A stretch of 64,000 nt of DNA. It comes from a virus. Location of the stretch: IMG/VR virus record IMGVR_UViG_3300045988_117831. One strand, written 5' to 3'. Position 1 is the stretch's first letter. Each line of letters starts with the position of its first letter. The position numbers were made by a program, and so were the translations under genes. The notes under the pieces were generated by a model. That model searched no databases, had not been told where the DNA came from, and saw only the letters and a list, made by a program, of their open reading frames with translations. Positions 1-64,000 of the stretch are shown piece after piece.

Positions 1-308
1 CGATCTGCCTGAATCGTCGAGGTGTCCAGTTCTGGGTCGAGTTCAAGGCTTTGGAGGAGTGGCCGAAACGCGCTTCCACCTGCCCAATGGCCAGATGTTT
101 CGAACCTGGGCAAATCCCTTTTCTTCGGGAGCGGATCGGCTGGGGTGGCCGGGGCTTCGTCCTGGCCAAGATCGGAACCGATTGGCTGCTGCTGAATCCT
201 ATGCTCGATTTGTTCGAGCTTAACAGCCGCGACTTGGTGGAAGTTGCGAGCTATGCAGAAGGACTGGATAACATTGTTCAGTTCCTCGCCGATTTGGAGA
301 ACAAATGA
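1..308 (+). CDS. 3' end of a gene that begins upstream of the window (hypothetical protein)
   Basis: Frame 0 is open from position 1 to the TGA at 306-308. That stop overlaps the ATG of the next gene in an ATGA arrangement. Confidence 0.4.
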   Translation, partial: ICLNRRGVQFWVEFKALEEWPKRASTCPMARCFEPGQIPFLRERIGWGGRGFVLAKIGTDWLLLNPMLDLFELNSRDLVEVASYAEGLDNIVQFLADLENK

Positions 309-1864
309 AAGCCAAAACATATCCCGTCAAGGGCATGAAGACCGAGGCCATGCAGCACCAATTCAATGCCCTGGCAGCGTCCCTGAACAAACGGAACTTC
401 GCATACCTGATGGAGCAGGGCACCGGGAAGACTTGGACGACTTTGGCCGATGCCGTTCGCCTCTTCCTACAGGGGCGCGTGGACGCGCTGCTCATCGTCG
501 CCCCCAAGGGCGTCCACACCAACTGGATTCTGCGCGAGATTCCCACCCACGTCGCGATCAAGACTTTGAGCGTGGATTGGCGCGGCCGACCGACTTCCAA
601 AAAGGCCAGGGCGCGCTTGGACCGTCTGTATTCCGAGACGTTCGCAGATGAAAAAGTTCTTCGCGTCTTCGCCATCAACGTTGACGCAATCAACCACCAG
701 GCTGGCTATGATGAGGTCGAGCGATTCCTTGATACATTCAAAGTTTGCGCAATTGTGGACGAGTCAACGAGGATCAAAAACCCACAAGCCAAGCGTGCGA
801 AAAAGATAGTAAAGCTGGGCGAGAAGGCCGTGGCCCGTCGCATCCTTTCCGGAACTCCTCTGACGCGGGCACCGACCGATTTGTTCATGCAGTTCCAATT
901 CTTGCGGAATGGAATTCTGGGGACTAAATCCTATCGGGCGTTTGTGGCCGAATTTTCCGTCTTGGTGCCCAGTGACGATCCTCGAATGATCGCTATCATG
1001 CGCAAGCTGGAAGGGAAGCAAACCATGCCGCCGCAACTCGTCGAAAAAGACGATTATGGGCGCCCGGTATTCCGGAACCTGGACAAGCTGCGATCCCTGA
1101 TCGAGCCGCACAGCTTCCGGGTCACGAAGAAGGAAGCATTGCCATTCCTGCCGGACAAGGTGTACAAGCGCATATACTTCGAAATGTCGCCGGAGCAACG
1201 AAAGGTTTACCAGCGCGTGGAAGAAGACTACCACTTTGTTCTCCAGAACGAAGATTTCATGCTTGATGTATCTTTCGATGCTGCGGCAGCGCGTTCGAAG
1301 CTCAAGCAAGTTGCGTCCGGCTATATCAACGTCTATGGTGAGCCGGTGATCCTGCCGCCCGAAGACAACCCGCGATTCGCCGTGTTTACTGATCTTCTGG
1401 AGGGTCTGCTGGAGGAAGACCAGGAGCGCTCCATCATCATCTGGGCCATGCGCATTCAGGAAATCGACCAGATCAAGGCGTATCTGGAGGCCCAAGGAAT
1501 TTCGTTTGGCACATACTACGGCGAGACCAAAGAGGCCGAGCGGGAAAAATTGATCGACGATTTCCAGGCCAAGCGCGTCCAGGTGTTCCTGGGCAACCCG
1601 GCCGCAGCAGGGATCGGGATCACGCTCACGGCCGCAGACGTGGCCATCTACTACACGACCGACGAAGACAACGAGCTGCGGATGCAGTCCGAAGACCGAA
1701 ATCATCGAATCGGCACCGTCAACTCGGTTCTGTACTTCGACCTGATCTGTCTGGATTCCATCGACGAGAAAATCCAGGTCAGCTTGGAGTGGAAACGCAA
1801 CCTGGCAAGTTATGTCGTTGATGGCGTGTTTGAGGCTGACGTTAGCACTCGCGACGAAATTTAA
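305..1864 (+). CDS. SNF2/DEAD-like superfamily-2 DNA helicase
   Basis: 519 aa. Helicase motifs: APKGVHTNW, DESTRIKNP (DExx box), SGTPLT (motif III), C-terminal QAKRVQVFLGNPAAAGIGITLTAAD (motifs V/VI). Confidence 0.8.
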   Translation: MKAKTYPVKGMKTEAMQHQFNALAASLNKRNFAYLMEQGTGKTWTTLADAVRLFLQGRVDALLIVAPKGVHTNWILREIPTHVAIKTLSVDWRGRPTSKKARARLDRLYSETFADEKVLRVFAINVDAINHQAGYDEVERFLDTFKVCAIVDESTRIKNPQAKRAKKIVKLGEKAVARRILSGTPLTRAPTDLFMQFQFLRNGILGTKSYRAFVAEFSVLVPSDDPRMIAIMRKLEGKQTMPPQLVEKDDYGRPVFRNLDKLRSLIEPHSFRVTKKEALPFLPDKVYKRIYFEMSPEQRKVYQRVEEDYHFVLQNEDFMLDVSFDAAAARSKLKQVASGYINVYGEPVILPPEDNPRFAVFTDLLEGLLEEDQERSIIIWAMRIQEIDQIKAYLEAQGISFGTYYGETKEAEREKLIDDFQAKRVQVFLGNPAAAGIGITLTAADVAIYYTTDEDNELRMQSEDRNHRIGTVNSVLYFDLICLDSIDEKIQVSLEWKRNLASYVVDGVFEADVSTRDEI

Positions 1865-1958
1865 TATGTAAATCAGTAGCCGTATCAAGGAAGATGCGGC
1901 ATAATATCTACTCAATACTTGGTTCAAGTAAGGGAACATCACTAAGTTGGAGGCGGAC

Positions 1959-2579
1959 ATGAAAGAGCAAGAGCTTGAAATCCCGGAATACTTGAAAGAG
2001 AACGCGCCGGGCGAAATCGACTATTTTGGCGTCATGGATGAAATGGCGGTTGAAGCCACCGACATCGGCCATCGACTGCTGAACCTGGTGGACAAGGCTT
2101 CGCAGCTGGACGTCGAAATCCTCGATCTTCAAAAGGCGCTGGCCGAAAAGGAAGAGGAGCTGAAAACCCTCAAGCGCAACACCATTCCGGAGCTGCTGGA
2201 GGAGCTTGGTCAAAAGACCACTACTCTGGCTGACGGTCGCACGGTCAAAGTCGAGCCGAAGGCCATCATTTCCGTCAAAGAAGAGAACAAATCGAAGTTC
2301 TGGAAGTGGCTGGAAGAAACCGACAACGACGGCATCATCAAGACCAAGGTTCTGGCCGAATTCGGTCGCGGCGAAATGGAAGATGCGAAGAAGGCGGCCG
2401 AGGCTATCATTGAGGCCGGCTATGACGCCACCATCAACCGCGATGTCCACTACCAGACCCTCCAGGCGTTCGGTCGCGAGTATTTGGAGAAGGGCGAAGA
2501 GCTGCCAGATTTCATCGGCGTGCACGAATACAAAGAGGCCAAAATCACGAAACCGAAGGTGAAAAAGAGCAAATCTTAA
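1959..2579 (+). CDS. hypothetical coiled-coil protein with a Lys-rich C-terminus
   Basis: ATG at 1959 preceded by GGAGG. The listed ORF starts earlier, at a TTG. Acidic coiled-coil body and a KPKVKKSKS tail. Confidence 0.55.
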   Translation: MKEQELEIPEYLKENAPGEIDYFGVMDEMAVEATDIGHRLLNLVDKASQLDVEILDLQKALAEKEEELKTLKRNTIPELLEELGQKTTTLADGRTVKVEPKAIISVKEENKSKFWKWLEETDNDGIIKTKVLAEFGRGEMEDAKKAAEAIIEAGYDATINRDVHYQTLQAFGREYLEKGEELPDFIGVHEYKEAKITKPKVKKSKS

Positions 2580-2587
2580 TATGTAAT

Positions 2588-2667
2588 TTGCTTTACTTAG
2601 TTGCAACTTCCGTTATTATAAACCCACAGTTAGCGATAACTGAAATTCGACAAACAAGGAGCCTAAC
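2588..2667 (+). promoter_or_regulatory. sigma70-like promoter plus leader, member H of the repeated promoter family (TTTACT-17-ATTATA)
   Basis: TGCTTTACTTAGTTGCAACTTCCGTTATTATA, then AAGGAG RBS before ATG 2668. Confidence 0.5.
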
Positions 2668-3567
2668 ATGGCTGGTAAGAAAACCGAAACTTCCGAAGCA
2701 ACCGAAGAAACCAAGGCCGTAGCAGTTGCCACCGGTGGCGGCGCCGTCGCAACTACCGAAGTTCCCGACTTCATGGATTTGGGATCGTATGACGGCGCAG
2801 GCTTCGAAGGCGCCGATGCCGAGTCCTATGCCATCCCCTTCATCCAGGTTCTGCAGAAGATGTCTCCCCAGGTCGATGAAGATGACCCGAAGTACATCGA
2901 AGGCGCGAAGGCCGGCATGTTCCTGAACACCGTCACCGGCAAGATTTACGACGGCAAGACCGGCCTGCTGATCATTCCGGCCGCGTACCGCCGCGAGTTC
3001 ATCCGCTGGGCCGGTCGCGAGGCCGAGGGCGGTTTCAAGGGCGCCATCAGCGTCGAAGACTTCAAGGAAATGATGAAAGACCCGACCAAGGTGAAGGAAG
3101 TCGAAGGACGCCTGTACGCGCCGAACGAAGACGGTTCGGTCAGCGACAAGAAGTCTGACTACTTCGCCGACACCCGTGGTCATTACGTCATCGTCATCGA
3201 TCCGGACACCGGCGATTTCGGCCAGGCTCTGATCTCCCTGTCGTCTTCGCAGATCAAGGCCTCGAAGAAGCTCATGACCGCGCTGTCCCAGAAAAAGGTT
3301 CAGACCCCGCAGGGCCTGCGCACCCCGCCGACTTTCGCCAACCTGGTCCGCATGACCACCGTAGGCATGTCGAACGACAAGGGCAGCTGGTCCGGCGTCC
3401 AGTTCGAGCTGGAAGGCCTGGTGAAGAACCCGGATCACTTCAAGGCTGCGGCCGACCTGTACAAGTCGTTCGTCGGCGGCGAGGTGAAGGTGGACTACAG
3501 CAAGCAGGAACAGCCTCGCAGTGACGCCGGTGGCGTCGGCGATGCGACCGAAGCCGAAGAGTTCTAA
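2668..3567 (+). CDS. candidate single-stranded-DNA-binding protein (gp2.5-like): acidic C-terminal tail ending in Phe
   Basis: 299 aa with a strong RBS (AAGGAG). The C-terminus DATEAEEF resembles the acidic, Phe-terminated tails of phage SSBs. It sits in the replication/early block. The functional call is inference only. Confidence 0.4.
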   Translation: MAGKKTETSEATEETKAVAVATGGGAVATTEVPDFMDLGSYDGAGFEGADAESYAIPFIQVLQKMSPQVDEDDPKYIEGAKAGMFLNTVTGKIYDGKTGLLIIPAAYRREFIRWAGREAEGGFKGAISVEDFKEMMKDPTKVKEVEGRLYAPNEDGSVSDKKSDYFADTRGHYVIVIDPDTGDFGQALISLSSSQIKASKKLMTALSQKKVQTPQGLRTPPTFANLVRMTTVGMSNDKGSWSGVQFELEGLVKNPDHFKAAADLYKSFVGGEVKVDYSKQEQPRSDAGGVGDATEAEEF

Positions 3568-3580
3568 ATCACCGGCCGGA

Positions 3581-3609
3581 GAAAGGCGCTGTAATGGCGC
3601 CTTTCTTTT
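3581..3609 (+). terminator. rho-independent terminator
   Basis: GAAAGGCGC-TGTAAT-GGCGCCTTTC followed by TTTTG. Confidence 0.7.
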
Positions 3610-3620
3610 GAGGAGTCGAA

Positions 3621-4226
3621 ATGGACTGGAAAGACATAGGTAGTAAGATCGGCGCGGCAGCCCCGGCGTTGGGATCGCTCCTGGGTGGGCCTGCAGGCGC
3701 CGCCGTTGGCTCTATCGTCGCGACGGCGCTGGGGTCGAAGGCCGACCCAGCCTCAGTCGCGAGCGCTCTAGACGCGAATCCGGAAGCTCTAGCGCGCCTC
3801 GCCGAACTCCAGAGCGCCGAGCGCGTTCGTCTCCAGGAGCTTGCGATTCAAGCCGAACAAAATCGCCTTCAGTCTGAGCAGAATCAGCTCCAGGCCGAGC
3901 TTAGCCAGTTCGCCGCAGAGGCGGCAGACAGGGATTCGGCGAGGAGGCTTGCCGCGCAGCAGAACGATTTCGTTCGCCCGGCGATTACATTCGCTCTTCT
4001 GACAGGCTCCATTCTCATCATCATCGCAATCTTCACCTTCGGCCGCGAGGCGCTGATGGACCCGACTTCCTCTGTCGCCATCGGCACAATCATCGGCTAT
4101 TGGTTCGCCGAACTGAAGTCTGTTATGGCCTTCTATTTTGGCACAACCAAGGACGGATCGCGCCAGAGCACGGCATCCATCATCAACGCAGTCAAATCCC
4201 AAATACAGAAGGAATCGAAAGAATGA
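3621..4226 (+). CDS. hypothetical membrane protein (Gly/Ala-rich N-terminus, coiled coil, C-terminal TM helices)
   Basis: 201 aa. Hydrophobic stretches ITFALLTGSILIIIAIFTF and VAIGTIIGYWFA. Confidence 0.55.
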   Translation: MDWKDIGSKIGAAAPALGSLLGGPAGAAVGSIVATALGSKADPASVASALDANPEALARLAELQSAERVRLQELAIQAEQNRLQSEQNQLQAELSQFAAEAADRDSARRLAAQQNDFVRPAITFALLTGSILIIIAIFTFGREALMDPTSSVAIGTIIGYWFAELKSVMAFYFGTTKDGSRQSTASIINAVKSQIQKESKE

Positions 4227-4777
4227 ACATCGAACAAATCATGAGCCGCGAACTTCACGACCTGGTGGTTAAATGGGCTTCCGACCGTAACCTGATCAAA
4301 GGCTCGTCTGCGAAAGATCAATTCCTGAAGTTGGTCGAAGAGTTCGCAGAAGTATGCGAAGCCTGGGTTCAGAACAACCCGGTCGATGTGAAAGATGGCA
4401 TCGGCGACGTAATGGTGGTTGCCACGATCATGGCCGCGCAACTCGGCGAAAATCTGTTCGATCATCTGTCGGCCTTCATCGAGAGCGGCGAAGTACATCC
4501 CACCTACGGCGACGATTTGCAGCGCCTCGGCGATCTGGCAGGCGCTCTGGCACGTGGAAATCATGGGTTGGCCATCAAGAGCCTGGTATCGGCCGCCATG
4601 ACTCTGTTCGACGTGACGGAAGAGCCTGACACCACCATGCTCGCCTGCTACGCTGCTGCCTACGACACCATCAAGGATCGCAAAGGCGTCATGTACGACG
4701 GCGTGTTCATCAAGGAGTCGGATGAGCTCTATGCGTCGATCATGGCCGAACTGAACCACGCCAACGAAACCATCTGA
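4223..4777 (+). CDS. MazG-like nucleoside triphosphate pyrophosphohydrolase
   Basis: ATG overlaps the previous stop (ATGA). The EEFAEVCEAW motif is typical of the MazG/all-alpha NTP-PPase family. Confidence 0.7.
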   Translation: MNIEQIMSRELHDLVVKWASDRNLIKGSSAKDQFLKLVEEFAEVCEAWVQNNPVDVKDGIGDVMVVATIMAAQLGENLFDHLSAFIESGEVHPTYGDDLQRLGDLAGALARGNHGLAIKSLVSAAMTLFDVTEEPDTTMLACYAAAYDTIKDRKGVMYDGVFIKESDELYASIMAELNHANETI

Positions 4778-4795
4778 GCCGGCTTACCGCCATTT

Positions 4796-4822
4796 AGCCC
4801 GGTTCGCCGGGCTTCTTTTCTG
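4796..4822 (+). terminator. rho-independent terminator
   Basis: AGCCCGG-TTCG-CCGGGCT followed by TCTTTTCT. Confidence 0.65.
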
Positions 4823-4831
4823 GAGAACTGT

Positions 4832-5743
4832 ATGAAACCCATGCTCGCATCGAATTTTGACCCGAAGCTGCTGGAAGGCCAACTGCCGATGTATTTCTCG
4901 CCGAAGATCGATGGATTTCGCTGCTTCGTATTCGAAGGCGAGGCGCTGACTCGTCAACTCAAGCGGCATAACAATCAATCGATCTACGAATACCTCAGCG
5001 ATAAACTGTTCAACGGCCTGGACGGCGAGCTGGTCTGCGGCGACATCAGCGACCCGAAAGTTTTCCAGAAGTCGTCCGGCGATCTTCGCCGCCACAGCGG
5101 TGAGCCGGACTGGTCTTTCCATGTGTTCGATGATTTCACCGATCATCGTGCACCGACCGAAGAGCGCCTAGCCAGGGCGGCCGAGCGCGTGAACTTCCTG
5201 CGTAACTGCCTCGGCTATGAGAGGATTCACCTGGTCGAGCAGGAACTGGTGACTTCCATCGAACAGTTCAGCGAAGTCGAGCGCCGCCACACGATGCTGG
5301 GATTCGAAGGGTCCATGGGCAAGCGCGCTGATGGACTGTACAAGTTCGGTCGCTCGACTGCCAAGGAAGGGCACTGTGTGAAAGTCAAGCGATACGACTA
5401 CGATGAAGCTGAGATCATCGACGTGGAAGAGTTGATGCACAACAACAATGAAGCTTTCATCAATGAACTTGGCCACACGGCCCGCTCCAGCCACGCAGAA
5501 AACCTGTCGCCGTCCGGAATGGTCGGTGCGTTCGTCTGCCGCAACGAACGTCTGTGGCCTGGAGTCACCTTCAACGTGTCGGCCTCCAGCCTGACCCACG
5601 ACGAGAAACAGCGCCGCTGGAATGACAGGGAGTATCTCAAGGGCCAGGTCATCCGGTTCAAGCACTTCTCCCATGGCGCCAAGGACAAGCCGAGACACGC
5701 CGTCTTCGATTGCTGGCTGGACGGGTGGGGCGGAAGTCACTGA
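4832..5743 (+). CDS. ATP-dependent DNA ligase
   Basis: 303 aa. KxDG adenylation motif SPKIDGFR near the N-terminus. Size and layout match T7-like ligases. Confidence 0.85.
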   Translation: MKPMLASNFDPKLLEGQLPMYFSPKIDGFRCFVFEGEALTRQLKRHNNQSIYEYLSDKLFNGLDGELVCGDISDPKVFQKSSGDLRRHSGEPDWSFHVFDDFTDHRAPTEERLARAAERVNFLRNCLGYERIHLVEQELVTSIEQFSEVERRHTMLGFEGSMGKRADGLYKFGRSTAKEGHCVKVKRYDYDEAEIIDVEELMHNNNEAFINELGHTARSSHAENLSPSGMVGAFVCRNERLWPGVTFNVSASSLTHDEKQRRWNDREYLKGQVIRFKHFSHGAKDKPRHAVFDCWLDGWGGSH

Positions 5744-5768
5744 TCCTAGCGTACACTAGATCGAAATA

Positions 5769-5815
5769 AACCCGGACGCCTTGTCCTACAGGCGATCCGG
5801 GTTTTCTCGTTTTAA
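5769..5815 (+). terminator. rho-independent terminator after the ligase gene
   Basis: AACCCGGACGCC...GGCGATCCGGGTT followed by TTCTCGTTTT. Confidence 0.6.
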
Positions 5816-6022
5816 TGTCGACAAATTAAGCCTTAGACCGGACCCGGCCGCCAGAGTTCCTTGGCCAGAAAGAAGGCGATTTAATATCGCGGTGCGTATC
5901 GTTAAACAGTTAAGCGCGAGCATTTTCGTCGAGTTATAATAACGCCCGACCCTTCCGACTAACACAGCGCATCCCCAAGCCATTATCGGGGTGAGGAGAA
6001 GACCGCAGACAGAGGACTAAAC

Positions 6023-6274
6023 ATGAAACGCAAAGAGCATCGCAAGCGCTTTCGGCCAAGAATCAGCCCAAGACTCCGGGAAGAGTTGATATCCGTTCTG
6101 ACCAAGATCATAGGCGAGACAGTCAAGGACAAGGTAGTAAGAGCGCTGTTAATCGGCGTTCTGAGTTCACTAGGGAACTATGTGGATTCGGTAACTCAGG
6201 AGGAGTCCGCCGCGCCGGTCGAGATCAAGATGGTTGAAGAGGCAAAGCCAGAAAGCAAAAAGGCCGCTGAATAA
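6023..6274 (+). CDS. hypothetical small basic protein
   Basis: 83 aa. Preceded by a TATAAT-like element and GAGGAGAAGA. The stop lies inside a terminator hairpin. Confidence 0.5.
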   Translation: MKRKEHRKRFRPRISPRLREELISVLTKIIGETVKDKVVRALLIGVLSSLGNYVDSVTQEESAAPVEIKMVEEAKPESKKAAE

Positions 6275-6288
6275 GCGGCCTTTTCTTT
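6259..6288. terminator. bidirectional terminator between convergent genes
   Basis: AAAAGGCCGC-TGAATAA-GCGGCCTTTTCTTT. Confidence 0.65.
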
Positions 6289-6298
6289 GGGTGGAATG

Positions 6299-6961
6299 TC
6301 AGGAGCCTTGATTGATCGCGGCGATGGTCTTCATATAGCGGTTGATCCGGAGCTGGCCGTGGTTCGCATCGTTAGGCGCGGCGCCGTTGATGGTTTTCAC
6401 GACCAGGGAGAAGTTGTTGGACTCCGCCATGGGGATACAGCGATTGCGCCAGAAGAACCAGGCAGAAGACATCGACGCGCCGGCCGGAGTTTCCAGAAGC
6501 TCCGGTTTCTCCAGAACGTCCATGCCGGAGTCTTCGGCGAACAGGGAATAGTTCGACTTCCCGGTCAGCTGGATCAAGCCGCGCCCGCGATACTTCCAAC
6601 CATCGCCATCCTGCTCGCATCCATTACCCATGCGATCCGCGTACACGTTGTTGGCGATGGCGACCGGGTTACGGGCCAGGCGGTTCGCCAGAGCGTTCGG
6701 GACATACGGGCGGACTCGCGGGTCTACTGCGTACCGGCGAGGCCAGGTGTTGGCCAATCCTTGAGCGCTGTAGTTGAGATTCTCCACCAGACTTACCAGT
6801 CCGCCGGACTCGACGCCGATGTTGGCGAGGTAGGCCGCGATGGCTCGCGGTGACTCGATGTGGAACTTGTCCATGGCCGCCTGGACGTCATCCAGCCACT
6901 TGATCGCCCGATCCGTGGTGCATCCGGTTCCTGTGATCAAAATATCCTTCGTTATTTTCAT
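6299..6961 (-). CDS. endolysin, glycoside hydrolase family 19 (chitinase-like lysozyme)
   Basis: 220 aa. GRGLIQLTGKSNY and SSAWFFWRN match the GH19 / chitinase class I signatures. Last gene of the late minus-strand operon. Confidence 0.85.
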   Translation of the reverse strand: MKITKDILITGTGCTTDRAIKWLDDVQAAMDKFHIESPRAIAAYLANIGVESGGLVSLVENLNYSAQGLANTWPRRYAVDPRVRPYVPNALANRLARNPVAIANNVYADRMGNGCEQDGDGWKYRGRGLIQLTGKSNYSLFAEDSGMDVLEKPELLETPAGASMSSAWFFWRNRCIPMAESNNFSLVVKTINGAAPNDANHGQLRINRYMKTIAAINQGS

Positions 6962-7389
6962 CAGTACTCCTGATTTTTGAACATTGTTTTCAAAGCCATG
7001 GGAAGTCGCGGCCGATCCCCGCTATTCCAATCGCGAATCTGCTGCCTCCAGTAAACAAGGGCTGCGATCAGCCCAGGTCCATCCGTGGGTTCGATACCCA
7101 GCCGCCTCTGCTCGTCGTGACGATCTATGGGCCAGCGGGTATCACGAAGGATAGCCCGCTTTTCCCTGGCCCGTATAGCGCCCTGCAAGGCCTGCTCCCG
7201 CTTCGCATCGACCGGGGCGATAGGTCCGTGCGCCCCGGATAGGATCGCAGCGTGGATGGCCCTTCCGTGGGCCTCCACGTCGTGCGGATTGGCGGTGAAA
7301 GGAACTTCTCCAATCCCCTCGAAAGTAACCATGGCGTGGATGTTTACCGCGTCCAGCCAACGTGGGTTTCTGATCCGCATCCATTTCAT
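6961..7389 (-). CDS. putative tail fibre assembly chaperone
   Basis: 142 aa. Lies immediately downstream of the tail fibre gene with overlapping stop/start, the usual position of Tfa-like chaperones. No strong motif. Confidence 0.4.
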   Translation of the reverse strand: MKWMRIRNPRWLDAVNIHAMVTFEGIGEVPFTANPHDVEAHGRAIHAAILSGAHGPIAPVDAKREQALQGAIRAREKRAILRDTRWPIDRHDEQRRLGIEPTDGPGLIAALVYWRQQIRDWNSGDRPRLPMALKTMFKNQEY

Positions 7390-7390
7390 G

Positions 7391-10279
7391 TTACGTTACC
7401 CGCTGGAATAGGGATGCCGAGTCGCCGTTGGTGGAGTCTCGGTTATACACATACCCCATGCAGCGCCAGGTGCCCGTCGGACGGGCGCTGCTGCGATAGG
7501 TCGAATCGCAGGACGAATAGAACAGCTTGGAACTGTCCATGATCGTTCCGGGGGCAATGGACGCTGCCGGCGCGGAGGTGTCCAATACGGCAAGGATCGC
7601 GTAGGAACCGACGCCGCCAAGACCTACCTGAACCAGCGCCTGGTTGATGTAGTTGTTGTAGTTGCCGGAGTGGATGATGGGATATGCTACGCCGCCCATT
7701 GTGCCGCCACCGATCTTTACCACGTTGTCCGCATCCAGGCCGAAGTTGACCTGATATTTCTGCGACGAATGGAACGTGATGGCGGCTGCGGTATTGGTGA
7801 CGCTGTTGTTTTCCACAACCAACGCACCGACCTGTCCGGTTGATGCGATTTCGGACGCCCCATAACTGAATATTGTAGGGGATGACGTCGTATTGCGAGC
7901 TGCCAAAGTCGCCTTGGTGTCTGGGTTGAAGTTTCCCGACCTCCAGATGGTCTGCCCGTTCCAGTTCGGCGCGGCAGCGTGGGATGACCACAGGCTCATG
8001 AGGTTGTTGGAGTCGGCAATCTCGAACGCGACGGCACCTAGAGAATAGCCGCCCCATTTCAGCTTGTTGTCCGTGTCCAGGCCGAACAGAACGCCTCGTG
8101 CCCCGTTACGAACAAACGAAATTACAGCAGCACGATTCCCGGTCGGCGTCGAAGCCTCATAGTTGAAGAACGACATAGCCGCGTCGCCATAACTTGTCAT
8201 GGCGGCTATCCCTACGTCCTTCGCGGCGCTGTTTACCATCCTGGTGTATTGGCTATCGTTGAATGCGCCCAACGTAAGCTTAGTGTTCGGATTGAAGTTC
8301 CACGGACCCCAGAACTCGACATTCCCCCAAATCGGGCGCGCAGCCATTGTGTTGATATGGGTTAGGATGTTGGATTCGTCGGTGATCACATAGGAGTTAT
8401 TGTCGAGCGACCAGCCGGCCCGCTTGAGCTGTCCATCCTTGTCCATGCCCAGATACCATCCGGTCTGGGAGTTGTCGAAATAGATCGCGGCAGGCTCACC
8501 GCCCCCTTTTCCGAAGATTTGAATGGCAGCATTGCCATAGGATGCCGTCGTGGAGCCGGAACCCCAGGTGTTCATGTTGCCGGTGTTGCCGTTGGTATTC
8601 CGAATCCCGGTTGGGCCGGCGATTTGGTTCGTGGCATTCACCGTCAACTTGGTGGAAGGATCGAAGTTCCCAGAATCCCAAGGGGTGTATTGACCGGCGA
8701 AGAGCGGACGGTTGTTGAATATGACGTTCGTGGACGCCCAGTCCCATCGCATGACCTGTGAACGATAGGAACCGTTCGGATTGGTGGTATTGACTGCGAT
8801 CACCGCGTTGTTGTTCGCGTCCACGCCTTGTGCAAAGGTGAATTTCCAACCGGGCTGATCGGCGGTGGTGTTCTGCCAAAGGGGGCCAGAGTTCGCGATG
8901 TACGCGAGGTTTTTCGCCACATCGAGTCGCGGCTGGAAGAAAGTCACGGAATTTCGGTTGAACAGGATGTCCTGGGTAGGCCCAGCAGACCCCTGCCTCG
9001 AATAGAAAGCCAGCGATCCGTCTGCTTCAGATATCAGCCGATAGTCAAAATCTTTGGCGCGATTGCTGTTGAAGTGGAAATCGATGAAAGGCCGAGCATC
9101 GGACAGCTCCAGATTGGCGAACCACGGCGTTGTATCTTGGATAGCGACGTTCGGCTTGTTGACGACATCCGTCCAATCCACTTCGGTGAGCTTTTGGGAC
9201 GCGACATAGTCTTTAACTTGCTTCCAACTCGGCGCCTGGTAGTCCTGATCGGCGTTGCCGACTTGGATGCGCGGCGCGCCTGCCAGAATCCTCCAGCGGT
9301 CGCCTGCTGCGTCGAAGACAAGCTCAGCGATGAGTCCTTGGCCAAGTTCGCCGCCAGTGAGAGGGAAGTTGGCCGCGCCGACGATGGCTTTGGCGCCGAG
9401 TCCGGAGACGTTGATGGTGGAGGCGCCGGTGTTCATGGTGTTGAACTTGACCCGAAGAATCATGCCATCCACCAGGCCGCCTTGGAGCTGCGGAACTAGC
9501 GTCAACGTGTAAGCGTTCGCCGATCCGGCCGCGACTCCATAGGTGACCCGACCTTGTTGGAGGGCCATGACATTTACTGCGTACATCCAGTTGGTCCAGG
9601 CCCCGGCATTAAGCCCGCGCACAGCGACGTTCCCGACGTGGTCAGTGTAGCGTTGAACGCAGAATGTATTGGACCCGGATATCCAGGATTTCGCCTCCAA
9701 CATTCCAGCTGCTGCACCAGCCGAAGCGGGATATACGGGGGCGTTCTGAGAAGCGACGACCACTGAATCAGAGAAGAACTCCCACGTCCCATTCAACAGG
9801 TCATTGAAGTTGCGGCCGGTCGTGATGACTTCTCCGCCAGAAGATAGGCCTGGGCCTCCAGCCGGCATCGGGATGCTGGAGCGCATCACCGACCAGGCGG
9901 GTTGTTCTTCCCAAGTCGTGCTGCTAAGAGGGTCGCTCGCATTGGCATTCACCATGGAACGATAGCGACGCATTATGCCGTCATTTCCGACGCGCACGAC
10001 TTCTGCATTCTGTTCGTAGCCGCCCGGCATGCCCTGAAACCACGGCGGCGCCATTTGACGCTGCCAGGCTTGCGCATTCTGGGTCGCGATGAAGAAGAGT
10101 TGGTTTTGAATCTTTCGCTCGACCGCTTTGGCCTGCGGGTTGTTCGACGCCAGGCTGATTTCGTAGTCCGGCGTGTAGCCGTCGCGAAGGTTAGCGAAGC
10201 CAGTGGAAGAAGTCTGCGGGATCGGGTCTTTGTCGCCCTGCGCAGCAAACGGACTGGGTATCAGTTCGGGTGTGATCAC
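7391..10279 (-). CDS. tail fibre protein
   Basis: 962 aa. Gly/Ser/Asn-rich with repeated ...GNFNP(D/S)TK... segments. Follows the baseplate genes. Confidence 0.8.
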   Translation of the reverse strand: MITPELIPSPFAAQGDKDPIPQTSSTGFANLRDGYTPDYEISLASNNPQAKAVERKIQNQLFFIATQNAQAWQRQMAPPWFQGMPGGYEQNAEVVRVGNDGIMRRYRSMVNANASDPLSSTTWEEQPAWSVMRSSIPMPAGGPGLSSGGEVITTGRNFNDLLNGTWEFFSDSVVVASQNAPVYPASAGAAAGMLEAKSWISGSNTFCVQRYTDHVGNVAVRGLNAGAWTNWMYAVNVMALQQGRVTYGVAAGSANAYTLTLVPQLQGGLVDGMILRVKFNTMNTGASTINVSGLGAKAIVGAANFPLTGGELGQGLIAELVFDAAGDRWRILAGAPRIQVGNADQDYQAPSWKQVKDYVASQKLTEVDWTDVVNKPNVAIQDTTPWFANLELSDARPFIDFHFNSNRAKDFDYRLISEADGSLAFYSRQGSAGPTQDILFNRNSVTFFQPRLDVAKNLAYIANSGPLWQNTTADQPGWKFTFAQGVDANNNAVIAVNTTNPNGSYRSQVMRWDWASTNVIFNNRPLFAGQYTPWDSGNFDPSTKLTVNATNQIAGPTGIRNTNGNTGNMNTWGSGSTTASYGNAAIQIFGKGGGEPAAIYFDNSQTGWYLGMDKDGQLKRAGWSLDNNSYVITDESNILTHINTMAARPIWGNVEFWGPWNFNPNTKLTLGAFNDSQYTRMVNSAAKDVGIAAMTSYGDAAMSFFNYEASTPTGNRAAVISFVRNGARGVLFGLDTDNKLKWGGYSLGAVAFEIADSNNLMSLWSSHAAAPNWNGQTIWRSGNFNPDTKATLAARNTTSSPTIFSYGASEIASTGQVGALVVENNSVTNTAAAITFHSSQKYQVNFGLDADNVVKIGGGTMGGVAYPIIHSGNYNNYINQALVQVGLGGVGSYAILAVLDTSAPAASIAPGTIMDSSKLFYSSCDSTYRSSARPTGTWRCMGYVYNRDSTNGDSASLFQRVT

Positions 10280-10283
10280 GTCA

Positions 10284-11794
10284 TTACTCCTGAATGACTT
10301 TTACATCGCAACCGGCGCAAGTCGGCATGATACCAACTGCCCGGTCATTCATGAGGTTGATCAATTGCGGCGACAAATTAAGCGCCGGACCAACTCTGTA
10401 TTCTAGCTTGAACGCCCCACTAGTGGGTAGGCCGATGTATGCAGGACTGGACAAATTGAATGTATCTTGAATCCCATCCCCTACTGCGAATCTGGCCGGC
10501 TCGGCCGCAGTCCCACCTTTCCAGTCTCCAGTCCAATACGCTTCGGCTCCAGTCGGAAGAGGCTGGGTGAACTTGACCGTTCCGGTTTGGATGTTCTGCA
10601 GAACATAATCAGTGATGGTGGCAGGGGTTCCGGTGGTCGCCAAGTATCCAGTTGGAGTATCACCCAGTTCGATCTGAGCGCCCCAGATAAGCACGTCAAT
10701 CGCCGCGCTGGAATTCGAATCAATCCAGCTGAAGTTGGTTTCTGCCGGAGCGACGTAAGCAGCGCGGAACGAAGAACTGACGGTTTTGGTCGTGAGAACG
10801 CAACGCCACCAGCCATCTTCCAAACGAATCATGCGAGCGCTTACCACGCTGCTGTCCAACATCTGATCGCTGATCACGTTCCCGGAATCCAGGTCGAAAA
10901 CGGCATCGGCTCGACTGGGGAAATCGGCAGCCGATTGGACTGCAATGAAACGGGTGGATCCGGCTTTCGCGAAGAACGAAAACGTTACAGTGCTACCGGA
11001 TCCCAGCGGCCCATCTATCGGCGCGGAGACGTAGGCGGTACTCCCGGCCGGCTTAGTAAGCTTGCACACCGTAGCGGAGCCGTCCGGGGCCGTAGCGGAC
11101 GCCGTTTCGACCGTTACCGGACGGCCGCTCGCGGCCGGATCGACTCCTGGCCAATCGGCGTCGCTGGCAGGAGTCGATATCAGCACATGGTTCGTCCTGG
11201 GCGAGCTAGACAATAAAACCATCCCTTCCCAATCTTTCCGATATACGGCCAAATCCTCCACAGGACCATTCTCGCCGGTCGAGTCCATGAGGTAGAAGTA
11301 CAACCCGGCCGCCTCGTCCCACGGCTCATCATCGTTGAAGATATACCGAAGCATGCGATTGATATATGCAATCGAGCCGTTCGAAATCAGCGCTACATAT
11401 CTTAGCTGAAGCACTTTCCTGATTTCGTCCAAGTTGAGAATTTCGGCATTGCCGCCACCGTAGAAGTTGCCGCCAGGCGATGCGTCTGCCGGTGGCGGGA
11501 CTTGTGTACCGCTATAGATGAAGTTCTGGCGTAGCCGACCGAATGCCCAAGAACTGTTTTTTGGATAAAGGCCGAACCCTTTCGAAGGCGTGCCGAGGAT
11601 GATGCACCAAACCATAAGGCCGAACGGGTTGGCGGTCTTCAAGTTGAAAACGTCGCGCTCCCAGTTGGCCCAGAATTGGCGGCTGAATCTGTCATACCAT
11701 TGCGCCTTTCTCTGGATCAGGCCGGTGATTCCAGGCGCCTGGTTATGGAGCCATTTCAGAGCTTGTTGGATGTCCGAATTGTACGCAGGCAGAG

Positions 11795-11798
<4 letters not shown>
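10284..11798 (-). CDS. baseplate/tail protein, P2 gpI-like N-terminus with a long C-terminal extension
   Basis: 504 aa. The N-terminal region (LPAYNSDIQQALKWL...LRQNFIYSGT...) resembles the phage tail protein I family. Sits between baseplate J and the fibre, as in P2. Confidence 0.5.
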
Positions 11799-13793
<1,995 letters not shown>

Positions 13794-13817
13794 CTAGTAT
13801 AGCCTTCCCAGGCCCGG

Positions 13818-14357
13818 TTAGGAATTATCCTTTTTGATTCTGTTGTGCGATGCTTCGGACGCCAAGGCCTCGTTCACGCTCTTCGCCGTCATGATGTCTA
13901 TCATCTTAAACGCATCTTGAGTCGAATAATACTCTTCCAACTCGCGCATAGAGGCTGAGCCGTTCGCGACCAAGCTCGCAACTACAGAAGGTGAATGTGC
14001 CGTCTTCACGCTTTTGATATCTTCGACAAATCTGGATGGAATCTTGACTCCGGTCCAGTCTTTGAGAAAACCAAAGTTCCAGTCGATTACCACTTCGGAC
14101 AGAAGTGCAAGAACTTGTACGGGAGCTATTACTTTCGCTCGATCAACGACATAAAGATTGATGTTCGCAGCAGTCAATGGAAGCCAGATGCCTTCCGGAT
14201 GGTCTTCCGGATGCGCCAATACATCAGTACCCTTGAGCAATTCTTCTGGCGGCACGTTCTGAATTTCCGACATCATGCTGAGCCCATCGACAGCAGAGAA
14301 TTGCCGCGAAGTATAGTGAACTCCGAACATGTTGAATGATTTGATTTCCCTGGCCAT
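13818..14357 (-). CDS. hypothetical tail/baseplate protein
   Basis: 179 aa in the tail operon. Confidence 0.5.
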   Translation of the reverse strand: MAREIKSFNMFGVHYTSRQFSAVDGLSMMSEIQNVPPEELLKGTDVLAHPEDHPEGIWLPLTAANINLYVVDRAKVIAPVQVLALLSEVVIDWNFGFLKDWTGVKIPSRFVEDIKSVKTAHSPSVVASLVANGSASMRELEEYYSTQDAFKMIDIMTAKSVNEALASEASHNRIKKDNS

Positions 14358-15220
14358 TATGCTGCTGGACTCCCCATGACTTTGATATAGAACGGCCGAT
14401 CCCGACTGGCCAAATCGTATTCCAGAGCAGTTATTACATAGTTACCATTAACACTTGGATTCATGAGAGATTCGACCGCTACGCCTCCAGCCACACGAAT
14501 CGATGGCTCAAACAGACACTGGAATTCCACGCCCCATTCAGACAAAGATGGAATTCCAACAAACGAGTTGACGTTGGTCACCTCATCCGGACGAATGACT
14601 TTATCGCGGTCCTTCACGATCAATATGTCATCATCGACGAACGCGGCCACGTCCGGCATGTACATATCCTGAATCGACGCCAGGATTGCCGACGCGACAG
14701 TGATAGACCGGCCCGGATTCTTCAGAACTTGATCGTTGTAACTGGTATCGCAGATGAAGTTCAATCCCATTTCGTTCGCGCCCCACTCGACGAACTTGAC
14801 AAACGTCGTGTTGGCGGGCGGCATATTCCGAATGGTCTTCGTCCTGTCGATTTGCCTGGTATAGCACTGGATGCGGATTCCAATGTCAGGTGGCGGAGAA
14901 ATGATATCGACAATGGCAACTTCGCCGACAAAGACTCTGGAAACTTGCTCGCGCCCCTGGTCAGAGTAGCCGGCTTCCACCGACACCTTGATCATCAATT
15001 CATCTTCCCTGCCCACTTGACGTTGCCGGTGCTTCCACGCGGTGAACTGCGACAGAAGAGACTCGCGCAGCTGAGTGGTGAGGCCGAAAATTTCCATCGT
15101 CGCCCGGTTCTGAATCCGCAACGCAGCCTTCATAATCCGGACCCGAACATCCAGATCTTCGCGGATGACTTCGGGTCCATAAGGCATGTTGAATGTTACT
15201 CGCAGAATTCTCTTTTTCAT
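14357..15220 (-). CDS. putative baseplate hub / tail protein
   Basis: 287 aa. Immediately downstream of the tape-measure gene with an ATGA overlap. Confidence 0.45.
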   Translation of the reverse strand: MKKRILRVTFNMPYGPEVIREDLDVRVRIMKAALRIQNRATMEIFGLTTQLRESLLSQFTAWKHRQRQVGREDELMIKVSVEAGYSDQGREQVSRVFVGEVAIVDIISPPPDIGIRIQCYTRQIDRTKTIRNMPPANTTFVKFVEWGANEMGLNFICDTSYNDQVLKNPGRSITVASAILASIQDMYMPDVAAFVDDDILIVKDRDKVIRPDEVTNVNSFVGIPSLSEWGVEFQCLFEPSIRVAGGVAVESLMNPSVNGNYVITALEYDLASRDRPFYIKVMGSPAA

Positions 15221-17796
15221 CAGTAGAGTATCTTAGTTGCGGAATCGTTTTGAGCGTCCTGGATTGCCGTAGTCAGCTGGTCTGCAGTCTGCTTGCTGAA
15301 TATCTCACGAGCCTCTTCCGGAGAATTCGCGCCGGTGACGTTGACCAACATGTCGATCCGACCGATGGTCAGCTCCTGGCCGCGCTCTGGAGCGCTCTTC
15401 AGAAGTTGCTCGCCGTACGTCCTGAGAATATCCATTTCTCGCGATGCGGCGTTCACCTTGGCCGTGGCTTCGGCAAGCTTGGCTGGAGACAGGAATACGT
15501 TGTTGGCTTCGGTCGCGGCGGCCTTGATCTCCTGTTGCTTGCCCAGGATGGCTTGGTTGTATCCGAACAGTAAGTCAGAACGGCTGATTTCGCGGCGCAT
15601 GATCTGGTTGGGGTTAACGCCGATCACTTGCGCGATGGCTCCTGCAGTGAGTTGAGCCTGGATGTTCTGCTTGGTCTCGCCGCGAACTTGATTCGGGAAC
15701 TTCCGGAATCCAGAATCTGCCCGGTCGGCCTCTTGACGTCTAGACATCTTGAGGATTTCGCCGTCGCTGCGGTCTGGCATGCGGTCGATGATGCGAATTT
15801 CCGGTCGCACAACCCTGTCGTCATATCGACGGGCTTCGCGGCGCTCATCTTCCTTCTTGCCCTGGTCTGGGGTTTCCAGTCGCCCGCCATCATAGGGACG
15901 AATGTCCATGTCGCCGCCTTCCGGGGCGAACGTCTCGTTGGCGACGGTCATGGCCGCAGCCTTCTGCTTGCGCTGAGCCTCTTCCATCAGCTCGATTGGA
16001 GCGCTCATTACCAAACCCGGATATGCGCGAGTCCTTGGGCCCCAGTTCTTCGGATCGAGTCCGCCATGATAGTATGTCAAGGCCAACCGCATGTCGCCAT
16101 TTGCTCGATCTAGGTTTTCACGCAGTAGGCGCGTTCCGCCGAGGATGTTCTGGCGAGGGTCATATACGTCAGTGATACCATACGCCTTGGCGATTTCCGG
16201 CATCAGTTGCATGAGGCCTTTCGCTCCGGCTTCGCTGGTGGCCCTGGCGTTGAATCGGCTTTCGGTGTATATGAGTTTCTTGATGTCCAGCTCAGGAATG
16301 TTGTACATCTTCGAAGCATCTTTGATGATATCGTTGATGTACGATGGAACGGTGACCGGCTCTGCCTTGCGCTGCGGCGAGAACATGCGATTGCGAAGAG
16401 ACTGGGCGCCGATTGGCTCGCCGAAGACTTGTCCGGCCGCGCCACTCTTCGACTGATCATAGATCGCGTGCGGATAGACGCCGGTTGCCCGCGAAGTCGG
16501 CGCGGTGCTTCCCATACCGACCGCCCGACCAATTTCCCCCGCCCAGGCTGCCCAAGCTTGGCGCTCGTCAACGGCATTCGCGAACGACGATACCGCGCCA
16601 CTGAACATGTTGATCGCCACCGCAAAATCATTGGTAGACTTCGTGGTCTGGTCAGCCAGCTTCTCTAGCTCTTTCATGGACTTAGTAGCCTTGTCCTGGT
16701 CTTCTTGTTTCTTGGCCAGGTCTTCGCTGGTTTGAGCGCCGGGAACCTTGTCCTTGTCGATGAGCCCTGATTCTTCCATGCCGCGACGAGTCCCCCACGC
16801 TGCCAGGCGACCGAGCAGGGCGCCGGGGCTGAGGAGGGATAGGATATCACTGCCAACGGTCGCCTTCCCGAGCACTCCATCTTCCCAACGGGATTTGGTG
16901 TCCTTCGCGAAGCTTTCCACTTCATTGGGAATAGCCTGGACTATCTTGTCGATGATTTCGATCAGCTTGGTGAACGCAGGCGCGAGCTTTTCGCCGACTC
17001 GGTTTTCCAGGGTGGTGAACGTCTGGTTGAGATTCGCCAGAGCATCGTTGAATTTCTGAATGTTGGACTCGCCCTGGACCCTGGACTGGAGTTCCGCAGT
17101 CGTCATCTCGGTGACTTTTCCCATGGCCGGGCCGATCTTAGCCAGGGTGCTCAGGTAGTCTCGCGAGACGCCAAGGGCATCAGCGTAGGCAGAAATTTCG
17201 TCCGGCTTCAGCTTGGCCATTTTCGTGGCCAGATCAGTAATGATGTCGTTGAGCGGCCGCATGCCCTTTTGGAAGCTCCCGACATCAACGCCGGCCATAC
17301 GCAGAATTCGCGCTTCCGGGCCGACTCGCCCGATATCGCGATAAGCACGCCGGAAAGTGTCTGCCAGATTTTTGGTCATCTCCGCGCCCTGCTCGCGGCT
17401 GATGGTTCCACCGGACTGGCGAACGAATTTTCTCTGGTACTCTTCCAAGCGTGCCGGGGCGATGCCGATGTCCATCGCCTGGATGCGCTGCTGATTGTAC
17501 TGGTCCCTGGTGTTCATGAACGCCTTGACGCCGGCCGCGACCAGGGCCACGCCAGTGGCGCCTATCGCCAGTTGCGCGTTCATCCCGCGAATCGCGCTCG
17601 TCACAGAATCGATCTGCGGAACGACTCGGCCGAGTTCAGTGGCCGCGCCGTCTGCGAAGTGGCGCAAATCCTGAAGGCCACTCGTCGATGCGCTGTTCAC
17701 GCGCCTGATCTGGTTCTGGAGGCGCTCCAGATTGCGCTCGGCTCTGGCAGTATCGGCCTCATACCGAAGTATGAATTCATCCAAATCACTAGACAT
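15220..17796 (-). CDS. tail tape-measure protein with internal soluble lytic transglycosylase (SLT) domain
   Basis: 858 aa and largely alpha-helical. SLT motif ...YTESRFNARATSEAGAKGLMQLMPEIAKAYGI... is encoded around 16086-16314. Confidence 0.85.
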   Translation of the reverse strand: MSSDLDEFILRYEADTARAERNLERLQNQIRRVNSASTSGLQDLRHFADGAATELGRVVPQIDSVTSAIRGMNAQLAIGATGVALVAAGVKAFMNTRDQYNQQRIQAMDIGIAPARLEEYQRKFVRQSGGTISREQGAEMTKNLADTFRRAYRDIGRVGPEARILRMAGVDVGSFQKGMRPLNDIITDLATKMAKLKPDEISAYADALGVSRDYLSTLAKIGPAMGKVTEMTTAELQSRVQGESNIQKFNDALANLNQTFTTLENRVGEKLAPAFTKLIEIIDKIVQAIPNEVESFAKDTKSRWEDGVLGKATVGSDILSLLSPGALLGRLAAWGTRRGMEESGLIDKDKVPGAQTSEDLAKKQEDQDKATKSMKELEKLADQTTKSTNDFAVAINMFSGAVSSFANAVDERQAWAAWAGEIGRAVGMGSTAPTSRATGVYPHAIYDQSKSGAAGQVFGEPIGAQSLRNRMFSPQRKAEPVTVPSYINDIIKDASKMYNIPELDIKKLIYTESRFNARATSEAGAKGLMQLMPEIAKAYGITDVYDPRQNILGGTRLLRENLDRANGDMRLALTYYHGGLDPKNWGPRTRAYPGLVMSAPIELMEEAQRKQKAAAMTVANETFAPEGGDMDIRPYDGGRLETPDQGKKEDERREARRYDDRVVRPEIRIIDRMPDRSDGEILKMSRRQEADRADSGFRKFPNQVRGETKQNIQAQLTAGAIAQVIGVNPNQIMRREISRSDLLFGYNQAILGKQQEIKAAATEANNVFLSPAKLAEATAKVNAASREMDILRTYGEQLLKSAPERGQELTIGRIDMLVNVTGANSPEEAREIFSKQTADQLTTAIQDAQNDSATKILY

Positions 17797-17799
17797 GAA

Positions 17800-18228
17800 T
17801 CACTCCGGCTTGTTGGCGAGTCCTTCGGCGATCTTCATTGCTGGACCAATGAGCTTGGACGCCTCGGCCAGAAATGCGATGGCCATCTGCGATCCGACTT
17901 GTTCCCAATAGTCCGGCCGGTCGGCGTGCGTGGCCGGGTCGATGCCATTGTGCTTGAGAACAGAGTTGAAAACCAGTTCCACGTTCTTCCAGTGGCCGAG
18001 GTGGTTGTTGATGACTGCCGCGGTGGTCAGCGGAATGCCGGTGTCATCGTCGCCAAGCAGCACTTTCGCATAGCCCAGGATTTCCATGGTGAAAGAGCGG
18101 CGGAAGTCGGAATCTTGGCTGACAGCGAATTCGACGAAACGGCGCTGGAGTTCCCAGCCATCCAATGCCGACCACGCCTCGATTTGTACGCGAGTTTGAC
18201 GGCCATCGGGAAGATTGATTTCAAGCAT
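17800..18228 (-). CDS. hypothetical protein (tail assembly region)
   Basis: 142 aa between the tube genes and the tape-measure gene. Confidence 0.5.
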   Translation of the reverse strand: MLEINLPDGRQTRVQIEAWSALDGWELQRRFVEFAVSQDSDFRRSFTMEILGYAKVLLGDDDTGIPLTTAAVINNHLGHWKNVELVFNSVLKHNGIDPATHADRPDYWEQVGSQMAIAFLAEASKLIGPAMKIAEGLANKPE

Positions 18229-18237
18229 GATACATCC

Positions 18238-18831
18238 TCAGAAGTAGCTGGTCACGCGATTATATAGCGATTTTGCGGCCGAAGATATCGAATCGCCGAT
18301 GGCGCCCAAATCCAGCAAATTAGCATCAGAAAGAGATTGAATCTGTACCCCATAAGTCGGACTATCTTGAGGGAACGCAGGATCGAATTTATTCAATACT
18401 GGAGGCTCAACCTGCTCGAATTCCATATTGATCTCAGCCGCGTTCAACATGTCTGGAGACTGATCTACATCGAGCGCCATGATGGCCATTTTATCGGCCA
18501 ATATCGACTTAGAAGTGATAGCGAAAGTCGAGGTGTTATCATTGAAGGCGTTCATGATACTTTCAACGGTGGACAGGTCCGGACAGATAGCATTGATGCG
18601 GAGTCGCACCGGTTGGATGATCTTTCCATTCTTCACATCAATGTCCAGAGCTTCGGTGTACACTTGAGCTTCCGTCTGGTCTTTCGTCGCCAGAGGTTTC
18701 GACACTACGGAAGCCGGCGAGTAAATTTCCACTTTCTTGACTTGAAGACTCTTCCAGACAGGAAGTTTGGTGACATCATCGCGTATGGTGAGAGTAGGCG
18801 TGTTGAGAATAGACTTGAGGAAAGAGTTCAA
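18238..18831 (-). CDS. hypothetical protein (tail assembly region)
   Basis: 197 aa. Confidence 0.5.
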   Translation of the reverse strand: MNSFLKSILNTPTLTIRDDVTKLPVWKSLQVKKVEIYSPASVVSKPLATKDQTEAQVYTEALDIDVKNGKIIQPVRLRINAICPDLSTVESIMNAFNDNTSTFAITSKSILADKMAIMALDVDQSPDMLNAAEINMEFEQVEPPVLNKFDPAFPQDSPTYGVQIQSLSDANLLDLGAIGDSISSAAKSLYNRVTSYF

Positions 18832-18839
18832 TTGGCACC

Positions 18840-19379
18840 TCAGAACAAGTCTGCGGCGTTCTGGACGCCGTTCACTGCGTAGTCGAACAGATCGCCGGCC
18901 GAGCCAACCACGTCTTCAGCTAGGGCCAGCCCTCGGTCGATCATAGAAGAGTCCCCTGCATTTCTGAATATTATAGGCTTGGGATTCTGGACGAGAACTT
19001 GGGAGAATGTCAGCCGCGCAGGAGTCGCCGATATCATATCCGGAGTCTGATTGAGCGCTTCGCTGGTACACATCATCCGTTCGAATACCATGCCGCGAGT
19101 GATGACTTTGTACAGTGTGTCGCGATCCAGGAGCAATTGATTGATCTGATCGACGACATCAATTGAAGGGCAAAATACTTCGACGATGATTTCCATAGGG
19201 TGGATCGTTCTGGAATCCATCTTGGTCGTACCATCTTCCAGCATGTGGCGTTGCCCTACAGAAGAAAACCGGGTGTTGGCCCGGCTTATCCTCAAATCCG
19301 CAGCAACTAGCTGGTTTGTGTTTTGGTCCACAATCGAAAAAGATCGCGAACTTAGGAGGCTGGTGAAAATCCCCAACAT
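18840..19379 (-). CDS. hypothetical protein
   Basis: 179 aa. ATGA overlap with the upstream gene. Confidence 0.5.
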   Translation of the reverse strand: MLGIFTSLLSSRSFSIVDQNTNQLVAADLRISRANTRFSSVGQRHMLEDGTTKMDSRTIHPMEIIVEVFCPSIDVVDQINQLLLDRDTLYKVITRGMVFERMMCTSEALNQTPDMISATPARLTFSQVLVQNPKPIIFRNAGDSSMIDRGLALAEDVVGSAGDLFDYAVNGVQNAADLF

Positions 19380-19882
19380 CAGACCACCTCCAGTACCGAT
19401 TGGATAACGTTAGAAATGGCTTGACGCGCAGTCTGGGCGCCAAGATAGCTACCGAAAACAAAAGTGTACGTGTTGCCTTTGCGTCGTCCGTTGTTCTGTA
19501 TGGTGTCGATGGCCGGACCCTTGATGATAGTCCCATTGGACAGAACGGTGCGGCCGCCATCAGGAAGAGTGGCCACGAGAGTCGTCATATCCGGGATGAT
19601 GCCCGGAAGAAATCGGAATGATCCCTTTTTGGAATTGAGAAGGATGCGAAGGTTAATATCATCCTCGCTCCCTGCGATGACGGATACAGATACTTCCAGA
19701 GGAGCAGCCTTGTCAAAGGCGAATAGGCCGCCGTCATAAAGCATCTCATATCCGAACGGCTCCAGCTCTTTGGAGGATATCGGACTCTCATCATCAGCGA
19801 ACTTCGACAAGGAAAACCCCATCGGGAACGATGAGGCGGAAACTATTACAATTCCTGTGCCGAAGCCGCTGACGTTGATCAT
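19379..19882 (-). CDS. tail tube-like protein, paralog of 20995..21447
   Basis: 167 aa. N-terminus MINVSGFGTGIV...FPMGFSLSKFADDESPI parallels MINISAFGSICQ...FPNGFTVTEFADDADPI of the gene just after the sheath. Confidence 0.55.
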   Translation of the reverse strand: MINVSGFGTGIVIVSASSFPMGFSLSKFADDESPISSKELEPFGYEMLYDGGLFAFDKAAPLEVSVSVIAGSEDDINLRILLNSKKGSFRFLPGIIPDMTTLVATLPDGGRTVLSNGTIIKGPAIDTIQNNGRRKGNTYTFVFGSYLGAQTARQAISNVIQSVLEVV

Positions 19883-19891
19883 GTCGAGTCC

Positions 19892-20323
19892 TTACTTGCT
19901 GGTGGTTTTGCGAGAGGTGGCCTTGGCGGGAGCCGGGGCTTCCTCTTCAGCGGCCGGCGAGGCCGTTTCCTCGGCCTTTTCTACTGGGGCGGTAGTCGGG
20001 GCTTCCTCAGCGCCTTTCTCGTCGCCTTGGCCCGCTGCAGGAGCTTCCTGGGCGCCTTCCGGGGCCGATTCGGCCGCAGGAGCGTCGGTCGATACCGGAG
20101 CCGGGATGGTTCCGCCGTTGTCGACATTGGAATCGACGTTTACCGGGGGAACGGGAAGACCGGCCGGCGAGGAGTCGCCCTTGTCGGTGTTCTTTTCGCG
20201 GTCCAGGCCTTCCAGATCTTCGACAGACGGGTTAAACGAGGGCAGCGGGTCCAGGGGCGGCGGATTTTTGCCGTCCAGGAACAGTTGGGTGCCGTTGGCG
20301 TATTGGATGCGGATGGTACTCAT
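19892..20323 (-). CDS. hypothetical protein with Ala/Pro/Glu-rich low-complexity C-terminus
   Basis: Start MSTIRIQ, preceded by AGGAG and the upstream TGA. The listed 159-aa ORF extends further 5' with no RBS. Confidence 0.5.
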   Translation of the reverse strand: MSTIRIQYANGTQLFLDGKNPPPLDPLPSFNPSVEDLEGLDREKNTDKGDSSPAGLPVPPVNVDSNVDNGGTIPAPVSTDAPAAESAPEGAQEAPAAGQGDEKGAEEAPTTAPVEKAEETASPAAEEEAPAPAKATSRKTTSK

Positions 20324-20324
20324 T

Positions 20325-20675
20325 TCAAACTCCTGTGGTAACAGGCCCGTGGATGGTGATGACTTTCGCATCGACGCCGAAGACTTCCCCGGTTATGTCG
20401 ATGTCAAGCTGCTCGATGCCGGTCACATCCGGCGAGGATAAAATTGCATCCGCGATGGATTTGCGAGCGTCATCATAGCTTTTCTGCGGCGAGAAGATGT
20501 ATTCGAAATATCCCACACCGGAGTTCACATCGAAAATGTTTTCGCCGGTGCGCATGAGCATCGCCGCCCGAACGTCCTGGGCGCACGCTTCGACATCCCT
20601 GAGGATAACCATGTTTCCATTGTCGTCCAAAAGGATATCGTTGTTCGTCCCGGTTCTGATCGTTGATGTGCTCAT
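20325..20675 (-). CDS. hypothetical protein
   Basis: Start MSTSTIRT with RBS GAGGAAAGA and an ATGA overlap with the upstream gene. The listed ORF's N-terminal extension overlaps its neighbour. Confidence 0.5.
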   Translation of the reverse strand: MSTSTIRTGTNNDILLDDNGNMVILRDVEACAQDVRAAMLMRTGENIFDVNSGVGYFEYIFSPQKSYDDARKSIADAILSSPDVTGIEQLDIDITGEVFGVDAKVITIHGPVTTGV

Positions 20676-20995
20676 TCTTTCCTCGTGGCAAGCGCCTGAT
20701 ACTCGGCGAATTCGGCGCCGTCCAGATAGAACAGGTTGATGCCGTCGCCGAACAATGTCCAATCGGCGTCGCGGTCGAAGACGAAATTGCCATAGTCAGG
20801 TCGGTACTGATGGCTGTATTGGAGAAGAGGAATCCCGCCGAAGCAGCGGACCCCATGGCAAACGATCACGCCGTCGCGGCTGATATCGGCATTCATCATG
20901 TCCATGTTCTGGTACAGGCGAATCTTCCAATAGCTGCTACCGGCGTTAAATGAGATCGCTTGATTGGGGACTGCTGTCAGCGGAATTTTCTTCAT
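20672..20995 (-). CDS. hypothetical protein
   Basis: 107 aa. Overlapping start/stop with the tube gene. Confidence 0.5.
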   Translation of the reverse strand: MKKIPLTAVPNQAISFNAGSSYWKIRLYQNMDMMNADISRDGVIVCHGVRCFGGIPLLQYSHQYRPDYGNFVFDRDADWTLFGDGINLFYLDGAEFAEYQALATRKE

Positions 20996-21447
20996 CAGCT
21001 AGTACCGGCTTTGATCACTTTTTCAAATCGGAACCGATACGGCTTGGTCTTCAGACGGCCGACGCTTGCCACCGCGTTGATCAGAACGCCGTCGATTGGG
21101 GTGCCGTTGGTGCAGGTGATTTTGCTGCCGTCCGGCATCGCCACGACCAAACCGACGACATCACGAGCGCCCGACTTGTCCTTTCCGGTGCGGTTGGCAT
21201 CCAGCAGGACTGCCAGGTTGCGCTCGCCCTCGGTATTCGGAATGACGTTGACGACTACTTCCAGGATGTTCGCCCGGTTCCAAACTACCATGTCACCGTT
21301 GAGACCGACGCCGGTATCGGCAGCGGTGAACGGCGGGCTGTCGATGGGATCGGCATCGTCGGCGAACTCGGTGACGGTGAATCCGTTCGGGAAAGTTCTG
21401 CTTGCCGTGAACTGGCAGATCGAGCCGAACGCAGAAATGTTGATCAT
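20995..21447 (-). CDS. tail tube protein
   Basis: 150 aa immediately downstream of the sheath gene. Paralogous to 19379..19882. Confidence 0.6.
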   Translation of the reverse strand: MINISAFGSICQFTASRTFPNGFTVTEFADDADPIDSPPFTAADTGVGLNGDMVVWNRANILEVVVNVIPNTEGERNLAVLLDANRTGKDKSGARDVVGLVVAMPDGSKITCTNGTPIDGVLINAVASVGRLKTKPYRFRFEKVIKAGTS

Positions 21448-21505
21448 TGCTTATTCCTCACTCCATTTATGGAAGGTAGCGGCGGATCGAGTCCGCCGCA
21501 AACCA

Positions 21506-23020
21506 TTAGATCATCACGTCCGATCCTTCGACGAAGCGGATGGCATCGCCCTTCGAATAGATCAGCGTGTAGTTGGCCTTCCACTCGGTCAAGCCAGTGT
21601 TGCTGTTGGTATAGCTGGAGAAGGTGATGTTGATCCAGTAACCCAGGGTTTGGACTTGACGCCAGGCGCGGCGATCACCGGTGACTTGGGTGATGTACTG
21701 CTGCTGGACGGCGCTGATTTCCTTGCCGTAGGTGAACGTGCCGTTGGCTGTCGCCTTGTCCAGAACCGGCTGCAGCACCGCCAGGGTCATCGCCTCGCCA
21801 GTGCTGCTCGCCGGGACCGCATTGACGTTCAGGAACAGGTCCAGGAGCGCTTGAGCGATAGCCGACTTCAGCCAGATTTCGTTGGCATAGACGTTCATGT
21901 CCACCGCATCGGTCGGACCGCCGCACAGAATGCCGCGCTGGTAGAACGCGAGTTGCTGGCCATTGGCCTGGGTGACGCCGATGTAGTTGCCCCGGCTCTT
22001 GTCGACGGTGTTCGCAACGGTATCGTCGGAAACAGTGATGTTGCGGCCAGGGAATTGGTAGTACATGTAGTTTTGCGAAGCGCCCGGCTCATCGTAGTTG
22101 GTGGCAGCCAGAATCTCGCTGGGGCACTGCTCCACGAAGTCGTTGGCAGCAGTCGCCGACAGCACGTTCAGGGCGGTCCCGGCGTTGCCATTCACCAAGG
22201 TGAAAAGAGTGCCGAGGTTCGCCAGGGAAGTAGCGACCGTGTAGATGAACTGGTTGTTCTGAGCCGCGTTCCAGGCCGACACGGCCTTGATCTGGTCATT
22301 GTCGAGCGGCGCACCGGCGAACAGGAACGAACCGAAGTTGTTGCTGACATTGGTGCTCTTGGCAACGGCCGCGTCGGGAAGATCGGCAGCCTGGCCGGCG
22401 ACGTTGACGACGTTGGAGGTGGACCAGCCGAGGGCGGTGGACATGTCCTGGGGGTCGGCAGATTTCGCCACGGCCAGGACGCCGGTACCAATGGTGGCGC
22501 CGACCAAGGTGAACTGGTTGGCGTTCTGATTCCAGGTAACGGTAGCCTGGGCCAGCTGCGGGTCAGCGTTCTTGCGGATTTCGGTCTGGATGATCGACGC
22601 CACGTTGTCCATAGAAGTCGCGGCGGACGTATCGATGGCGGTAATGTTCTGTTCGGCCGCGCCGACCATGATGGTCAGAACCCCTGCTGAGAAGCCGGCG
22701 AAATCGGCGATGGTCTTCGGCAGATTGTCACCAACAACCATCGGCGCGATGGCGGTGTTTACCCAGCGAGCGAAGCTGATGCTGGACGGCGAATTCACGC
22801 TTTTACTGATGAACTTGAAATAAGCCGCAGCCCGCTGATACTCTTCCGACTGCGCGCCGAAGTGTGACAGGACTGCGTTGGCGTTGTCGAACTCGATGAC
22901 GATTCCGGGCGGGATGACGTTGTTGGTAGTCATGACGCGCAGAATCAGCTTTCGGCCTGCGACCGGAGCGCCTGCGCCTACGCCCGAAATGATCCGGATA
23001 TAACGGCTCTGACTGATCAC
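21506..23020 (-). CDS. tail sheath protein
   Basis: 504 aa. Position (neck, sheath, tube, tape-measure protein) matches a contractile-tail module. Confidence 0.7.
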   Translation of the reverse strand: MISQSRYIRIISGVGAGAPVAGRKLILRVMTTNNVIPPGIVIEFDNANAVLSHFGAQSEEYQRAAAYFKFISKSVNSPSSISFARWVNTAIAPMVVGDNLPKTIADFAGFSAGVLTIMVGAAEQNITAIDTSAATSMDNVASIIQTEIRKNADPQLAQATVTWNQNANQFTLVGATIGTGVLAVAKSADPQDMSTALGWSTSNVVNVAGQAADLPDAAVAKSTNVSNNFGSFLFAGAPLDNDQIKAVSAWNAAQNNQFIYTVATSLANLGTLFTLVNGNAGTALNVLSATAANDFVEQCPSEILAATNYDEPGASQNYMYYQFPGRNITVSDDTVANTVDKSRGNYIGVTQANGQQLAFYQRGILCGGPTDAVDMNVYANEIWLKSAIAQALLDLFLNVNAVPASSTGEAMTLAVLQPVLDKATANGTFTYGKEISAVQQQYITQVTGDRRAWRQVQTLGYWINITFSSYTNSNTGLTEWKANYTLIYSKGDAIRFVEGSDVMI

Positions 23021-23035
23021 TGGATGATCTCCTGG

Positions 23036-23617
23036 TTATGTTACTCTGCTGCTAATCGATTGAAGCATGTGCGCCGTATCGACCAGCGGTCTGTTGAATC
23101 CCTTTCTCCTGACCGTAGATGCTGAGTTAGCCACCCATGGCCCGGTCCTGATGCTTCTGGCTATGTATCCTTCCAATGCCAGGCCGATCTGGGCAAGAGC
23201 TTGATCTGGAGTGATCTGTCCTCTGGCCAGCCTCATGGCTATCCGGTTCTGGATTGCGGCGCGATCTGCGGAAAACAAGTTCCAAGCATATCGCATAAAC
23301 GGTCTAGCCGGGATGGTAATTCTGTGAGGCTTAGTTACCTCGGTTTCTCCCGGAAAGTCGTTTCTGACGAACCGAACGCCAACAAACCGGCCCCGAACAA
23401 TGGCGTCCCTAATATACCTGGTCCCGCCCGGATGGTCGATAGTTCCGCCGTACTCATTGAGACGTGCGATTCTCGCGACTTGTATTCCGACCGATCCGCC
23501 TGCCTTGTCAGGATATCGAGCCGTGGAATACCATCCGGCTGAAACGGACCTGCCGCGCATGGCTCTTAACATCTGGAGGTGCGCGGCGATTAGCTCTGAA
23601 TCGCGCCTCAGGCTCAT
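23036..23617 (-). CDS. hypothetical neck / tail-completion protein
   Basis: 193 aa between the head-tail connector genes and the sheath. Confidence 0.45.
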   Translation of the reverse strand: MSLRRDSELIAAHLQMLRAMRGRSVSAGWYSTARYPDKAGGSVGIQVARIARLNEYGGTIDHPGGTRYIRDAIVRGRFVGVRFVRNDFPGETEVTKPHRITIPARPFMRYAWNLFSADRAAIQNRIAMRLARGQITPDQALAQIGLALEGYIARSIRTGPWVANSASTVRRKGFNRPLVDTAHMLQSISSRVT

Positions 23618-24165
23618 ATGCCTATCAATACCCCATCGGCCGAATATGCTGCGTTTTCGTACAGGCGAATATATTGGTTGTAAGTTACAACCATGTCAAA
23701 ACTTGGGTGGAATTCGAACTGGTGATTGTCGTTCTCGAATGCCTCGTTGGAAATTTGAGACACGCGAAGAATGAGGAAGTCCAGTTCCTTTACGCGCTCA
23801 ATTGTGGATCGAGCTTGGAAATAAGCTCTCACATAGTTGGCGATATCAGAAGCCGTAACCACGTGAGTGATTTCAGGATTCTGCCAATGAAGGGAACTGA
23901 TCTGGAAAGTCGTCTCTACATGCTGTCGAGTTATTTCCACATATTTGCGGGCCGTGTTGTCCAGGTACCAATCGGTGGCAGGCCAGCCGCGAGGAATGTC
24001 AAACAGTTTCTGGAAAAAGATGGTCGGCCTGGTTGACGTCCCCTGTTGGGTCGGCTGAGCTTTCTGGACGACTTCAAAATCCGGGAACTGCAAAGCCTCT
24101 TGAGCAGATGCCATCGCCGCATTCAGCTCGACAACCATTTTCGCTATCAGTTCGCCGTCAAACAT
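23614..24165 (-). CDS. hypothetical neck protein
   Basis: Start MFDGELIAK, preceded by AGGTGG and the stop of the upstream gene. The listed longer ORF has a Trp/Arg-rich, implausible N-terminus. Confidence 0.45.
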   Translation of the reverse strand: MFDGELIAKMVVELNAAMASAQEALQFPDFEVVQKAQPTQQGTSTRPTIFFQKLFDIPRGWPATDWYLDNTARKYVEITRQHVETTFQISSLHWQNPEITHVVTASDIANYVRAYFQARSTIERVKELDFLILRVSQISNEAFENDNHQFEFHPSFDMVVTYNQYIRLYENAAYSADGVLIGI

Positions 24166-24172
24166 ACACCAC

Positions 24173-24544
24173 CTAGAAAGTCGGTTTCCCGTCATCAGTG
24201 AGCTTGGCCGCACCGATATCCACGGCCAGGCAAACTCCCCAGCCGTCCTGATAAAACCAGGAGCCTTGAGACTCCAGCTGAAAAACTCTTCCAGTCCAGA
24301 GGAACTGGTCACCGGCCATATTGCGATCCAAGTCAACCATATCAAAGTTGGCGAAGATCATAACATAATTCCGTTGGAACTCCAGATTAAACTGGGCATA
24401 CTGATCGCGTCGGACTCGCTGGACAGACGCTGCCAGGTCGAAAGGCTCCCCGAACATGGAGACATACTGGGCTTGATCATTCTTCACTCGCTGCTCAAAC
24501 TTGCGATATCTCACAATTTGAGTGCCGATGACCCCGAAGGCCAT
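24173..24544 (-). CDS. hypothetical head-tail joining protein
   Basis: Start MAFGVIGTQIV. The listed 232-aa ORF has an Arg-rich N-terminal extension overlapping 24568..25035 and is rejected. Confidence 0.4.
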   Translation of the reverse strand: MAFGVIGTQIVRYRKFEQRVKNDQAQYVSMFGEPFDLAASVQRVRRDQYAQFNLEFQRNYVMIFANFDMVDLDRNMAGDQFLWTGRVFQLESQGSWFYQDGWGVCLAVDIGAAKLTDDGKPTF

Positions 24545-24567
24545 TCGCAGAAGATTCGCGCCAGGGA

Positions 24568-25035
24568 TCACCAGAACGTCCCTCCAACCTTCCGGAAGCC
24601 TCGGCGCTCTGGAAGGCCGCCGATATAGAATCCGCCCACAGACTTGACGCTGAGGAGCGCCCAAAGCTCTTGGCCGTAAGGCGTCCCGGACAGCCACCAC
24701 TGCCAACCATTCTTGGCCGGGGGCGCGAGCTTGGCCACGCTGACCTCGCCGACCGTAGCGCTGGTGATGAAACCGCCTTGGGTCCCACCGGCAGTGACGC
24801 CACCTCCAGCCGCGCCCTGAACTTGCATCGTGGAAAGCGACAGGAGGTGGGCGGTCAGAAGATACAGGCACGCTTCCAGGGCTTTGCCATTGAGAATCCG
24901 GTATGGCGAATCGCGATCAGAAATGAATTCGCACGCAATGTCGAAATACATCTGCAGGCGCACGTCCGGATAAGCGGCTGGATCAGCAAACTCCGGAAAC
25001 AGCGTGCGAAACTTATTTTCGTCGAAAATCACCAT
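24568..25035 (-). CDS. hypothetical head-tail connector protein
   Basis: 155 aa. Confidence 0.5.
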   Translation of the reverse strand: MVIFDENKFRTLFPEFADPAAYPDVRLQMYFDIACEFISDRDSPYRILNGKALEACLYLLTAHLLSLSTMQVQGAAGGGVTAGGTQGGFITSATVGEVSVAKLAPPAKNGWQWWLSGTPYGQELWALLSVKSVGGFYIGGLPERRGFRKVGGTFW

Positions 25036-25049
25036 GCCGAAACCCTCGG

Positions 25050-25487
25050 TTAAATCCGGAACTCTTGTTCCTGGGAAGCGCTGGCTGTGGTCACCTTGAT
25101 TTTCTGCTGCAGGCGAGTAGCATCCAGAGGCTGGAATCCATCGCGCTCCATGGTGCGAGTCTCTTTGGAAATCCGCTGGTGGTCACTGGTGATGTCGGTC
25201 TTCACGACTCGCAGATAACCCTTCTCCATGTGACGCATGAAAATCTTATTGGCCTGAAGCAGCTCGAAATCCGAATCGCTCACGGCAGTGCAATCGCCCT
25301 GTGGGGTCCAGATCGGACGTCCTGCCTCGTCGGAAATCATGTCGCCGAAGCCGGAAGTTTCGGATGCGATGCCTGCGCGGCCGCGAATCAGAATCTTTCG
25401 CTGGAGGCGAGGATTGGACGGATCAGAGGTGTCATACGCATTGTAAGACACCGATTGAGTCATGGAGGAAACGATATAAACAGTCAT
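25050..25487 (-). CDS. hypothetical head completion protein
   Basis: 145 aa downstream of the capsid gene. Confidence 0.5.
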   Translation of the reverse strand: MTVYIVSSMTQSVSYNAYDTSDPSNPRLQRKILIRGRAGIASETSGFGDMISDEAGRPIWTPQGDCTAVSDSDFELLQANKIFMRHMEKGYLRVVKTDITSDHQRISKETRTMERDGFQPLDATRLQQKIKVTTASASQEQEFRI

Positions 25488-25588
25488 TGGCGTAGTCCTA
25501 GTAATTATGCCCTAACCGGCCCCTACAACCGAGTTAGAGTCAGAGTGAACAAAGGCCGGAAGCCCGGCCTTTGGTGAATAGGCATCTG

Positions 25589-26737
25589 TTAGATGCCGAG
25601 GTAGCGCACCACAGCCCACGGACGCTTGCACAGCGCACCGGCGGTGCCGTTGGAGAAGTCTTCCACGTACGACTTCGCCCGCTTTTCGACACCCAGGGTG
25701 ATGAACTTGCTCTGTACCAGCTGGCTGAACACGCTGCCGCCATCGGTGCTGCCATCGACGGCCGCGTTCACGTCTTCGACGAAGAGCACCAGAGCATCTT
25801 CCGGCTCTTGGTTTTTCATCTGGACGCCGGACAATTCCGGAGCCGACACGATCCGCATTTTCGGATAGGTCTGTTCGATCCAGTCCGAAACCGAAATGCC
25901 GTAAGGCGTGGTTACCGACAGGTAGTCCACCTTGCTGGTGGCCAGGGCCAGAGTGATCTTTTCCGCCTTCGGATCGATCTGATCTTGGCTCTGAATACGC
26001 AGCTGGCGAACGGCCTCGCGGATGTCGCCGATGATGCCTGCCCAGTCGGCAGTGGACCAGCCCTGGCTCGGCGGGGTCTGGAATGCCGGCAGGTTGGGAT
26101 CGTTCAGGAAACCATAGGTGCGGTTGCCCAGGCCGCTCTGCCAGCCATAAAAGCCGATGGCGTTGCGGAAGATTTCCAGACCGATGGCCGCCTGTTGGCG
26201 TTTGGTTTCGGCGCTGTTCAGCCGGATGGCCGAGGCACGACCCTCTTCCAGGGTGCCCACCATCATACCCAGCTCGCCACGAACGATGGTGCGACGTTCG
26301 AAGTTGGCGTTCCAGCTGGTCAGCGGGATGTTGGTGTGGTCGCCGTATTCCACCGCAGTGCCGGCCGGCTCCACGATGCCCTGGACGATTTCTTGATCTT
26401 CCCAGGAGCCAACGGTATCGATGCCGATGATTTCGTCGATCTTCCGTGCAGCGGTCATGACCTTCACGAAGCCCGGCAACCAGGTCTGCAGGAACTGGAT
26501 GGGAGTCGGGATGGACGGCGTGGTCACCGGGGCGGTGAAGTTGCTGTCCATGGCCGAGCCGGAGCGGAACGCGCCGGCCTTCGCCAAGGCCTTGATCTGG
26601 TCCTGGACGACGGCGTGATCGAATACCAGGCCGATGCGGCGCAGAGACGCCACGGCGTCATTGGTGATGTTTTTCAGGTCGAAAGGTTTCGCATTGCGGC
26701 CTGCGAGGCGCGAATGGGTCTTGCTGATCTGGCTCAT
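25589..26737 (-). CDS. major capsid protein
   Basis: 382 aa. Downstream of the protease/scaffold and a small structural gene, the typical DUF2213 / small protein / capsid order. Confidence 0.7.
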
Positions 26738-26746
26738 GACGCCTCC

Positions 26747-27382
26747 TTACTGCGTGAGCTGGACGATGGTAACGCCAGCAACCAGATTCCCCGCCGACTG
26801 GGCCGGCAGACTGATGGCGTTAACGATGCGTGCGTTGGGAATCTGGACCAAGCCGGTCGGCATGGAGCCAGCCTTGAAGCCAACCAGGGCGCCGGCCGGC
26901 AGGCCAAGCGCGTTGTCGGCGGTAGGCAGGTTGTTTGGTACATAGGCGACCAGGTCACCATAGTCCAGGTCCAGGGCGGTTGCGGCGCCGTTGAAAATTT
27001 CGACGACCAGGCCGGTGGCCATGTCGAAGAACTCGCCTTCGGCGCCATCGGGCAGATCATAGCTGGGAGCCAGGGAGTCTCCGGCCGAACCGAACAGCGC
27101 ATAGTGCTTCGGATGACCGAGGACACCAAAGAAGTTGGCGCCGCCGATCACGACTTCAGAAGCGCGAGCCGCGATAGTCTTCGGCTGACCTTCGCCGAGG
27201 GAGCTGACGTCACCGGCGTAACCGAAAGCGCGACTGATGCGGTTGGGGCCGGTGGCGGTGGCAGCCGGATTTACGGCAGACAGAGACATGATTCGACCCG
27301 GCCGCGCCCGCTTCGGGCCGTCCTCGATCAGATCGCCCGGAAAACCAGGAGTGTACTGGCGGTAAACTTGTTTCTGGAACAT
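26747..27382 (-). CDS. hypothetical head structural / decoration protein
   Basis: 211 aa, Gly/Ala-rich, between the protease/scaffold and the capsid. Confidence 0.5.
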   Translation of the reverse strand: MFQKQVYRQYTPGFPGDLIEDGPKRARPGRIMSLSAVNPAATATGPNRISRAFGYAGDVSSLGEGQPKTIAARASEVVIGGANFFGVLGHPKHYALFGSAGDSLAPSYDLPDGAEGEFFDMATGLVVEIFNGAATALDLDYGDLVAYVPNNLPTADNALGLPAGALVGFKAGSMPTGLVQIPNARIVNAISLPAQSAGNLVAGVTIVQLTQ

Positions 27383-27385
27383 GAG

Positions 27386-28819
27386 TTACTCCCCCTTCAG
27401 GTAGCTGTCCAGCTCGGCGCACTGCGGAGCAGAACCGGCCGAATCCTGGGCTTTCGATTGACGGCTGGCCGCGCCGCGCGCGGCTTCGACACCTTTCAGG
27501 TACATGTCGAGCGCCAGTGCTTCCTGGCCCTTCGCGCAGCTGATATTCAGCTTCTTCACGCCGTAAACAGCGACTTCAGCCGAGTCCATAGCTCGGTGAT
27601 CGAACGCACCAACCACGGAGCTAAGACGCTTGTAGAGGCGATCTTTAGCAGCAATGTCGCGATAGAGACCGCGAATTGCAGCATCTTGCGCGTTCTTCTG
27701 TGCCATTTCAGGAAGTTCCTCGCTGTTATCCTTGCCCTCACCACCATCGTCGCTGGCGGTTTGCGCGCCGCTGAGGCTGCTCTGCTCTTCCAAGCCCTCG
27801 ACGACATCTTGACCTTCGCCATGCTCTTCGTCCGCCCCTTCGGCTACCGTGCCCTCCAGTCGAGCCAGAATGGCCTTGACTTGAGAGATCAGTTCGGCGA
27901 CTTCGCCTTCACCGGACATTTCGGATGCGGCACCTTCTTGATGCTCCGGCTCGACGGCGGCCACGGCCGGATCGACAACGGAAGGCTCCTCTTCCTGCTC
28001 TTCGTCATCCTTCTGAGCACCTTCCAGAGTCGGATGCTCGGTCAGGTGCTCGCTGTCGGTCGGTTCGGCCGGAGCTGCGCCTTCCTGATGCTCCGGCTCC
28101 TGCTCTTCTTCGCCCAGGAACTTCTGGACAGACGCAGATAGCTTCGGCCACAGGGCGCGCAACTCTTCGACCGCCGAGTCAGCAGCTTGCCCTACGCGCT
28201 GGACAGGGGGCTTCCGCTTGGCTTTCTTGAGACTCATTTCATTACCCTCATCGGATGGTCTGAAATCAAAACTGAGATGGTCAAAACACAGACCATCCAA
28301 TACTCTGGCCCCCGGCACACGACCCTCTTTTACCAGGGCAATGTGGTTGCCGCGCATCTTGTCCTGGACGACTTCATAAGGTGTTCCGTTCCAGATGCCG
28401 GGTTGCTCAGTGTAGCGGCAACTATAGCCTAGGGACAGGTCTTCTTTGCCCCTTTCCAGCTGATTCTGCATGTTGCGGGAATAGATGCGGATATCGCCGC
28501 GTGCCCATGGGGCTTCGTAGTAAGCGTTGGATGTGATGATGCCCTCCACCCCTTTGTCTTCGGGGGCCACGCTATCGTCATCATCGTCGAATCCCGACAG
28601 CATCTCATGCTCGTCGATCAACGGGAGATTCTTCAGAGATTCGATGTACTCCGGATCGCTGACGGCAGACTCCGGGCGATATACGTTGACAATCCGCGTC
28701 GGATCGCCCGGAAGACCGAGTTGACCAGCAGAATATTGGAAAACGCCATAAGAGCTGATCGGGCAGCCCTCTATGGTCATATATCCATTTTCGTCAATTT
28801 TTCTTTTCGACTTTGCCAT
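27386..28819 (-). CDS. prohead protease/scaffold-like protein (DUF2213-like N-terminal domain plus acidic coiled-coil C-terminal half)
   Basis: 477 aa. N-terminal ~190 aa (...GNHIALVKEGR...) resembles a head-maturation domain. The Glu-rich helical C-terminal half looks like a scaffold. Confidence 0.5.
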   Translation of the reverse strand: MAKSKRKIDENGYMTIEGCPISSYGVFQYSAGQLGLPGDPTRIVNVYRPESAVSDPEYIESLKNLPLIDEHEMLSGFDDDDDSVAPEDKGVEGIITSNAYYEAPWARGDIRIYSRNMQNQLERGKEDLSLGYSCRYTEQPGIWNGTPYEVVQDKMRGNHIALVKEGRVPGARVLDGLCFDHLSFDFRPSDEGNEMSLKKAKRKPPVQRVGQAADSAVEELRALWPKLSASVQKFLGEEEQEPEHQEGAAPAEPTDSEHLTEHPTLEGAQKDDEEQEEEPSVVDPAVAAVEPEHQEGAASEMSGEGEVAELISQVKAILARLEGTVAEGADEEHGEGQDVVEGLEEQSSLSGAQTASDDGGEGKDNSEELPEMAQKNAQDAAIRGLYRDIAAKDRLYKRLSSVVGAFDHRAMDSAEVAVYGVKKLNISCAKGQEALALDMYLKGVEAARGAASRQSKAQDSAGSAPQCAELDSYLKGE

Positions 28820-28939
28820 CGTTAATTCGAAGAGTCGTGGACTATGGCTGTATTATATACGCAGTACATCTAAGGGTAAATAAGCGGAACAATAATTAGA
28901 TGTAGCCGTGACTGTTAACTTACATTATAATTTGTATTA

Positions 28940-29300
28940 TGATCTAATTACCAGTTTCCTCAGCCGCGAAAATCCGGTAATTTGGTCTCGGAAACTTGAC
29001 GGGATTTGTCTAAGCCTACTGCCGCGAGGCTTTCAACTCCTAAACTAATTCAAATTACCAATTTACCGATTAAAAATTGAATTTCAATACGTCTAGAGCA
29101 TATAGATTGACGTTATATTATAACGTTACTTATAGATGAATTCTATTGGAACGTTACTTCTAATTTCCCAGGCTATATACTTTTGAAGCATGCGGCTAAA
29201 TCGGAAATTAGGAACTGGCTCTGTTAAAGCCTCGCGGCAGTAGGATTTCCAAATTACTGCTATTTTCCGTAAACGGTAATTTGCGGCTATCCGGACTAGA
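28940..29300. repeat. AT-rich quasi-palindromic element R1 (inverted-repeat arms around an AT-rich centre), related to R2
   Basis: Perfect 18-bp inverted repeat CCTACTGCCGCGAGGCTT (29018) / AAGCCTCGCGGCAGTAGG (29228). Core CGGAAACTTGACGGGATTTGTCTAAGCCTACTGCCGCGAGGCTTTCAA...AAATTACCAATTTACC is shared with 48494-48575. Confidence 0.7.
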
Positions 29301-29468
29301 ATTTTTAGTCAGAATCCAGATTTTTCTCAGTATCATCGGCCAAAGCCATCAAGATGGCGAAGCCGATGATTGCCAAATCGATGGCGGCAAACTTCAGGCT
29401 GAAGAATCCGCCGTGAATATTGGCCCTGATTACATCGACCACGAGTCGGCGCCGGCACGTCTTGCGGT

Positions 29469-29675
29469 TCATTTCACGAGCCTCGACAGAGAGTCCACCA
29501 GGGCGCGAAGATCGGCGACGAGCTCAGGCGAACAATCTTTCGCCGTCTTCCCTTTCTCACTGCGCTGGATGGAGTAAGCGATGGCCGCAGCCTGCTTTGG
29601 GTCCTTACCGGCTTCGATTTCCCGCTTGATGTTTTCAGAACGAGCCTCATTGGAATTGCCATGAACTAACGGCAT
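29469..29675 (-). CDS. hypothetical small protein
   Basis: 68 aa between the minor head protein and the AT-rich element R1. Confidence 0.4.
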
Positions 29676-29693
29676 ATAGCGCTCCTATCGATA

Positions 29694-30533
29694 TCAAATG
29701 ATCGGTATCTTTCTGCACCTACAGTTAATCGCCCATCCTGGCGGCCCCTGGTCTGCTTTCGGACCCTCCCAAAGTCTGGGGTCATTCAGCTTGAACCTCT
29801 TCCCATCTTTCTCCAGGTGGGTGTGGCGAGGAGTCTTGCCGGCAGAAGAGTGTAGCCACTCGAACTCCTCGACTCCATTTTCCGCCATTCTCTCATCGCT
29901 CAGAGAACTGTAAAGCTTGCTTGTTTGATCTCTTGCGATGAGTTCGATTCGATCTTCAGAAAACTTCCCGACTTTGCGAAGTGCGTTAGTTATGCCGGAA
30001 GTTCCTTGCTCTTCCGGATTCGGGGAAGTCAGAGACAGCATTACTGATGTGTAAATCTTCTCGTGGACTTCCTCTTGGATCTTGGTGATGAGAGTATGAT
30101 TGTAAGTGGTTGCGGCCTCCAGGGTGTTCCTGACGCTCTCATTATACGCAGCTCGTGGCTGATCGACGCCGGCCACCGACAAGCTGTGAAGGGTCGCGGC
30201 AGTGGCGGCTTCTTCGGTCCGGTTGACGAACTCCGGGGCGATCTTGGCCGCGAAACCTTCAAAAATGCGGCTCCATCGCTGCTGTAGGCTTCGAAGGGTC
30301 ATCTTGAACAGGACGTTAACGGATTCGTCTCTGGCGAAGAACCGTTCGGCCGCAGGCTGGGACAGCGCCTTCTCAATCTCGTTTCGATAGTCGGAGATCA
30401 TGAGCTTGGACATATCCTTCATCTGCTTTCGATACCAGGCCTCGATTCCTGCCGATGGAATTATGGGCTTCCCTCTTCCGACTGGAAGAGGTGCCCGGCG
30501 CTCGCGCTTTTTGGAGGCCTTGAATGCCATCAC
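29694..30533 (-). CDS. minor head protein, Mu gpF / SPP1 gp7 family
   Basis: 279 aa. C-terminal ...HTHLEKDGKRF...PPGWAINCRCRKIP matches the conserved end of the Phage_Mu_F domain. Overlaps the portal stop. Confidence 0.7.
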   Translation of the reverse strand: MMAFKASKKRERRAPLPVGRGKPIIPSAGIEAWYRKQMKDMSKLMISDYRNEIEKALSQPAAERFFARDESVNVLFKMTLRSLQQRWSRIFEGFAAKIAPEFVNRTEEAATAATLHSLSVAGVDQPRAAYNESVRNTLEAATTYNHTLITKIQEEVHEKIYTSVMLSLTSPNPEEQGTSGITNALRKVGKFSEDRIELIARDQTSKLYSSLSDERMAENGVEEFEWLHSSAGKTPRHTHLEKDGKRFKLNDPRLWEGPKADQGPPGWAINCRCRKIPII

Positions 30534-32827
30534 TCGCCCCCGAATGGTTTGGTGGTGTCGCCGTTCGCCAGCCAGCGACGGAAAGCGGGCAGGTCAACTT
30601 CATGGATGGAGCCGAGACCATCCCAGCCCGGACGGAAGCAGGACAGATATCCGGACTTCGCATCGTTGATGTTGTTGAAGCCGAGCATACACTTGTGCTC
30701 GTCAAACTGACCTTCCTTGTTCACTTGGTTGACGACGAAGACCCGTTTGGATCCCAGATTCGGACCGACGAAGCAATCGACTTCATCCCCATCAGCGCCT
30801 TTCGTTCCCTTGATGAACCCGTAGTGGTGTTTCATCTGAACTCGCCAACTCCCATCCTTTCCTTGCCGAATGCTTCCGCGCGGATTTTCGATCAAGGTGG
30901 TTATTCCATTCACCTTGATTCTCTGGAGTTCCGAATGATCACGAGGCCCGATGATGCGGTTGGACGAAAACACCGAAGGCTCCATGCCAGACACGCCAGG
31001 TTGGGACGTGCGCTTTAAGCCAGGCGCATCATTGTGCTCTATGTCTACGCCGTCCGGCGCCTTAATGTCGTCCAGGTCTTGGAGCTTCGACAAAAGATCG
31101 ACCAACAAGTTCCGCAGCTCGGCCTTGGGGTCCGGTCGCGACGGCGGTTCAGCGGCCTCGCTGGCCCCTTCCTCGGCCGCTTTCGCGAGAGGCTTAGTCC
31201 CGCGTGGAGCGGCGGGAACCGGGCCGCCTGCGCCCTCTACGGCGCCCGCCTGGGCTTCGGCTCGCTCGGCTTCGCCTTTCGCCTTTGTCGACTGTGCACC
31301 GGCCTTCTCGAATTCGGCCAGGTTTTCCGGAGACATGCCCGGTTCGGTTTCTGCCTGATCGTCGGTGAGTCGGTTGTAGCCGGAACGCGGATCGTCGCGC
31401 AGACGCTCGCGAACTTCATCCGGAGACACAACGCCAGAGTTGATGTAGATTTCGTCGGTAGCGGCTTTCTTGTTGTTCAATTCGGCTTGTTGCTGGCTGG
31501 ACGTGGAGTCTACAGGATTCCAGACGATTTCCAGCTGCACATCGATTTCTTCCGACTTCGCCAGAAGCAAATAGTGGCGTTCAAGAAGTGGGTCGAATAT
31601 GTGCTCTTGAATGGACTCCAGTTCTTCGTGATAAGAAATCGTTTCGTGCTCACCAGTGGCATTGAATCCTTTTGGAGAAGTGCCGAGGAGCTTCGTGGCT
31701 GGAGTCTTGGCGATGGCCGCGACCAGCTGATATTGGTTCATGATGATGCTGTCGAAGTCGGCCAGGTTCGTGTCGAACTGCTCCATGCCTTCGTCAATTC
31801 CCAGAACTTTCACGCCGTGGTTATCACGGTTGGCGATCCAGAACGCCAGGCGAGCGTTGAAGGCCTCTTCGTTCGCGATGGCCTTCTCCACGTCAACGTG
31901 GATGGTGCTGGTTCGCTTCGACATGGCAAGCAGCGGGGCTTCGTTCGCCGTCCGTTCCGCTGCATACACGCGCTCATAGATTCTCTGGGTGAGCGGGATA
32001 CCGCCGAAGATGTATGTAGGCTTCAGGATATCTGGCGGCTGCGGTCCACGAACCACCACTAGGTGGCTGCGGTGATATTTTTTGCCGCTGATAATCCAGA
32101 AATCCGGCTCATAGAAATGTTCGGAAGACGGATCTGCCGTCGAGCCAGCAGTGAGCTGCGGCATTGCCCAGTATGGATCGATCTGGGAGATTCCCTTGTA
32201 GGAGCCGGGCGTGATTCCATCCGGATTGAACGGCTTTTCGTAGTAGTCCGGATCGTCAGACTCCACGACGAACAGCGCGATACGAACGCCGAAAACGTTC
32301 TTGAATCTGTTGAGTTCGACAAGGTTGTCTTTGACGCGAAACTCCATGTCGCGCCGGGCGATCAGCGCGCTTTGTTCATCGGATAGCTTCCTGCCGTCCG
32401 ATTTGAGTTCCCATCCGTTCCGTGCTGCGTCTTCCCCAGACATGGAACAAGCTTTGTCCACCAACCAGTGCTGGGAAATGATTGCGCAAGCTTGGTATCC
32501 GATAAACCCTTGGGAATTGTACCAGTCCTGCAACATAGTCGGGACGACATAGGGATTCTGGCCGCCCGCAGCAGCCTTCGCGGCCGGAGTTGGTCCATCA
32601 CCATACGCACTATCCATCGCTACAGATAGGCCCGGCTCCAGGAAATCTTTCACACTACGAATGACCGGGGTTTTCTCCGGCTCGACGTTCCAGCCGCGAA
32701 TCCTTCCCAGCTTGATCATGGGGTCGAGCGGATCGTGTTGAGGGATTTGTGCGACTTTCTCCGGCGCCGATTCCGAACAGGCAGCATTATCCTTTTTGCG
32801 CCCGAATATCCAGGAAAGTTTAAACAT
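30530..32827 (-). CDS. portal protein with C-terminal inorganic-pyrophosphatase-like domain
   Basis: 765 aa. The N-terminal ~500 aa is portal-like. An Ala/Glu-rich linker follows. The C-terminal ~165 aa carries HHYGFIKGTKGADGDEVDCFVGPN, resembling the family I PPase active-site region (YGFxxxTxxxDGDPxDVLV). Confidence 0.7.
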   Translation of the reverse strand: MFKLSWIFGRKKDNAACSESAPEKVAQIPQHDPLDPMIKLGRIRGWNVEPEKTPVIRSVKDFLEPGLSVAMDSAYGDGPTPAAKAAAGGQNPYVVPTMLQDWYNSQGFIGYQACAIISQHWLVDKACSMSGEDAARNGWELKSDGRKLSDEQSALIARRDMEFRVKDNLVELNRFKNVFGVRIALFVVESDDPDYYEKPFNPDGITPGSYKGISQIDPYWAMPQLTAGSTADPSSEHFYEPDFWIISGKKYHRSHLVVVRGPQPPDILKPTYIFGGIPLTQRIYERVYAAERTANEAPLLAMSKRTSTIHVDVEKAIANEEAFNARLAFWIANRDNHGVKVLGIDEGMEQFDTNLADFDSIIMNQYQLVAAIAKTPATKLLGTSPKGFNATGEHETISYHEELESIQEHIFDPLLERHYLLLAKSEEIDVQLEIVWNPVDSTSSQQQAELNNKKAATDEIYINSGVVSPDEVRERLRDDPRSGYNRLTDDQAETEPGMSPENLAEFEKAGAQSTKAKGEAERAEAQAGAVEGAGGPVPAAPRGTKPLAKAAEEGASEAAEPPSRPDPKAELRNLLVDLLSKLQDLDDIKAPDGVDIEHNDAPGLKRTSQPGVSGMEPSVFSSNRIIGPRDHSELQRIKVNGITTLIENPRGSIRQGKDGSWRVQMKHHYGFIKGTKGADGDEVDCFVGPNLGSKRVFVVNQVNKEGQFDEHKCMLGFNNINDAKSGYLSCFRPGWDGLGSIHEVDLPAFRRWLANGDTTKPFGGE

Positions 32828-33007
32828 TGTAGTTCCACGTGGTTGTTGACTGTGTGCGCTTATTATAGGGGAAACATCAAACGTTCAAAAGAGATTCAAA
32901 CATATACATCAGATTAACAGTTGCAACTAATCAGTTATGAGAAAATAATTCTTTACGGGAACTTTTCGGCAGATTAGACTCTAATTATCAACCAATGGAG
33001 ATTAAAC

Positions 33008-33409
33008 ATGAATACTCTTTTGCCAATCGTACATATCGTGTTGAAAGACGGCGAAGTTCTGGGCGTATTCGATTGCGACAAATCGGCAAGATTGTTTCGC
33101 GACATGAAAGGCGGCGTGCTGGATTCCTGGATGGTGGAATCGCAGAACAGCTCGCGTTCACGCCTCGTCACGAAAGAAAGCTATGAAGTCGGTGATCACG
33201 TCATATACCTGGACGAGCACGGAGAAGGACACGGCAAGGTTCTGGCGGTTGAGCCACGAGGCGAGCGTGCTGTCGGCGGACGGGAGCTGTACAACCTATA
33301 TCAAATCAGCAGCGACGATCCGTCCGTGGAGATTTGGATGCTCGACGCAGACATCATCGGCATTTATCCCGACGAAAAGCGCTTTACTCCTGGCGAGCAG
33401 ATGGAATAG
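33008..33409 (+). CDS. hypothetical protein
   Basis: 133 aa. RBS GGAGATTAAAC ahead of the ATG. First gene of the + strand accessory block. Confidence 0.5.
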   Translation: MNTLLPIVHIVLKDGEVLGVFDCDKSARLFRDMKGGVLDSWMVESQNSSRSRLVTKESYEVGDHVIYLDEHGEGHGKVLAVEPRGERAVGGRELYNLYQISSDDPSVEIWMLDADIIGIYPDEKRFTPGEQME

Positions 33410-33440
33410 ACTCTGCTCATCAACTAAAGAGGGTGACGAA

Positions 33441-33764
33441 ATGGCGAGTATCACCGTATGGATTGCTACTGCTTTCCTTTGCACTGGAGACGGCTGCGTC
33501 CAGATGCCGGACCATACTAGCAGACGGTTCGACAGTAAGGCTCAGTGCGAAGACGTCATGCTAAGAGCGATTGATAAGATGTGGGAGCGGCACCAATTGG
33601 TCGTCCAGGCCGTTTGCACGCCTTATTTCCTGAGCAGCACTGAGACTCCCGGATTCTACAGTCCGCCGCCCCAGCCACCGACTGGTCTGAACCGTATGTG
33701 GGACAATTGGATTCGCGGCGGCGGTCTGCCATCCTATGAGCCAGGAAGAGGGTGGAGCGAATGA
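33441..33764 (+). CDS. hypothetical protein with N-terminal hydrophobic segment
   Basis: Start MASITVWIATAFLC after GAGGG. The listed longer ORF's upstream part overlaps the previous gene. Confidence 0.45.
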   Translation: MASITVWIATAFLCTGDGCVQMPDHTSRRFDSKAQCEDVMLRAIDKMWERHQLVVQAVCTPYFLSSTETPGFYSPPPQPPTGLNRMWDNWIRGGGLPSYEPGRGWSE

Positions 33765-33964
33765 AGCCGCGCCGTCCGGAAGTTCGGGTGAGCCTGGAAA
33801 CCGCCCTCTGGATGTCGACATCCGCTGCACTCCTCGCGGCGATTATCGCCGGCGCGGTTTTCCCGCCTTCGACGATTCAATGTCCGGAAGAAAGACCGCC
33901 TGCGACCGAGCGTTTTCACCATCCGGAAAACAGCAAGTTCTTTCCTCACATACAAAAGGGATAG
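33761..33964 (+). CDS. small membrane protein
   Basis: Start MKPRRPEV, overlapping the upstream stop. TM segment LWMSTSAALLAAIIAGAVF. Confidence 0.35.
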   Translation: MKPRRPEVRVSLETALWMSTSAALLAAIIAGAVFPPSTIQCPEERPPATERFHHPENSKFFPHIQKG

Positions 33965-33969
33965 TGAGT

Positions 33970-34281
33970 ATGAAGTATGTAGTCCTGAAGCTGACGGTCC
34001 GTGGCATGTCGCGTGAAGTTCCTGTGATCTTCCCCGACCTCATCAGTCATGTGAACATGGCCGCGAGTGCAATTGTGGCCCTCGATGCTGAGTGCGAAGA
34101 CTTCAAGAAGGCCGGCGACAAAGTTGATATCACCGCAGTATCGGCAGGATTCCTGTCTTCGATGGATATCGATGCGAAATGCAACGGCCAGTCGGACTCT
34201 TTGGGCGGTCTGAAGTCGAGGGAATCAGAGGATGATGGTCTCATCCGAATGATCGACTATACCCATGGTTACGTCGGTTAA
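33970..34281 (+). CDS. hypothetical protein
   Basis: Start MKYVVLKLTV after GGGATAGTGAGT. Confidence 0.45.
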   Translation: MKYVVLKLTVRGMSREVPVIFPDLISHVNMAASAIVALDAECEDFKKAGDKVDITAVSAGFLSSMDIDAKCNGQSDSLGGLKSRESEDDGLIRMIDYTHGYVG

Positions 34282-34522
34282 GGCGCGCTGCCTTTCATGC
34301 GACAGACGCGCCGTCTTGGACGAACGAAAACTGAAGTCGAAGCGCCCACCAGTCTGTAGATGGTGTGGAGGATCGACCTGGCGAATAGTCATGGAAGTTA
34401 CCTGTTATAGTTCGTGTAGACCCTATCCCCACAGGGCTGGCTCGGTCGGATGCATTCTGGATCGATCAGGCTCAACAATAATCGTCGAACTTCCTGGAGT
34501 CCCAGACGATTTTCCTTTTTGA
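34265..34522 (+). CDS. small zinc-ribbon protein
   Basis: CxxC...CxxC arrangement (CLSCDRR...VCRWCGG). Weak RBS. Confidence 0.3.
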   Translation: MVTSVKARCLSCDRRAVLDERKLKSKRPPVCRWCGGSTWRIVMEVTCYSSCRPYPHRAGSVGCILDRSGSTIIVELPGVPDDFPF

Positions 34523-34523
34523 G

Positions 34524-34820
34524 GTGAACATGGCTACTAAGGCCGATTTGGAACTGGAAGTTCAGCAGCTTCGACGAGTAGTGAAATCTCGCGAGCAAGA
34601 AATTGAAGAGTTGCACGGACGACTGGAGCGCCATCGAGACATCATTCGTCGCGTCCGGCTCTATCTTTGGAGCCGTCTGCTGATCCATCGCCGGACGGCC
34701 GAAACCCTGGAAGTCGGCGACAGCATCGCCAAGACCATCGCCGCGAAAACGGCACAAGGCCGCGAACGACGTTCTAGGCATCATTCAGCATTTGAACGAC
34801 TACTGCGACAGCTATGCTGA
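34524..34820 (+). CDS. hypothetical coiled-coil protein
   Basis: 98 aa. GAGGTG ahead of the start. Confidence 0.45.
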   Translation: MNMATKADLELEVQQLRRVVKSREQEIEELHGRLERHRDIIRRVRLYLWSRLLIHRRTAETLEVGDSIAKTIAAKTAQGRERRSRHHSAFERLLRQLC

Positions 34821-34981
34821 GTACGACTACAACGACGGCGCTGAGCATGGGTTCAAGATCAATAGCGACATTTATTGATTGTCTTCGACCCGACGAACGG
34901 TAGTGAGAAATCTCTACCGTTTTTCCATTTCTGGCGTATAGTCAACTCATCGAAACGAACTTTCCAAACAGGAGAATCGAC

Positions 34982-35914
34982 ATGAACGCAGCAGAGAATC
35001 TGTTCACCGGCTTCGAAGACCTGGGTGATGACTTCGCTACCGTAGAGATCAACAACGAAGCGCCGAAGACCCTGGAAGACGTGTCCATGGGTGCCCGCCC
35101 GAACTCCCGGAAGGAAGTGAAGCTGTATCGCGACAAGTGCACCAAATGCGCAGGCACCGGCCTGTACCGTGGCCCTTCGTCTTATGGTCGCGCCTGCTTT
35201 GCCTGCGGCGGCGTCGGATACAAAGAGTATAAAACCAGCCCGGAGCAGCGCGCCAAGAGCCGTGCTAAGGCGGTAGAAAAGCGCATCGAGAAAATCTGTA
35301 GCGCTGCGCAAGAGCGCGACCTCAAAATTAAGGCCTTCGAAGCCGCGCACCCGGACATCATCGAGTGGTGGACTGGAAATTCCTTCAGCTTCGCTCAGAG
35401 CCTTCAGGAGTCGTTGTATAAATACGGCTCCTTGACAGAAAATCAGATCGCTGCTGCGAAGCGCGCCATCGAAAACCTCGCCAAGTATCGCGAGAAAGTG
35501 GCCGCGCAGGAAGCTGCTGCGCCGACTCTGGACATTTCCGGCATCGAGAAAGCGTTTGAGAAGGCGAAAGAGTCTGGTATCAAGCGCCCGAAAATCCGCC
35601 TAGCTGGCGAAGGCGAGGAGCCGCTCATCGTTGTTGTGAAAGAGGCTAGCGCTCACAGCCGGAACGCCGGTAGCCTGTACGTCCTGGGCGACATCTACCT
35701 CGGCCGGATCACCAATGGCAAATTCATCAAGAGTCGCGACTGCACCGATACTGAGCACGACGACGTTCTGAAGATGTTCGAAAAGCCGATGGAATCGGCA
35801 GTCGCCTACGGTCGGAAGACTGGTCAGTGCTCCTGCTGCGGTCGCGAGTTGACCAACCACGCATCCATCGAAATGGGCATTGGCCCGATCTGTGCCGGAA
35901 AATTCTTCGGATGA
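34982..35914 (+). CDS. zinc-finger protein with two DnaJ-type CxxCxGxG motifs and a C-terminal CxxC...GIGPICAGKF motif
   Basis: 310 aa. CTKCAGTG and CFACGGVG near the N-terminus. CSCCGRE...GIGPICAGKFFG at the C-terminus. Good RBS (GGAGAATCGAC). Confidence 0.55.
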   Translation: MNAAENLFTGFEDLGDDFATVEINNEAPKTLEDVSMGARPNSRKEVKLYRDKCTKCAGTGLYRGPSSYGRACFACGGVGYKEYKTSPEQRAKSRAKAVEKRIEKICSAAQERDLKIKAFEAAHPDIIEWWTGNSFSFAQSLQESLYKYGSLTENQIAAAKRAIENLAKYREKVAAQEAAAPTLDISGIEKAFEKAKESGIKRPKIRLAGEGEEPLIVVVKEASAHSRNAGSLYVLGDIYLGRITNGKFIKSRDCTDTEHDDVLKMFEKPMESAVAYGRKTGQCSCCGRELTNHASIEMGIGPICAGKFFG

Positions 35915-36015
35915 TCTACACGACCATCAAAGCCATGGCCTGGTTCGCCCTTCTATGGGCGACCGGCTTATCAATCGTAACTCTCACAATACATTTCTGC
36001 TACTGAGGATTATCC

Positions 36016-36603
36016 ATGAGCACCGTCCATGACCCGATGAAGGACAAGATCACTCTGCACGGCCTGGGGTTCATTCAGGTCCAACTTCCGGCCGGTCGCC
36101 TCCATGTTTGGCACCCGGAGCTGCCGCGTCGGCTTTGCTTCAATCACTCGGCCATCCACGATCATCGATTCGATTTCGAGTCTCTGGTGCTGGTTGGATC
36201 GATGGAGAACATCAACTATTACGAGGATCGCTCGGCTTGCCTCGGCGAAATGACTCACGAAGGTTATGAGCATTCTTCGGCTCGCCAGGCTTGCGGCGGT
36301 CGCGGCTGGAATCCTGTGGGCTCTGTATGTCTGCGCCAGAGGCAAAGATTTGTTATCGACGCCGGGCAGCAATATTCGATGTCTGCGTACGTTCCGCACA
36401 GGACGAATCCGCTCGGTGACGGCCGCGTGGCGACTCTCATGCGGAAAGGCAGTGTTCATAAATGGCCTGCCACTTCCTATGTGACGCTGGGCGTCGATCC
36501 TGAAACCGACTTCGACCGTTACCAGTGGTCTGTTCCGACGCTCTGGGAAGTCGTCATTGATGTTCTCGGCGGCGCAGAGTTTCAAATCCCCTCCATCCCG
36601 TAA
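36016..36603 (+). CDS. putative cupin-like metalloprotein
   Basis: 195 aa. His clusters HVWHPE and IHDHRFDF suggest a cupin-type metal site. Inference only. Confidence 0.45.
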   Translation: MSTVHDPMKDKITLHGLGFIQVQLPAGRLHVWHPELPRRLCFNHSAIHDHRFDFESLVLVGSMENINYYEDRSACLGEMTHEGYEHSSARQACGGRGWNPVGSVCLRQRQRFVIDAGQQYSMSAYVPHRTNPLGDGRVATLMRKGSVHKWPATSYVTLGVDPETDFDRYQWSVPTLWEVVIDVLGGAEFQIPSIP

Positions 36604-36619
36604 CCGAAGGAATCTGAAA

Positions 36620-37057
36620 ATGAAAAAGTTCTGTGTCGACATCACTAATGGTCTGGCCGGCTTCATCATCTGGGGCGGCGCAATCGTCCTGGCTGCTACC
36701 GTCTTCGTCATCGGCCCGCTGGCCCTCCTGCTGACCGGCGCCTGGGTTGTGTGTACGTCCGTAGTGTTCGCCCTCTGGTTCGCCGTCGCCGGCATCTACG
36801 AAGAGTCGCAAAAGCAGACCGAGTATCTTAAATCCCTGGTGTCGCTCCAGGCGTGTGAACGCGGCATCGGCTACGGCCCAGGAGACGCCGGTTGCAGCGC
36901 TAGCGCTCCGGCCGTTCCCGTAGAGCCCAAGCTCAGCCATCCCAAACTGAAGCCGGGCGCACAGCTCGCGGCCGCTGTCTTGTTCTTTGCCGCCCTCATC
37001 CTCTTGCTGGTAGCAGGTGATTGGATCTGGAATTTCTTCCAGTCGATGCCGAAATAG
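36620..37057 (+). CDS. hypothetical integral membrane protein (about 3 TM helices)
   Basis: Start MKKFCVD after AAGGAATCTGAAA. The upstream part of the listed ORF overlaps the previous gene. Confidence 0.5.
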   Translation: MKKFCVDITNGLAGFIIWGGAIVLAATVFVIGPLALLLTGAWVVCTSVVFALWFAVAGIYEESQKQTEYLKSLVSLQACERGIGYGPGDAGCSASAPAVPVEPKLSHPKLKPGAQLAAAVLFFAALILLLVAGDWIWNFFQSMPK

Positions 37058-37065
37058 TGGAAGAA

Positions 37066-37143
37066 AGTGCTTTACTTCCATTCTGAATGAAGGCAGAATA
37101 GCTCCATTGAAATGCGAAACCCTTCAGACAAAAGGAACCGACC
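37066..37143 (+). promoter_or_regulatory. repeated promoter/leader copy A
   Basis: GTGCTTTACTTCCATTCTGAATGAAGGCAGAAT...CAAAAGGAACCGACCATG. Confidence 0.55.
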
Positions 37144-37923
37144 ATGGCCGACCAGAACGAATTCACCCCTGAAGCCATCGAGAAGGCGAAAGACCGCATC
37201 CGCAAACTGACCGCCATGGCAGCCGACTCTTCCAGTCCGCACGAAGCGGCCATCGCAGCCGAGCGTGTGAAGAAGTTGAAGGACAAATATGACCTTCACG
37301 ACTTCGAAGCTACCGGCGAGATTCGCGAAGAGTTCGATGAGCAAATTGCCACTCGTTACTATTCCGCAATCCCGAACTGGATGAAGTTTTTCTCAGTGGC
37401 CGTGGCGACGTACAATGACTGCATCATGGATTTCGCCGGTGGCATCAACAACCACAGAGCATCGGCTAAGGCATCCAGGAGCGCCCGCGACGGAAGCACT
37501 ACCAAGCGCTGGGGTCATGCCGTACGCTTCAAAGGCTACAAGTCGGACGTTGAGCTGGCGGTGAACATGTTCAACTCCCTGGTCGAGGCCATTGATCGTC
37601 TGTGTCGGGAGTATCAGAAGGCGCAAGGGTACGAACGTTTCAACGTAAAGGTTGCCGCGCAATTCAAACTGGCCGCGACCCAGGAAATCAGCTATCGCCT
37701 TCAGTCCATAACCAGGAAGCGTATGGAGCTGGTATCTTCTGCCGGAACGTCTCTGGTTGTGGTGAAGGAAGCTGCGGTTCACGAACATTTCGGCGATCCT
37801 GGCTACAAGAAGTCCAATGTTACGAAGCTCATGCGTCTGGACGATAGCGACGGTCGGCGCGCCTTCAATGCAGGGGCCAATGCCGGGCGCAATATGGAAA
37901 TCGTTCGGTCGGTGGAGGATTGA
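37144..37923 (+). CDS. DUF2786-like phage protein
   Basis: 259 aa. N-terminal KAKDRIRKLTAMAADSSSPHEAAIAAERVKKL resembles DUF2786. Driven by promoter/leader repeat copy A. Confidence 0.55.
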   Translation: MADQNEFTPEAIEKAKDRIRKLTAMAADSSSPHEAAIAAERVKKLKDKYDLHDFEATGEIREEFDEQIATRYYSAIPNWMKFFSVAVATYNDCIMDFAGGINNHRASAKASRSARDGSTTKRWGHAVRFKGYKSDVELAVNMFNSLVEAIDRLCREYQKAQGYERFNVKVAAQFKLAATQEISYRLQSITRKRMELVSSAGTSLVVVKEAAVHEHFGDPGYKKSNVTKLMRLDDSDGRRAFNAGANAGRNMEIVRSVED

Positions 37924-38324
37924 TTATGAACTTCCCTAGCGACAAAGTGATGCTGCGAATCGTCCAATCCATCCTCGCGATCCTCATCGGGATCGCTTGG
38001 GCCTGCGCCGACTATGGAGTCGTGGCTGCTGAACTTCCTCCATCTCTGCAAGCCCATCCCGCGAGGCCAGGGCACAGCGAAGTCTCTGCCCGCGACCCTA
38101 GGTCGGTCGAGGCCGAAAAAGCGCGGGAAGAGGCCTTAGAATATGTCCTGTCGCTACGCCCGGAAGTTATCGAGGCGAAAGCCCGCTTCGCAGCTGAGGC
38201 GGCGCAGCACGGAATGTCAACCGAGAAATACGCTGAGATGCAGCGCCTGTCAAAGCTGATGTCCGGCATACTTGTGCCGTTTGCGTTCCTTGCGTTCATC
38301 TTCATCATGCTGCTCAGACTGTAA
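37920..38324 (+). CDS. hypothetical membrane protein
   Basis: 134 aa. N- and C-terminal hydrophobic helices. ATGA overlap with the upstream gene. Confidence 0.5.
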   Translation: MIMNFPSDKVMLRIVQSILAILIGIAWACADYGVVAAELPPSLQAHPARPGHSEVSARDPRSVEAEKAREEALEYVLSLRPEVIEAKARFAAEAAQHGMSTEKYAEMQRLSKLMSGILVPFAFLAFIFIMLLRL

Positions 38325-38367
38325 TAGGCCTGAGCAGCGAACAACCGCCAACCAAAAGAGAATCATC

Positions 38368-38751
38368 ATGAAGAAAGAACCGATTCGACTCAGCTCCATG
38401 GCCTCGGCCCGTGCCATCGATGCGGAATTCGCATTCCGGATGGACGAGTTCATGGCGCGCGTCGCTAAAGAGCACGAAGCGCTCGCCGCCCGCGTCGCTA
38501 AAGAGCACGAAGCGCTCGCCGCCCGACTGAATGCCGAGCATCTGGTGCTTTGGGACGAAATCCGCGCTGTCGCCGGCCTGAGCGCCACCGACTTCCCGAA
38601 CATCTCCATGGCGCACGACACTGCCGATGGGAAGCTCTATGTCATGGATGCCGACGAGCTGGAGCGCGTCCGCCAGGCATGTCCCTGCCCGGACTGCGAA
38701 GCCGCACGCGCCGAAAGCATGCCGTCGCAAGCCAGTGGAGGTATTCACTGA
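38368..38751 (+). CDS. hypothetical protein containing a perfect 33-bp in-frame tandem duplication
   Basis: Start MKKEPIRL after AAAGAGAATCATC. RVAKEHEALAA occurs twice consecutively (38458..38523). Confidence 0.5.
   Translation: MKKEPIRLSSMASARAIDAEFAFRMDEFMARVAKEHEALAARVAKEHEALAARLNAEHLVLWDEIRAVAGLSATDFPNISMAHDTADGKLYVMDADELERVRQACPCPDCEAARAESMPSQASGGIH
38458..38523 (+). repeat. perfect 2 x 33-bp tandem duplication inside a CDS
   Basis: CGCGTCGCTAAAGAGCACGAAGCGCTCGCCGCC repeated twice. Confidence 0.85.
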
Positions 38752-38966
38752 TGCCGATCAAGCTATCTTCCGTGCATGTACGGATCGCCGGGCCTGATGG
38801 CAGGGTCTTGGCCGAAGGCCGCGCCGAGTTCTCCGGAACTGCATTCTGGCTGGCCGCGCAACGCGAAATGAAGCTAAAGCACCTCGTCGGAACTTCCTTC
38901 GAAGGCGCCCTGACCTACCTGGCCGACAACGGCTACAACGTTACATTCAGCAAAGGTGAAAAGTAA
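38751..38966 (+). CDS. hypothetical protein
   Basis: 71 aa, MPIKLSSVHV. ATGA overlap with the upstream gene. Confidence 0.45.
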   Translation: MPIKLSSVHVRIAGPDGRVLAEGRAEFSGTAFWLAAQREMKLKHLVGTSFEGALTYLADNGYNVTFSKGEK

Positions 38967-39349
38967 TGATCGAAAGACATGTAGTGGATGCGGAAGTCGT
39001 CGAGCGGATTCGTTCTCTTCGCATTCGGTTCAACGTCCTGGACGAAACCCTGCAACGGGCCGTTGACATGGCCATGCTCAGCCACCAGAAAGCTCTGCAA
39101 GACCTGCGGACCTATGAGGCCCAGCTCTGGGACGCGCTCAACGCTCGTTACGGTCTGTCCGTCGAAAAGACCTATGACCTGCGGTTCGAAGGCGAAGAAG
39201 CCGTGCTGGTCGAGGTTCCGCCAGGCGATGGCCAAGGTGATGATTTCATCGTCGAGTCGGAAGCCGAAGCGCTCGCGGCCGGCCAGGAAGCCCTGGGAGT
39301 CGGCGAGGCCGTTGCGTCGACACTCAGCGCCAGGAACCGCACCGAGTAA
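38966..39349 (+). CDS. hypothetical acidic protein
   Basis: 127 aa. ATGA overlap. Followed by a bidirectional terminator. Confidence 0.5.
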   Translation: MIERHVVDAEVVERIRSLRIRFNVLDETLQRAVDMAMLSHQKALQDLRTYEAQLWDALNARYGLSVEKTYDLRFEGEEAVLVEVPPGDGQGDDFIVESEAEALAAGQEALGVGEAVASTLSARNRTE

Positions 39350-39375
39350 GACCCGAAGCCCGGAGCGATCCGGGC
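39346..39375. terminator. bidirectional terminator between the + strand accessory genes and the convergent terminase gene
   Basis: GAAGCCCGGA-GCG-ATCCGGGCTTTTC. Confidence 0.65.
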
Positions 39376-39385
39376 TTTTCTATGT

Positions 39386-40831
39386 TTAGAAGTCGAAGAA
39401 GCCTTTGGGCTTCCGGATCGGCAGAATGGCCGACATAATCACCGAGTCAGCGATGTTCGGTGACTTGATTTTGCGTTTCTCGCGCATATCCTTCTTGGAC
39501 TCGACTTTGAACCGGCCGTTCATGTCCAGGTCTTTGCGCGGTGACGAAAGTTCGATACACAGTTGATTTAGTTTGTCCGGGTGAATCGTTTCAGAGTTGA
39601 TCGAAATCAATTCGTCAAATGGATAAACCTTTCCATGCTCAACCGCTTCATAAGTCTTCCGGAATCGGGTCGCGACTTCTTCCCACTTCTGCGCCTTGAT
39701 GTTGCTGAAGTGGTCTTTGTTCTTGATAATCGTGTGCGGCAGCTTCATGTAGACGTCATCAGGCTTATCGACAGCGCCGCCCGCGTTGAATGGGTCATAG
39801 ATCAGTTTGAAGTCTGGGCTGGCATCGTTCAACTCGGCGAACTTCGAACCGACATGAGCGCCGACGCCGATGGAGTCATAAGTGACCGATGCGCCTTTCA
39901 TCTTCGCCAGGTTGTAAACGCGGCTGGACGACTTGAGCAGTTCATCCTCCAGGCCGTCCCATTCGTCAACTTCCATGATGACGTTGCCGTGCATGAGCGT
40001 AGTGGCGTTCGCATCCTCGCCGTCGTCCGCAACGTCGAAGCCGATGCGCTTCGATCCGGCCGGCTCCCAGCCGAGTTTCTTGTGGGCGTCGATGGCCGCG
40101 AGAATGAACTTGAGGTTGATGACGGATTTGTCGCCTCCAGTCTTCGGAATCCCGCCATAAATGTGCTCGGCCTGCTCCCGGTCGCGTTCATAGGCTTCGT
40201 GAATCACTTTGAGCATCGTCTCACTGAGGAACGGATTTTCGTTCCAGTTGATCATCTTGACGCAGGAGTCTTTCGGGGGCTTGACCACGAAGTTCTGATA
40301 CACGAAATCGGTGACTTCGTTAGGGTTGAAGATGATCCAGATTTCTGAGTTCTCTTTCCGGATGGTCGGCTCGATGACTTCCCACTGCTCCTGGGTCAGG
40401 TAGTGAGCTTCCTCAAGCCAGAGAATGTCGATGCCTTCGGTAGACTTGATTTCCGACAGGTTACGGGCGATCCCATAGAATAGGAATTCTGATCCGGTCA
40501 TCTTGTGCTTGATCGAGTTCTTCGTGAAAATGAACTCGCCGTTGTACTCAGAATTCTCAATCTTGTCCTTGATCAACGTGTAGACCGATTCGCTGATGCG
40601 GTTCTGAAACTGGCGAGCACAGAGGAACTTGAGTCTATAGTTGGCCGCGAGGTAAACGGCGATACCGCCTGCGTCGTGTGACTTCGAAGACGCCCGGCCG
40701 CCATAAATGACTTTGTAACGGGCGCGAGTTCGCCAGACTGCTCGCAGTGCAGGGTTGAGTTTGTACATTCTAATCAATCCGGTGTCAGCAATAGGTCGAG
40801 TATATCGACGCCGCAACAGACGGTCGAGCAC
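39386..40831 (-). CDS. terminase large subunit (Terminase_6 / PBSX XtmB-like)
   Basis: 481 aa. Walker A-like GRASSKS, ...DILWLEEAHYL..., and a C-terminal nuclease region. The true start may be the internal MYKLNP. Confidence 0.8.
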   Translation of the reverse strand: MLDRLLRRRYTRPIADTGLIRMYKLNPALRAVWRTRARYKVIYGGRASSKSHDAGGIAVYLAANYRLKFLCARQFQNRISESVYTLIKDKIENSEYNGEFIFTKNSIKHKMTGSEFLFYGIARNLSEIKSTEGIDILWLEEAHYLTQEQWEVIEPTIRKENSEIWIIFNPNEVTDFVYQNFVVKPPKDSCVKMINWNENPFLSETMLKVIHEAYERDREQAEHIYGGIPKTGGDKSVINLKFILAAIDAHKKLGWEPAGSKRIGFDVADDGEDANATTLMHGNVIMEVDEWDGLEDELLKSSSRVYNLAKMKGASVTYDSIGVGAHVGSKFAELNDASPDFKLIYDPFNAGGAVDKPDDVYMKLPHTIIKNKDHFSNIKAQKWEEVATRFRKTYEAVEHGKVYPFDELISINSETIHPDKLNQLCIELSSPRKDLDMNGRFKVESKKDMREKRKIKSPNIADSVIMSAILPIRKPKGFFDF

Positions 40832-40865
40832 AACCGTTCGTCGGTGAACATAATTTTATTGTTAA

Positions 40866-40938
40866 TACACTTTACTTCCATTCTGACCAACGGCATAATC
40901 TCTTCATCGAAACGAACAAACACCTGGAGGGTAAGACG
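40866..40938 (+). promoter_or_regulatory. repeated promoter/leader copy B
   Basis: CACTTTACTTCCATTCTGACCAACGGCATAATCTCTTCATCGAAACGAACAAACACCTGGAGG. Confidence 0.6.
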
Positions 40939-41097
40939 ATGAACGCAAACCAGCAAATAGAAGCATTCTTCCTGGCTCGCAAAGCGGAAGGGTGCGGCAA
41001 TAGCAGAGCCTTGGATGCGACCGTCGAGCACTTCGCACAATACAACCCTATGTACGTGCGGACTCACATTCGCCACTGCGCGCTTTGGGATACCTAA
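40939..41097 (+). CDS. small hypothetical protein driven by promoter/leader repeat copy B
   Basis: 52 codons, MNANQQIEAFFLARK... Positioned exactly after the conserved leader and RBS. Confidence 0.35.
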   Translation: MNANQQIEAFFLARKAEGCGNSRALDATVEHFAQYNPMYVRTHIRHCALWDT

Positions 41098-41185
41098 TCA
41101 ACATTCGGATGCGGAAATGCCTTCCATGGGAGGAAATATTCCTGACGGGCATACCGTTCGTCCACTTTGAGAAATATTTCACAAT

Positions 41186-41263
41186 TCTGCTTTACTTCCA
41201 TTCTGAATAGCGTCATAATCTCTTCATCGAACGCGAAACACTCCAAAACAGAGGAACGCAGAA
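41186..41263 (+). promoter_or_regulatory. repeated promoter/leader copy C
   Basis: CTGCTTTACTTCCATTCTGAATAGCGTCATAATCTCTTCATCGAACGCGAAACACTCCAAAACAGAGGAACGCAGAAATG. Confidence 0.6.
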
Positions 41264-41410
41264 ATGACCAAATCCCAGATCAACGATCAAATCCGCTCCG
41301 CCAAGATCGCCATCAGCGAGGCAGAAATGGAAGGCCTGCGCGGCCAGGCTATGATCGCCCTGAAAGCTAAGCTGACCACCCTCAAAGCTCAGTACAAACT
41401 CGCCAAATAA
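41264..41410 (+). CDS. small hypothetical coiled-coil protein driven by promoter/leader repeat copy C
   Basis: 48 codons, MTKSQINDQIRSAKIAISEAEMEGL... Follows the conserved leader. Confidence 0.35.
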   Translation: MTKSQINDQIRSAKIAISEAEMEGLRGQAMIALKAKLTTLKAQYKLAK

Positions 41411-41422
41411 GGGGCCAGAAAA

Positions 41423-41725
41423 ATGACTAAGCAGATCAATATCGGCGTCAGCAACTTCGACGAAGCTTTCATCCAGCACATCATCAGCGGCGGTTTCCTC
41501 TTCGATGTCGACGAATATGAAGTCGCAGACCGCATCCTGCTGAATGTGGATGGCGAACCGGCTATCCAGTTCGAACTGAATGCCGAACTGTGGAACGAAG
41601 AGACTCTGGGCATTCCGATGGACATCGACAGTGACGAGTTCGCCGATGAGCTTCAAGATTGGGTCGAGTCTAAGGTAAATTTCGCCTTCGAAGAGTGGCT
41701 GAGCGCGGACGAAGGCGAAGAGTGA
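41423..41725 (+). CDS. highly acidic small protein (DNA-mimic / anti-restriction candidate)
   Basis: 100 aa with about 30% Asp+Glu (FDVDEYEVADRILLNVDGEPAIQFELNAELWNEETL...). RBS AAGGGGCCAGAAAA. Confidence 0.5.
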   Translation: MTKQINIGVSNFDEAFIQHIISGGFLFDVDEYEVADRILLNVDGEPAIQFELNAELWNEETLGIPMDIDSDEFADELQDWVESKVNFAFEEWLSADEGEE

Positions 41726-41777
41726 TTACGATGCGGCTGGGATGGTCCCGGCCGCGACTTCTTATGAGGATTGTGTT

Positions 41778-42464
41778 ATGTCTAGCATAGTGTACTTCCA
41801 GTACATCACCGGCGCCATTCAGGTTCCTCTGGAAGTCGAAGTGGAGGCCGGCCAGCTGCAAATGGTCAATGTAGAAGTCGATCCTGATGGCTTCCGCAAA
41901 TTCTGGCCTATTGCCGATAGTCTCCTCTGGGATCCAGAGGAGTGCAAGTTTCTGCCTCGCTACAAATCCAGATACATGACCGATGCCGCAGCGTATGCCG
42001 ACCAGGCAGTGCTCGCCTTCGCAGCCGGCCAGTACTACCTGCGGATGGAGTCGAAGGAAGAGCGTAAAGACCCGGATGACGATCTGCATGCGATTGAGCT
42101 TTCAGAAATGCGAGAGACGTGCAGAAAGGCGAAAGTCGAAAAGCATCAGCTGGTGCGCGAAAATACTCGCCTTGACGAATGCCTTCAGAACTCCATCGCC
42201 CGCGAAAACCAGGTTGGCGAGACAAATCGCCAGCTCCAGCTCAGAATCCAGGATTTGGAGGCAGAGCTAGCATCGCAGAAGGCGCTCCGGGAAGAGCTGG
42301 ACAAGAGCCTGGAAGGCAGCATCAAGAACGCCAATGCCCAGCACAAGACGGCGTGCGACGCCATGGAGCAGCTTACAAAAGCCAGGAAAGAAGCCGATTT
42401 CTATCGCCTCGGTATGCAGAAAGTAGCGGCTATCGCAAACGCTAAACCTTCTGAGGATAACTGA
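41778..42464 (+). CDS. hypothetical protein with C-terminal coiled coil
   Basis: Start MSSIVYFQY after GAGGA with 7-nt spacing. The listed ORF starts 36 nt earlier with no RBS. Confidence 0.5.
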   Translation: MSSIVYFQYITGAIQVPLEVEVEAGQLQMVNVEVDPDGFRKFWPIADSLLWDPEECKFLPRYKSRYMTDAAAYADQAVLAFAAGQYYLRMESKEERKDPDDDLHAIELSEMRETCRKAKVEKHQLVRENTRLDECLQNSIARENQVGETNRQLQLRIQDLEAELASQKALREELDKSLEGSIKNANAQHKTACDAMEQLTKARKEADFYRLGMQKVAAIANAKPSEDN

Positions 42465-42478
42465 ACGTGCAGAAATAC

Positions 42479-42655
42479 GCCATGTCCCATATCCCTCGCC
42501 CAGGAACGCTCCAGTTCGAGTTCGAATGTCTCGCTGCGGCCCACTTCGGCATCAATGATGGCGCCTTATCTATGTCGTCCGATGGCGAGCGTTACTGCAA
42601 CGAACACATCGACTGGCTCTGGCGGCAATTCCTGTCTTCAAAAGGTTTCAGATAA
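42479..42655 (+). CDS. small hypothetical protein
   Basis: MSHIPRPGTLQFEF... An alternative GTG start lies at 42467. Confidence 0.3.
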   Translation, partial: AMSHIPRPGTLQFEFECLAAAHFGINDGALSMSSDGERYCNEHIDWLWRQFLSSKGFR

Positions 42656-42663
42656 TCTGAAGA

Positions 42664-42740
42664 AAATGCTTTACTCGATGAGGTGGCTGAGGTATAGTTA
42701 CCTCATCGAACGCGAAACACTCCAAAAAGAGGATTGCGAC
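42664..42740 (+). promoter_or_regulatory. repeated promoter/leader copy D
   Basis: ATGCTTTACTCGATGAGGTGGCTGAGGTATAGTTACCTCATCGAACGCGAAACACTCCAAAAAGAGGATTGCGACATG. Confidence 0.6.
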
Positions 42741-42992
42741 ATGACTAGCTCCAAATGGAACATCGGCAGAAACGACACCATCGCAGTCGAGGCCGTAAAC
42801 AGCCGCGAAGATTTCCGCTGGAACGGCAAGGTTCGCGTCATCCACTACAGCGCCGGTCAAATCGTCAACATCATCGAGTTCTATCACCACGATCTGGACT
42901 GGGCGATCAAGAATTTCGGCATCAAGCTGAAGGCTATCTCCAAAGGCCTGGAAATACTCCACACCTGCTACTTCGGGAAGTATGTCAAGTGA
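42741..42992 (+). CDS. hypothetical protein driven by promoter/leader repeat copy D
   Basis: 83 aa, MTSSKWNIGRN... The listed longer ORF reads through the promoter sequence. Confidence 0.5.
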   Translation: MTSSKWNIGRNDTIAVEAVNSREDFRWNGKVRVIHYSAGQIVNIIEFYHHDLDWAIKNFGIKLKAISKGLEILHTCYFGKYVK

Positions 42993-43189
42993 TCGTCCAA
43001 TTCGATTCCCAAGAAGAGAAAATCATCAGCCTGAGAACGCTGTCCAAGTATCGTCGCGCCGGTGGCAAGTTCGCGCCGGTGGACGGAACTCAGACCGGTC
43101 CCTGGGGTCCAGTAGACAACGCGCTCTGGGCGAAGTTCGAAGCCGAAGTCAGGGCAGAATACATCCGCAAACAGGAGCGTAAAGCATGA
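42989..43189 (+). CDS. small hypothetical protein (GTG start overlapping the upstream stop)
   Basis: VIVQFDSQEEKIISL...IRKQERKA. GTGA overlap suggests translational coupling. Confidence 0.3.
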   Translation: MIVQFDSQEEKIISLRTLSKYRRAGGKFAPVDGTQTGPWGPVDNALWAKFEAEVRAEYIRKQERKA

Positions 43190-43401
43190 TCAAGCAAGAC
43201 CTGTACAAGCAGATCGCCTTCGCGGCGATTGGCTCCGGCATCAAGATGTTCGTCAAGCTGTACTGCAACGATACCACCCTGGAAGTCATCGGCGTCGAGG
43301 AAGCCCACATTGATGGGACGATTCGTCTGCGTTACACTGGCTACGCAGATGGAGTTGGCTTTAACTTCTTCGCCGACGAAATTGACGTGGTGATGGTATG
43401 A
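43186..43401 (+). CDS. hypothetical protein
   Basis: 71 aa, ATGA overlap. Confidence 0.45.
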   Translation: MIKQDLYKQIAFAAIGSGIKMFVKLYCNDTTLEVIGVEEAHIDGTIRLRYTGYADGVGFNFFADEIDVVMV

Positions 43402-43607
43402 GCAGGAAGCCGGCACCAAGCGGCTGGGCGCAACCCGGCAATGCTCGCAAAGTCCACTTCTTCACGTCGGACGGCCGCAGTCTGTGCAAGCGCTGGCTGT
43501 ATCTCGGCAAGACTTACAGCGAGCTGCCCGACCTGGAAATCACCTGCGCGATCTGCGAGAAGAAGCGCCAGAGTCCTTTCGAGAAATACTGCGACACCAT
43601 TCTCTAA
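43398..43607 (+). CDS. hypothetical Cys-containing small protein
   Basis: 69 aa, ATGA overlap. C...C...CxxC pattern. Confidence 0.45.
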   Translation: MSRKPAPSGWAQPGNARKVHFFTSDGRSLCKRWLYLGKTYSELPDLEITCAICEKKRQSPFEKYCDTIL

Positions 43608-43638
43608 CTTTCAAATCTTCCAAAACCGAGGAACAGTT

Positions 43639-44283
43639 ATGAAACTCTACCATGCAAAAGTCAGCCCTCCATCCTTCTATCGCCACAACCAGACCGACGA
43701 AGAGCGGAAAGCCTTGGAAGCGGAATATGTCAGCAAGCTCCATGTTCTACTGGGGAACCTGGAAGGCGTAACAATCGGGAATCCTGGTGAGCGGAACTGG
43801 GAGCCGTCCACCTGGAGCAACGACGTTCCCGTGGTGTGTAATGAAATCGGCCTGGGTCGTCTGACCGCTTCAGCCTGGGATCTGGACAAGGACTATCCGT
43901 ATACCATCATCAGCCTGGTCCTTCTCTGGGACGACATTGACCCGGAAGCTGCTCTGCGACCCATGCTGGAGCGTCTGGAGCTGGCCGCGAGCCGGTTGGC
44001 CGGTATGTCCGTAAGCTACATCAACCAACCGGAGATGGTGAGTGGAATCGAGGGTTGGAACTCACTCACAGGATCGGCCATACCTGGTCCGAATCTCCAG
44101 AACGTCAACCGTCTGCTGCTCAAGGAAGACTGCTGCACGGACGAACTCCAGTCTGCCCTGGACGCAGGATGGCGCCTTCTCGCCGTGTGTCCTCAGGAAG
44201 CGCGCCGGCCCGACTACATCCTGGGTCGGTTCGATCCCGTCCCGCCGACCGGACCGCGTGGCGCGGCCAGGAGCATCGATTAA
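43639..44283 (+). CDS. hypothetical protein
   Basis: Start MKLYHAKVSPP after GAGGAACAGTT. Confidence 0.5.
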   Translation: MKLYHAKVSPPSFYRHNQTDEERKALEAEYVSKLHVLLGNLEGVTIGNPGERNWEPSTWSNDVPVVCNEIGLGRLTASAWDLDKDYPYTIISLVLLWDDIDPEAALRPMLERLELAASRLAGMSVSYINQPEMVSGIEGWNSLTGSAIPGPNLQNVNRLLLKEDCCTDELQSALDAGWRLLAVCPQEARRPDYILGRFDPVPPTGPRGAARSID

Positions 44284-44610
44284 ATGACCATGGTAGGCCC
44301 GGCTGGCAAGCGCTATTGGCTCCGATATGAAACCAGATACTGGGAGTGTCTTGACGGACAAACCCTGCGGCTGGTCTTCGTCATCAACGGTCGCCGGTAT
44401 GAGGTCAATCGACGAGTGAATGTCGACATCCTGTCCAGTCGGCGCAGGTTCGAATCTTTCGGCCGAGTCCTGGCAAGGATGGAAATCAGCCTGTGGTTCG
44501 CAGTGTGCGAGCAAGAAGGGCCATGGCGCGGTAGCGTAGCCATAAGCGATACCGCACTTTGGTTCCACCTGACGGGAGAATTGGTACACAAATGCTTTAC
44601 TCGGCGGTGA
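44284..44610 (+). CDS. hypothetical protein
   Basis: 108 aa. Start overlaps the upstream stop (TAAATG). Confidence 0.45.
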   Translation: MTMVGPAGKRYWLRYETRYWECLDGQTLRLVFVINGRRYEVNRRVNVDILSSRRRFESFGRVLARMEISLWFAVCEQEGPWRGSVAISDTALWFHLTGELVHKCFTRR

Positions 44611-44676
44611 GAATCAGGGCATAATCTCTTCACCGGCTGAGAAGCCGGACCAGAAGTCCAAAAAGGAATCTCGAAA
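44591..44676 (+). promoter_or_regulatory. repeated promoter/leader copy E
   Basis: ATGCTTTACTCGGCGGTGAGAATCAGGGCATAATCTCTTCACCGG...CCAAAAAGGAATCTCGAAATG. Confidence 0.55.
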
Positions 44677-44811
44677 TGTACAGAACTCCCTCGTCCAAGT
44701 TCACTTTCATCTGCAACGGCCTCGCCCAGAATACTGAAGTGACGGTCCTGCTCCGGACGCAGAAACCGGAAGACGTATGGTGGTGGACGAAGCTCCAGCT
44801 GCGAACCTGAT
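44677..44811 (+). CDS. small hypothetical protein driven by promoter/leader repeat copy E
   Basis: 44 codons, MYRTPSSKFTFICNGLAQNTEV... Confidence 0.3.
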
Positions 44812-45214
44812 TCGCATCCATGAACGCAGCAATCCGCGCCGTCGCCGTACCATTAGCATCCTCGACGTGGACGCAGTGTCCATCCTTCACAAACGTTAAT
44901 CCATCGGCGCGGCTGGGATCGTCCTGGCCGCGCCTTCTCATAGGGTGTATGATGGCCAAAATATTGATGGCCTGTGAGTTGCTCGTCGGCGACGAAATAC
45001 TCACTCATGTTGACGTCAACGATCCCGTTCGGCGTCGGGCCATAGTCCTGCGATCTGGAGCTGCGCCGCACAGCAAAGTAAGCATCGAAGTCTCGGCACT
45101 CATCGGCGCTGACTGGGTGGACTTCAAGCTCAAGTTGGCCAGGGACTATCCTACCATCTGCTTACATGACATCGACCCGATCCGCCCTCGCGGCGCTGCC
45201 CAATAGGAGAACAC

Positions 45215-45265
45215 CATGGCAAAAGTTGTAAGAGTTGATGAGTTGAAACTGGCGACGAAATTCTG
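45215..45265 (+). CDS. very short ORF with strong RBS, followed by a 64-codon open -1 frame lacking a start (possible frameshift or sequencing error)
   Basis: AGGAGAACACC then ATG. MAKVVRVDELKLATKF then stop. The -1 frame continues ...ILIKLRADSAARNKAIVLSVECWRDEITLELTCPAGDYWEDWRSKYRAYDKVVLLKRD to 45435, just before a terminator. Confidence 0.3.
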
Positions 45266-45442
45266 ATTAAGCTCAGGGCGGATTCCGCAGCCAGGAACAA
45301 GGCAATTGTCCTTTCTGTCGAATGCTGGCGCGACGAAATCACCCTGGAGCTTACCTGCCCGGCCGGCGACTACTGGGAAGACTGGCGCAGTAAATATCGC
45401 GCATATGACAAAGTCGTTCTGTTGAAGCGCGACTAACAACAA

Positions 45443-45472
45443 CAAGCCTCTGCCGAGTCGCAGAGGCTTTCT
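45443..45472 (+). terminator. rho-independent terminator
   Basis: AAGCCTCTG-CCGAGT-CGCAGAGGCTTTCTC. Confidence 0.6.
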
Positions 45473-45811
45473 CATTGGAGGGCAGCTTATGTCCGATAAA
45501 AGAACAAAGTGGCCATTACTGGGTGACGGTCAGTCCGACCGATCTGTCTAGCGCGTCGGCCGCGCAGCGACTCTGCGAAACGATCCGTCTGAACATGACG
45601 CGAGGCGTCGCATCCTACATCAAGTTCTACGGCTCGAAAGGCGAAGACCTGGTGACGCGAGTCATTCCGCACCAGTGCGAACTATTCGTCAATGACGAGT
45701 CGGGCACGAATCGGCGTCGAACGGCGATGATGATCGAATACGTCCGCTTCAAAGTTCCGGCCGGTATGTCTCTGGTCGAACACCAAAAGCAACCTTATTG
45801 AGGAGCGAGCC

Positions 45812-46507
45812 ATGCTGTACATCTGGGAAGACCAAGATATCCACCACAACATCGAAACTCTGGCTTTCGTCGGCGAGTCCAGGTCCAACTACACAATCAT
45901 CGGATTCGAATTCGGTGATCTGTTCGCCATCGCCAAAGAGTCCACTGGTCAGATCGTGGTAAGCCCGCTGACTCGGCAAGGGATGGCGGAATGGCTCACC
46001 ATGAACGGCCATATTCCTGCCGAGATCATCAGCCACGGACCCGGCAACCACAAAAACCCGTATGTCTGGGCGGACTCCATCGTCCTGAACAATCTGCCGA
46101 CCCATCCGAACATGCGCTGCGTTACCACTCCATTCACGGGCTTCGATCCAGCAGAACCGGGTGGCGACAAGACTGCCATAGGTCAAGTCATCAAGGACAA
46201 CCGATCCGCCGAAATGTTCGGCGACAATCCGTCGCAGCGGTCGCAGCGGTCCTTTGGCGGCATAGCGCCGAGTCTTCCTGATCTGCCCGATCTTCCGGAG
46301 CCGCCCAGGGCGCCGATGGCTCCTCCAGGCCTGCCGGTTCCGCCCGCGCCTCATGCGCCAAAAGCGCCTCCAGCTCCGCAGGTAAGCAGGCAGTCGGAAT
46401 CGCTGGCGCTTCGGTCGGGTGCGATCCCTTCCAGCCCGGCGCCCGCATCGGACAACGACAGGCCCGGCGATCCGCCCATCGAGCCTATCACAGTCCCGAC
46501 TTTCTGA
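45812..46507 (+). CDS. hypothetical protein with Pro-rich C-terminal region
   Basis: 231 aa. RBS GAGGAGCGAGCC. C-terminus PDLPDLPEPPRAPMAPPGLPVPPAPHAPKAPPAP. Confidence 0.5.
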   Translation: MLYIWEDQDIHHNIETLAFVGESRSNYTIIGFEFGDLFAIAKESTGQIVVSPLTRQGMAEWLTMNGHIPAEIISHGPGNHKNPYVWADSIVLNNLPTHPNMRCVTTPFTGFDPAEPGGDKTAIGQVIKDNRSAEMFGDNPSQRSQRSFGGIAPSLPDLPDLPEPPRAPMAPPGLPVPPAPHAPKAPPAPQVSRQSESLALRSGAIPSSPAPASDNDRPGDPPIEPITVPTF

Positions 46508-46599
46508 CATCACCCCAACGCCAACAAACACCGCAGCCTGCTCTGCGGTGTTTTCACATCAGACAACCGTTCGTCGGCTTTGTGATCAATCTGATGAAA

Positions 46600-46696
46600 T
46601 AGATGTAGACACGCAGCATCGACCTAGGCATAATCTCTTTCAACGGGGCGACAAACTGAAGCCCAAACGAAATCTTCCAAAACAGAGGATCGCAAA
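46600..46696 (+). promoter_or_regulatory. repeated promoter/leader copy F (degenerate -35)
   Basis: GGCATAATCTCTTTCAACGGGGCGACAAACTGAAGCCCAAACGAAATCTTCCAAAACAGAGGATCGCAAAATG. Confidence 0.45.
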
Positions 46697-47314
46697 ATGA
46701 CCAACTCCATCAAAACCTTCGGCGACATCCAGAACGCAGAAATGAAAGAACTGGTCGCCTTCTACAACGCTCACAACGCCGATGCGACTGTCAAGCGTTT
46801 CTCTGACCGCAAGACTGCTGAGCGTCGCTGCCTCGCCATCCTGAATGCTCTGCCGGCCGAGGAAGAAGCCTTTCAGGAAGAGGAAGCCCCGGCCAAAGTC
46901 TACAAAACCCGCACTTCCAAGAAGAAGAAGGAAGAAGAGAAGGCCGAGGAAGAGAATCTGAAGCCTGAAGAAGAGATCACCGAAGAGGAAGCGCTGGAAG
47001 AAATCCGGAAGATGCGCGAAGAGGCCAAGAACGCTCCGGAGAAAGCCAAAGAGTCCAAAGACCTGTCGGCAGCCATCGCCAACTCCTGGAAAGACCCGGA
47101 AGTTTCCAAGAAACGCACTCAGCGCCATGGCGTGGCTGTGACTGTCAAAGGCAAGCGCGGCGAGTTCCGGTCCACCAACGCAGCATTCATCGAGTTCGGC
47201 CTGCCTTCTTCGAAACACATCCGCTTCCGCATGCAGCTGAAGGCGGCTGGCAAAATGACTTTCGAGCACGAAGGCGTCAAATACAACTTCGAAATCATCG
47301 AAGCTGGCGAATAA
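46697..47314 (+). CDS. hypothetical protein with Glu/Lys-rich low-complexity centre, driven by promoter/leader repeat copy F
   Basis: 205 aa. Central segment ...KKKKEEEKAEEENLKPEEEITEEEALEEIRKMREEAKNAPEKAKESK... Confidence 0.55.
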   Translation: MTNSIKTFGDIQNAEMKELVAFYNAHNADATVKRFSDRKTAERRCLAILNALPAEEEAFQEEEAPAKVYKTRTSKKKKEEEKAEEENLKPEEEITEEEALEEIRKMREEAKNAPEKAKESKDLSAAIANSWKDPEVSKKRTQRHGVAVTVKGKRGEFRSTNAAFIEFGLPSSKHIRFRMQLKAAGKMTFEHEGVKYNFEIIEAGE

Positions 47315-47325
47315 GGCGCCCAAAA

Positions 47326-47370
47326 GAAAGCCCCGGATTCTGAACTAGAGTCCGGGGCTTTGTCGTTTCT
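47326..47370. terminator. bidirectional terminator between convergent genes
   Basis: AAAGCCCCGGA-loop-TCCGGGGCTTTGTCGTTT. Confidence 0.65.
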
Positions 47371-47480
47371 GAGGGTTAGGCTACGACTTCCTAGAACCGC
47401 CCTAGAATCGTTTTCGTCCCTTCCCGCTACCGTCGCCTTAGTTCGGTCCGATTCGGGCCTAGAACGATGTTATTTTATGT

Positions 47481-48131
47481 CTAAATGGGGTTGGCGCGGT
47501 CTTCCTCGGTCGGTTCCGGAGACGGAGACGGGAAATCTCCCTCTTCACCTTCCGGCACATAGCCATTGGCTTCGGCCGCAGCAGCGACGGTCGCGGTCTG
47601 AGCCTCGGCTTCTGATGCGTAGAAATCGGCCAAACCGCGACCGATCCGGGTCTTGCCCGACTCGTCCACGAACGTGATTTCAGCCAGAACGTTCAATTCC
47701 TTGATGGCCGACAGACGGCTGGAGTCCTTGACGGTGGGGTCACGAACCATTTGGAGGAGTTCGTGGAGCGCCGTCTTTGGATTCCACAAATCGGACGTTT
47801 TGGTCGCGTTCAACTTGGCCTTGAACTGCTTGCGATAGTACGGGTTGGACTCCATCGCGAAGATGCGGGCCTGCGCGGGACCGTCCATATGCTCCTCGCC
47901 CCAGATGGCCCGGAAGACCCGCCAGGAGCTGTAACCTTGGACGCGCAGGTCGATGTACAGGTCGAATCGCTTTTGGTTGATCGCCGCGAAATGCGGGTCT
48001 GCGAATTCCTGTGGCGTGACTAGATCGTCGGGGCTGTAGAATTTGGTCATTTGGTGCTGCGTCCCTGAGTTCGATTCTGGAGTCGTCGTGGTGGCTTGGT
48101 TGGCGGATGGCCCTGGTGCTCTGCGCGACAC
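47481..48131 (-). CDS. candidate terminase small subunit
   Basis: 216 aa. TPQEFADPHFAAINQ...LRVQGYSSWRVFRAIWG...PAQARIFAM loosely parallels the conserved AGYS...A helix-turn-helix region of P27-type small terminases. Adjacent to the palindromic element R2. The start is probably the internal MTKFYSPDD. Confidence 0.35.
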   Translation of the reverse strand: MSRRAPGPSANQATTTTPESNSGTQHQMTKFYSPDDLVTPQEFADPHFAAINQKRFDLYIDLRVQGYSSWRVFRAIWGEEHMDGPAQARIFAMESNPYYRKQFKAKLNATKTSDLWNPKTALHELLQMVRDPTVKDSSRLSAIKELNVLAEITFVDESGKTRIGRGLADFYASEAEAQTATVAAAAEANGYVPEGEEGDFPSPSPEPTEEDRANPI

Positions 48132-48340
48132 TGAGTATGGCGCGATTGTACTATGGGGCCAGGGATCGCGTCTATGGGCTGCTTGTGGGTGGCCTGTAGG
48201 TCTGGGTGGGTTTGATGGTGAATGAGTGTTAGGTGGTGTTATAGGATGTTATATGGGCGGTCTGCTGGTGGGTGAGGGTCGAGTCGGCGGTTGGTGGGTG
48301 AGGATGGCGGTGAGGGTTTGGATTGAGTGTTAAATCGAAT
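48130..48340. repeat. G+T-skewed iteron-like region
   Basis: GGTGGGTGAGG twice (48268, 48294). GGTGAGGGT twice. Many GGTG/GTGGG units on the + strand. Non-coding. Confidence 0.6.
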
Positions 48341-48479
48341 GTTAGAAATATGTCCAGCTGAGCGATTCTGTCGCGCTCCCAAATTTCCGGTTCCGTTCGT
48401 CGAGTTTTGGCACTTGCCGCTTAGTCCGCCGTGGTGTTGCCGCGACCCATGGATTGGAAGTCCGGAAGTTTCCGGCGAC

Positions 48480-48790
48480 CCTGCCGCGAACTGGCTGGAA
48501 TCGGAAACTTGACGGGATGTGTACAAGCTTAGTGCCGCGAGGCTTTCAAATACTAAAGTATACCAAATTACCAAATTACTATTAATTTAATTAATTTTAA
48601 AGATAGGTAACGTCCGTGATAGATTTTTTCTATTAGGATTGTGCAATCGATTTTCGCTGTAGTATACTTTTGCGGCTGCATCCGAAACCGGAAATTATCC
48701 GTTAAAGCCCTTCAAACCCACGCGGCACTAAGGCTAGGCCCTAATTACCGGTTTCGTAAATTACCGGTAAGCTCGACGCGGCCGACCCCA
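48480..48790. repeat. AT-rich quasi-palindromic element R2, paralogous to R1
   Basis: CGGAAACTTGACGGGATGTGTACAAGCTTAGTGCCGCGAGGCTTTCAAATACTAAAGTATACCAAATTACCAAATTAC. Inverted partners CTTAGTGCCGCG (48527) / CGCGGCACTAAG (48719). AT-rich centre 48570-48660. Confidence 0.7.
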
Positions 48791-48958
48791 AAAATCCAGT
48801 CAGAATCGGCGATTTTCCACAATTCATCCAATCACCACACAAAATCCTCGATCCACCGTCCACGAACTTTCCATAACGCAACATCACCACCCCATCCTAA
48901 TTACCGGATAGCTTCCGAATCTCACTCGTCCACCACCGAAATTAATGTACGCCGCACC

Positions 48959-48990
48959 AAAGAAAAAGACCGCCCGAAGGCGGCCTAGTC
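48959..48990 (-). terminator. minus-strand terminator downstream of the primase-helicase gene
   Basis: Minus strand: GGCCGCC-TTCG-GGCGGTC followed by TTTTTCTTTGG. Confidence 0.55.
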
Positions 48991-49011
48991 CAAGTACACT
49001 CCGCCACTACA

Positions 49012-50751
49012 TCAGAAATCCTCGCCCAAAATCTTGGCTCGCTCGGCCCGGACTGCCCGAATTTTTGCCATGGCAGCCTCATCAGTGATGTCCGGGTCGC
49101 CCTTTCTCAGCAAGTACACAAGCGCATCATTGAACGGCGGCAACGTCGTGTGCATGCCATTCGTCCATCCAGGTGCAACCTTATCGACAGGTAAGCACCA
49201 ACCAGCAAGGCCGTTCTTATTCGGGATGAATCCCAGCGCCTTCAGGTGCGGAGTAAGGTGACGAGAAATCGGCTTCTTCCTGGCGAGAATATCGAACCAT
49301 TTCAGAATGGAAACGGTGTCAGCCCTCCATCCAGGATTCTTGGCATTCCTGCCAGGCTTGATCTCTTCGAACTCGCAACTGATCAGAACATTGATCAGAT
49401 ACATGTCAATCGTATCGTCACGAACCACGCCACGCGCATTCTCCATTTCCGAAATAGAGAATTTCTGGACTTCGCGGTTCGCTTCCGACACCATATCCAG
49501 GTATCCATCGACACCATGCTCTTCGATCCATGCGCGGCATTCAGCCATCGCTTGCCAGAATTTGCGGCCGAAGTCGGTGAAGTCCACCTTGAACGGTTCA
49601 TTACCATCGCCCGGCTTAACCCAGTTCGGCTTTCCATCTTCGTCGGGAAGTTGTGCCACGAACATCGGATAGAATCGACGGTTGCCGGAGTCGTCCCGCT
49701 GGAGTCCATCGTATCCGTTGCCGTCCATGATGGTGATCCATTGTCGCTTGATCGTTTCGCCAGGCTCAAACTTCTGGTCGAATGTATCCGAAGATCGCAC
49801 CAAGAACTCCTTGATGCGTTCCATATCGCCCTTTTTGAAGCCGGACATTTCCCCGACGTTCGCAATGACCGAGTTGCCGGTGATATTGCGCAGGAATGGC
49901 GTCTGGTCGTGTCGGCTCAGATCGAGCTGGACTGGAGCCAGATCGCGACCGCCAGACAGTTCTTTGCAGATCAACAAGCCGAAATATGATTTCCCCGCAT
50001 CCTGCCCACCAATCAACGCCAGCGAGATCGGCGCCGAGATTCCAGGATAGTTGATGCGGCAGTACAGGCTCAGCCAGAAATACCTGCTTACCATCCGGTT
50101 CAATTCGGTGTCGAACGGCTTGAAAAGATCGATCAGCAACGTGCTAATTCGCTCTTCGCCGTCCCAATCCGGTATCTTCTTCTCAAACGTTTCGATCAAA
50201 GAGTTGCGGCGATATCGACGCGCCCACACGCAGCAAGTCTCAATCGTCTTCTTAATCGAGGGATCGTCCAAGGCCGCAGCCGCGAGGGCGTCCATCAGGT
50301 CAATCGGATCGAGGGTCTTGTTGTTGAACGCCACGCCGCGATGGTCCACCAGCCGGCCGCGAAACTCGTCGAAGTGCGGGTGTGGGACGGTTCCGTCGCC
50401 CTTACAGAACAACGTATCATAGACCGCGAGGTAGTTGCTGTCTGAAGTCGAGCTGTACTTGGTGATAAAGTCATCGAACGGTCCTTTCACCAGCCGGCTG
50501 ACCGGAAGATCAAAGGCCTGGTCGAGCATCAACAACCGCGCTCGCTTCCTCAAGTCTGGTTCAGCATACGCCTCGGCGTATCTTGCCGCCTTTTGCGCGC
50601 GATGCGTTTCGTTCCTCGCAATCGCATCATCGGCCGCCTTGCTCGCGGCGGTCATCAAAGGGTCCATTCCAGCATCTTCTATCTGCGTGAGATCAAACTC
50701 ACTGGACCCTGATTCGCCATCATCAAAAATATTATCTTCGTCGATAATCAT
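49012..50751 (-). CDS. primase-helicase, VirE / P4-alpha C-terminal-like (P-loop NTPase)
   Basis: 579 aa. Walker A GGQDAGKSYFGLLI. Architecture resembles VirE-family phage/plasmid primase-associated helicases. Confidence 0.65.
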   Translation of the reverse strand: MIIDEDNIFDDGESGSSEFDLTQIEDAGMDPLMTAASKAADDAIARNETHRAQKAARYAEAYAEPDLRKRARLLMLDQAFDLPVSRLVKGPFDDFITKYSSTSDSNYLAVYDTLFCKGDGTVPHPHFDEFRGRLVDHRGVAFNNKTLDPIDLMDALAAAALDDPSIKKTIETCCVWARRYRRNSLIETFEKKIPDWDGEERISTLLIDLFKPFDTELNRMVSRYFWLSLYCRINYPGISAPISLALIGGQDAGKSYFGLLICKELSGGRDLAPVQLDLSRHDQTPFLRNITGNSVIANVGEMSGFKKGDMERIKEFLVRSSDTFDQKFEPGETIKRQWITIMDGNGYDGLQRDDSGNRRFYPMFVAQLPDEDGKPNWVKPGDGNEPFKVDFTDFGRKFWQAMAECRAWIEEHGVDGYLDMVSEANREVQKFSISEMENARGVVRDDTIDMYLINVLISCEFEEIKPGRNAKNPGWRADTVSILKWFDILARKKPISRHLTPHLKALGFIPNKNGLAGWCLPVDKVAPGWTNGMHTTLPPFNDALVYLLRKGDPDITDEAAMAKIRAVRAERAKILGEDF

Positions 50752-50898
50752 GTTAGGTTTGCCGCCTTCTGCTTTACATGATCGGATTCAACATTGCCTC
50801 TACACATTGAGGCGAAAGGGACGGCTATTATCTCCTACCTAAACCGGCATAGCTAATAAGTTCCGTCCCCATCCGAAAATTTCTGTACCGTTCGTCGA

Positions 50899-51084
50899 TT
50901 AAAATACGTCAAACGCAACGACGAACCAGAACGTCAAAGCAGAAAGGCCGAAGAAGAAGCACAGAAGCGACGCGAGGAAGTTTGCGACTTGTATTTTCCA
51001 TCCCTTTAGGCCTTCGAAGAAGATGATAAGGCCGAGGAACAGCAAGCCGATGGCGGTAATCAGGATTCCAGGATCGTTTTGCAT
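50899..51084 (-). CDS. small two-TM membrane protein
   Basis: 61 aa. Two hydrophobic helices ILITAIGLLFLGLIIFF and LASLLCFFFGLSALTFWFVVAF. Confidence 0.45.
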   Translation of the reverse strand: MQNDPGILITAIGLLFLGLIIFFEGLKGWKIQVANFLASLLCFFFGLSALTFWFVVAFDVF

Positions 51085-51089
51085 AGTTA

Positions 51090-52166
51090 CTACTCCTCGC
51101 CGATGTGACGGCGGTTAATGCGTTCCAATTGTTCTACGATATAGGGCAGGACGACTTCATCGGTGAAGGCCGCCCATGTCCGTCGATGCTCTTTGCGGCA
51201 AGTATCGTGCCCGCATCCGAACACATATTCGTGCTCGGCGCCAGGTATCGGTCCGCGAAAGTATGCGCCGAAAGGATCGCCGTTGGTGTGCTCGTCGCCC
51301 CAGGGACAGCGGATGCGGTATTTGCCGGACATATTCTGCTGGACCTGGCCGCCTGCCGCTTCTCCCATCTTGTATTTCGTGCAGATGTGCTCGGCATACT
51401 TCAGCCATACTTGGTCATACACCCAATCGTCGCGGTTTATCTCCACCTTCTTCATCTGTGGCATAATGATGCGGACGCCGAAGGCCTGCGCGATTTCCTC
51501 TGGCGAGTAGCGCTTGGAATAGTCGGCGCTGTACAGGCGCACGAGTTCGGGTTTGCCGTTTTCGTCGGCATATTTGAACTTGCCGTCTTTCCCGCGCTTG
51601 TTGTTGAAGCCGAATGGCATCCGGCCGTAACGGCTGACGTCCTTGACGGTGTTGTCGCCGCCTTTCTTTAGCACCTGGTCCACGAACGAATAGAGCAGCG
51701 CCTTGAACTGGAGCATGTGGGACATCGGCTCTTTGAAGAAATACCAGAACTGGTAGTTGTTCGGCGAAGTCTCTACAATCGCGGTCGGCTCTAGTCGCTC
51801 GCGGAACTCGTCGCGGTCGAAGTCGCCCTTGGACCCTTTGCCTGAGCCGATGTCATCGACCATCAACGCCAGGCCGTGGCCGAAAGAGGCTTCGCCGCGC
51901 CAGTATCGCATCTGGCCGGTCTTCGGGTTGGGCGTCTTGATGGATGACGAGATGCAAGCGTAGGCGTTGGATCGGGAGTTTATGTATTTCCCTTCCTTCC
52001 AGGGCACAGGCCACCAGCCGGCGTTGAGCTTGCGGCCGTTCTCGTCGGTTTGGACTGTGGCCTCTTCAGCGTAGCCGACCATTACCCGTTCGTCGTCCGG
52101 AATCCCTCGGCCGAGTTCGCGCAGGAACTCTTCGGCCTGGGCCAGTCTTATTTCGTGAGGCTTCAT
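51090..52166 (-). CDS. bifunctional DNA primase-polymerase (PrimPol/AEP-like) with C-terminal zinc-binding region
   Basis: 358 aa. LALMVDDIGSGKG (DxD-type acidic motif), ETSPNNYQFWYFF, and C-terminal CPWGDEHTNGD...FGCGHDTC. Confidence 0.55.
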   Translation of the reverse strand: MKPHEIRLAQAEEFLRELGRGIPDDERVMVGYAEEATVQTDENGRKLNAGWWPVPWKEGKYINSRSNAYACISSSIKTPNPKTGQMRYWRGEASFGHGLALMVDDIGSGKGSKGDFDRDEFRERLEPTAIVETSPNNYQFWYFFKEPMSHMLQFKALLYSFVDQVLKKGGDNTVKDVSRYGRMPFGFNNKRGKDGKFKYADENGKPELVRLYSADYSKRYSPEEIAQAFGVRIIMPQMKKVEINRDDWVYDQVWLKYAEHICTKYKMGEAAGGQVQQNMSGKYRIRCPWGDEHTNGDPFGAYFRGPIPGAEHEYVFGCGHDTCRKEHRRTWAAFTDEVVLPYIVEQLERINRRHIGEE

Positions 52167-52612
52167 GCAAGTCGCTCCGGGCGCCCCTTGCGTCGTGGCA
52201 CTCCCACAAACTGTCGCGCAGCGCTCGCCTTTCTGGCGGAGTTTAGGCCATCTTCATGGATTCGGCTCCATGCTTCCATGATCTTGTGCTGCCGCGCCTT
52301 TTCGAGCGCCGGGGGAATCTTCGCATCATCGATGCCGCGCACCCACATGAACATCAGGAACGTCGCCAGGTCCAAGAGGTTGTTCTCATTTCCCTTCAGC
52401 GCATGTTCGGCGAATCCGTTGATCAGAATATCTTCGTCGCAGTCGATCCAGCCGCCTCGGCCTTTATCGCGGGAGCGCTGCATTTTCTGGCGGATCGCCG
52501 TTGCGAACATGGACACGGCATACTCGTCCTGGGCTTCGGGCTGTGCTTTCCGGAGAACGTCGAGGCTGGTCATGATGACTCCATCTACTGGTGAAGGTTT
52601 CTTCTGTTCCAT
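52163..52612 (-). CDS. hypothetical protein
   Basis: 149 aa. Start overlaps the downstream gene's stop. Confidence 0.5.
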   Translation of the reverse strand: MEQKKPSPVDGVIMTSLDVLRKAQPEAQDEYAVSMFATAIRQKMQRSRDKGRGGWIDCDEDILINGFAEHALKGNENNLLDLATFLMFMWVRGIDDAKIPPALEKARQHKIMEAWSRIHEDGLNSARKASAARQFVGVPRRKGRPERLA

Positions 52613-52635
52613 TACATGAATTCCTTACTTGGCAC

Positions 52636-53940
52636 TTACCGCTCGCACCCGCAGCGGGCAGGATGGGCCTGTGGTTGCTGGCACGGCTGAGGATGCGCGG
52701 CCGGATCGATGGGTGAGGGAGCTACGGCGAGCATTTGCCGGTAAATCTCGCCGATGCTGTTTACCGCGTCATAACGCAGGGACTGACCGACATAGGTCAT
52801 CTGCGATGTCGGGTCCATCGGTACGAGCTTCCACCCCTCCGGCACGCTGTGCTGAGCCGAGCTGCCGGGCGCGGCGATAAACTTCCCATCTTCAAACGCC
52901 GTAGCCAATTCGGTCGCTACCCGCTGACACTGCTTCAAGTGGCCGACGAACAGTTCACGCGTTCCATCCCCCGCACGCACGCAGTATGGCCAGAAACCCT
53001 TCCCAGTTTTTTCTACGCGGTACCGCTCAAGCCCGAACACCTCCGGCACAACATCCGCCCTTGCGCGCAGTGCTGCGACTTCCTGCCTTAGCGCCTGGGC
53101 CTCGACCTGCCGGCGGCGCTCTGCCTGAACGTCGAGCCATGCTTTCGGCACGCTGTGCTGAGCGGGGGCGGCCATGGCGCGCAAAAAGTTCTGAATTGCT
53201 CGCATATCTTCATCGCTGGGTTCGTTACGCAGATACAGCACTACAGCTCTGGGATGTTCGGCATCGCGACCGATGCCAGATATTTCCGGCACGCTGGGTT
53301 GAGCCTTGGCGACCGCTAGCGCCTCGTTGAGCCGGAACCCTTCGTGCACCCAGTCCGTCAACTTCCCTTCCAGCTCCGCGACCCTGGCCAAGGCGGCGTC
53401 GCGTTCCACTTTATAACGACAATAAGGATGGCCGTATTCATCGCCGACTACGCCGTCACAATAGCTCGCGGCCAGCTCGCTCCCGCGCTTTTCGGATTCG
53501 GCCAGTGCCTTTTCCAGCCGGCCGATTTCTTCAATGGCGTCTGCAAGCCTATTCGCATCGGTCTTTTCGAACTTAGGGGCAATTTGAGGATTATCTTCGA
53601 TTGGCTTCTGCGACCATTCGCTGATCCACCCCTGGCCGCGGCCATTGCAAACAGTACACTTCCCCCGAAGCAACGTCTGACCGATTCCCTTGCAAGCGGC
53701 GCACTTCCCCAGAAACCCGACTTCGACGCGCTCAATCCCGGCCTTGGTGAGCGTCCATTCCATCCTAAGATGGCCGGTGCCTGCCCAGTTTTCGAATTCT
53801 TTCGCCTTTACATACCCCATCTGCCGAAGTTCATTTAGCGCCTGATTGTTGGGGCCTGTGAAGGCCGGCTGATCGGGATTGTTATACAGATATAACAATG
53901 CGGTTTGATGGTGGTGATTCAAAGTCGGTTTATTATACAT
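52636..53940 (-). CDS. hypothetical protein with CxxC pairs and internal AQHSVP(K/E)(A/G)W repeats
   Basis: Likely start MYNKPTLNHHH after GGTGAATGGC. The listed ORF extends to 54024. CAACKGIG...CTVCNGRG zinc-ribbon-like. Coiled coil. Confidence 0.5.
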   Translation of the reverse strand: MYNKPTLNHHHQTALLYLYNNPDQPAFTGPNNQALNELRQMGYVKAKEFENWAGTGHLRMEWTLTKAGIERVEVGFLGKCAACKGIGQTLLRGKCTVCNGRGQGWISEWSQKPIEDNPQIAPKFEKTDANRLADAIEEIGRLEKALAESEKRGSELAASYCDGVVGDEYGHPYCRYKVERDAALARVAELEGKLTDWVHEGFRLNEALAVAKAQPSVPEISGIGRDAEHPRAVVLYLRNEPSDEDMRAIQNFLRAMAAPAQHSVPKAWLDVQAERRRQVEAQALRQEVAALRARADVVPEVFGLERYRVEKTGKGFWPYCVRAGDGTRELFVGHLKQCQRVATELATAFEDGKFIAAPGSSAQHSVPEGWKLVPMDPTSQMTYVGQSLRYDAVNSIGEIYRQMLAVAPSPIDPAAHPQPCQQPQAHPARCGCER

Positions 53941-53950
53941 GCCATTCACC

Positions 53951-54736
53951 TCAATTACAGATGGCGATGTTGAGAACTTTATCGCGCCCGGCCGCGAACT
54001 TCTCCAGGAAGTCCACCAGGTCATTCAGGATGGTCCCCGCTCGACCTAGCTTGTGGCCGATCAGGAGCTGCGCGACTCGGTGTCCGACGAATTTCCCCGA
54101 AGGAATCTTCGGCCATGTTTCGCCGATGCTTTTGAGTACTGCATCAGTATAGGTTTTGTCCGCGCCGACTTTGTGGTGATCGAGGATCGTGCGATCACGA
54201 ACGTATCGATTGATGATCCGCCGCAGGAACTCGTCTTCAGTCCCGGCCAGGGCGCCGCACTCGCGGAGTTGGCGCAGGAGACGCCACCCCAAGTTCCGCT
54301 CCCACTTTTCGGCGAACTCTTCGGCTTCGGCGAATGACGCTCGCATGATGTGATCGACTGGAATAATGACGGCGCCGCCTTCTTTCGTTCCGGCTTCCAT
54401 GACCGCCCATTCGCCATGCTCGCGATGCTCGATGAAGCCGATCAGCATGCCGATGAAAGCTCCATCTTCCGGAACTCCGGTCACGCGAACGACGGAATGG
54501 CGCGGGAAGGCTTTCGATCCATAAAGGCTGGACTGTGAATTGACCCATCCGGCCTTGGCCAAGTCGGATGCTTCGGCGTGGATCAGCTCGCGACGGATGC
54601 GAACGGCCAGCGCCGGGTCCAGCTCGCGGCTGCGACGCAGGAAACCGGGCTTAAGGTTCGGGTCGCGGGTCTTGTCGACATTGGGATTCGGATTACCGAC
54701 CGGGAGTTGGTCGCGGGAAATCTTGCATTCTTGCAT
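53951..54736 (-). CDS. hypothetical protein, first gene of the minus-strand early/replication operon
   Basis: 261 aa. Preceded on the minus strand by the conserved leader CCAAAACAGAGGATACATTAAATG and two promoter copies. Confidence 0.5.
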   Translation of the reverse strand: MQECKISRDQLPVGNPNPNVDKTRDPNLKPGFLRRSRELDPALAVRIRRELIHAEASDLAKAGWVNSQSSLYGSKAFPRHSVVRVTGVPEDGAFIGMLIGFIEHREHGEWAVMEAGTKEGGAVIIPVDHIMRASFAEAEEFAEKWERNLGWRLLRQLRECGALAGTEDEFLRRIINRYVRDRTILDHHKVGADKTYTDAVLKSIGETWPKIPSGKFVGHRVAQLLIGHKLGRAGTILNDLVDFLEKFAAGRDKVLNIAICN

Positions 54737-54812
54737 TTAATGTATCCTCTGTTTTGGAGGGCAGTACAGGCGGCGGCTCTAGTATCGGCCACTTTCCTGC
54801 CGAAGTAAAGTT
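54737..54812 (-). promoter_or_regulatory. repeated promoter/leader copy, minus orientation (TTTACT-17-GATACT plus conserved leader), driving the 53951..54736 operon
   Basis: Minus strand reads TTTACTTCGGCAGGAAAGTGGCCGATACTAGAGCC...CCAAAACAGAGGATACATTAAATG. Confidence 0.55.
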
Positions 54813-54845
54813 GGATTAAATTCGCTCGCTTTGGCGAGTCAGCTG

Positions 54846-54877
54846 ATAGTATACTCTTCCTGCGCAGAGGTAAAGCA
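54846..54877 (-). promoter_or_regulatory. second minus-oriented promoter of the same class (TGCTTTACC-17-TACTAT)
   Basis: Minus strand reads TGCTTTACCTCTGCGCAGGAAGAGTATACTATC. Confidence 0.45.
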
Positions 54878-54904
54878 TAACTGTACGTTATAAAGGAACA
54901 TTCG

Positions 54905-55327
54905 ATGGCGGAACATATTTTAACTCACGAAGGCACTGTGGTGTTCGAGGGGCGATCCCGAACGGTCAAGCTCCGGCGCGGCAACCACCACTGGGTAGAC
55001 TTCGATAGACATCGCTATAGCCCAAAGGACGGCCGCGCCGCTTCCCAGGCTATTAAGGGGGCGGTCCTGGTCCTTTCGACCGTCCGCTGGCTCCCTGGGG
55101 CCAAAGAGGCCGCAGAGCAGGCGAAGGCTTTCCCGTATAAAGGAAGGGTCCACGCGCTTGGAGCTGCTTGGCATTATGTTCTGCTGCGGCGCACGAAGAA
55201 CTTCTATGTCGATCCGCAAGGCCGCAAGTATCGTCGTAGCACTGGCTGGTCTGTGGACGGCGTGCTTAAACTGAGCCTCGATTCCATTAAACCTAGCGTT
55301 GGAGAACGCAAATATGTCAGCATCTAA
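54905..55327 (+). CDS. hypothetical protein
   Basis: 140 aa. RBS AAAGGAACATTCG. Divergent from the minus-strand operon. Confidence 0.45.
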   Translation: MAEHILTHEGTVVFEGRSRTVKLRRGNHHWVDFDRHRYSPKDGRAASQAIKGAVLVLSTVRWLPGAKEAAEQAKAFPYKGRVHALGAAWHYVLLRRTKNFYVDPQGRKYRRSTGWSVDGVLKLSLDSIKPSVGERKYVSI

Positions 55328-56501
55328 CTTCACCGTCGATCAGATCGAAGAGCGATTCGGCTTTCGACCAAACAGTCAGCAGATCGACGCGATCAATTCC
55401 GTTGTGGACTGGTATCGCGGTTGGTGTGATCGAGCGCACCGCCGCCAGGTCTATCGACTCGCTGGTTTCGCCGGAACTGGTAAGACTTCCATCGCGAAGA
55501 TAATCGCCGAACTTTGCTGCTCGATGGACTGGACAGTCTTCGTCGCGCCAACCGGGAAAGCAGCAGCGCGGCTTCGCGAGAAGGGTTGCACCAATGCCCG
55601 GACCCTCCACAGCTTCATCTATCGGCCGATTGGTGAAGATGAAGACGGCGAAATCATGTTTGCCAACAAAGACTCGCTCGACGAGAAGCCGAAGTTGGTC
55701 GTGCTCGACGAGTCGTCCATGATCGGCGAGTGGGATGAAGAGCGCTTGCTGTCGCACCGAATTCCGGTTCTGGAGATTGGTGACTTTGGCCAAGTTCCTC
55801 CTGTGCGCGGCGTCCAGATTTTCCATGAGAACAGCTGTGACACCATCATGACCGAAATCGAGCGCAACGCCGGCAATATCGTTCGGGCGTCGATGTTCGT
55901 CCGCCAGGGCAAGCGCCTACCCTGCCGCGAGTATGACGACATTCTGGTACGGGCCGGATTCGACATGTCGGACGACGAAATGCGGACGTTCTTGGACGAT
56001 GATGGCGTGATCCTTTGCGCCTACAACAATACTCGCCGCCGTTTGAACGCCAGGGCGCGCCGCATCCTCGGCTACAAGGGTGTACAACCGGAAATCGGCG
56101 AGAAGCTGGTGTGCACCGGGAACCAGCACGAATATGGCATCATGAACGGCGAGCAAGCAATTCTGCTGGACTTCAAGCCGGTCCCCGAAGGCCAAGAAGA
56201 TGATGACGAGCCGGATGAAATGCTGTTTGCCAAAGTTCGCATTATCGGCACGAACTATGAGCGCTGGGTGAAGTTCAATCCTCTTAGCTTTTCGGTTGAG
56301 GAAGATGTGCGGCTGGAGGCACAGAAGGCCATTGGCGGATTCGACTTCGGCTGGGCGATGACATTCCACAAGTCGCAGGGATCGGAATGGAAGCGGGTCG
56401 CAATGTTGGAAGAAAACTTGCCTTCAATTCCTTACAGCCAGTTGATGTATACTGGCATAACTCGCGCAATTGAATACTTGTTGTTTTTGCGTAAGAGTTA
56501 A
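55314..56501 (+). CDS. Dda/RecD-like superfamily-1 DNA helicase
   Basis: Walker A GFAGTGKTS, motif II VVLDESSM, C-terminal MTFHKSQGSEWKRV. Start MSASNF after GGAGAACGCAAAT. Confidence 0.75.
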   Translation: MSASNFTVDQIEERFGFRPNSQQIDAINSVVDWYRGWCDRAHRRQVYRLAGFAGTGKTSIAKIIAELCCSMDWTVFVAPTGKAAARLREKGCTNARTLHSFIYRPIGEDEDGEIMFANKDSLDEKPKLVVLDESSMIGEWDEERLLSHRIPVLEIGDFGQVPPVRGVQIFHENSCDTIMTEIERNAGNIVRASMFVRQGKRLPCREYDDILVRAGFDMSDDEMRTFLDDDGVILCAYNNTRRRLNARARRILGYKGVQPEIGEKLVCTGNQHEYGIMNGEQAILLDFKPVPEGQEDDDEPDEMLFAKVRIIGTNYERWVKFNPLSFSVEEDVRLEAQKAIGGFDFGWAMTFHKSQGSEWKRVAMLEENLPSIPYSQLMYTGITRAIEYLLFLRKS

Positions 56502-56662
56502 AAACTTCGCTAACATAAATAAGTTCCCTGGAGTCTGGACTTTCCCGAAAGAAAAATATTTAGAGAAGTTCAGGCGAAAGGTATTCCCTTCTTCAATTAG
56601 TTTAGAGATAATCCTCTCACAGGCCAATAAGCCATCCATTTAAACATTCCCGGAGTAAGAAC

Positions 56663-57556
56663 ATGGAACAGAAAGACCAGAACGAGCAGACCCAAGGCGA
56701 AGAGCTGACCAAGGAACAAGCAGCCGCCCTGCGCAAGGCCGAGAAGGCCGCTGAGCGTCAACGTAAAGAGCGCGAGCGCGCCGAGAAGGCCGAGGCCAAG
56801 GCCAAGGAAGCCGAACAGAAGAAAGCCGAGCGCGAAGAGAAGCGTAAGGCCGAGCGCGAGAAGAAAGAAGCCGAGCGCGCCGAGAAGGCGAAGGAAAAGG
56901 CCGCAGCCAAGGAAGCCGAGCGCGCTGAAAAGGCCAAGGCGAAGGAAGCCGAGCAGGCCGAGAAGGCGAAGGCGAAGGAAGCCGAGCGCGAGCAGAAGAA
57001 GGCCGAGAAGGAAGCCGAGCGCGCCAAAAAGGCCGAAGAGAAGAAGGCCGCCCAGGAAGCTCAGAAAGTAGCTCGCGAAGAAGAGCGCAAGCGCCTGGCC
57101 GAGCAGAAGAAGGCTGAGCGCGAAGCCGAGAAGCAGCGCCGCAAGGAAGAGCAGGAAGAGCGCCGCAAGAAGGCCGAAGCCCGCCGCGAAGACCTGAAGT
57201 CCAACGGCTCGCGTCGCCCCCGCGCCACTCACTTCATCCCGACCGGCGACGGCCATGGCACTCCGCAGGCCTTCTCGACTCGCGGCAAGGTGTTCGCATA
57301 CATCAACGAGCACTGCACCGTTGGTGAGCCGGTCGAAATCGAATCCTTCGGCGATAAGGTGGCCCATCTTCTCTATGGCACCTCGGTCCGCAGCTACCTG
57401 AGCAAGCTGGAAATCATGGGCTGGGTCGATCTGGTTGCCATCGCTTCGAAGGAAGACGAAGCTGGCCAGGGCGATGACGAGAAGGCCGATGACGAAGGCC
57501 AGGAGCACGGAGGTGAAGATCAGGGCGCCGATGGTTCCGAAGGTGAGGAGGAGTAA
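56663..57556 (+). CDS. Lys/Ala/Glu-repeat protein (KAKEAE-type tandem repeats) with acidic C-terminal tail
   Basis: 297 aa. About 170 aa of ...AEKAKAKEAEQAEKAKAKEAEREQKKAEKEAERAKKAEE... encoded by imperfect ~33-bp DNA repeats. Globular C-terminal region, then DDEKADDEGQEHGGEDQGADGSEGEEE. Confidence 0.6.
   Translation: MEQKDQNEQTQGEELTKEQAAALRKAEKAAERQRKERERAEKAEAKAKEAEQKKAEREEKRKAEREKKEAERAEKAKEKAAAKEAERAEKAKAKEAEQAEKAKAKEAEREQKKAEKEAERAKKAEEKKAAQEAQKVAREEERKRLAEQKKAEREAEKQRRKEEQEERRKKAEARREDLKSNGSRRPRATHFIPTGDGHGTPQAFSTRGKVFAYINEHCTVGEPVEIESFGDKVAHLLYGTSVRSYLSKLEIMGWVDLVAIASKEDEAGQGDDEKADDEGQEHGGEDQGADGSEGEEE
56790..57130 (+). repeat. imperfect ~33-bp tandem DNA repeats encoding the KAKEAE protein repeats
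   Basis: Recurrent GAGAAGGCGAAGGCGAAGGAAGCCGAGCGCG-type units. Confidence 0.6.
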
Positions 57557-57593
57557 GCCGCCGCTCCTCTGAGCCTGAATCGTCTAGCTCTTC

Positions 57594-57626
57594 AAGGGAC
57601 TCATGAAAATGGGTCCCTTTTTTATC
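57594..57626 (+). terminator. rho-independent terminator after the KAE-repeat gene
   Basis: AAGGGACTC-ATGAAAATG-GGTCCCTTTTTTAT. Confidence 0.7.
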
Positions 57627-57675
57627 CTCTCAAGTTTTGTACTCTCAAGTTTTGTACACTCATAAGGGACACATC

Positions 57676-58677
57676 ATGATTCCTGATCAGAAAGTAATCA
57701 TCGTAGGTGCCGGACTCGCCGGACTGATCGCCGCGCATCGCTTTCCTCAAGCCCAAATCATCGACGCGGCGACGCCGGAGAACAAGGAGCGCCACAACGC
57801 ACTTCTGCGATTCCGCTCGCCAGTGATTGGCCAACTCACCGGCATCCCGTTCCGCAAAGTCACTGTACACAAAGCTATCTACATCGACGGCGAGTTCATT
57901 TCCCAGCCGCGCATCGACCACTGCAACATGTACTCCAGGAAAGTAACGGGCGGCCTGTCGGACCGGTCCATCTGGAATCTGGCGACTGAAAAGCGTTGGA
58001 TCGCACCGGCCGACTACTATGAGCAGCTGGTGGCTAAGCTTGCGAATCGTATCACTTGGAGCCGTCCTTTCGACGCCTCTTTCTTCCAGTATCTTCGCCG
58101 GCAAGATGACCACGTGAATATCATCAGCACCGCGCCGTTCCGCGCCAATCTGGCTGCGGCAGGGCTGGACCTGGGAATCGACCCGTCATTCGGTGAAGGA
58201 ACCTCCATCATCGTGAGTCGATACAAGCTCTCCATCCCCTGTGATGTCTTCCAGACCGTGTATTTCCCTGGTCCTAAAGTGGGAACGTTTCGAGCGTCCA
58301 TCACCGGTGATACTCTGATCGTCGAATCCATCACTAAAGGGATAGTGGAGACTTTAGATGGTAAAATCGAAACCATCGAATGGGACAGCGACTGGGATAT
58401 GGATTACGTTTGCGCGGCCTTCGGCATCAGAAGGAAACAGCTCATCGAAGATGGCGAGCCGACCATCCAGACCAAAGGCAAAATCATTCCGCTCGGTCGC
58501 GACGAGCGCGAATCCATGATCTGGAATCTCACCCATGAGGCTGGCATCTTCTCGCTCGGCCGGTTCGCTACCTGGCGCAACGTCCTTCTGGATGATCTGG
58601 TTTCGGACATGGACGTCATCGAGCGCCTGATGACTTCTTCGTCTTATCAGAAGGCCAAGAAAATGTTCGTGAAGTAA
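57676..58677 (+). CDS. FAD/NAD(P)-binding Rossmann-fold oxidoreductase-like protein (UGM / amine-oxidase-like)
   Basis: Start MIPDQK after AAGGGA. VIIVGAGLAGLIAAH dinucleotide-binding motif. C-terminal GRFATWRNVLLDDLVSDMDVIERL resembles the C-terminal FAD-contacting segment of that fold. Confidence 0.5.
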   Translation: MIPDQKVIIVGAGLAGLIAAHRFPQAQIIDAATPENKERHNALLRFRSPVIGQLTGIPFRKVTVHKAIYIDGEFISQPRIDHCNMYSRKVTGGLSDRSIWNLATEKRWIAPADYYEQLVAKLANRITWSRPFDASFFQYLRRQDDHVNIISTAPFRANLAAAGLDLGIDPSFGEGTSIIVSRYKLSIPCDVFQTVYFPGPKVGTFRASITGDTLIVESITKGIVETLDGKIETIEWDSDWDMDYVCAAFGIRRKQLIEDGEPTIQTKGKIIPLGRDERESMIWNLTHEAGIFSLGRFATWRNVLLDDLVSDMDVIERLMTSSSYQKAKKMFVK

Positions 58678-58685
58678 TTTACAAA

Positions 58686-58764
58686 AGTGCTTTACTTCTG
58701 GATCAGGTGGGCGTAATATTCCCTCATCGAAACGCGAACCCCTTCAACCAAAAGGAATCGACAA
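58686..58764 (+). promoter_or_regulatory. repeated promoter/leader copy G
   Basis: AGTGCTTTACTTCTGGATCAGGTGGGCGTAATATTCCCTCATCGAAACGCGAACCCCTTCAACCAAAAGGAATCGACAAATG. Confidence 0.6.
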
Positions 58765-58995
58765 ATGGCCCGCGAAGTAACCTTCTCCACCGACAAGAAC
58801 CACACCAAAACCTACGCCACCAAGGCCAATCTCGAACGCGCTATCGCCAAGGCCGAGTGGCTCGGTGAAGGCGCCCGCTACTTCATCCATATGACCGAGG
58901 ACGGCCGCCTGACTCCTGTGTTCCTTCTGAATAGCCTTCCTGCAGGGGCTGGTGCCGTGTGGTGCGCTCAGCACGGCTGGAACGTGGTAGGTTAA
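58765..58995 (+). CDS. hypothetical small protein driven by promoter/leader repeat copy G
   Basis: 76 aa, MAREVTFSTDKNHTKTYATKANLERAIAKAEW... Confidence 0.45.
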   Translation: MAREVTFSTDKNHTKTYATKANLERAIAKAEWLGEGARYFIHMTEDGRLTPVFLLNSLPAGAGAVWCAQHGWNVVG

Positions 58996-59213
58996 TGGCC
59001 GTCGATCCTCGCGAAGCAGCGCTCAAGCGGGCGCTGCTAGCTTTCTTCCGGGACACCGATGCCCTTGGCGGCGGGAGTCTCACCATAACGGCCCGAATCG
59101 TCGGGCCAGAGGGCGACAGGAAGTTTCGCGCCAGTTATTTCCTGAATGGCGAGAAGTTAAGCCTGTCAGATATAATCGCTAAAGTGGAGGCCGAAGATGG
59201 GCCGGATCATTAA
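58995..59213 (+). CDS. hypothetical small protein
   Basis: Start MAVDPREAAL overlapping the upstream TAA (TAATG). Confidence 0.4.
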   Translation: MAVDPREAALKRALLAFFRDTDALGGGSLTITARIVGPEGDRKFRASYFLNGEKLSLSDIIAKVEAEDGPDH

Positions 59214-59415
59214 TATCAAAGCAGTCATTTCGCGCACCACCGAGCGCGATTCTATGGGGTCTCCGTACATCCATGAGTCTTACCGCACTTTCTCTTTCTC
59301 CGCTTCCACCACACTGGTCGCGGCCATCGACTGGGTGAAAGGCCAGTGTCCGGAAATCGTTGACATGCTCATCTACGAGCCGGAAACCGTAGCTGCTCAG
59401 CAGGAGCGCTATTGA
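59197..59415 (+). CDS. hypothetical small protein
   Basis: 72 aa, overlapping start/stop. Confidence 0.45.
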   Translation: MGRIINIKAVISRTTERDSMGSPYIHESYRTFSFSASTTLVAAIDWVKGQCPEIVDMLIYEPETVAAQQERY

Positions 59416-59681
59416 TGTACTCACCAGACCATCCTGAAGAGGTTCCCATGTCTTTCCTAGAAATGCAAATCGACCCGCCGCAAACGCGACAGACAGCGCC
59501 GTCTTTCGTGCTGGTAGGCATCCTGTACCTGATTGGCGATGGGCGCCTGGACGATAAGCCTTTCACTTCGTTCAACCTGTCGTTCGGCAGTCGAGAAGAG
59601 GCCGAGCGCGCCCGCGATAAGATTCGTGAGCACTACCTCGACCGTCGAGATATCCGCGCCGAAATCATCCGCTGCTACTGA
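59412..59681 (+). CDS. hypothetical small protein
   Basis: 89 aa, ATGA overlap. Confidence 0.45.
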   Translation: MMYSPDHPEEVPMSFLEMQIDPPQTRQTAPSFVLVGILYLIGDGRLDDKPFTSFNLSFGSREEAERARDKIREHYLDRRDIRAEIIRCY

Positions 59682-59688
59682 GGCGATC

Positions 59689-59895
59689 ATGGCTATTGAA
59701 CTCGTATACAGAACCTCTGATGGAACCGTCTTCTCGTCAGTTCATGAGGCTGAAGAGTATGAGTCTCGTCTGGAGGCCTGCGAACTGCTTAAGGAAGAGA
59801 TGGAGCAGTATGGACTTCGTAAGGAGCAAGCCCAAGGCCTGGCACTTGCTCTCACAGAAAAATTCACCTTCACGCCAATTCCGGAAGATTTCTGA
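59689..59895 (+). CDS. hypothetical small protein
   Basis: Start MAIELVYRTSDG after GAGGCGATC. Confidence 0.45.
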   Translation: MAIELVYRTSDGTVFSSVHEAEEYESRLEACELLKEEMEQYGLRKEQAQGLALALTEKFTFTPIPEDF

Positions 59896-60812
59896 TGAAG
59901 ATTTCTCTGATCAGTTACACCCAGAACGCCTGGGAACTCCTCCTGGGGACGAAATCCACCCGCATGCGCGGCCAAGACCCGGCGACCATGACCGAAGCCG
60001 AAAAGCTTGACCACTGGAAGTACATGCTGGACACCATCCGCTCGCCGTTCGAGTTCGTGGACTTCATTTTCCAGATCGAGGGTGTCAGCAAGAACTTCAC
60101 CCATCAACTCGTTCGGACTCGTACCGGGGCTTACCAGCAGGAAACCAGTCGCGCTCTGGAAATCAGCGCCGTCGTTCAGCCGGAAGCCTTCCGCTGGGAA
60201 TTCGACGAACCGGCTACGGTAAATGGCGAGCCTGACCCGACCTACCATGTCCGCGAAGAGCTGAACCGTCTGTGGCATGACGCCATTGCCGACGCGCAAA
60301 CCAGCTACCAGAAGCTTCTGGAGGCCGGCGCGTCGCTCCAGGACGCTCGTGCCATCATCCCTTCCAACATGGAAACGAAGATCGCGGCCAAGTTCAATCT
60401 GCGGACTCTCAGCGACATGGCGAAGGTTCGCCTGTGCGTTCGGACCCAGGGTGAATATCAGGAAGTATTCCGCGAAATGCGCCGGCTGGTTCTGGAAGTC
60501 TATCCTATGTTCGACAGCCTGCTCCAGCCGCACTGCGTCGCCACCGGCTCCTGCGCCTTCCCGCGCTATGGGTCGAAGGTGATGAATGAAGAGGAAATCC
60601 AGCAGAAATCCTATGACCGGTTCATGGCCGCTCTGGAGACAAAGCCAGGTCAGATTCCTGTGATTGATGTTCCGTTGGAACCTATCTACCAGTGCAAGTT
60701 CTATCGCCCCTGGATGGATCGCTCGGCCGAGCAGGAAGAACTGCGCCGCGATTTCTGGGGATCGGAAAAACAAGAGGCCAACCCTGTGGCCGTCAATGGG
60801 AAGTCCATGTAA
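59895..60812 (+). CDS. thyX: flavin-dependent thymidylate synthase (ThyX) family protein with variant signature (RTR instead of RHR) and ~100-aa Cys-containing C-terminal extension
   Basis: FIFQIEGVSKNFTHQLVRTRTGAYQQETSRA aligns with the ThyX signature ...EGISRAxxHQLVRHRxxSxSQxSQRY. Downstream ARAIIPSNMETKIAAKFNLRTLSDMAKVRLC matches the ARxxLPxxxxT...NxRxL block. Confidence 0.65.
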   Translation: MKISLISYTQNAWELLLGTKSTRMRGQDPATMTEAEKLDHWKYMLDTIRSPFEFVDFIFQIEGVSKNFTHQLVRTRTGAYQQETSRALEISAVVQPEAFRWEFDEPATVNGEPDPTYHVREELNRLWHDAIADAQTSYQKLLEAGASLQDARAIIPSNMETKIAAKFNLRTLSDMAKVRLCVRTQGEYQEVFREMRRLVLEVYPMFDSLLQPHCVATGSCAFPRYGSKVMNEEEIQQKSYDRFMAALETKPGQIPVIDVPLEPIYQCKFYRPWMDRSAEQEELRRDFWGSEKQEANPVAVNGKSM

Positions 60813-60813
60813 C

Positions 60814-61005
60814 ATGAAGATCATTGTCGAGAAAGTTGGCGACATCGCACAAGTCGAAGTGACCAACGGCAGCGAATCCATTCGCATCACGATGAACGTG
60901 CAATCGTTCGATTTCATCCAGAATGGCGAAGTTTTCCGCCTCACTTCTGATGGGACGTTCATCGATAGAACCGTCACCCAGAAAGCAACCAGTAAGGAAA
61001 TCTGA
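60814..61005 (+). CDS. hypothetical small protein
   Basis: MKIIVEKVGDIAQVEVTNG... Start 1 nt after the thyX stop. Confidence 0.4.
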   Translation: MKIIVEKVGDIAQVEVTNGSESIRITMNVQSFDFIQNGEVFRLTSDGTFIDRTVTQKATSKEI

Positions 61006-61007
61006 AT

Positions 61008-62024
61008 ATGGAACGCAAACCAAAGAATGGCATCATCATCTTCGACCTGGACGGCTGCGTATTCGACGATAGCCACCGCAAGAGCTTCGCCTTGGAACGG
61101 CAATGGGACGAGTATCATTCTCGTCTCGACAAGGACACTCTCAACCCGCACGCTGTAGGTCGCATCAGGAATGCCATCGACGCCGACCTCATGATTTTCT
61201 TCGTCACCGGCCGAACCGACAACCACTTTTTCCAGACCAGGGCCAAGCTCCACCGCGAACTCGGCATCGCCGAACATCGCGAGTATGAACTCATCATGCG
61301 GCCGTATGGTAACACCGAGCCGGCGTCTCAGTTCAAGCGGGCAGTCGCGCTCGACATCCTGAAGAAAATCGAAGGCGTCACCAAGATCGTCGCGGCGTTC
61401 GATGATCGCCAGGACATCATCGATGCCTACAATAGCCTGGGGATCGACTCCTACATCCTGAACCTGGAAGGTTGCGATGCGCCGTTCTTCGCCGTCGCGG
61501 CCGATAGCGACCCCGATAGCGCGCCCAACGACATGGCAGGCGAGCCGTTCCCGGCCGCCCCGAACTCCGCCCCTACCCTCGACGAGGCGTTTGCGAAAGC
61601 CCCGTCTCCGCTCGCTGAAACGGCTCAGTCCGAAGACCCGACCGAAGACGCCGCGCCGTTCGCCATGGAATCCGTCTGGCCGGGCGAAGATGATTCCCAT
61701 CCAGATGATTTCGCGGAAGATGTTCTCAACAATCTGTACGCCGCAGCAGAAGTCTTCCGCGCCCGCCAGAGCACCTATGGTCGCAATGATCTGATGTACG
61801 GAAAGATCATGGAAATCCTCTTCCCGAACGGCCTGGTGGCGAAGACCGCCGATGATCATCGACTCGCCATGTTCGTGATGCACATGGTGGGTAAACTCAC
61901 TCGCCTGGCGAATAGCGGGTTCAAGGATGCCGATTCGGCCTTGGACTCGATCAACTATTCGGCGTTTGTTCACGCCACCATGCGCTCCGGCCGCATCACG
62001 CCGAAAGACGGACAGAAGGCGTAA
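61008..62024 (+). CDS. HAD-superfamily phosphatase-like domain fused to an uncharacterised alpha-helical C-terminal domain
   Basis: N-terminal IIIFDLDGCVF (HAD motif I variant DxDGC), VTGR (motif II-like), AAFDDRQD (motif IV-like). An acidic linker follows, then ~130 aa of unknown function. Confidence 0.5.
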   Translation: MERKPKNGIIIFDLDGCVFDDSHRKSFALERQWDEYHSRLDKDTLNPHAVGRIRNAIDADLMIFFVTGRTDNHFFQTRAKLHRELGIAEHREYELIMRPYGNTEPASQFKRAVALDILKKIEGVTKIVAAFDDRQDIIDAYNSLGIDSYILNLEGCDAPFFAVAADSDPDSAPNDMAGEPFPAAPNSAPTLDEAFAKAPSPLAETAQSEDPTEDAAPFAMESVWPGEDDSHPDDFAEDVLNNLYAAAEVFRARQSTYGRNDLMYGKIMEILFPNGLVAKTADDHRLAMFVMHMVGKLTRLANSGFKDADSALDSINYSAFVHATMRSGRITPKDGQKA

Positions 62025-62099
62025 ATCTTCAGCCGTCGCGATATACTCCTCAGGCCGGTCGCGAAAGCAGCCGGCCTTTCGACATAAGAGGGAACAAAC

Positions 62100-62654
62100 A
62101 TGATATTCGCTGTATGGGATACTGAGACCACAGGACTCCCGTTCCACCAAAGGGTGAGTCTGAGAAAGCAGCCGAGAATCATCGAATTCGCCGGCGTGAT
62201 AACTGATGGCGAAAAGATTTTGGATGAAGTAGAGTTCATCTGCAATCCTGGAATCGTTATCGAGGAAATCATCACCAAGATCACCGGGTTGAAGAACGAA
62301 GACCTGATCAAGCACCCATCTTTCCTCGATCAGCGCCAGAAAGTTCGCGACTTCTTTTCCAGAGCCGACGCGAATATTGCCCACAACCTGCCATTCGATA
62401 AGTTCATGCTGACCTGCGATCTGGCTCGCGGCAAGTTCGGCCTGGACGAAGTCAATTTCCCATCGCTCGATATCTGTACTGTGGAAGAGTCGGCGCCGTT
62501 GTTCGGCCACCGCATGCGGCTGCAACATCTTTATGAGCACTACTGCGGCCCATATGTACAGAAACACCGGGCGCTCGACGACGTGCGACTGCTCCACGAA
62601 GTCTGCAAGCGCATGGGAGTGTATCGGGCGTATCAAGCAATGGAGGCCGCATGA
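62100..62654 (+). CDS. DnaQ-like 3'-5' exonuclease (DEDDh proofreading-subunit family)
   Basis: Exo I WDTETTGLP, Exo II IAHNLPFDKFML, Exo III HRALDDVRLLHEV. Confidence 0.7.
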   Translation: MIFAVWDTETTGLPFHQRVSLRKQPRIIEFAGVITDGEKILDEVEFICNPGIVIEEIITKITGLKNEDLIKHPSFLDQRQKVRDFFSRADANIAHNLPFDKFMLTCDLARGKFGLDEVNFPSLDICTVEESAPLFGHRMRLQHLYEHYCGPYVQKHRALDDVRLLHEVCKRMGVYRAYQAMEAA

Positions 62655-64000
62655 TGTCTTTCCCTCAACTCCGCGTTCGCTCCGGTTACTCCTATGGCGC
62701 CGCATATGGCCGATTCCCGGAGATCATCGAGCGCGCCAAAGAGATCGAATCCCCATTCGTCGCCATCGTCGATGATGGTACCTGGGGCCACGTCCGTTGG
62801 GAGCAAGCCGCTACCAAGGCAGAACTGCCTCGCGGATTCGGCATGGAAATCCCGATCAAATGCGCTGACGATGGCGAGAAAGCGCTGAAGCTCAAAGCCT
62901 GGGTGCTCGCCAAGGACACCAGGAAGTTCTACCGCTTGACTTCCAAGTCTGTCCAGAATCAAGGACTGACTCCGCAAGAATTCCAGGAAGCTGACGGCGT
63001 CATCAAATTCGCTGGCGAGGCGTATGCCCATTTGGATCTGGCCGGAATCGACTACATTGACATCAATCCCGCGTCGATGGTCGCCGCGCACGGTGCTATG
63101 GAGACGTCCAGAGCATTCGGAAAGCCGGTGGTGATTACCTCTTACAACGACATGCCGTCCATCGACCATGCCGATTTCGCGTCGGCCTGGAAGGTGCGGG
63201 AGTCGGTCGGCCTTCGCCACATCGCCACTGAAGAGGAGTTGTGGAGCCGTTTACGCCATATCATGACTCGCGAAGAGTTCGATTCCGCCATCACCAATAC
63301 TCGTGCGGTAGTTGAGCAGTTGGCGGATGTGAAACTGGCGAAGGCGCCGATGATCCACTTGGATGGTGATATCGTCGCTCTGGCTCGCGAGGGGCAAGCC
63401 TACCGCCTCAGTCGCGGCCACATCAAGGAATGGACCCAGGAGTATGAGGATCGATTCCAAGAAGAGATCAAGCAGATTCAGCTGAAAGACTTCGACAGCT
63501 ACTTTCTGGTGGTCGCCGATCTGGTTGCGTTCGCCAAGAAGCATATGCTGGTCGGCCCGGCTCGCGGCTCTTCAGCCGGCTCTTTGGTCTGCTACCTCCT
63601 GGGCATTACCGAGGTTGACCCGCTCCCGCATCGCCTTCTCTTCCAGCGCTTTATCGACATTTCCCGTTCCGATCTTCCCGATATAGATATCGACTTCGCC
63701 GATACCCATCGCTATCTAGTGTTCGAATATCTCCAGCAGAAGTATGGCACTTGGAACGTTGTGAAGTTGGGTAACATCAACACACTCAAGGCCGCGTCGG
63801 TTATCGCTCACGTCGGAAAGCGCTTCGGCATCCCCTTCCACGATACCGACAACATCAAAAACTCGATCATTGAATATACGTCGGCGGACGAACGGTATGG
63901 AAAAGGATTGGAGGACACTTTCGAAAAAACTCAACCCGGCCGCGACTTCCGTGAAAAGTATGAGATCGCGTCCGCCTGCATGGGCGACCTCGAAATTCAC
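62651..64000 (+). CDS. dnaE: DNA polymerase III alpha subunit (DnaE-type), N-terminal PHP domain onward; continues beyond the window
   Basis: Open frame from ATG 62651 (ATGA overlap with dnaQ) to the window end. ...VGPARGSSAGSLVCYLLGITEVDPL is the classic DnaE motif. Not in the ORF track because no stop lies within the window. Confidence 0.75.
   Translation, partial: MMSFPQLRVRSGYSYGAAYGRFPEIIERAKEIESPFVAIVDDGTWGHVRWEQAATKAELPRGFGMEIPIKCADDGEKALKLKAWVLAKDTRKFYRLTSKSVQNQGLTPQEFQEADGVIKFAGEAYAHLDLAGIDYIDINPASMVAAHGAMETSRAFGKPVVITSYNDMPSIDHADFASAWKVRESVGLRHIATEEELWSRLRHIMTREEFDSAITNTRAVVEQLADVKLAKAPMIHLDGDIVALAREGQAYRLSRGHIKEWTQEYEDRFQEEIKQIQLKDFDSYFLVVADLVAFAKKHMLVGPARGSSAGSLVCYLLGITEVDPLPHRLLFQRFIDISRSDLPDIDIDFADTHRYLVFEYLQQKYGTWNVVKLGNINTLKAASVIAHVGKRFGIPFHDTDNIKNSIIEYTSADERYGKGLEDTFEKTQPGRDFREKYEIASACMGDLEIH

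What the first reader, a model, noticed from the sequence alone, without database searches (positions are those of the whole stretch)
48480..48790. R2, the second copy of the palindromic element, beside a candidate small terminase with mirrored GT-rich and CA-rich arms
R2 has the conserved core (48494-48575), inverted partners CTTAGTGCCGCG / CGCGGCACTAAG, and an AT-rich centre.

It lies in an 880-bp non-coding gap between the primase-helicase gene (ends 49012) and the 216-aa candidate small terminase (47481-48131).

The flanks are compositionally mirrored. 48130-48340 is strongly G+T-rich on the + strand and carries GGTGGGTGAGG twice. 48800-48960 is C+A-rich (CATCACCACCCCATCC...). This gives roughly 800 bp of large-scale dyad symmetry.

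A small-terminase gene next to a structured repeat region is the classic layout of a pac site. A role as a replication origin, given the primase and PrimPol upstream on the same strand, is equally plausible.
Basis: partly seen in the sequence, partly recalled or inferred. Interest (0 to 1): 0.7.

Follow-up and report, generated by a model that had tools for sequence, protein, structure and literature searches.

The report
Packaging start site beside small terminase
This stretch is where a PB1-like Pseudomonas phage starts cutting and packaging its DNA, just upstream of its small-terminase gene; published end-mapping had already placed the site here provisionally, but a conserved second copy elsewhere in the genome remains unexplained.

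Summary
The window is a Pbunavirus (PB1-like Pseudomonas aeruginosa phage), 98.5% identical to 14-1 and SMS29.

- R2 has 22-nt inverted arms around the lowest-GC 100 nt of the window.
- Its two flanks are the most G+T-rich and most C+A-rich 160-nt stretches in all 64 kb.
- A paralogue, R1, lies 19.5 kb away.

**The candidate terminase is real.** The "216-aa" ORF is the 189-aa small terminase, about 99% identical to PDB 7UXE from phage E217.

**A packaging end maps inside R2.**
- The published putative pac position of JG024 (59,376) and nucleotide 1 of the Ab29 record both map to window 48649.
- Packaged DNA runs from there toward terS.
- Relatives with only about 40% TerS identity (Wifcevirus, Kylevirus) have their terminal-repeat left end at the equivalent AT-rich centre.
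- Those relatives also have the mirrored flanks and an R1-like second copy.

**R2 also carries a mapped promoter.** The 14-1 terS promoter P040 starts transcription at about window 48545.

**Best reading:** R2 is the pac region plus the distal terS promoter.

**Main rival, possibly also true:** R1 and R2 are SaPI-type replication origins for the Rep-like helicase encoded just upstream.

The pac reading was already proposed in the literature. The R1/R2 pairing and its conservation across genera appear undescribed. Interest is moderate.

The parts
49012..50751 (-). Rep-like self-loading helicase, annotated 'DNA primase' in relatives. It is the last gene of the replication operon.
   Evidence: Pfam VapE-like domain, E 2.9e-22. 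phrog_4630. Matches PDB 7PDS, the SaPI1 Rep-DNA complex, at E 8.9e-14.
48959..48986 (-). Intrinsic terminator that closes the replication operon.
   Evidence: Terminator scan. Annotated as a terminator in CEB_DP1, SMS29 and JG024. Coordinates.
48800..48960 (.). Upstream flank. It is C+A-rich on the + strand, so G+T-rich on the gene strand, and is hypervariable and mosaic between phages.
   Evidence: Contains the most C+A-rich 160-nt stretch of the window. Only 45% of columns are invariant among six genomes, in three allelic types.
48711..48732 (.). Upstream inverted-repeat arm (gene strand: ...CTTAGTGCCGCGTGGGTTTGAA).
   Evidence: The TGCCGCG core is kept in all alleles, in R1, and in three other genera.
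48649..48650 (-). Mapped packaging end: cut between 48650 and 48649 (gene strand CTACAGCGAAAAT^CGATTGCACAATCC). Packaged DNA runs toward lower coordinates, that is, toward terS.
   Evidence: JG024 59,376 and Ab29 nucleotide 1 both align to 48649. Literature. Other records place terS at 602-1168, implying the same start.
48548..48647 (.). AT-rich centre.
   Evidence: 23% GC, the lowest 100-nt stretch in the 64 kb.
48545..48585 (-). Distal terS promoter, equivalent to 14-1 P040: -35 TTAATA at 48585-48580, extended -10 TGGTATACT ending at 48557, TSS near 48545. The short repeats GTAATTTG GTAATTTG fill the spacer.
   Evidence: Promoter scan. 14-1 ONT-cappable-seq TSS 59399 and transcription unit TU045, which carries gp76. 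Mapped to the window.
48528..48549 (.). Downstream inverted-repeat arm (gene strand TTGAAAGCCTCGCGGCACTAAG), lying at +1 to about +18 of the P040 transcript.
48501..48516 (-). Conserved box CCCGTCAAGTTTCCGA, shared exactly with R1 (28988-29003).
48742..48765 (.). Two short repeats (AATTACC on the + strand) upstream of the cut. Further copies lie at 48565-48580 and 48898-48905.
   Evidence: Eight of the nine AATTACC sites in the window lie in or beside R1 or R2; none of 100 shuffles reached nine sites. One-mismatch copies are listed.
48130..48340 (.). Strongly conserved non-coding leader. It is G+T-rich on the + strand, so C+A-rich on the gene strand, with CCTCACCCACCA repeats at 48266-48277 and 48292-48303.
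   Evidence: Contains the most G+T-rich stretch of the window. Conservation exceeds third codon positions. Frameshifting indels and a 39-nt tandem duplication in SCUT-S1 argue against coding.
48137..48174 (-). Proximal terS promoter, equivalent to 14-1 P041: TAGACG, 18-nt spacer, TACAAT; TSS near 48137.
47481..48050 (-). terS, the small terminase (189 aa). It is a single-gene unit between terminators.
   Evidence: PDB 7UXE, E 5e-125. 14-1 annotation. Transcription units TU045 and TU046 carry only gp76.
28955..29320 (.). R1, the paralogue of R2, between the MuF-like head gene cluster and the head protease/scaffold gene. Arms at 29012-29033 and 29226-29247; AT-rich centre at 29046-29145.
   Evidence: No TSS lies inside it. 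No listed record starts in it.
28844..28880 (-). Sigma-70-type promoter of the protease/scaffold operon, equivalent to 14-1 P014. It lies downstream of R1.

Best explanation
R2 is the packaging-initiation (pac) region of a headful-packaging Pbunavirus, and the distal promoter of the small-terminase gene is built into it.

**Layout, read on the gene strand (the window - strand):**
1. The replication operon ends at a terminator.
2. A variable G+T-rich stretch follows, with short GGTAATT repeats and one arm of an inverted repeat (TGCCGCG).
3. Next comes a centre of about 100 nt at 23% GC.
4. Then two more repeats, the second arm (CGCGGCA), a conserved box and a conserved C+A-rich leader of about 400 nt.
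5. Last come the proximal promoter and terS.

**Proposed mechanism.** On concatemeric DNA, terminase (the TerS decamer plus TerL) makes the first cut of a packaging series at the upstream edge of the AT-rich centre, between 48650 and 48649. It then packages toward terS. Later ends are set by headful cutting, which gives a circularly permuted, terminally redundant population.

**What is shown.**
- The position and polarity of the end, from published mapping aligned here.
- The identity of TerS.
- The two promoters.
- Conservation on the packaged side only.
- The same layout in relatives.

**What is inferred.**
- That TerS, rather than another protein, reads the repeats and arms.
- That the mirrored G+T-rich 3'-ending strands on both sides of the break matter for handling the two DNA ends.
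- That TerS bound to the repeats inside the P040 spacer feeds back on its own transcription.
For: **Genus and TerS**
- The window is 98.5% identical to Pbunaviruses.
- TerS is about 99% identical to the solved E217 small terminase.

**Terminus**
- JG024 59,376 and Ab29 nucleotide 1 both align to window 48649.
- The JG024 position rests on 36 of 161 long reads over 30 kb starting there, plus a roughly 15-kb XbaI pac fragment.
- For SCUT-S1, PhageTerm placed the Pac site 'in an AT-rich region'.
- BrSP1, vB3530, E2005-C and PA11P1 records start at the same place.
- No listed record starts in R1.

**Relatives with about 40% TerS identity**
- The PhageTerm terminal-repeat left end lies about 360 nt upstream of terS in a 12-17% GC centre.
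- In Mansfield that centre is flanked by genus-specific short repeats and TGCCGC/GCGGCA arms, with G+T-rich sequence upstream and C+A-rich sequence downstream. For Kyle, repeats, arms and the C+A-rich downstream side were seen; its upstream side was not examined for skew.

**Selection**
- 79-87% of non-coding columns downstream of the cut are invariant, against 62-77% at third codon positions and 45% upstream of the cut.

**Unique flanks**
- The two keto-skew extremes of the whole window bracket R2.

**Transcription**
- P040 and P041 drive terS-only transcripts.
Against: - E217 TerS showed no appreciable DNA binding in vitro, and its authors suggested T4-like, sequence-independent packaging (review PMC9611059).
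- PhageTerm found no significant peak for phage Banzai.
- All published pac calls for this genus are described by their authors as tentative or putative.
- The core of the element is duplicated. R1 has the same arms, repeats and AT-rich centre but is not known to be cut. A simple 'TerS reads this module' model does not explain that.
- The inverted repeat is only 15-18 of 23 complementary in R2. In four of eight genomes the upstream arm carries the R1-type sequence, so arm pairing as such is not maintained in R2.
Confidence: 0.78

Rival explanations
1. R2 and R1 are replication origins of the SaPI type. The Rep-like self-loading helicase encoded just upstream (49012-50751) would bind the short repeats or arms on both sides of the AT-rich centre, melt it and load two hexamers. 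The RepB'-type primase (51090-52166) would then prime synthesis. On this view the DNA end at R2 is a second function of the same site, or a consequence of origin activity. This reading is not exclusive of the pac reading.
For: - The 579-aa protein matches SaPI1 Rep (PDB 7PDS, E 8.9e-14) and has a VapE-like domain.
- The gene order primase, small ORF, Rep, then R2 mirrors the SaPI order pri-rep-ori.
- SaPI origins lie immediately downstream of rep and consist of short iterons on both sides of a central AT-rich region (PMC9371898).
- The Banzai authors name this protein as the likely initiator. The SCUT-S1 authors say the AT-rich pac region 'could be a replication origin'.
- R1 and R2 are the two lowest-GC spots of the window.
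- The short repeats occur almost only in R1 and R2, and they differ between genera while staying the same in both copies within a genus. That implies one shared binding protein.
- Two copies are harmless for an origin but awkward for a cut site.
- The distance between the arms is invariant: 213 nt in R1 and 187-188 nt in R2.
Against: - In Wifcevirus FEC19 the rep gene is 8.4 kb and about 20 genes away from R2. The element stays next to terS, not next to rep.
- The published cumulative GC-skew minima of Pbunaviruses lie in the DNA polymerase gene and at a strand-switch region, not at R1 or R2. The window's own skew shows no inflection at R2.
- In R2 the GGTAATT repeats all point the same way, whereas SaPI iterons point in opposite directions across the centre.
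- An origin alone does not explain the fixed virion DNA ends, or the terminal-repeat boundary at the same spot in relatives.
Confidence: 0.35
2. R2 is only a transcription control region: the distal terS promoter plus operator-like repeats for a phage or host regulator. R1 would be a matching upstream control region for the head-gene promoter. On this view the DNA ends are incidental.
For: - A capped-RNA TSS (P040) lies inside R2, with the repeats in the promoter spacer.
- In Pbunavirus and in Kyle, each of R1 and R2 sits 100-450 nt upstream of a sigma-70-type promoter and a late gene; for ECML-117 only the two gaps and their sequences were seen, and no promoter was scored there.
- CEB_DP1 and JG024 annotators predicted promoters in both elements.
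Against: - No TSS lies inside R1 in 14-1, so the shared module is not itself a promoter.
- Regulation alone does not explain coincident, independently mapped ends in several Pbunaviruses (JG024, Ab27-29, SCUT-S1) and terminal-repeat boundaries in two further genera.
- The repeat motif is absent from the other 47 mapped 14-1 promoters.
Confidence: 0.1
3. The inverted repeat works through structure: either a DNA cruciform or a long-range RNA helix closing a domain of about 165-190 nt.
For: - Single-strand folds pair the arms. The z-score is -3.0 for R2 and -6.0 for R1.
- R1 shows one compensated change, G>A in one arm with C>T in the other, in SCUT-S1 and phiVader. Several mismatches would be G-T wobbles on the gene strand.
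Against: - The arms are 161-192 nt apart, which is unfavourable for cruciform extrusion.
- The R2 arms carry 5-8 mismatches in 23. Two of three allelic types break the two positions that look compensatory between R1 and R2.
- The P040 transcript starts at the downstream arm, so it contains only one arm.
- A terminator precedes R2.
- No Rfam family matches.
Confidence: 0.05

Closest known systems
Putative pac site of Pseudomonas phage JG024 (position 59,376), and the genome ends set for Ab27, Ab28, Ab29 and SCUT-S1
   Same: It is the same locus. JG024 59,376 and Ab29 nucleotide 1 align to window 48649. Both belong to the same genus as the window. The site sits 599 nt upstream of the same terS.
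   Different: Those papers report only a coordinate, or 'an AT-rich region'. They do not describe the arms, the short repeats, the mirrored flanks, the embedded promoter, the R1 paralogue or the conservation in other genera.
P1 pac and SPP1 pac (pacL-pacC-pacR). This comparison rests on my own knowledge of Sternberg & Coulby and of Chai/Alonso, not on a test run here.
   Same: Short repeated recognition motifs lie on both sides of a central cleavage region. The site is adjacent to or overlaps the small-terminase gene. Packaging is headful and runs one way from the cut.
   Different: No sequence similarity. Dam-site control as in P1 was not looked for here. TerS binding has not been demonstrated. 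A second, apparently uncut copy of the module exists, which P1 and SPP1 do not have.
SaPI replication origin with its Rep self-loading helicase (PMC9371898)
   Same: A Rep homologue is encoded just upstream. Short repeats flank a central AT-rich region immediately 3' of rep. The repeats are lineage-specific.
   Different: The R2 repeats all point the same way. In Wifcevirus the element is not next to rep. The site carries a virion DNA end. There are two copies per genome. No replication data exist.
SPP1 oriL/oriR: two homologous origins in one pac phage. Cited from my own knowledge (Missich et al. 1997).
   Same: Two distant paralogous repeat-plus-AT-rich elements in one phage genome, one next to the initiator gene and one in the late region.
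   Different: In SPP1 neither origin coincides with pac. Here one of the two copies carries the packaging end.

Membership tests
pac site of a headful-packaging phage | A fixed DNA end in a fraction of virion genomes maps to the site. | tested here: met
   The published JG024 long-read start and pac fragment, and the Ab29 record start, both align to window 48649. I could not re-analyse the raw reads.
pac site of a headful-packaging phage | The genome population is circularly permuted and terminally redundant. | not testable with these tools
   Literature only: JG024, PhiR26 and Banzai. An early report of non-permuted ends contradicts this.
pac site of a headful-packaging phage | The site lies within or beside the small-terminase gene. 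| tested here: met
   The cut is 599 nt upstream of the terS ATG, with no gene between. TerS identity comes from PDB 7UXE.
pac site of a headful-packaging phage | The small terminase binds the site specifically. | not testable with these tools
   The only report is negative: E217 TerS showed no appreciable DNA binding in vitro, and the substrate is not known to me.
pac site of a headful-packaging phage | The recognition sequence is unique in the genome. | tested here: inconclusive
   The core module is duplicated as R1. However, the cut context CTACAGCGAAAATCGATTG and the skewed flanks are unique to R2.
SaPI-type origin (Rep self-loading helicase) | A Rep homologue is encoded in the genome. 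| tested here: met
   PDB 7PDS at E 8.9e-14 over residues 191-365, and Pfam VapE-like domain.
SaPI-type origin (Rep self-loading helicase) | The origin lies immediately downstream of rep. | tested here: inconclusive
   Met in Pbunavirus and Tabernariusvirus. Not met in Wifcevirus, where rep is 8.4 kb away. R1 is never next to rep.
SaPI-type origin (Rep self-loading helicase) | At least two iterons lie on each side of a central AT-rich region, pointing in opposite directions. | tested here: inconclusive
   Repeats on both sides and an AT-rich centre are present. The TGCCGCG/CGCGGCA arms are opposed, but the GGTAATT repeats of R2 all point the same way. Wifcevirus R1 has opposed repeats.
SaPI-type origin (Rep self-loading helicase) | Rep binds and melts the site, and replication starts there. 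| not testable with these tools
   No data exist. The published GC-skew minima lie elsewhere.
Sigma-70-type promoter | A mapped primary 5' end lies downstream of -35 and -10 hexamers. | tested here: met
   14-1 P040 (TSS 59399) maps to window 48595-48546 with one mismatch. The hexamers are TTAATA, 17-nt spacer, TATACT with an upstream TG.
Known RNA family (Rfam) | A match to a curated covariance model. | tested here: not met
   No match at E up to 1 over 47900-49100, on either strand.

The most novel reading that the evidence does not exclude
The R module is a replication origin for the SaPI-Rep-like helicase, kept in two copies in at least three genera. Terminase would use one of these origins (R2, marked by its unique skewed flanks and its position beside terS) as the entry point for packaging. 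Replication initiation, terS transcription and the first packaging cut would then share one roughly 350-bp nucleoprotein site. R1 would act as an origin only, or as a terminase/Rep-bound regulator of the head operon.
Probability: 0.3. Interest if true: 0.65.

Novelty: new member of a known kind. Interest (0 to 1): 0.4.

Why it matters
Pbunaviruses are among the phages most used in Pseudomonas phage-therapy work.

- **Safety and engineering.** Where and how they start packaging governs generalized transduction risk, how genomes should be opened for annotation, and how they can be engineered or rebooted. A defined pac region (cut at 48650|48649, conserved packaged-side half, embedded terS promoter) gives concrete targets for pac-plasmid, mutagenesis and TerS-binding experiments. 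That matters because E217 TerS showed no DNA binding without a defined substrate.
- **An open question.** The conserved second copy, R1, in front of the head protease gene is found in three genera with genus-specific repeats. It points to a shared DNA-binding factor and to a possible link between origin and packaging that has not been examined.

Tried and rejected
- **Pattern scan of IMG/VR** with a 15-mer from the conserved core. It returned mostly chance hits and only one Pbunavirus contig.
- **TerS-profile scan of IMG/VR.** It found only phages already in GenBank.
- **Rfam.** No match.
- **Chi-site idea for the G+T-rich flanks.** An exact E. coli Chi (GCTGGTGG) sits at 48264 in the right orientation, but the octamer occurs 11 times in the window. 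The Pseudomonas Chi I recall (GCTGGCGC) is absent near R2. I therefore dropped it as a specific claim. Only the orientation argument remains: the G+T-rich strand ends 3' at the break on both sides.
- **CTGGG 'phage-specific promoter' motif in R1.** It is present in the window, 14-1 and Banzai but is CATGGG in three other genomes, and no TSS maps there.
- **Coding potential of ORF 48239-48574, and of JG024 gp77 and SCUT-S1 S1_078.** Rejected because of frameshifting indels between close relatives.
- **Covariation between the arms as proof of pairing.** The two apparently compensatory differences between R1 and R2 are broken in four of eight R2 copies.
- **Right boundary of the Mansfield terminal repeat.** It has no R-like element.
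- **FBPa35 as a natural R1 deletion.** The same deletion removes most of the protease gene, so it is uninformative.
- **Papers not held.** The E217 terminase paper and Ceyssens 2009 could not be read.

Full report
**What the window is.** Region 47400-49100 is 97-98.5% identical over its full length to dozens of Pbunavirus (PB1-like) Pseudomonas aeruginosa phages, including sortsol, SMS29 and 14-1, and it matches 299 records in all. The window runs antiparallel to the usual 14-1 and JG024 orientation, so the genes around the finding are on the - strand. Below, 'gene strand' or 'forward' means the window - strand.

**Checking the observation.**
- The inverted arms are 48528-48549 and 48711-48732: 22 nt, 86% complementary.
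- R2 aligns to R1 over 105 nt at 77% (48496-48600 with 28983-29087). Islands of homology extend over about 330-400 nt.
- The R2 centre (48548-48647, 23% GC) and the R1 centre (29046-29145, 24% GC) are the two lowest-GC 100-nt stretches in the 64 kb.
- The mirrored composition is real and extreme. The most G+T-rich 160-nt stretch of the whole window is 48172-48331 (keto skew +0.60). The most C+A-rich is 48818-48977 (-0.44). The sd is 0.10.
- GGTGGGTGAGG occurs only at 48267 and 48293.
- The short motif AATTACC has nine sites in the window, and eight are in or beside R1 or R2. None of 100 shuffles reached nine.

**Two corrections.**
- The terminase gene starts at ATG 48050 and encodes 189 aa. 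The non-coding gap is therefore 961 nt.
- The palindrome is imperfect.

**The flanking genes.**
- The '216-aa candidate small terminase' matches PDB 7UXE, the cryo-EM decamer of the phage E217 small terminase, at E 5e-125 with about 99% identity over residues 28-216.
- A review of that work states that E217 terS lies about 58 kb from terL, that overexpressing TerS reduces infectivity, and that no appreciable DNA binding was seen in vitro.
- In 14-1 the gene is a single-gene unit between terminators.
- The upstream 'primase-helicase' has a VapE-like domain. It matches PDB 7PDS, the Rep1-DNA complex of a staphylococcal pathogenicity island, at E 8.9e-14.
- The next large gene upstream is a RepB'-type primase.

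**A DNA end maps inside R2.** Three papers place Pbunavirus genome ends or a pac site provisionally.
[quoted passage not shown] - Ipoutcha 2024 found that 36 of 161 Nanopore reads over 30 kb start at JG024 59,376 +/- 5. They also saw an extra XbaI fragment of about 15 kb that fits a pac fragment from that position.

I aligned JG024 and the two ends of the Ab29 record to the window. JG024 59,376 and Ab29 nucleotide 1 both fall on window 48649. The cut lies between 48650 and 48649, in gene-strand context CTACAGCGAAAAT^CGATTGCACAATCC, and the packaged DNA runs toward terS. BrSP1, vB3530, E2005-C and PA11P1 records start at the same place. None of 45 sampled records starts in R1, and 296 of 299 carry R1 intact. 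Against this, PhageTerm gave no significant peak for Banzai.

**Transcription.** The supplementary tables of the 14-1 ONT-cappable-seq study list three relevant primary 5' ends. I mapped them to the window.
- **P040** (TSS 59399; window about 48545) lies inside R2. Its -35 is TTAATA. Its spacer is made of the repeats GTAATTTG GTAATTTG. Its extended -10 is TGGTATACT. The transcript begins at the downstream arm.
- **P041** (TSS 59807; window about 48137) is the proximal promoter.
- **P014** (TSS 13257; window about 28844) lies downstream of R1.

Both terS transcription units contain only gp76. No TSS on either strand lies inside R1. R2 therefore holds a real promoter, but promoter activity is not what R1 and R2 share.

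**Conservation within the genus.** I aligned eight R2 and six R1 copies.
- From the replication-operon terminator to about 20 nt before the cut, R2 is hypervariable, with three allelic types. Only 45% of columns are invariant and mean identity is 70%.
- From CTACAGCGAAAAT onward, the 600 non-coding nt down to the terS ATG are 79% invariant, and the core is 87% invariant. Third codon positions in the flanking genes are 62-77% invariant.
- Single-base indels and a 39-nt tandem duplication in SCUT-S1 exclude coding.
- Selection therefore acts on the packaged side. The break in conservation coincides with the mapped cut.
- The upstream arm of R2 is CTTAGTGCCGCG in four genomes and CCTACTGCCGCG (the R1 type) in four, while the downstream arm stays CGCGGCACTAAG. 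The R2 palindrome is thus 15-18 of 23.
- R1 is 19-22 of 23, with one compensated change.
- The distance between the arms never varies: 213 nt in R1 and 187-188 nt in R2.

**Conservation beyond the genus.** TerS homologues at about 40% identity occur in phages of Escherichia, Pantoea, Serratia, Xanthomonas, Burkholderia and others.
- **Mansfield (Wifcevirus).** The genome is opened at a PhageTerm-predicted 3,673-bp terminal repeat, and terS starts at nucleotide 361. At least six other Wifcevirus records start at the same nucleotide.
- **Across the Mansfield junction.** In order one finds a G+T-rich stretch, ACGGATGAT repeats with a TGCCGC arm, a 12-17% GC centre holding the end, more repeats with a GCGGCAAT arm, a C+A-rich leader, and terS.
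- **Kyle (Kylevirus).** Its repeats (GGTTATT, AATATCC), TTGCCGCA/TTGCGGCAA arms, a C+A-rich leader and a sigma-70-like promoter before terS follow the same plan, with a terminal repeat of about 3.6 kb; the stretch upstream of its cut was not examined for G+T skew.
- **A second copy in both.** Each genus has an R1-like paralogue in the gap upstream of the protease/scaffold gene. In ECML-117 it shares 46 nt at 96% plus inverted repeats. In Kyle it shares 104 nt at 79%, spanning the end position.
- **Repeat distribution.** In the stretches examined, the genus-specific repeats occur only in these two elements.
- **Tabernarius.** It shows rep, then a gap with ATAGTCA repeats and GCCGCGC arms, then a small ORF, then a TerS homologue.

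The repeats differ between genera but match between R1 and R2 within each genus. Both copies must therefore be read by the same co-evolving protein, and both are functional.

**Best reading.** R2 is the pac region. The direct evidence is the coincident, independently mapped end with the right polarity next to terS. Supporting evidence is the homologous position of the terminal-repeat left end in relatives, and selection confined to the packaged side. The anatomy, with short repeats on both sides of a central cleavage region beside terS, resembles the P1 and SPP1 pac sites as I know them. I did not test that resemblance here. Because the repeats fill the P040 spacer, whichever protein binds them should also control distal terS transcription. 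That fits the reported sensitivity of E217 to TerS dosage, but it is inference.

**The mirrored flanks.** They are unique to R2 and are arranged so that the strand ending 3' at the break is G+T-rich on both sides. Possible roles include handling of the two ends (protection or strand invasion) and terminase-binding repeats (CCTCACCCACCA). On the gene strand the leader RNA is also C-rich and G-poor. I could not tell these apart. A specific Chi-site explanation failed.

**The main rival.** The origin reading has gained weight and may hold alongside pac.
- For it: SaPI origins lie immediately 3' of rep and consist of short iterons on both sides of an AT-rich centre where two Rep hexamers are thought to load. 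The phage has the homologous Rep, the gene order pri-rep-R2, and two copies of the module. Two copies are natural for origins and awkward for cut sites.
- Against it: in Wifcevirus rep is 8.4 kb from R2, with about 20 genes between and no other repeat-plus-AT-rich element there. Published skew minima are elsewhere. The R2 repeats all point one way. An origin alone does not explain virion ends.

**Minor rivals.** A purely regulatory role and a structural (cruciform or RNA) role are less likely, for the reasons given in the rival section.

**Novelty and score.** TerS, the approximate pac position and the promoters are all published. The central interpretation is therefore confirmed rather than new. 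I did not find the following described in the papers I could search:
- the anatomy of the site;
- the sharp boundary between the variable and conserved halves at the cut;
- the unique skewed flanks;
- the R1/R2 pairing and its conservation in three genera.

I rate it a new, better-defined member of a known kind, with moderate interest. It carries an open and testable question about whether the origin and the pac site are one and the same.

Noticed in passing
window 28955-29320 (R1): R1 is a paralogue of the pac-region module. It sits upstream of the head protease/scaffold gene and has better-kept inverted arms (19-22 of 23) and the second-lowest GC in the window. No TSS lies inside it and no record starts in it. 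Wifcevirus and Kylevirus have an equivalent copy at the same syntenic position. Its function is unknown.
   Followed up: partly
window 48670-49011, compared with 48051-48669: Conservation between Pbunaviruses switches abruptly about 20 nt upstream of the mapped cut. The unpackaged side is mosaic (three allelic types, 45% invariant columns). The packaged side is 79-87% invariant. In JG024, SCUT-S1, Banzai and phiVader the upstream half of R2 looks R1-like, which suggests exchange between the two copies or recombination driven by the DNA end.
   Followed up: partly
L110 (SCUT-S1), leader equivalent to window ~48300-48340: SCUT-S1 has a 39-nt tandem duplication that adds one more CCACCATCGTCGCCCACCAACCGCC... 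repeat unit to the C+A-rich leader. The copy number of this repeat therefore varies.
   Followed up: no
window 37051-37111, 40851-40911, 41171-41231, 58671-58698: A repeated motif, GCTTTACTTCC...N...(C/A)ATAAT(A/C)TC, matches the mapped sigma-70-type promoters of 14-1, such as P006 and P028 in the ONT-cappable-seq table. These look like a family of promoters with an unusual -35 (CTTTACTTCC).
   Followed up: partly
window 30530-32827 (-): The portal protein carries a C-terminal inorganic-pyrophosphatase-like domain: Pfam InPase, E 3e-43, residues 635-753.
   Followed up: no
window 56745-57130 (+): Degenerate 33/45-nt coding repeats rich in GAAG/GCCGAG, which encode Lys/Glu/Ala-rich sequence, lie inside the 297-aa ORF 56663-57556.
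   Followed up: no
L137 (FBPa35, ON857938.1), record 45839-46647: This 62.3-kb record lacks R1, most of the protease/scaffold gene and the C-terminal part of the MuF-like gene. That points to a defective variant or an assembly error, so it says nothing about whether R1 is dispensable. FBPa21 (62.5 kb) conversely lacks a full R2 match.
   Followed up: partly
window ~48470-48480; also L113, L114, L136: A further CGCGGCA copy (TTCGCGGCAGGG) follows the conserved box in both R1 and R2. A GCGGCTAA-like motif (GCGGACTAAGCGGCAA in the window) recurs downstream of the AT-rich centre in Kyle, Mansfield and tabernarius.
   Followed up: no
L134 (Mansfield 3650-3900): The right boundary of the 3,673-bp terminal repeat has no R-like element. 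About 170 nt beyond the boundary, outside the repeat, lies a run of six CGACCCA repeats.
   Followed up: no

What the first reader, a model, noticed from the sequence alone, without database searches (positions are those of the whole stretch)
59895..60812. ThyX-family protein with altered catalytic signature (RTR for RHR; SRA for QRY) and an extra Cys-containing C-terminal domain
FIFQIEGVSKNFTHQLVRTRTGAYQQETSRA is unmistakably the ThyX signature block (...EGISRAxxHQLVRHRxxSxSQxSQRY). The downstream ARAIIPSNMETKIAAKFNLRTLSDMAKVRL block is present too.

However, the His of RHR is Thr, and the QRY triad reads SRA. In addition, ~100 extra residues with a CxxxxC pair (HCVATGSCAFPRY...) follow.

The gene sits with a FAD-binding oxidoreductase-like gene (57676-58677), a HAD-phosphatase fusion, MazG, dnaQ and dnaE.

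It may be a bona fide thymidylate synthase with a lineage-specific motif. It may instead be a neofunctionalised pyrimidine-C5-modifying enzyme feeding a non-canonical base into this phage's DNA.
Basis: partly seen in the sequence, partly recalled or inferred. Interest (0 to 1): 0.55.

Follow-up and report, generated by a model that had tools for sequence, protein, structure and literature searches.

The report
Virus-only ThyX variant paired with flavoprotein
This Pseudomonas phage gene is a real but unusual relative of the flavin-dependent thymidylate synthase ThyX: it belongs to a virus-only subfamily that always travels with a second flavoprotein, and it is the best candidate for the unidentified enzyme that starts the recently discovered sugar-decorated thymine in the DNA of these therapeutic phages.

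Summary
Window 59895-60812 (+) encodes a 305-aa ThyX-fold protein (Pfam Thy1 2e-31; AlphaFold pLDDT 86.6; Foldseek top hits all ThyX). It reads RTR for RHR and SRA for QRY and has a ~100-aa C-terminal extension. The window is a Pbunavirus, and the protein is identical to phage 14-1 gp60.

New findings:
- The substitutions mark a large subfamily. It has lost the functionally coupled His53-Tyr91 pair (both present 10, both absent 125, mixed 5).
- About 73 chromosomal ThyX genes, and the characterised phage enzyme L5 gp48, are all canonical. Variant copies occur only on phage-like or short contigs.
- A UDP-galactopyranose-mutase-like flavoprotein (gp66, 57676-58677) lies just upstream in 75 of 75 informative viral contigs and in several unrelated phage lineages.
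- Four Cys (C181, C214, C220, C267) form an all-or-none, probably metal-binding, site.
- A 2025 preprint shows that 14-1 and F8 DNA carries hypermodified thymidine at TG sites, about a quarter of T, with no known pathway genes. The masses fit 5-hydroxymethyl-dU plus a sugar.

Best reading (about 0.45): with gp66, the enzyme supplies 5-hmdUMP as the handle for that modification. Rival (about 0.40): a divergent but genuine dTMP synthase. Only biochemistry or genetics can decide.

The parts
59895..60812 (+). ThyX-like flavoenzyme (phage 14-1 gp60 equivalent), 305 aa. ThyX core is aa 1-~205. Variant active-site loop is QLVRTRTGAYQQETSRA (aa 71-87). C-terminal extension is aa ~205-305.
   Evidence: ORF and translation; Pfam Thy1 2e-31; TIGR02170 88.1 bits against a cut-off of 87.9; AF2 pLDDT 86.6; Foldseek hits to ThyX; 100% identical to 14-1.
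60106..60156 (+). Codons 71-87: the variant ThyX motif (Q71, R74, T75, R76 ... T84, S85, R86, A87). It replaces Q-x-x-R-H-R-x7-S-x-R-Y.
   Evidence: RTR in 119 of 120 close relatives. At the His79 position in 149 diverse representatives: T69/H31/Q17/S10/N9. At the Tyr91 position: V46/F30/T18/A14/Y12.
60036..60038 (+). Codon 48 (Ile), at the position of T. maritima His53. In the canonical enzyme that residue stacks on folate and flavin and hydrogen-bonds to Tyr91.
   Evidence: Alignment; covariation with the Tyr91 position is HY 10, neither 125, mixed 5; role of His53-Tyr91 from PMC11940539.
60435..60695 (+). Span holding the four invariant cysteine codons: C181 (60435-60437), C214 (60534-60536), C220 (60552-60554) and C267 (60693-60695). 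Proposed Cys4 metal site tying the C-terminal extension to the helix that carries the dUMP-binding Arg179.
   Evidence: Invariant in 121 sequences. All-or-none across the family: CCC 87, none 46, mixed 3; all 87 have a fourth Cys downstream.
60579..60686 (+). Pbunavirus-specific insertion inside the C-terminal extension (aa 229-264). Predicted helix, low conservation.
   Evidence: Gapped in most of the 120 relatives; lower pLDDT of 68-75.
57676..58677 (+). gp66-like flavoprotein, 333 aa from the ATG (the ORF listing TTG start is at 57637). N-terminal GxGxxG FAD-binding fold and C-terminal GRFATWRN-LLDD motif. Obligate partner of the ThyX-like gene.
   Evidence: phrog_4828 2.6e-206 with no function assigned; 2139 homologues with no Pfam; AF2 pLDDT 90.6; Foldseek top hits are UDP-galactopyranose mutases at E 1e-10 and TMq ~0.6, then PHBH-type monooxygenases; pairing data.
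61008..62024 (+). HAD-superfamily phosphatase (aa 1-~150, PNKP-phosphatase-like) fused to an uncharacterised C-terminal domain. Syntenic third gene of the module in Pbunavirus, Wifcevirus and Carpasinavirus.
   Evidence: Pfam HAD_PNKP 2.6e-11; phrog_4889; C-terminal half gives only a weak DUF6378 hit at E 0.016; synteny.
4223..4777 (+). MazG-like nucleotide pyrophosphohydrolase (14-1 gp50 equivalent). Possible pool-editing enzyme; its link to the module is inferred only.
   Evidence: Weak Pfam MazG/PRA-PH hits at E 0.002-0.006; RefSeq annotation of 14-1 gp50.

Best explanation
The gene encodes a member of a virus-restricted branch of the ThyX family.

Shown:
- It has the ThyX fold and keeps every arginine and glutamine that holds dUMP.
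- It lacks the His53-Tyr91 pair and the His of RHR that all cellular ThyX keep.
- It has gained an all-or-none four-cysteine site.
- It is inherited as a unit with a UGM-like flavoprotein (gp66) directly upstream.

Inferred: it still binds FAD and dUMP and still moves a one-carbon unit onto C5 of dUMP through a flavin N5 adduct. After that, the 5-methylene intermediate is not reduced to a methyl group but is captured by water, releasing 5-hydroxymethyl-dUMP. Canonical ThyX intermediates do exactly this when the reaction is quenched.

After phosphorylation, 5-hmdU would enter phage DNA. DNA-level enzymes not yet identified would then attach a tetritol (F8-type) or a pentose (14-1-type) at TG sites. 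Elsewhere 5-hmdU would be converted to thymine, as in phiW-14, SP10, M6 and ViI.

gp66 would either keep the flavin chemistry going or prepare the sugar donor. Like ThyX, UGMs use reduced flavin N5 as a covalent, redox-neutral catalyst.

The subfamily, the pairing and the Cys site are near-certain. The 5-hmdUMP product is a hypothesis.
For: 1. ThyX fold and retained dUMP-binding residues.
2. Loss of residues called strictly conserved and critical: Tyr91 mutation slows flavin oxidation ~1000-fold, and His53 stacks on folate and flavin (PMC11940539). The two are lost together.
3. Purifying selection on the variant motif: RTR in 119 of 120 relatives down to 52% identity. Inteins are inserted next to the motif in two homologues.
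4. In the species-genome scan, ~73 chromosomal ThyX are canonical. The 7 variant loci are on phage-like or short contigs, and five carry the phage replication module. The characterised phage ThyX, L5 gp48, is canonical and has no gp66 neighbour.
5. gp66 pairing: 75 of 75 informative IMG/VR loci, same strand, gap 12-2891 bp, all R[TS]R. Also seen in Wifcevirus, Carpasinavirus, a Cronobacter podophage (overlapping genes), a Ralstonia phage, a Rhizobium jumbo phage and Microbacterium phages.
6. Pbunavirus virion DNA has T derivatives of 362 and 390 Da at TG sites with no known pathway genes. 258 + 122 - 18 = 362 and 258 + 150 - 18 = 390, so both fit O-substituted 5-hmdU. 27.7% of T in this window is in TG context.
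7. No ThyA-type hydroxymethylase in the window. No kinase, TET/JBP or glycosyltransferase Pfam hit in 27 non-structural ORFs.
8. ThyX intermediates add water to give 5-hm-dUMP (PMC4913046).
9. Known T-hypermodifying phages replace T with 5-hmdU and convert it sequence-specifically to the modified base or back to T (PMC8989533).
10. [quoted passage not shown]
Against: - No assay links this protein to any product.
- Three quarters of T in virion DNA is canonical, and the phage (55.6% GC) needs more dTMP than its 66% GC host supplies. A plain dTMP synthase therefore makes biological sense.
- The protein just passes the NCBIfam thyX equivalog cut-off (88.1 vs 87.9 bits).
- ThyX chemistry relies mostly on the flavin and on arginine-driven substrate polarisation, so a divergent active site could still make dTMP.
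- The 5-hmdU route needs further unidentified steps: 5-hmdUMP kinase, dTTP exclusion, a TG-specific transferase and hmU-to-T conversion. No 5-hmdU DNA kinase homologue is detectable.
- The reported masses are equally consistent with C-C linked isomers.
- The variant subfamily is very widespread, including in actinophages not known to be modified.
- The genome-collection scan was pattern-limited, so 'virus-restricted' is not exhaustive.
- The Rhizobium-phage test for a second, conventional synthase was uninformative.
Confidence: 0.45

Rival explanations
1. A genuine but divergent flavin-dependent thymidylate synthase. gp60 makes dTMP from dUMP to meet the higher thymine demand of a 55.6% GC phage in a 66% GC host. 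The altered residues are compensated within the subfamily. gp66 is an accessory, for example a dedicated NAD(P)H-dependent reductase or flavin loader for an enzyme that lost its own NADPH/folate gating (His53-Tyr91). The thymidine hypermodification is made entirely by other, DNA-level enzymes that start from thymine.
For: - Family membership: Pfam and TIGR02170 above their cut-offs, with all dUMP-binding arginines and Gln retained.
- Located in the replication and nucleotide module next to DnaQ and DnaE. In the Rhizobium jumbo phage it lies beside dUTPase and RNR.
- 73% of T is unmodified, and the modification is TG-specific and so post-replicative.
- There is no recognisable 5-hmdU DNA kinase or dNMP kinase.
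- This reading needs fewer unknown steps than the 5-hmdU route.
- The top Foldseek hits for gp66 are fungal UGMs crystallised with NAD(P)H.
Against: - Not one of ~73 chromosomal ThyX genes carries this signature, even though thyX is notoriously prone to lateral transfer with phages as vehicles (PMC2826268). That is odd for a self-sufficient synthase.
- Tyr91 substitutions cost ~1000-fold in the model enzyme.
- A synthase should not need an obligate second flavoprotein of the UGM/PHBH fold, which is not a known flavin-reductase fold.
- It leaves the origin of the oxidised C5 substituent unexplained, in a genome with no TET/JBP or other oxygenase signature.
Confidence: 0.4
2. A ThyX-type enzyme that uses a different carbon donor. 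With the folate-stacking His53 gone, gp60 would accept a sugar-derived electrophile, conceivably a flavin-N5 sugar iminium of the kind UGMs form, which would link it to gp66. It would build a C-C linked polyhydroxyalkyl group directly on C5 of dUMP.
For: - Mass arithmetic: dU 228 + pentose 150 + 2 - 18 = 362, and dU 228 + hexose 180 - 18 = 390. These are isomeric with the published species, which the authors describe as a thymidine bearing a tetrose sugar alcohol or a cyclised aldopentose.
- What is lost is the folate and carbinolamine side of the pocket, not the dUMP side.
- The partner has a UGM-like fold.
Against: - A nucleotide-level product would be incorporated without sequence context, yet the modification is TG-specific and apparently complete at those sites (27.7% TG).
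- The ThyX active site is buried and sized for folate, not for another protein's flavin adduct.
- gp66 and gp60 are nearly identical between phages whose adducts differ (14-1-type vs F8-type), so they cannot encode that difference.
- This chemistry has no precedent.
Confidence: 0.05
3. A ThyX homologue acting on another pyrimidine nucleotide (UMP or dCMP, as PolB does in polyoxin biosynthesis), or a catalytically dead scaffold or regulator.
For: PolB (4p5b), a UMP/dUMP C5-methylase, is among the structural matches. The motif deviates from RHRX7S.
Against: - PolB is no closer than the ordinary ThyX structures.
- The reported modified base is a thymidine derivative, with T:A below 1.
- The substrate-binding arginines and the variant loop are strongly conserved across hundreds of clusters, which argues for catalysis.
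- Intein insertion next to the motif suggests a functionally critical site.
Confidence: 0.07

Closest known systems
Flavin-dependent thymidylate synthase ThyX (Pfam PF02511, TIGR02170; T. maritima TM0449, M. tuberculosis Rv2754c, PBCV-1 A674R, mycobacteriophage L5/D29 gp48)
   Same: Same fold (Foldseek TMt 0.65-0.80). Same dUMP-binding set: Gln75 and Arg78/80/90/147/174 equivalents. Same position of the active-site loop. Located among replication and nucleotide-metabolism genes.
   Different: - Lacks His53, His79 and Tyr91, which are present in every chromosomal ThyX examined and in L5 gp48. Ser88 is Thr.
- Has a ~100-aa C-terminal extension with a Cys4 site.
- Always accompanied by a UGM-like flavoprotein.
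- Found only in viruses in the collections scanned.
- So divergent that T. maritima ThyX does not detect it by tblastn.
ThyA-family dUMP hydroxymethylases of hmU and thymidine-hypermodifying phages (SPO1 gp29, phiW-14, SP10, M6, ViI)
   Same: Proposed role only: a pre-replicative supply of 5-hmdUMP as the handle for post-replicative, sequence-specific thymidine hypermodification. The phage's DNA does carry such a modification.
   Different: Unrelated fold and cofactor: ThyA uses a cysteine nucleophile and no flavin. The window has no ThyA homologue, and the downstream 5-hmdU DNA kinase and aGPT-Pplase genes of those systems are not detectable here.
PolB (Streptomyces cacaoi), the ThyX-family UMP/dUMP C5-methylase of polyoxin biosynthesis (PDB 4p5a, 4p5b)
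   Same: A precedent that the ThyX scaffold has been recruited for something other than housekeeping dTMP synthesis. It is among the structural matches.
   Different: PolB still methylates. It is not closer to the window protein than ordinary ThyX, and it has no Cys4 extension or gp66-like partner as far as tested.
UDP-galactopyranose mutase (Glf/UGM), for the partner gp66
   Same: Best structural match (E 1e-10, TMq 0.58-0.62). N-terminal GxGxxG FAD domain. A C-terminal GR..T[WY]R...DD motif that resembles the UGM signature (that resemblance is from my memory). Many invariant Arg, Lys and Tyr residues suited to a nucleotide or nucleotide-sugar ligand.
   Different: No Pfam GLF hit. Sequence-profile hits to UGM in PDB are insignificant (E ~1.8). 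It is ~50-170 residues shorter than UGMs. PHBH-type monooxygenases score almost as well (TMq ~0.5), so mutase chemistry is not established.

Membership tests
ThyX / Thy1 (PF02511; TIGR02170) | Sequence-profile match above the curated cut-offs | tested here: met
   Pfam Thy1 109.7 bits against a cut-off of 24.8. TIGR02170 equivalog 88.1 bits against 87.9, so only marginally met.
ThyX / Thy1 (PF02511; TIGR02170) | ThyX fold | tested here: met
   AF2 model pLDDT 86.6, pTM 0.82. Foldseek PDB top 50 are all ThyX or PolB, with E ~1e-10 and TMt 0.65-0.80 over ~210 residues.
ThyX / Thy1 (PF02511; TIGR02170) | ThyX motif RHRX7S (Myllykallio 2002, as cited in PMC2826268) | tested here: not met
   The window reads R74-T75-R76-x7-T84: His is replaced by Thr and Ser by Thr. 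RTR occurs in 119 of 120 close relatives.
ThyX / Thy1 (PF02511; TIGR02170) | dUMP-binding Gln75 and Arg78/80/90/147/174 (T. maritima numbering) | tested here: met
   Q71, R74, R76, R86, R152 and R179 are present. They are conserved in 138-143 of 149 representatives.
ThyX / Thy1 (PF02511; TIGR02170) | His53 and Tyr91 (folate/flavin stacking, proposed general acid; 'strictly conserved' per PMC11940539) | tested here: not met
   The window has I48 and A87. The pair is lost together in 125 of 140 representatives but is present in all chromosomal ThyX examined and in L5 gp48.
ThyX / Thy1 (PF02511; TIGR02170) | Catalyses dUMP + CH2-THF + NADPH -> dTMP; complements thyA | not testable with these tools
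   No member of the variant subfamily was found characterised in the searchable literature.
5-hmdU-derived thymidine hypermodification systems (Lee et al. 2018, 2021) | Virion DNA carries a C5-substituted thymidine in sequence-specific contexts | tested here: met
   Published LC-MS and restriction data for Pbunavirus F8 and 14-1 (PMC12191111). The window's TG fraction of 27.7% matches the reported ~1/4. The window's own virion DNA was not examined.
5-hmdU-derived thymidine hypermodification systems (Lee et al. 2018, 2021) | ThyA-family dUMP hydroxymethylase | tested here: not met
   tblastn of E. coli ThyA (sequence recalled from memory) against the window gives no hit with E below 1. None is annotated in 14-1.
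5-hmdU-derived thymidine hypermodification systems (Lee et al. 2018, 2021) | 5-hmdU DNA kinase (P-loop) and aGPT-Pplase transferase | tested here: not met
   No kinase or transferase Pfam hit in 27 non-structural window ORFs. The preprint's authors also report no known homologues. Small ORFs were not all scanned.
UDP-galactopyranose mutase family (for gp66) | UGM-like three-domain FAD fold | tested here: inconclusive
   UGMs are the best Foldseek matches (E 1e-10, TMq ~0.6), but PHBH-type monooxygenases follow closely at TMq ~0.5.
UDP-galactopyranose mutase family (for gp66) | Profile match to GLF/UGM sequences | tested here: not met
   The only Pfam hit is a sub-threshold FAD_binding_2 match. 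There is no NCBIfam hit. The profile search against PDB gives UGM at E 1.8.

The most novel reading that the evidence does not exclude
gp60 and gp66 form a previously unrecognised two-flavoenzyme module that is the entry point to a new, widespread class of phage thymidine hypermodification. In it, a ThyX-fold enzyme acts as a flavin-dependent dUMP hydroxymethylase, or more generally a C5-alkylase. This would be the first non-ThyA route to 5-hmdU nucleotides. It would be coupled to a UGM-like enzyme that supplies or processes the sugar. The same module would mark cryptically modified genomes in Pbunavirus, Wifcevirus, Carpasinavirus, Rhizobium jumbo phages, some podophages and actinophages.
Probability: 0.4. 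Interest if true: 0.9.

Novelty: new variant of a known kind. Interest (0 to 1): 0.72.

Why it matters
Pbunaviruses are among the phages most often used in therapy against Pseudomonas aeruginosa. In 2025 their DNA was found to carry a sugar-bearing thymine that dictates sensitivity to a family of host nucleases, yet no biosynthetic gene has been assigned.

This analysis nominates a concrete, conserved and experimentally tractable gene pair (gp66 plus the ThyX-like gp60, with the adjacent phosphatase) as the start of that pathway.

If the hypothesis is correct:
- It adds new chemistry to a well-studied drug-target family: a ThyX that stops at the hydroxymethyl stage or uses a new donor.
- It gives a genomic marker for hidden DNA modification in many phage groups, including the restriction-resistant Wifcevirus.
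- It warns that hundreds of database entries named 'thymidylate synthase' may be misannotated.

If it is wrong, the result is still useful. It would define a virus-only ThyX lineage that makes dTMP without residues thought essential and needs a partner flavoprotein. That bears on the ThyX mechanism and on inhibitor design.

Tried and rejected
- **Isolated mutant or decaying gene.** Rejected. The motif is invariant in 119 of 120 relatives and typical of a large subfamily.
- **Fusion partners as functional clues.** The long N-terminal extensions of some homologues have no Pfam domain. Two proteins contain inteins.
- **Source names for distant representatives.** All are anonymous metagenome entries.
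- **First genome-collection scan.** The broad alignment failed because no stretch was conserved enough. It was repeated with a narrower alignment.
- **Known modification enzymes in the phage.** Pfam scans of 27 non-structural ORFs gave no kinase, glycosyltransferase, dioxygenase or radical-SAM hit. PDB sequence searches of gp52, gp58 and gp71 found nothing.
- **gp58 C-terminal half as a MazG-type pyrophosphatase.** This would have made a dTTPase-dTMPase-like fusion. It gave only a sub-threshold DUF6378 hit and no similarity to the phage's MazG-like protein, so it was not used.
- **HAD phosphatase as a constant third module member.** Not detectable in the Cronobacter, Ralstonia or Microbacterium phages; inconclusive.
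- **A second, conventional thymidylate synthase in the 207-kb Rhizobium phage.** None was found in the 127 kb examined, although a DHFR is present. I stopped there, so the test is uninformative.
- **Mutational data for His79.** The relevant papers (PMC3929075, PMC2258874) are not held, so the role of His79 rests on my memory only.
- **Geometry of the Cys4 site.** Model coordinates are not exposed, so it could not be measured.
- **Later papers assigning the Pbunavirus modification genes.** None found.
Full report
**1. What is there**

Window 59895-60812 (+) is an intact 305-codon ORF. The window is an almost complete, circularly permuted Pbunavirus genome, that is, a PB1-like Pseudomonas aeruginosa myovirus. 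The stretch 57600-62700 matches 297 phage records at 80-99% identity. The protein is 100% identical to gp60 of phage 14-1.

It belongs to the ThyX family by every measure:
- Pfam Thy1 2e-31
- phrog_85
- PDB ThyX sequences down to 5e-9
- A confident AlphaFold model, pLDDT 86.6, whose 50 best PDB matches are all ThyX or the ThyX-family methylase PolB
- It only just passes NCBI's thyX equivalog cut-off, 88.1 against 87.9 bits
- T. maritima ThyX does not find it by tblastn

**2. The altered signature is real and larger than reported**

I aligned the protein to T. maritima ThyX. That sequence is recalled from memory, but its numbering reproduces the published residues. The window protein keeps Gln75 and Arg78/80/90/147/174 as Q71, R74, R76, R86, R152 and R179.

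The changes are His79->Thr, Ser88->Thr, Gly89->Ser and Tyr91->Ala, and also His53->Ile, Glu86->Gln and His178->Arg. The published ThyX motif is RHRX7S (PMC2826268); here it reads RTRX7T.

According to PMC11940539:
- Tyr91 and Ser88 are 'strictly conserved' and critical.
- A Tyr91 mutation slows flavin oxidation about 1000-fold.
- His53 stacks on the flavin or the folate and hydrogen-bonds to Tyr91.

So the window protein lacks both partners of a functional pair. The residues lost line the folate/carbinolamine side of the pocket. The residues kept hold dUMP.

**3. It is a subfamily trait, not a lineage quirk**

- RTR is present in 119 of 120 relatives down to 52% identity.
- In 149 diverse representatives at 29-66% identity, from an exhaustive search that returned 2402 hits, the His79 position is T69/H31/Q17/S10/N9. 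The Tyr91 position is V46/F30/T18/A14/Y12.
- His53 and Tyr91 covary: both present in 10, both absent in 125, mixed in 5.
- Two homologues carry inteins inserted immediately before the THQLVR motif. This fits a functionally critical site.

**4. Cellular and characterised ThyX enzymes do not share it**

I scanned one genome for each of 185,579 species using two peptide patterns, one of them neutral with respect to RHR or RTR. The scan found 237 relatives, of which the 80 most similar to the window protein were kept.

About 73 lie on chromosomal contigs of up to 4.8 Mb, from Spirochaetota, Leptospiraceae, Gemmatimonadota, Nitrospirae, Dehalococcoidia, Hadarchaeota and others. All of them read GH..LEH / RHR / SQRY (one has F and one H at the Tyr91 position, and a few prophage-like ones carry part of the Cys pattern).

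Only seven loci are variant-type. Five of those carry the Pbunavirus-like replication module. The other two are a Gordonia-phage-like contig and a 2.6-kb fragment.

Mycobacteriophage L5/D29 gp48 is the one phage ThyX I could find reported as characterised (PMC6999906 citing Bhattacharya 2008). It is fully canonical and sits beside a ribonucleotide reductase.

One caveat applies: the scan was pattern-limited, so 'virus-restricted' is strong but not exhaustive.

**5. The extra C-terminal region and its cysteines**

Residues ~205-305 extend beyond the ThyX core, and no PDB ThyX covers them (TMq ~0.53). Residues 229-264 are a Pbunavirus-specific insertion, as are 104-121 in the core.

The pair is C214-x5-C220. 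Together with C181, two residues after the dUMP-binding Arg179, and C267, it gives four cysteines invariant in 121 sequences.

Across the wider family the site is all-or-none: 87 representatives have all three alignable Cys, 46 have none and 3 are mixed. All 87 have a fourth Cys downstream, 86 of them within 20 residues.

I infer a Cys4 metal site that clamps the extension onto the substrate helix. The remote gp66-linked copies in the Cronobacter, Ralstonia, Rhizobium and Microbacterium phages lack it. It is therefore an elaboration of one branch, not the defining feature.

**6. An obligate partner**

The upstream gene (57676-58677, 14-1 gp66, phrog_4828 'unknown function') has 2139 homologues and no Pfam domain. 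It folds confidently, with pLDDT 90.6. It most resembles UDP-galactopyranose mutases (E 1e-10, TMq 0.58-0.62), followed by PHBH-type flavin monooxygenases at TMq ~0.5. Profile-sequence hits to UGM are insignificant. I therefore call it a UGM/PHBH-superfamily flavoprotein, not a UGM.

It sits immediately upstream of the variant ThyX in many phages:
- Xanthomonas XcP1 and E. coli Wifcevirus Bas99, at 42-43% identity
- Every variant-type MAG contig with flanks
- A 42-kb Cronobacter podophage, where the genes overlap
- A Ralstonia phage
- A 207-kb Rhizobium jumbo phage, 2.4 kb away with a homing endonuclease inserted between the two genes, and next to a HAD hydrolase, dUTPase and RNR
- Microbacterium phages, in distant form, where the overlapping 'oxidoreductase' gene matches gp66 at E 6e-7 over its N-terminal region

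In the IMG/VR collection, 80 gp66-encoding loci were kept. Of these, 75 have a ThyX-like gene downstream on the same strand, 12-2891 bp away. The other five contigs end within 1.9 kb. Every readable motif is R[TS]R and none is RHR. The phage-database distributions of the two genes are nearly the same.

**7. The phage's DNA is modified**

PMC12191111 is a 2025 bioRxiv preprint from the Bondy-Denomy, Weigele and Koonin groups. It reports the following:
- F8 DNA resists five restriction enzymes whose sites contain TG, but is cut by five whose sites lack it.
- LC-MS of F8 and 14-1 nucleosides shows new species of 362 and 390 Da.
- These species replace about a quarter of thymidines.
- They are interpreted as a tetrose sugar-alcohol derivative and a cyclised aldopentose derivative of thymidine.
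- Pbunaviruses are given as an example of phages lacking known modification genes.

In this window 27.7% of all T lies in TG, matching 'one quarter' if every TG is modified.

My arithmetic: 5-hmdU 258 + tetritol 122 - 18 = 362, and 258 + pentose 150 - 18 = 390. C-C linked isomers have the same masses: dU + pentose + 2H - H2O = 362, and dU + hexose - H2O = 390.

No later paper in the library assigns the genes. [quoted passage not shown]

**8. Mechanistic reading**

In known thymidine-hypermodifying phages, a ThyA-type dUMP hydroxymethylase supplies 5-hmdUMP. [quoted passage not shown]

The window has no ThyA homologue. It has no recognisable TET/JBP dioxygenase, kinase or glycosyltransferase among 27 non-structural ORFs.

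ThyX chemistry passes through a flavin-N5-methylene adduct and a 5-methylene-dUMP species. Both add water to give 5-hydroxymethyl-dUMP when the reaction is quenched (PMC4913046). An enzyme that holds dUMP normally but has lost the Tyr/His apparatus tied to flavin oxidation is a plausible natural hydroxymethylase.

Such a reaction would be redox-neutral on reduced flavin, which is exactly how UGMs use their flavin. This parallel may explain the partnership, or gp66 may prepare the sugar donor. I rate this reading at about 0.45.

The main rival, at about 0.40, is a divergent but genuine dTMP synthase that needs gp66 as an accessory, with the modification made wholly by other DNA-level enzymes.
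- In its favour: it needs fewer unknown steps, it fits the phage's higher thymine demand (55.6% GC), and it fits the retained substrate site.
- Against it: the absence of the variant from cellular genomes despite rampant thyX transfer, the obligate second flavoprotein, and the unexplained origin of the oxidised C5 substituent.

A sugar-donor C-alkylase (0.05) is hard to reconcile with TG specificity. Another substrate or a dead enzyme (0.07) is less likely still.

**9. Verdict**

As a kind of thing, this is a new variant of a known family. The variant is a virus-only ThyX-like branch with a partner flavoprotein and, in part of the branch, a Cys4 site. It now has a specific, testable link to a newly discovered DNA modification in clinically used phages.

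Noticed in passing
window 57676-58677 (+): The UGM/PHBH-fold flavoprotein (gp66, phrog_4828) has no Pfam family and 2139 homologues. Depositors have variously named it 'UDP-galactopyranose mutase', 'polyamine oxidase' and 'putative flavoenzyme'. It is obligately linked to the variant ThyX.
   Followed up: yes
window 61008-62024 (+): An N-terminal HAD (PNKP-phosphatase-like) domain is fused to a ~150-aa C-terminal domain with only a sub-threshold DUF6378 hit. The gene is annotated 'polynucleotide kinase', but no kinase domain is detectable. It could be a nucleotide-pool phosphatase.
   Followed up: partly
window 56663-57556 (+): A 297-aa Lys/Glu/Ala-rich repeat protein (KAEREAEK-type repeats) with no Pfam hit. 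It is syntenic between the Dda-like helicase and gp66 in XcP1 (annotated 'putative structural protein') and Bas99.
   Followed up: no
window 59742-62705 (-): A 987-aa antisense ORF spans the ThyX-like, HAD and DnaQ genes. It looks like a shadow ORF typical of GC-rich coding DNA, not a gene.
   Followed up: no
window 1947-2579 and 2668-3567 (+); L008:627-950; L010:2530-3896: Pam3 gp33-like (DUF7307) and Pam3 gp34-like proteins of unknown function lie next to gp66 and the ThyX-like gene in two distant phage contigs. They are candidates for the missing DNA-level steps.
   Followed up: partly
proteins P0151 and P0265 (homologues): Inteins are inserted in ThyX-like homologues immediately before the THQLVR active-site motif.
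   Followed up: partly
L001:7847-8542 and L002:7745-8428: Xanthomonas XcP1 and E. coli Bas99 carry a short-chain dehydrogenase (also weakly epimerase/RmlD-like) just after the HAD gene. It is absent from the window. It could act on a sugar or a pterin.
   Followed up: partly
L087:6909-7559; L085:7226-7672: Homing endonuclease genes (Seg-like, HNH) are inserted within or next to the gp66/ThyX-like module, in the Rhizobium jumbo phage and the Cronobacter podophage.
   Followed up: no
L091:615-1130 (Rhizobium phage RHph_TM3_3_6): This phage encodes a dihydrofolate reductase, although its only detected thymidylate-synthase-like gene is the variant ThyX, whose canonical reaction does not produce dihydrofolate. 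Only 127 of 207 kb was examined.
   Followed up: partly
whole window: 27.7% of thymines on both strands are followed by G. The TA dinucleotide is the rarest T-context at 12.3%.
   Followed up: yes
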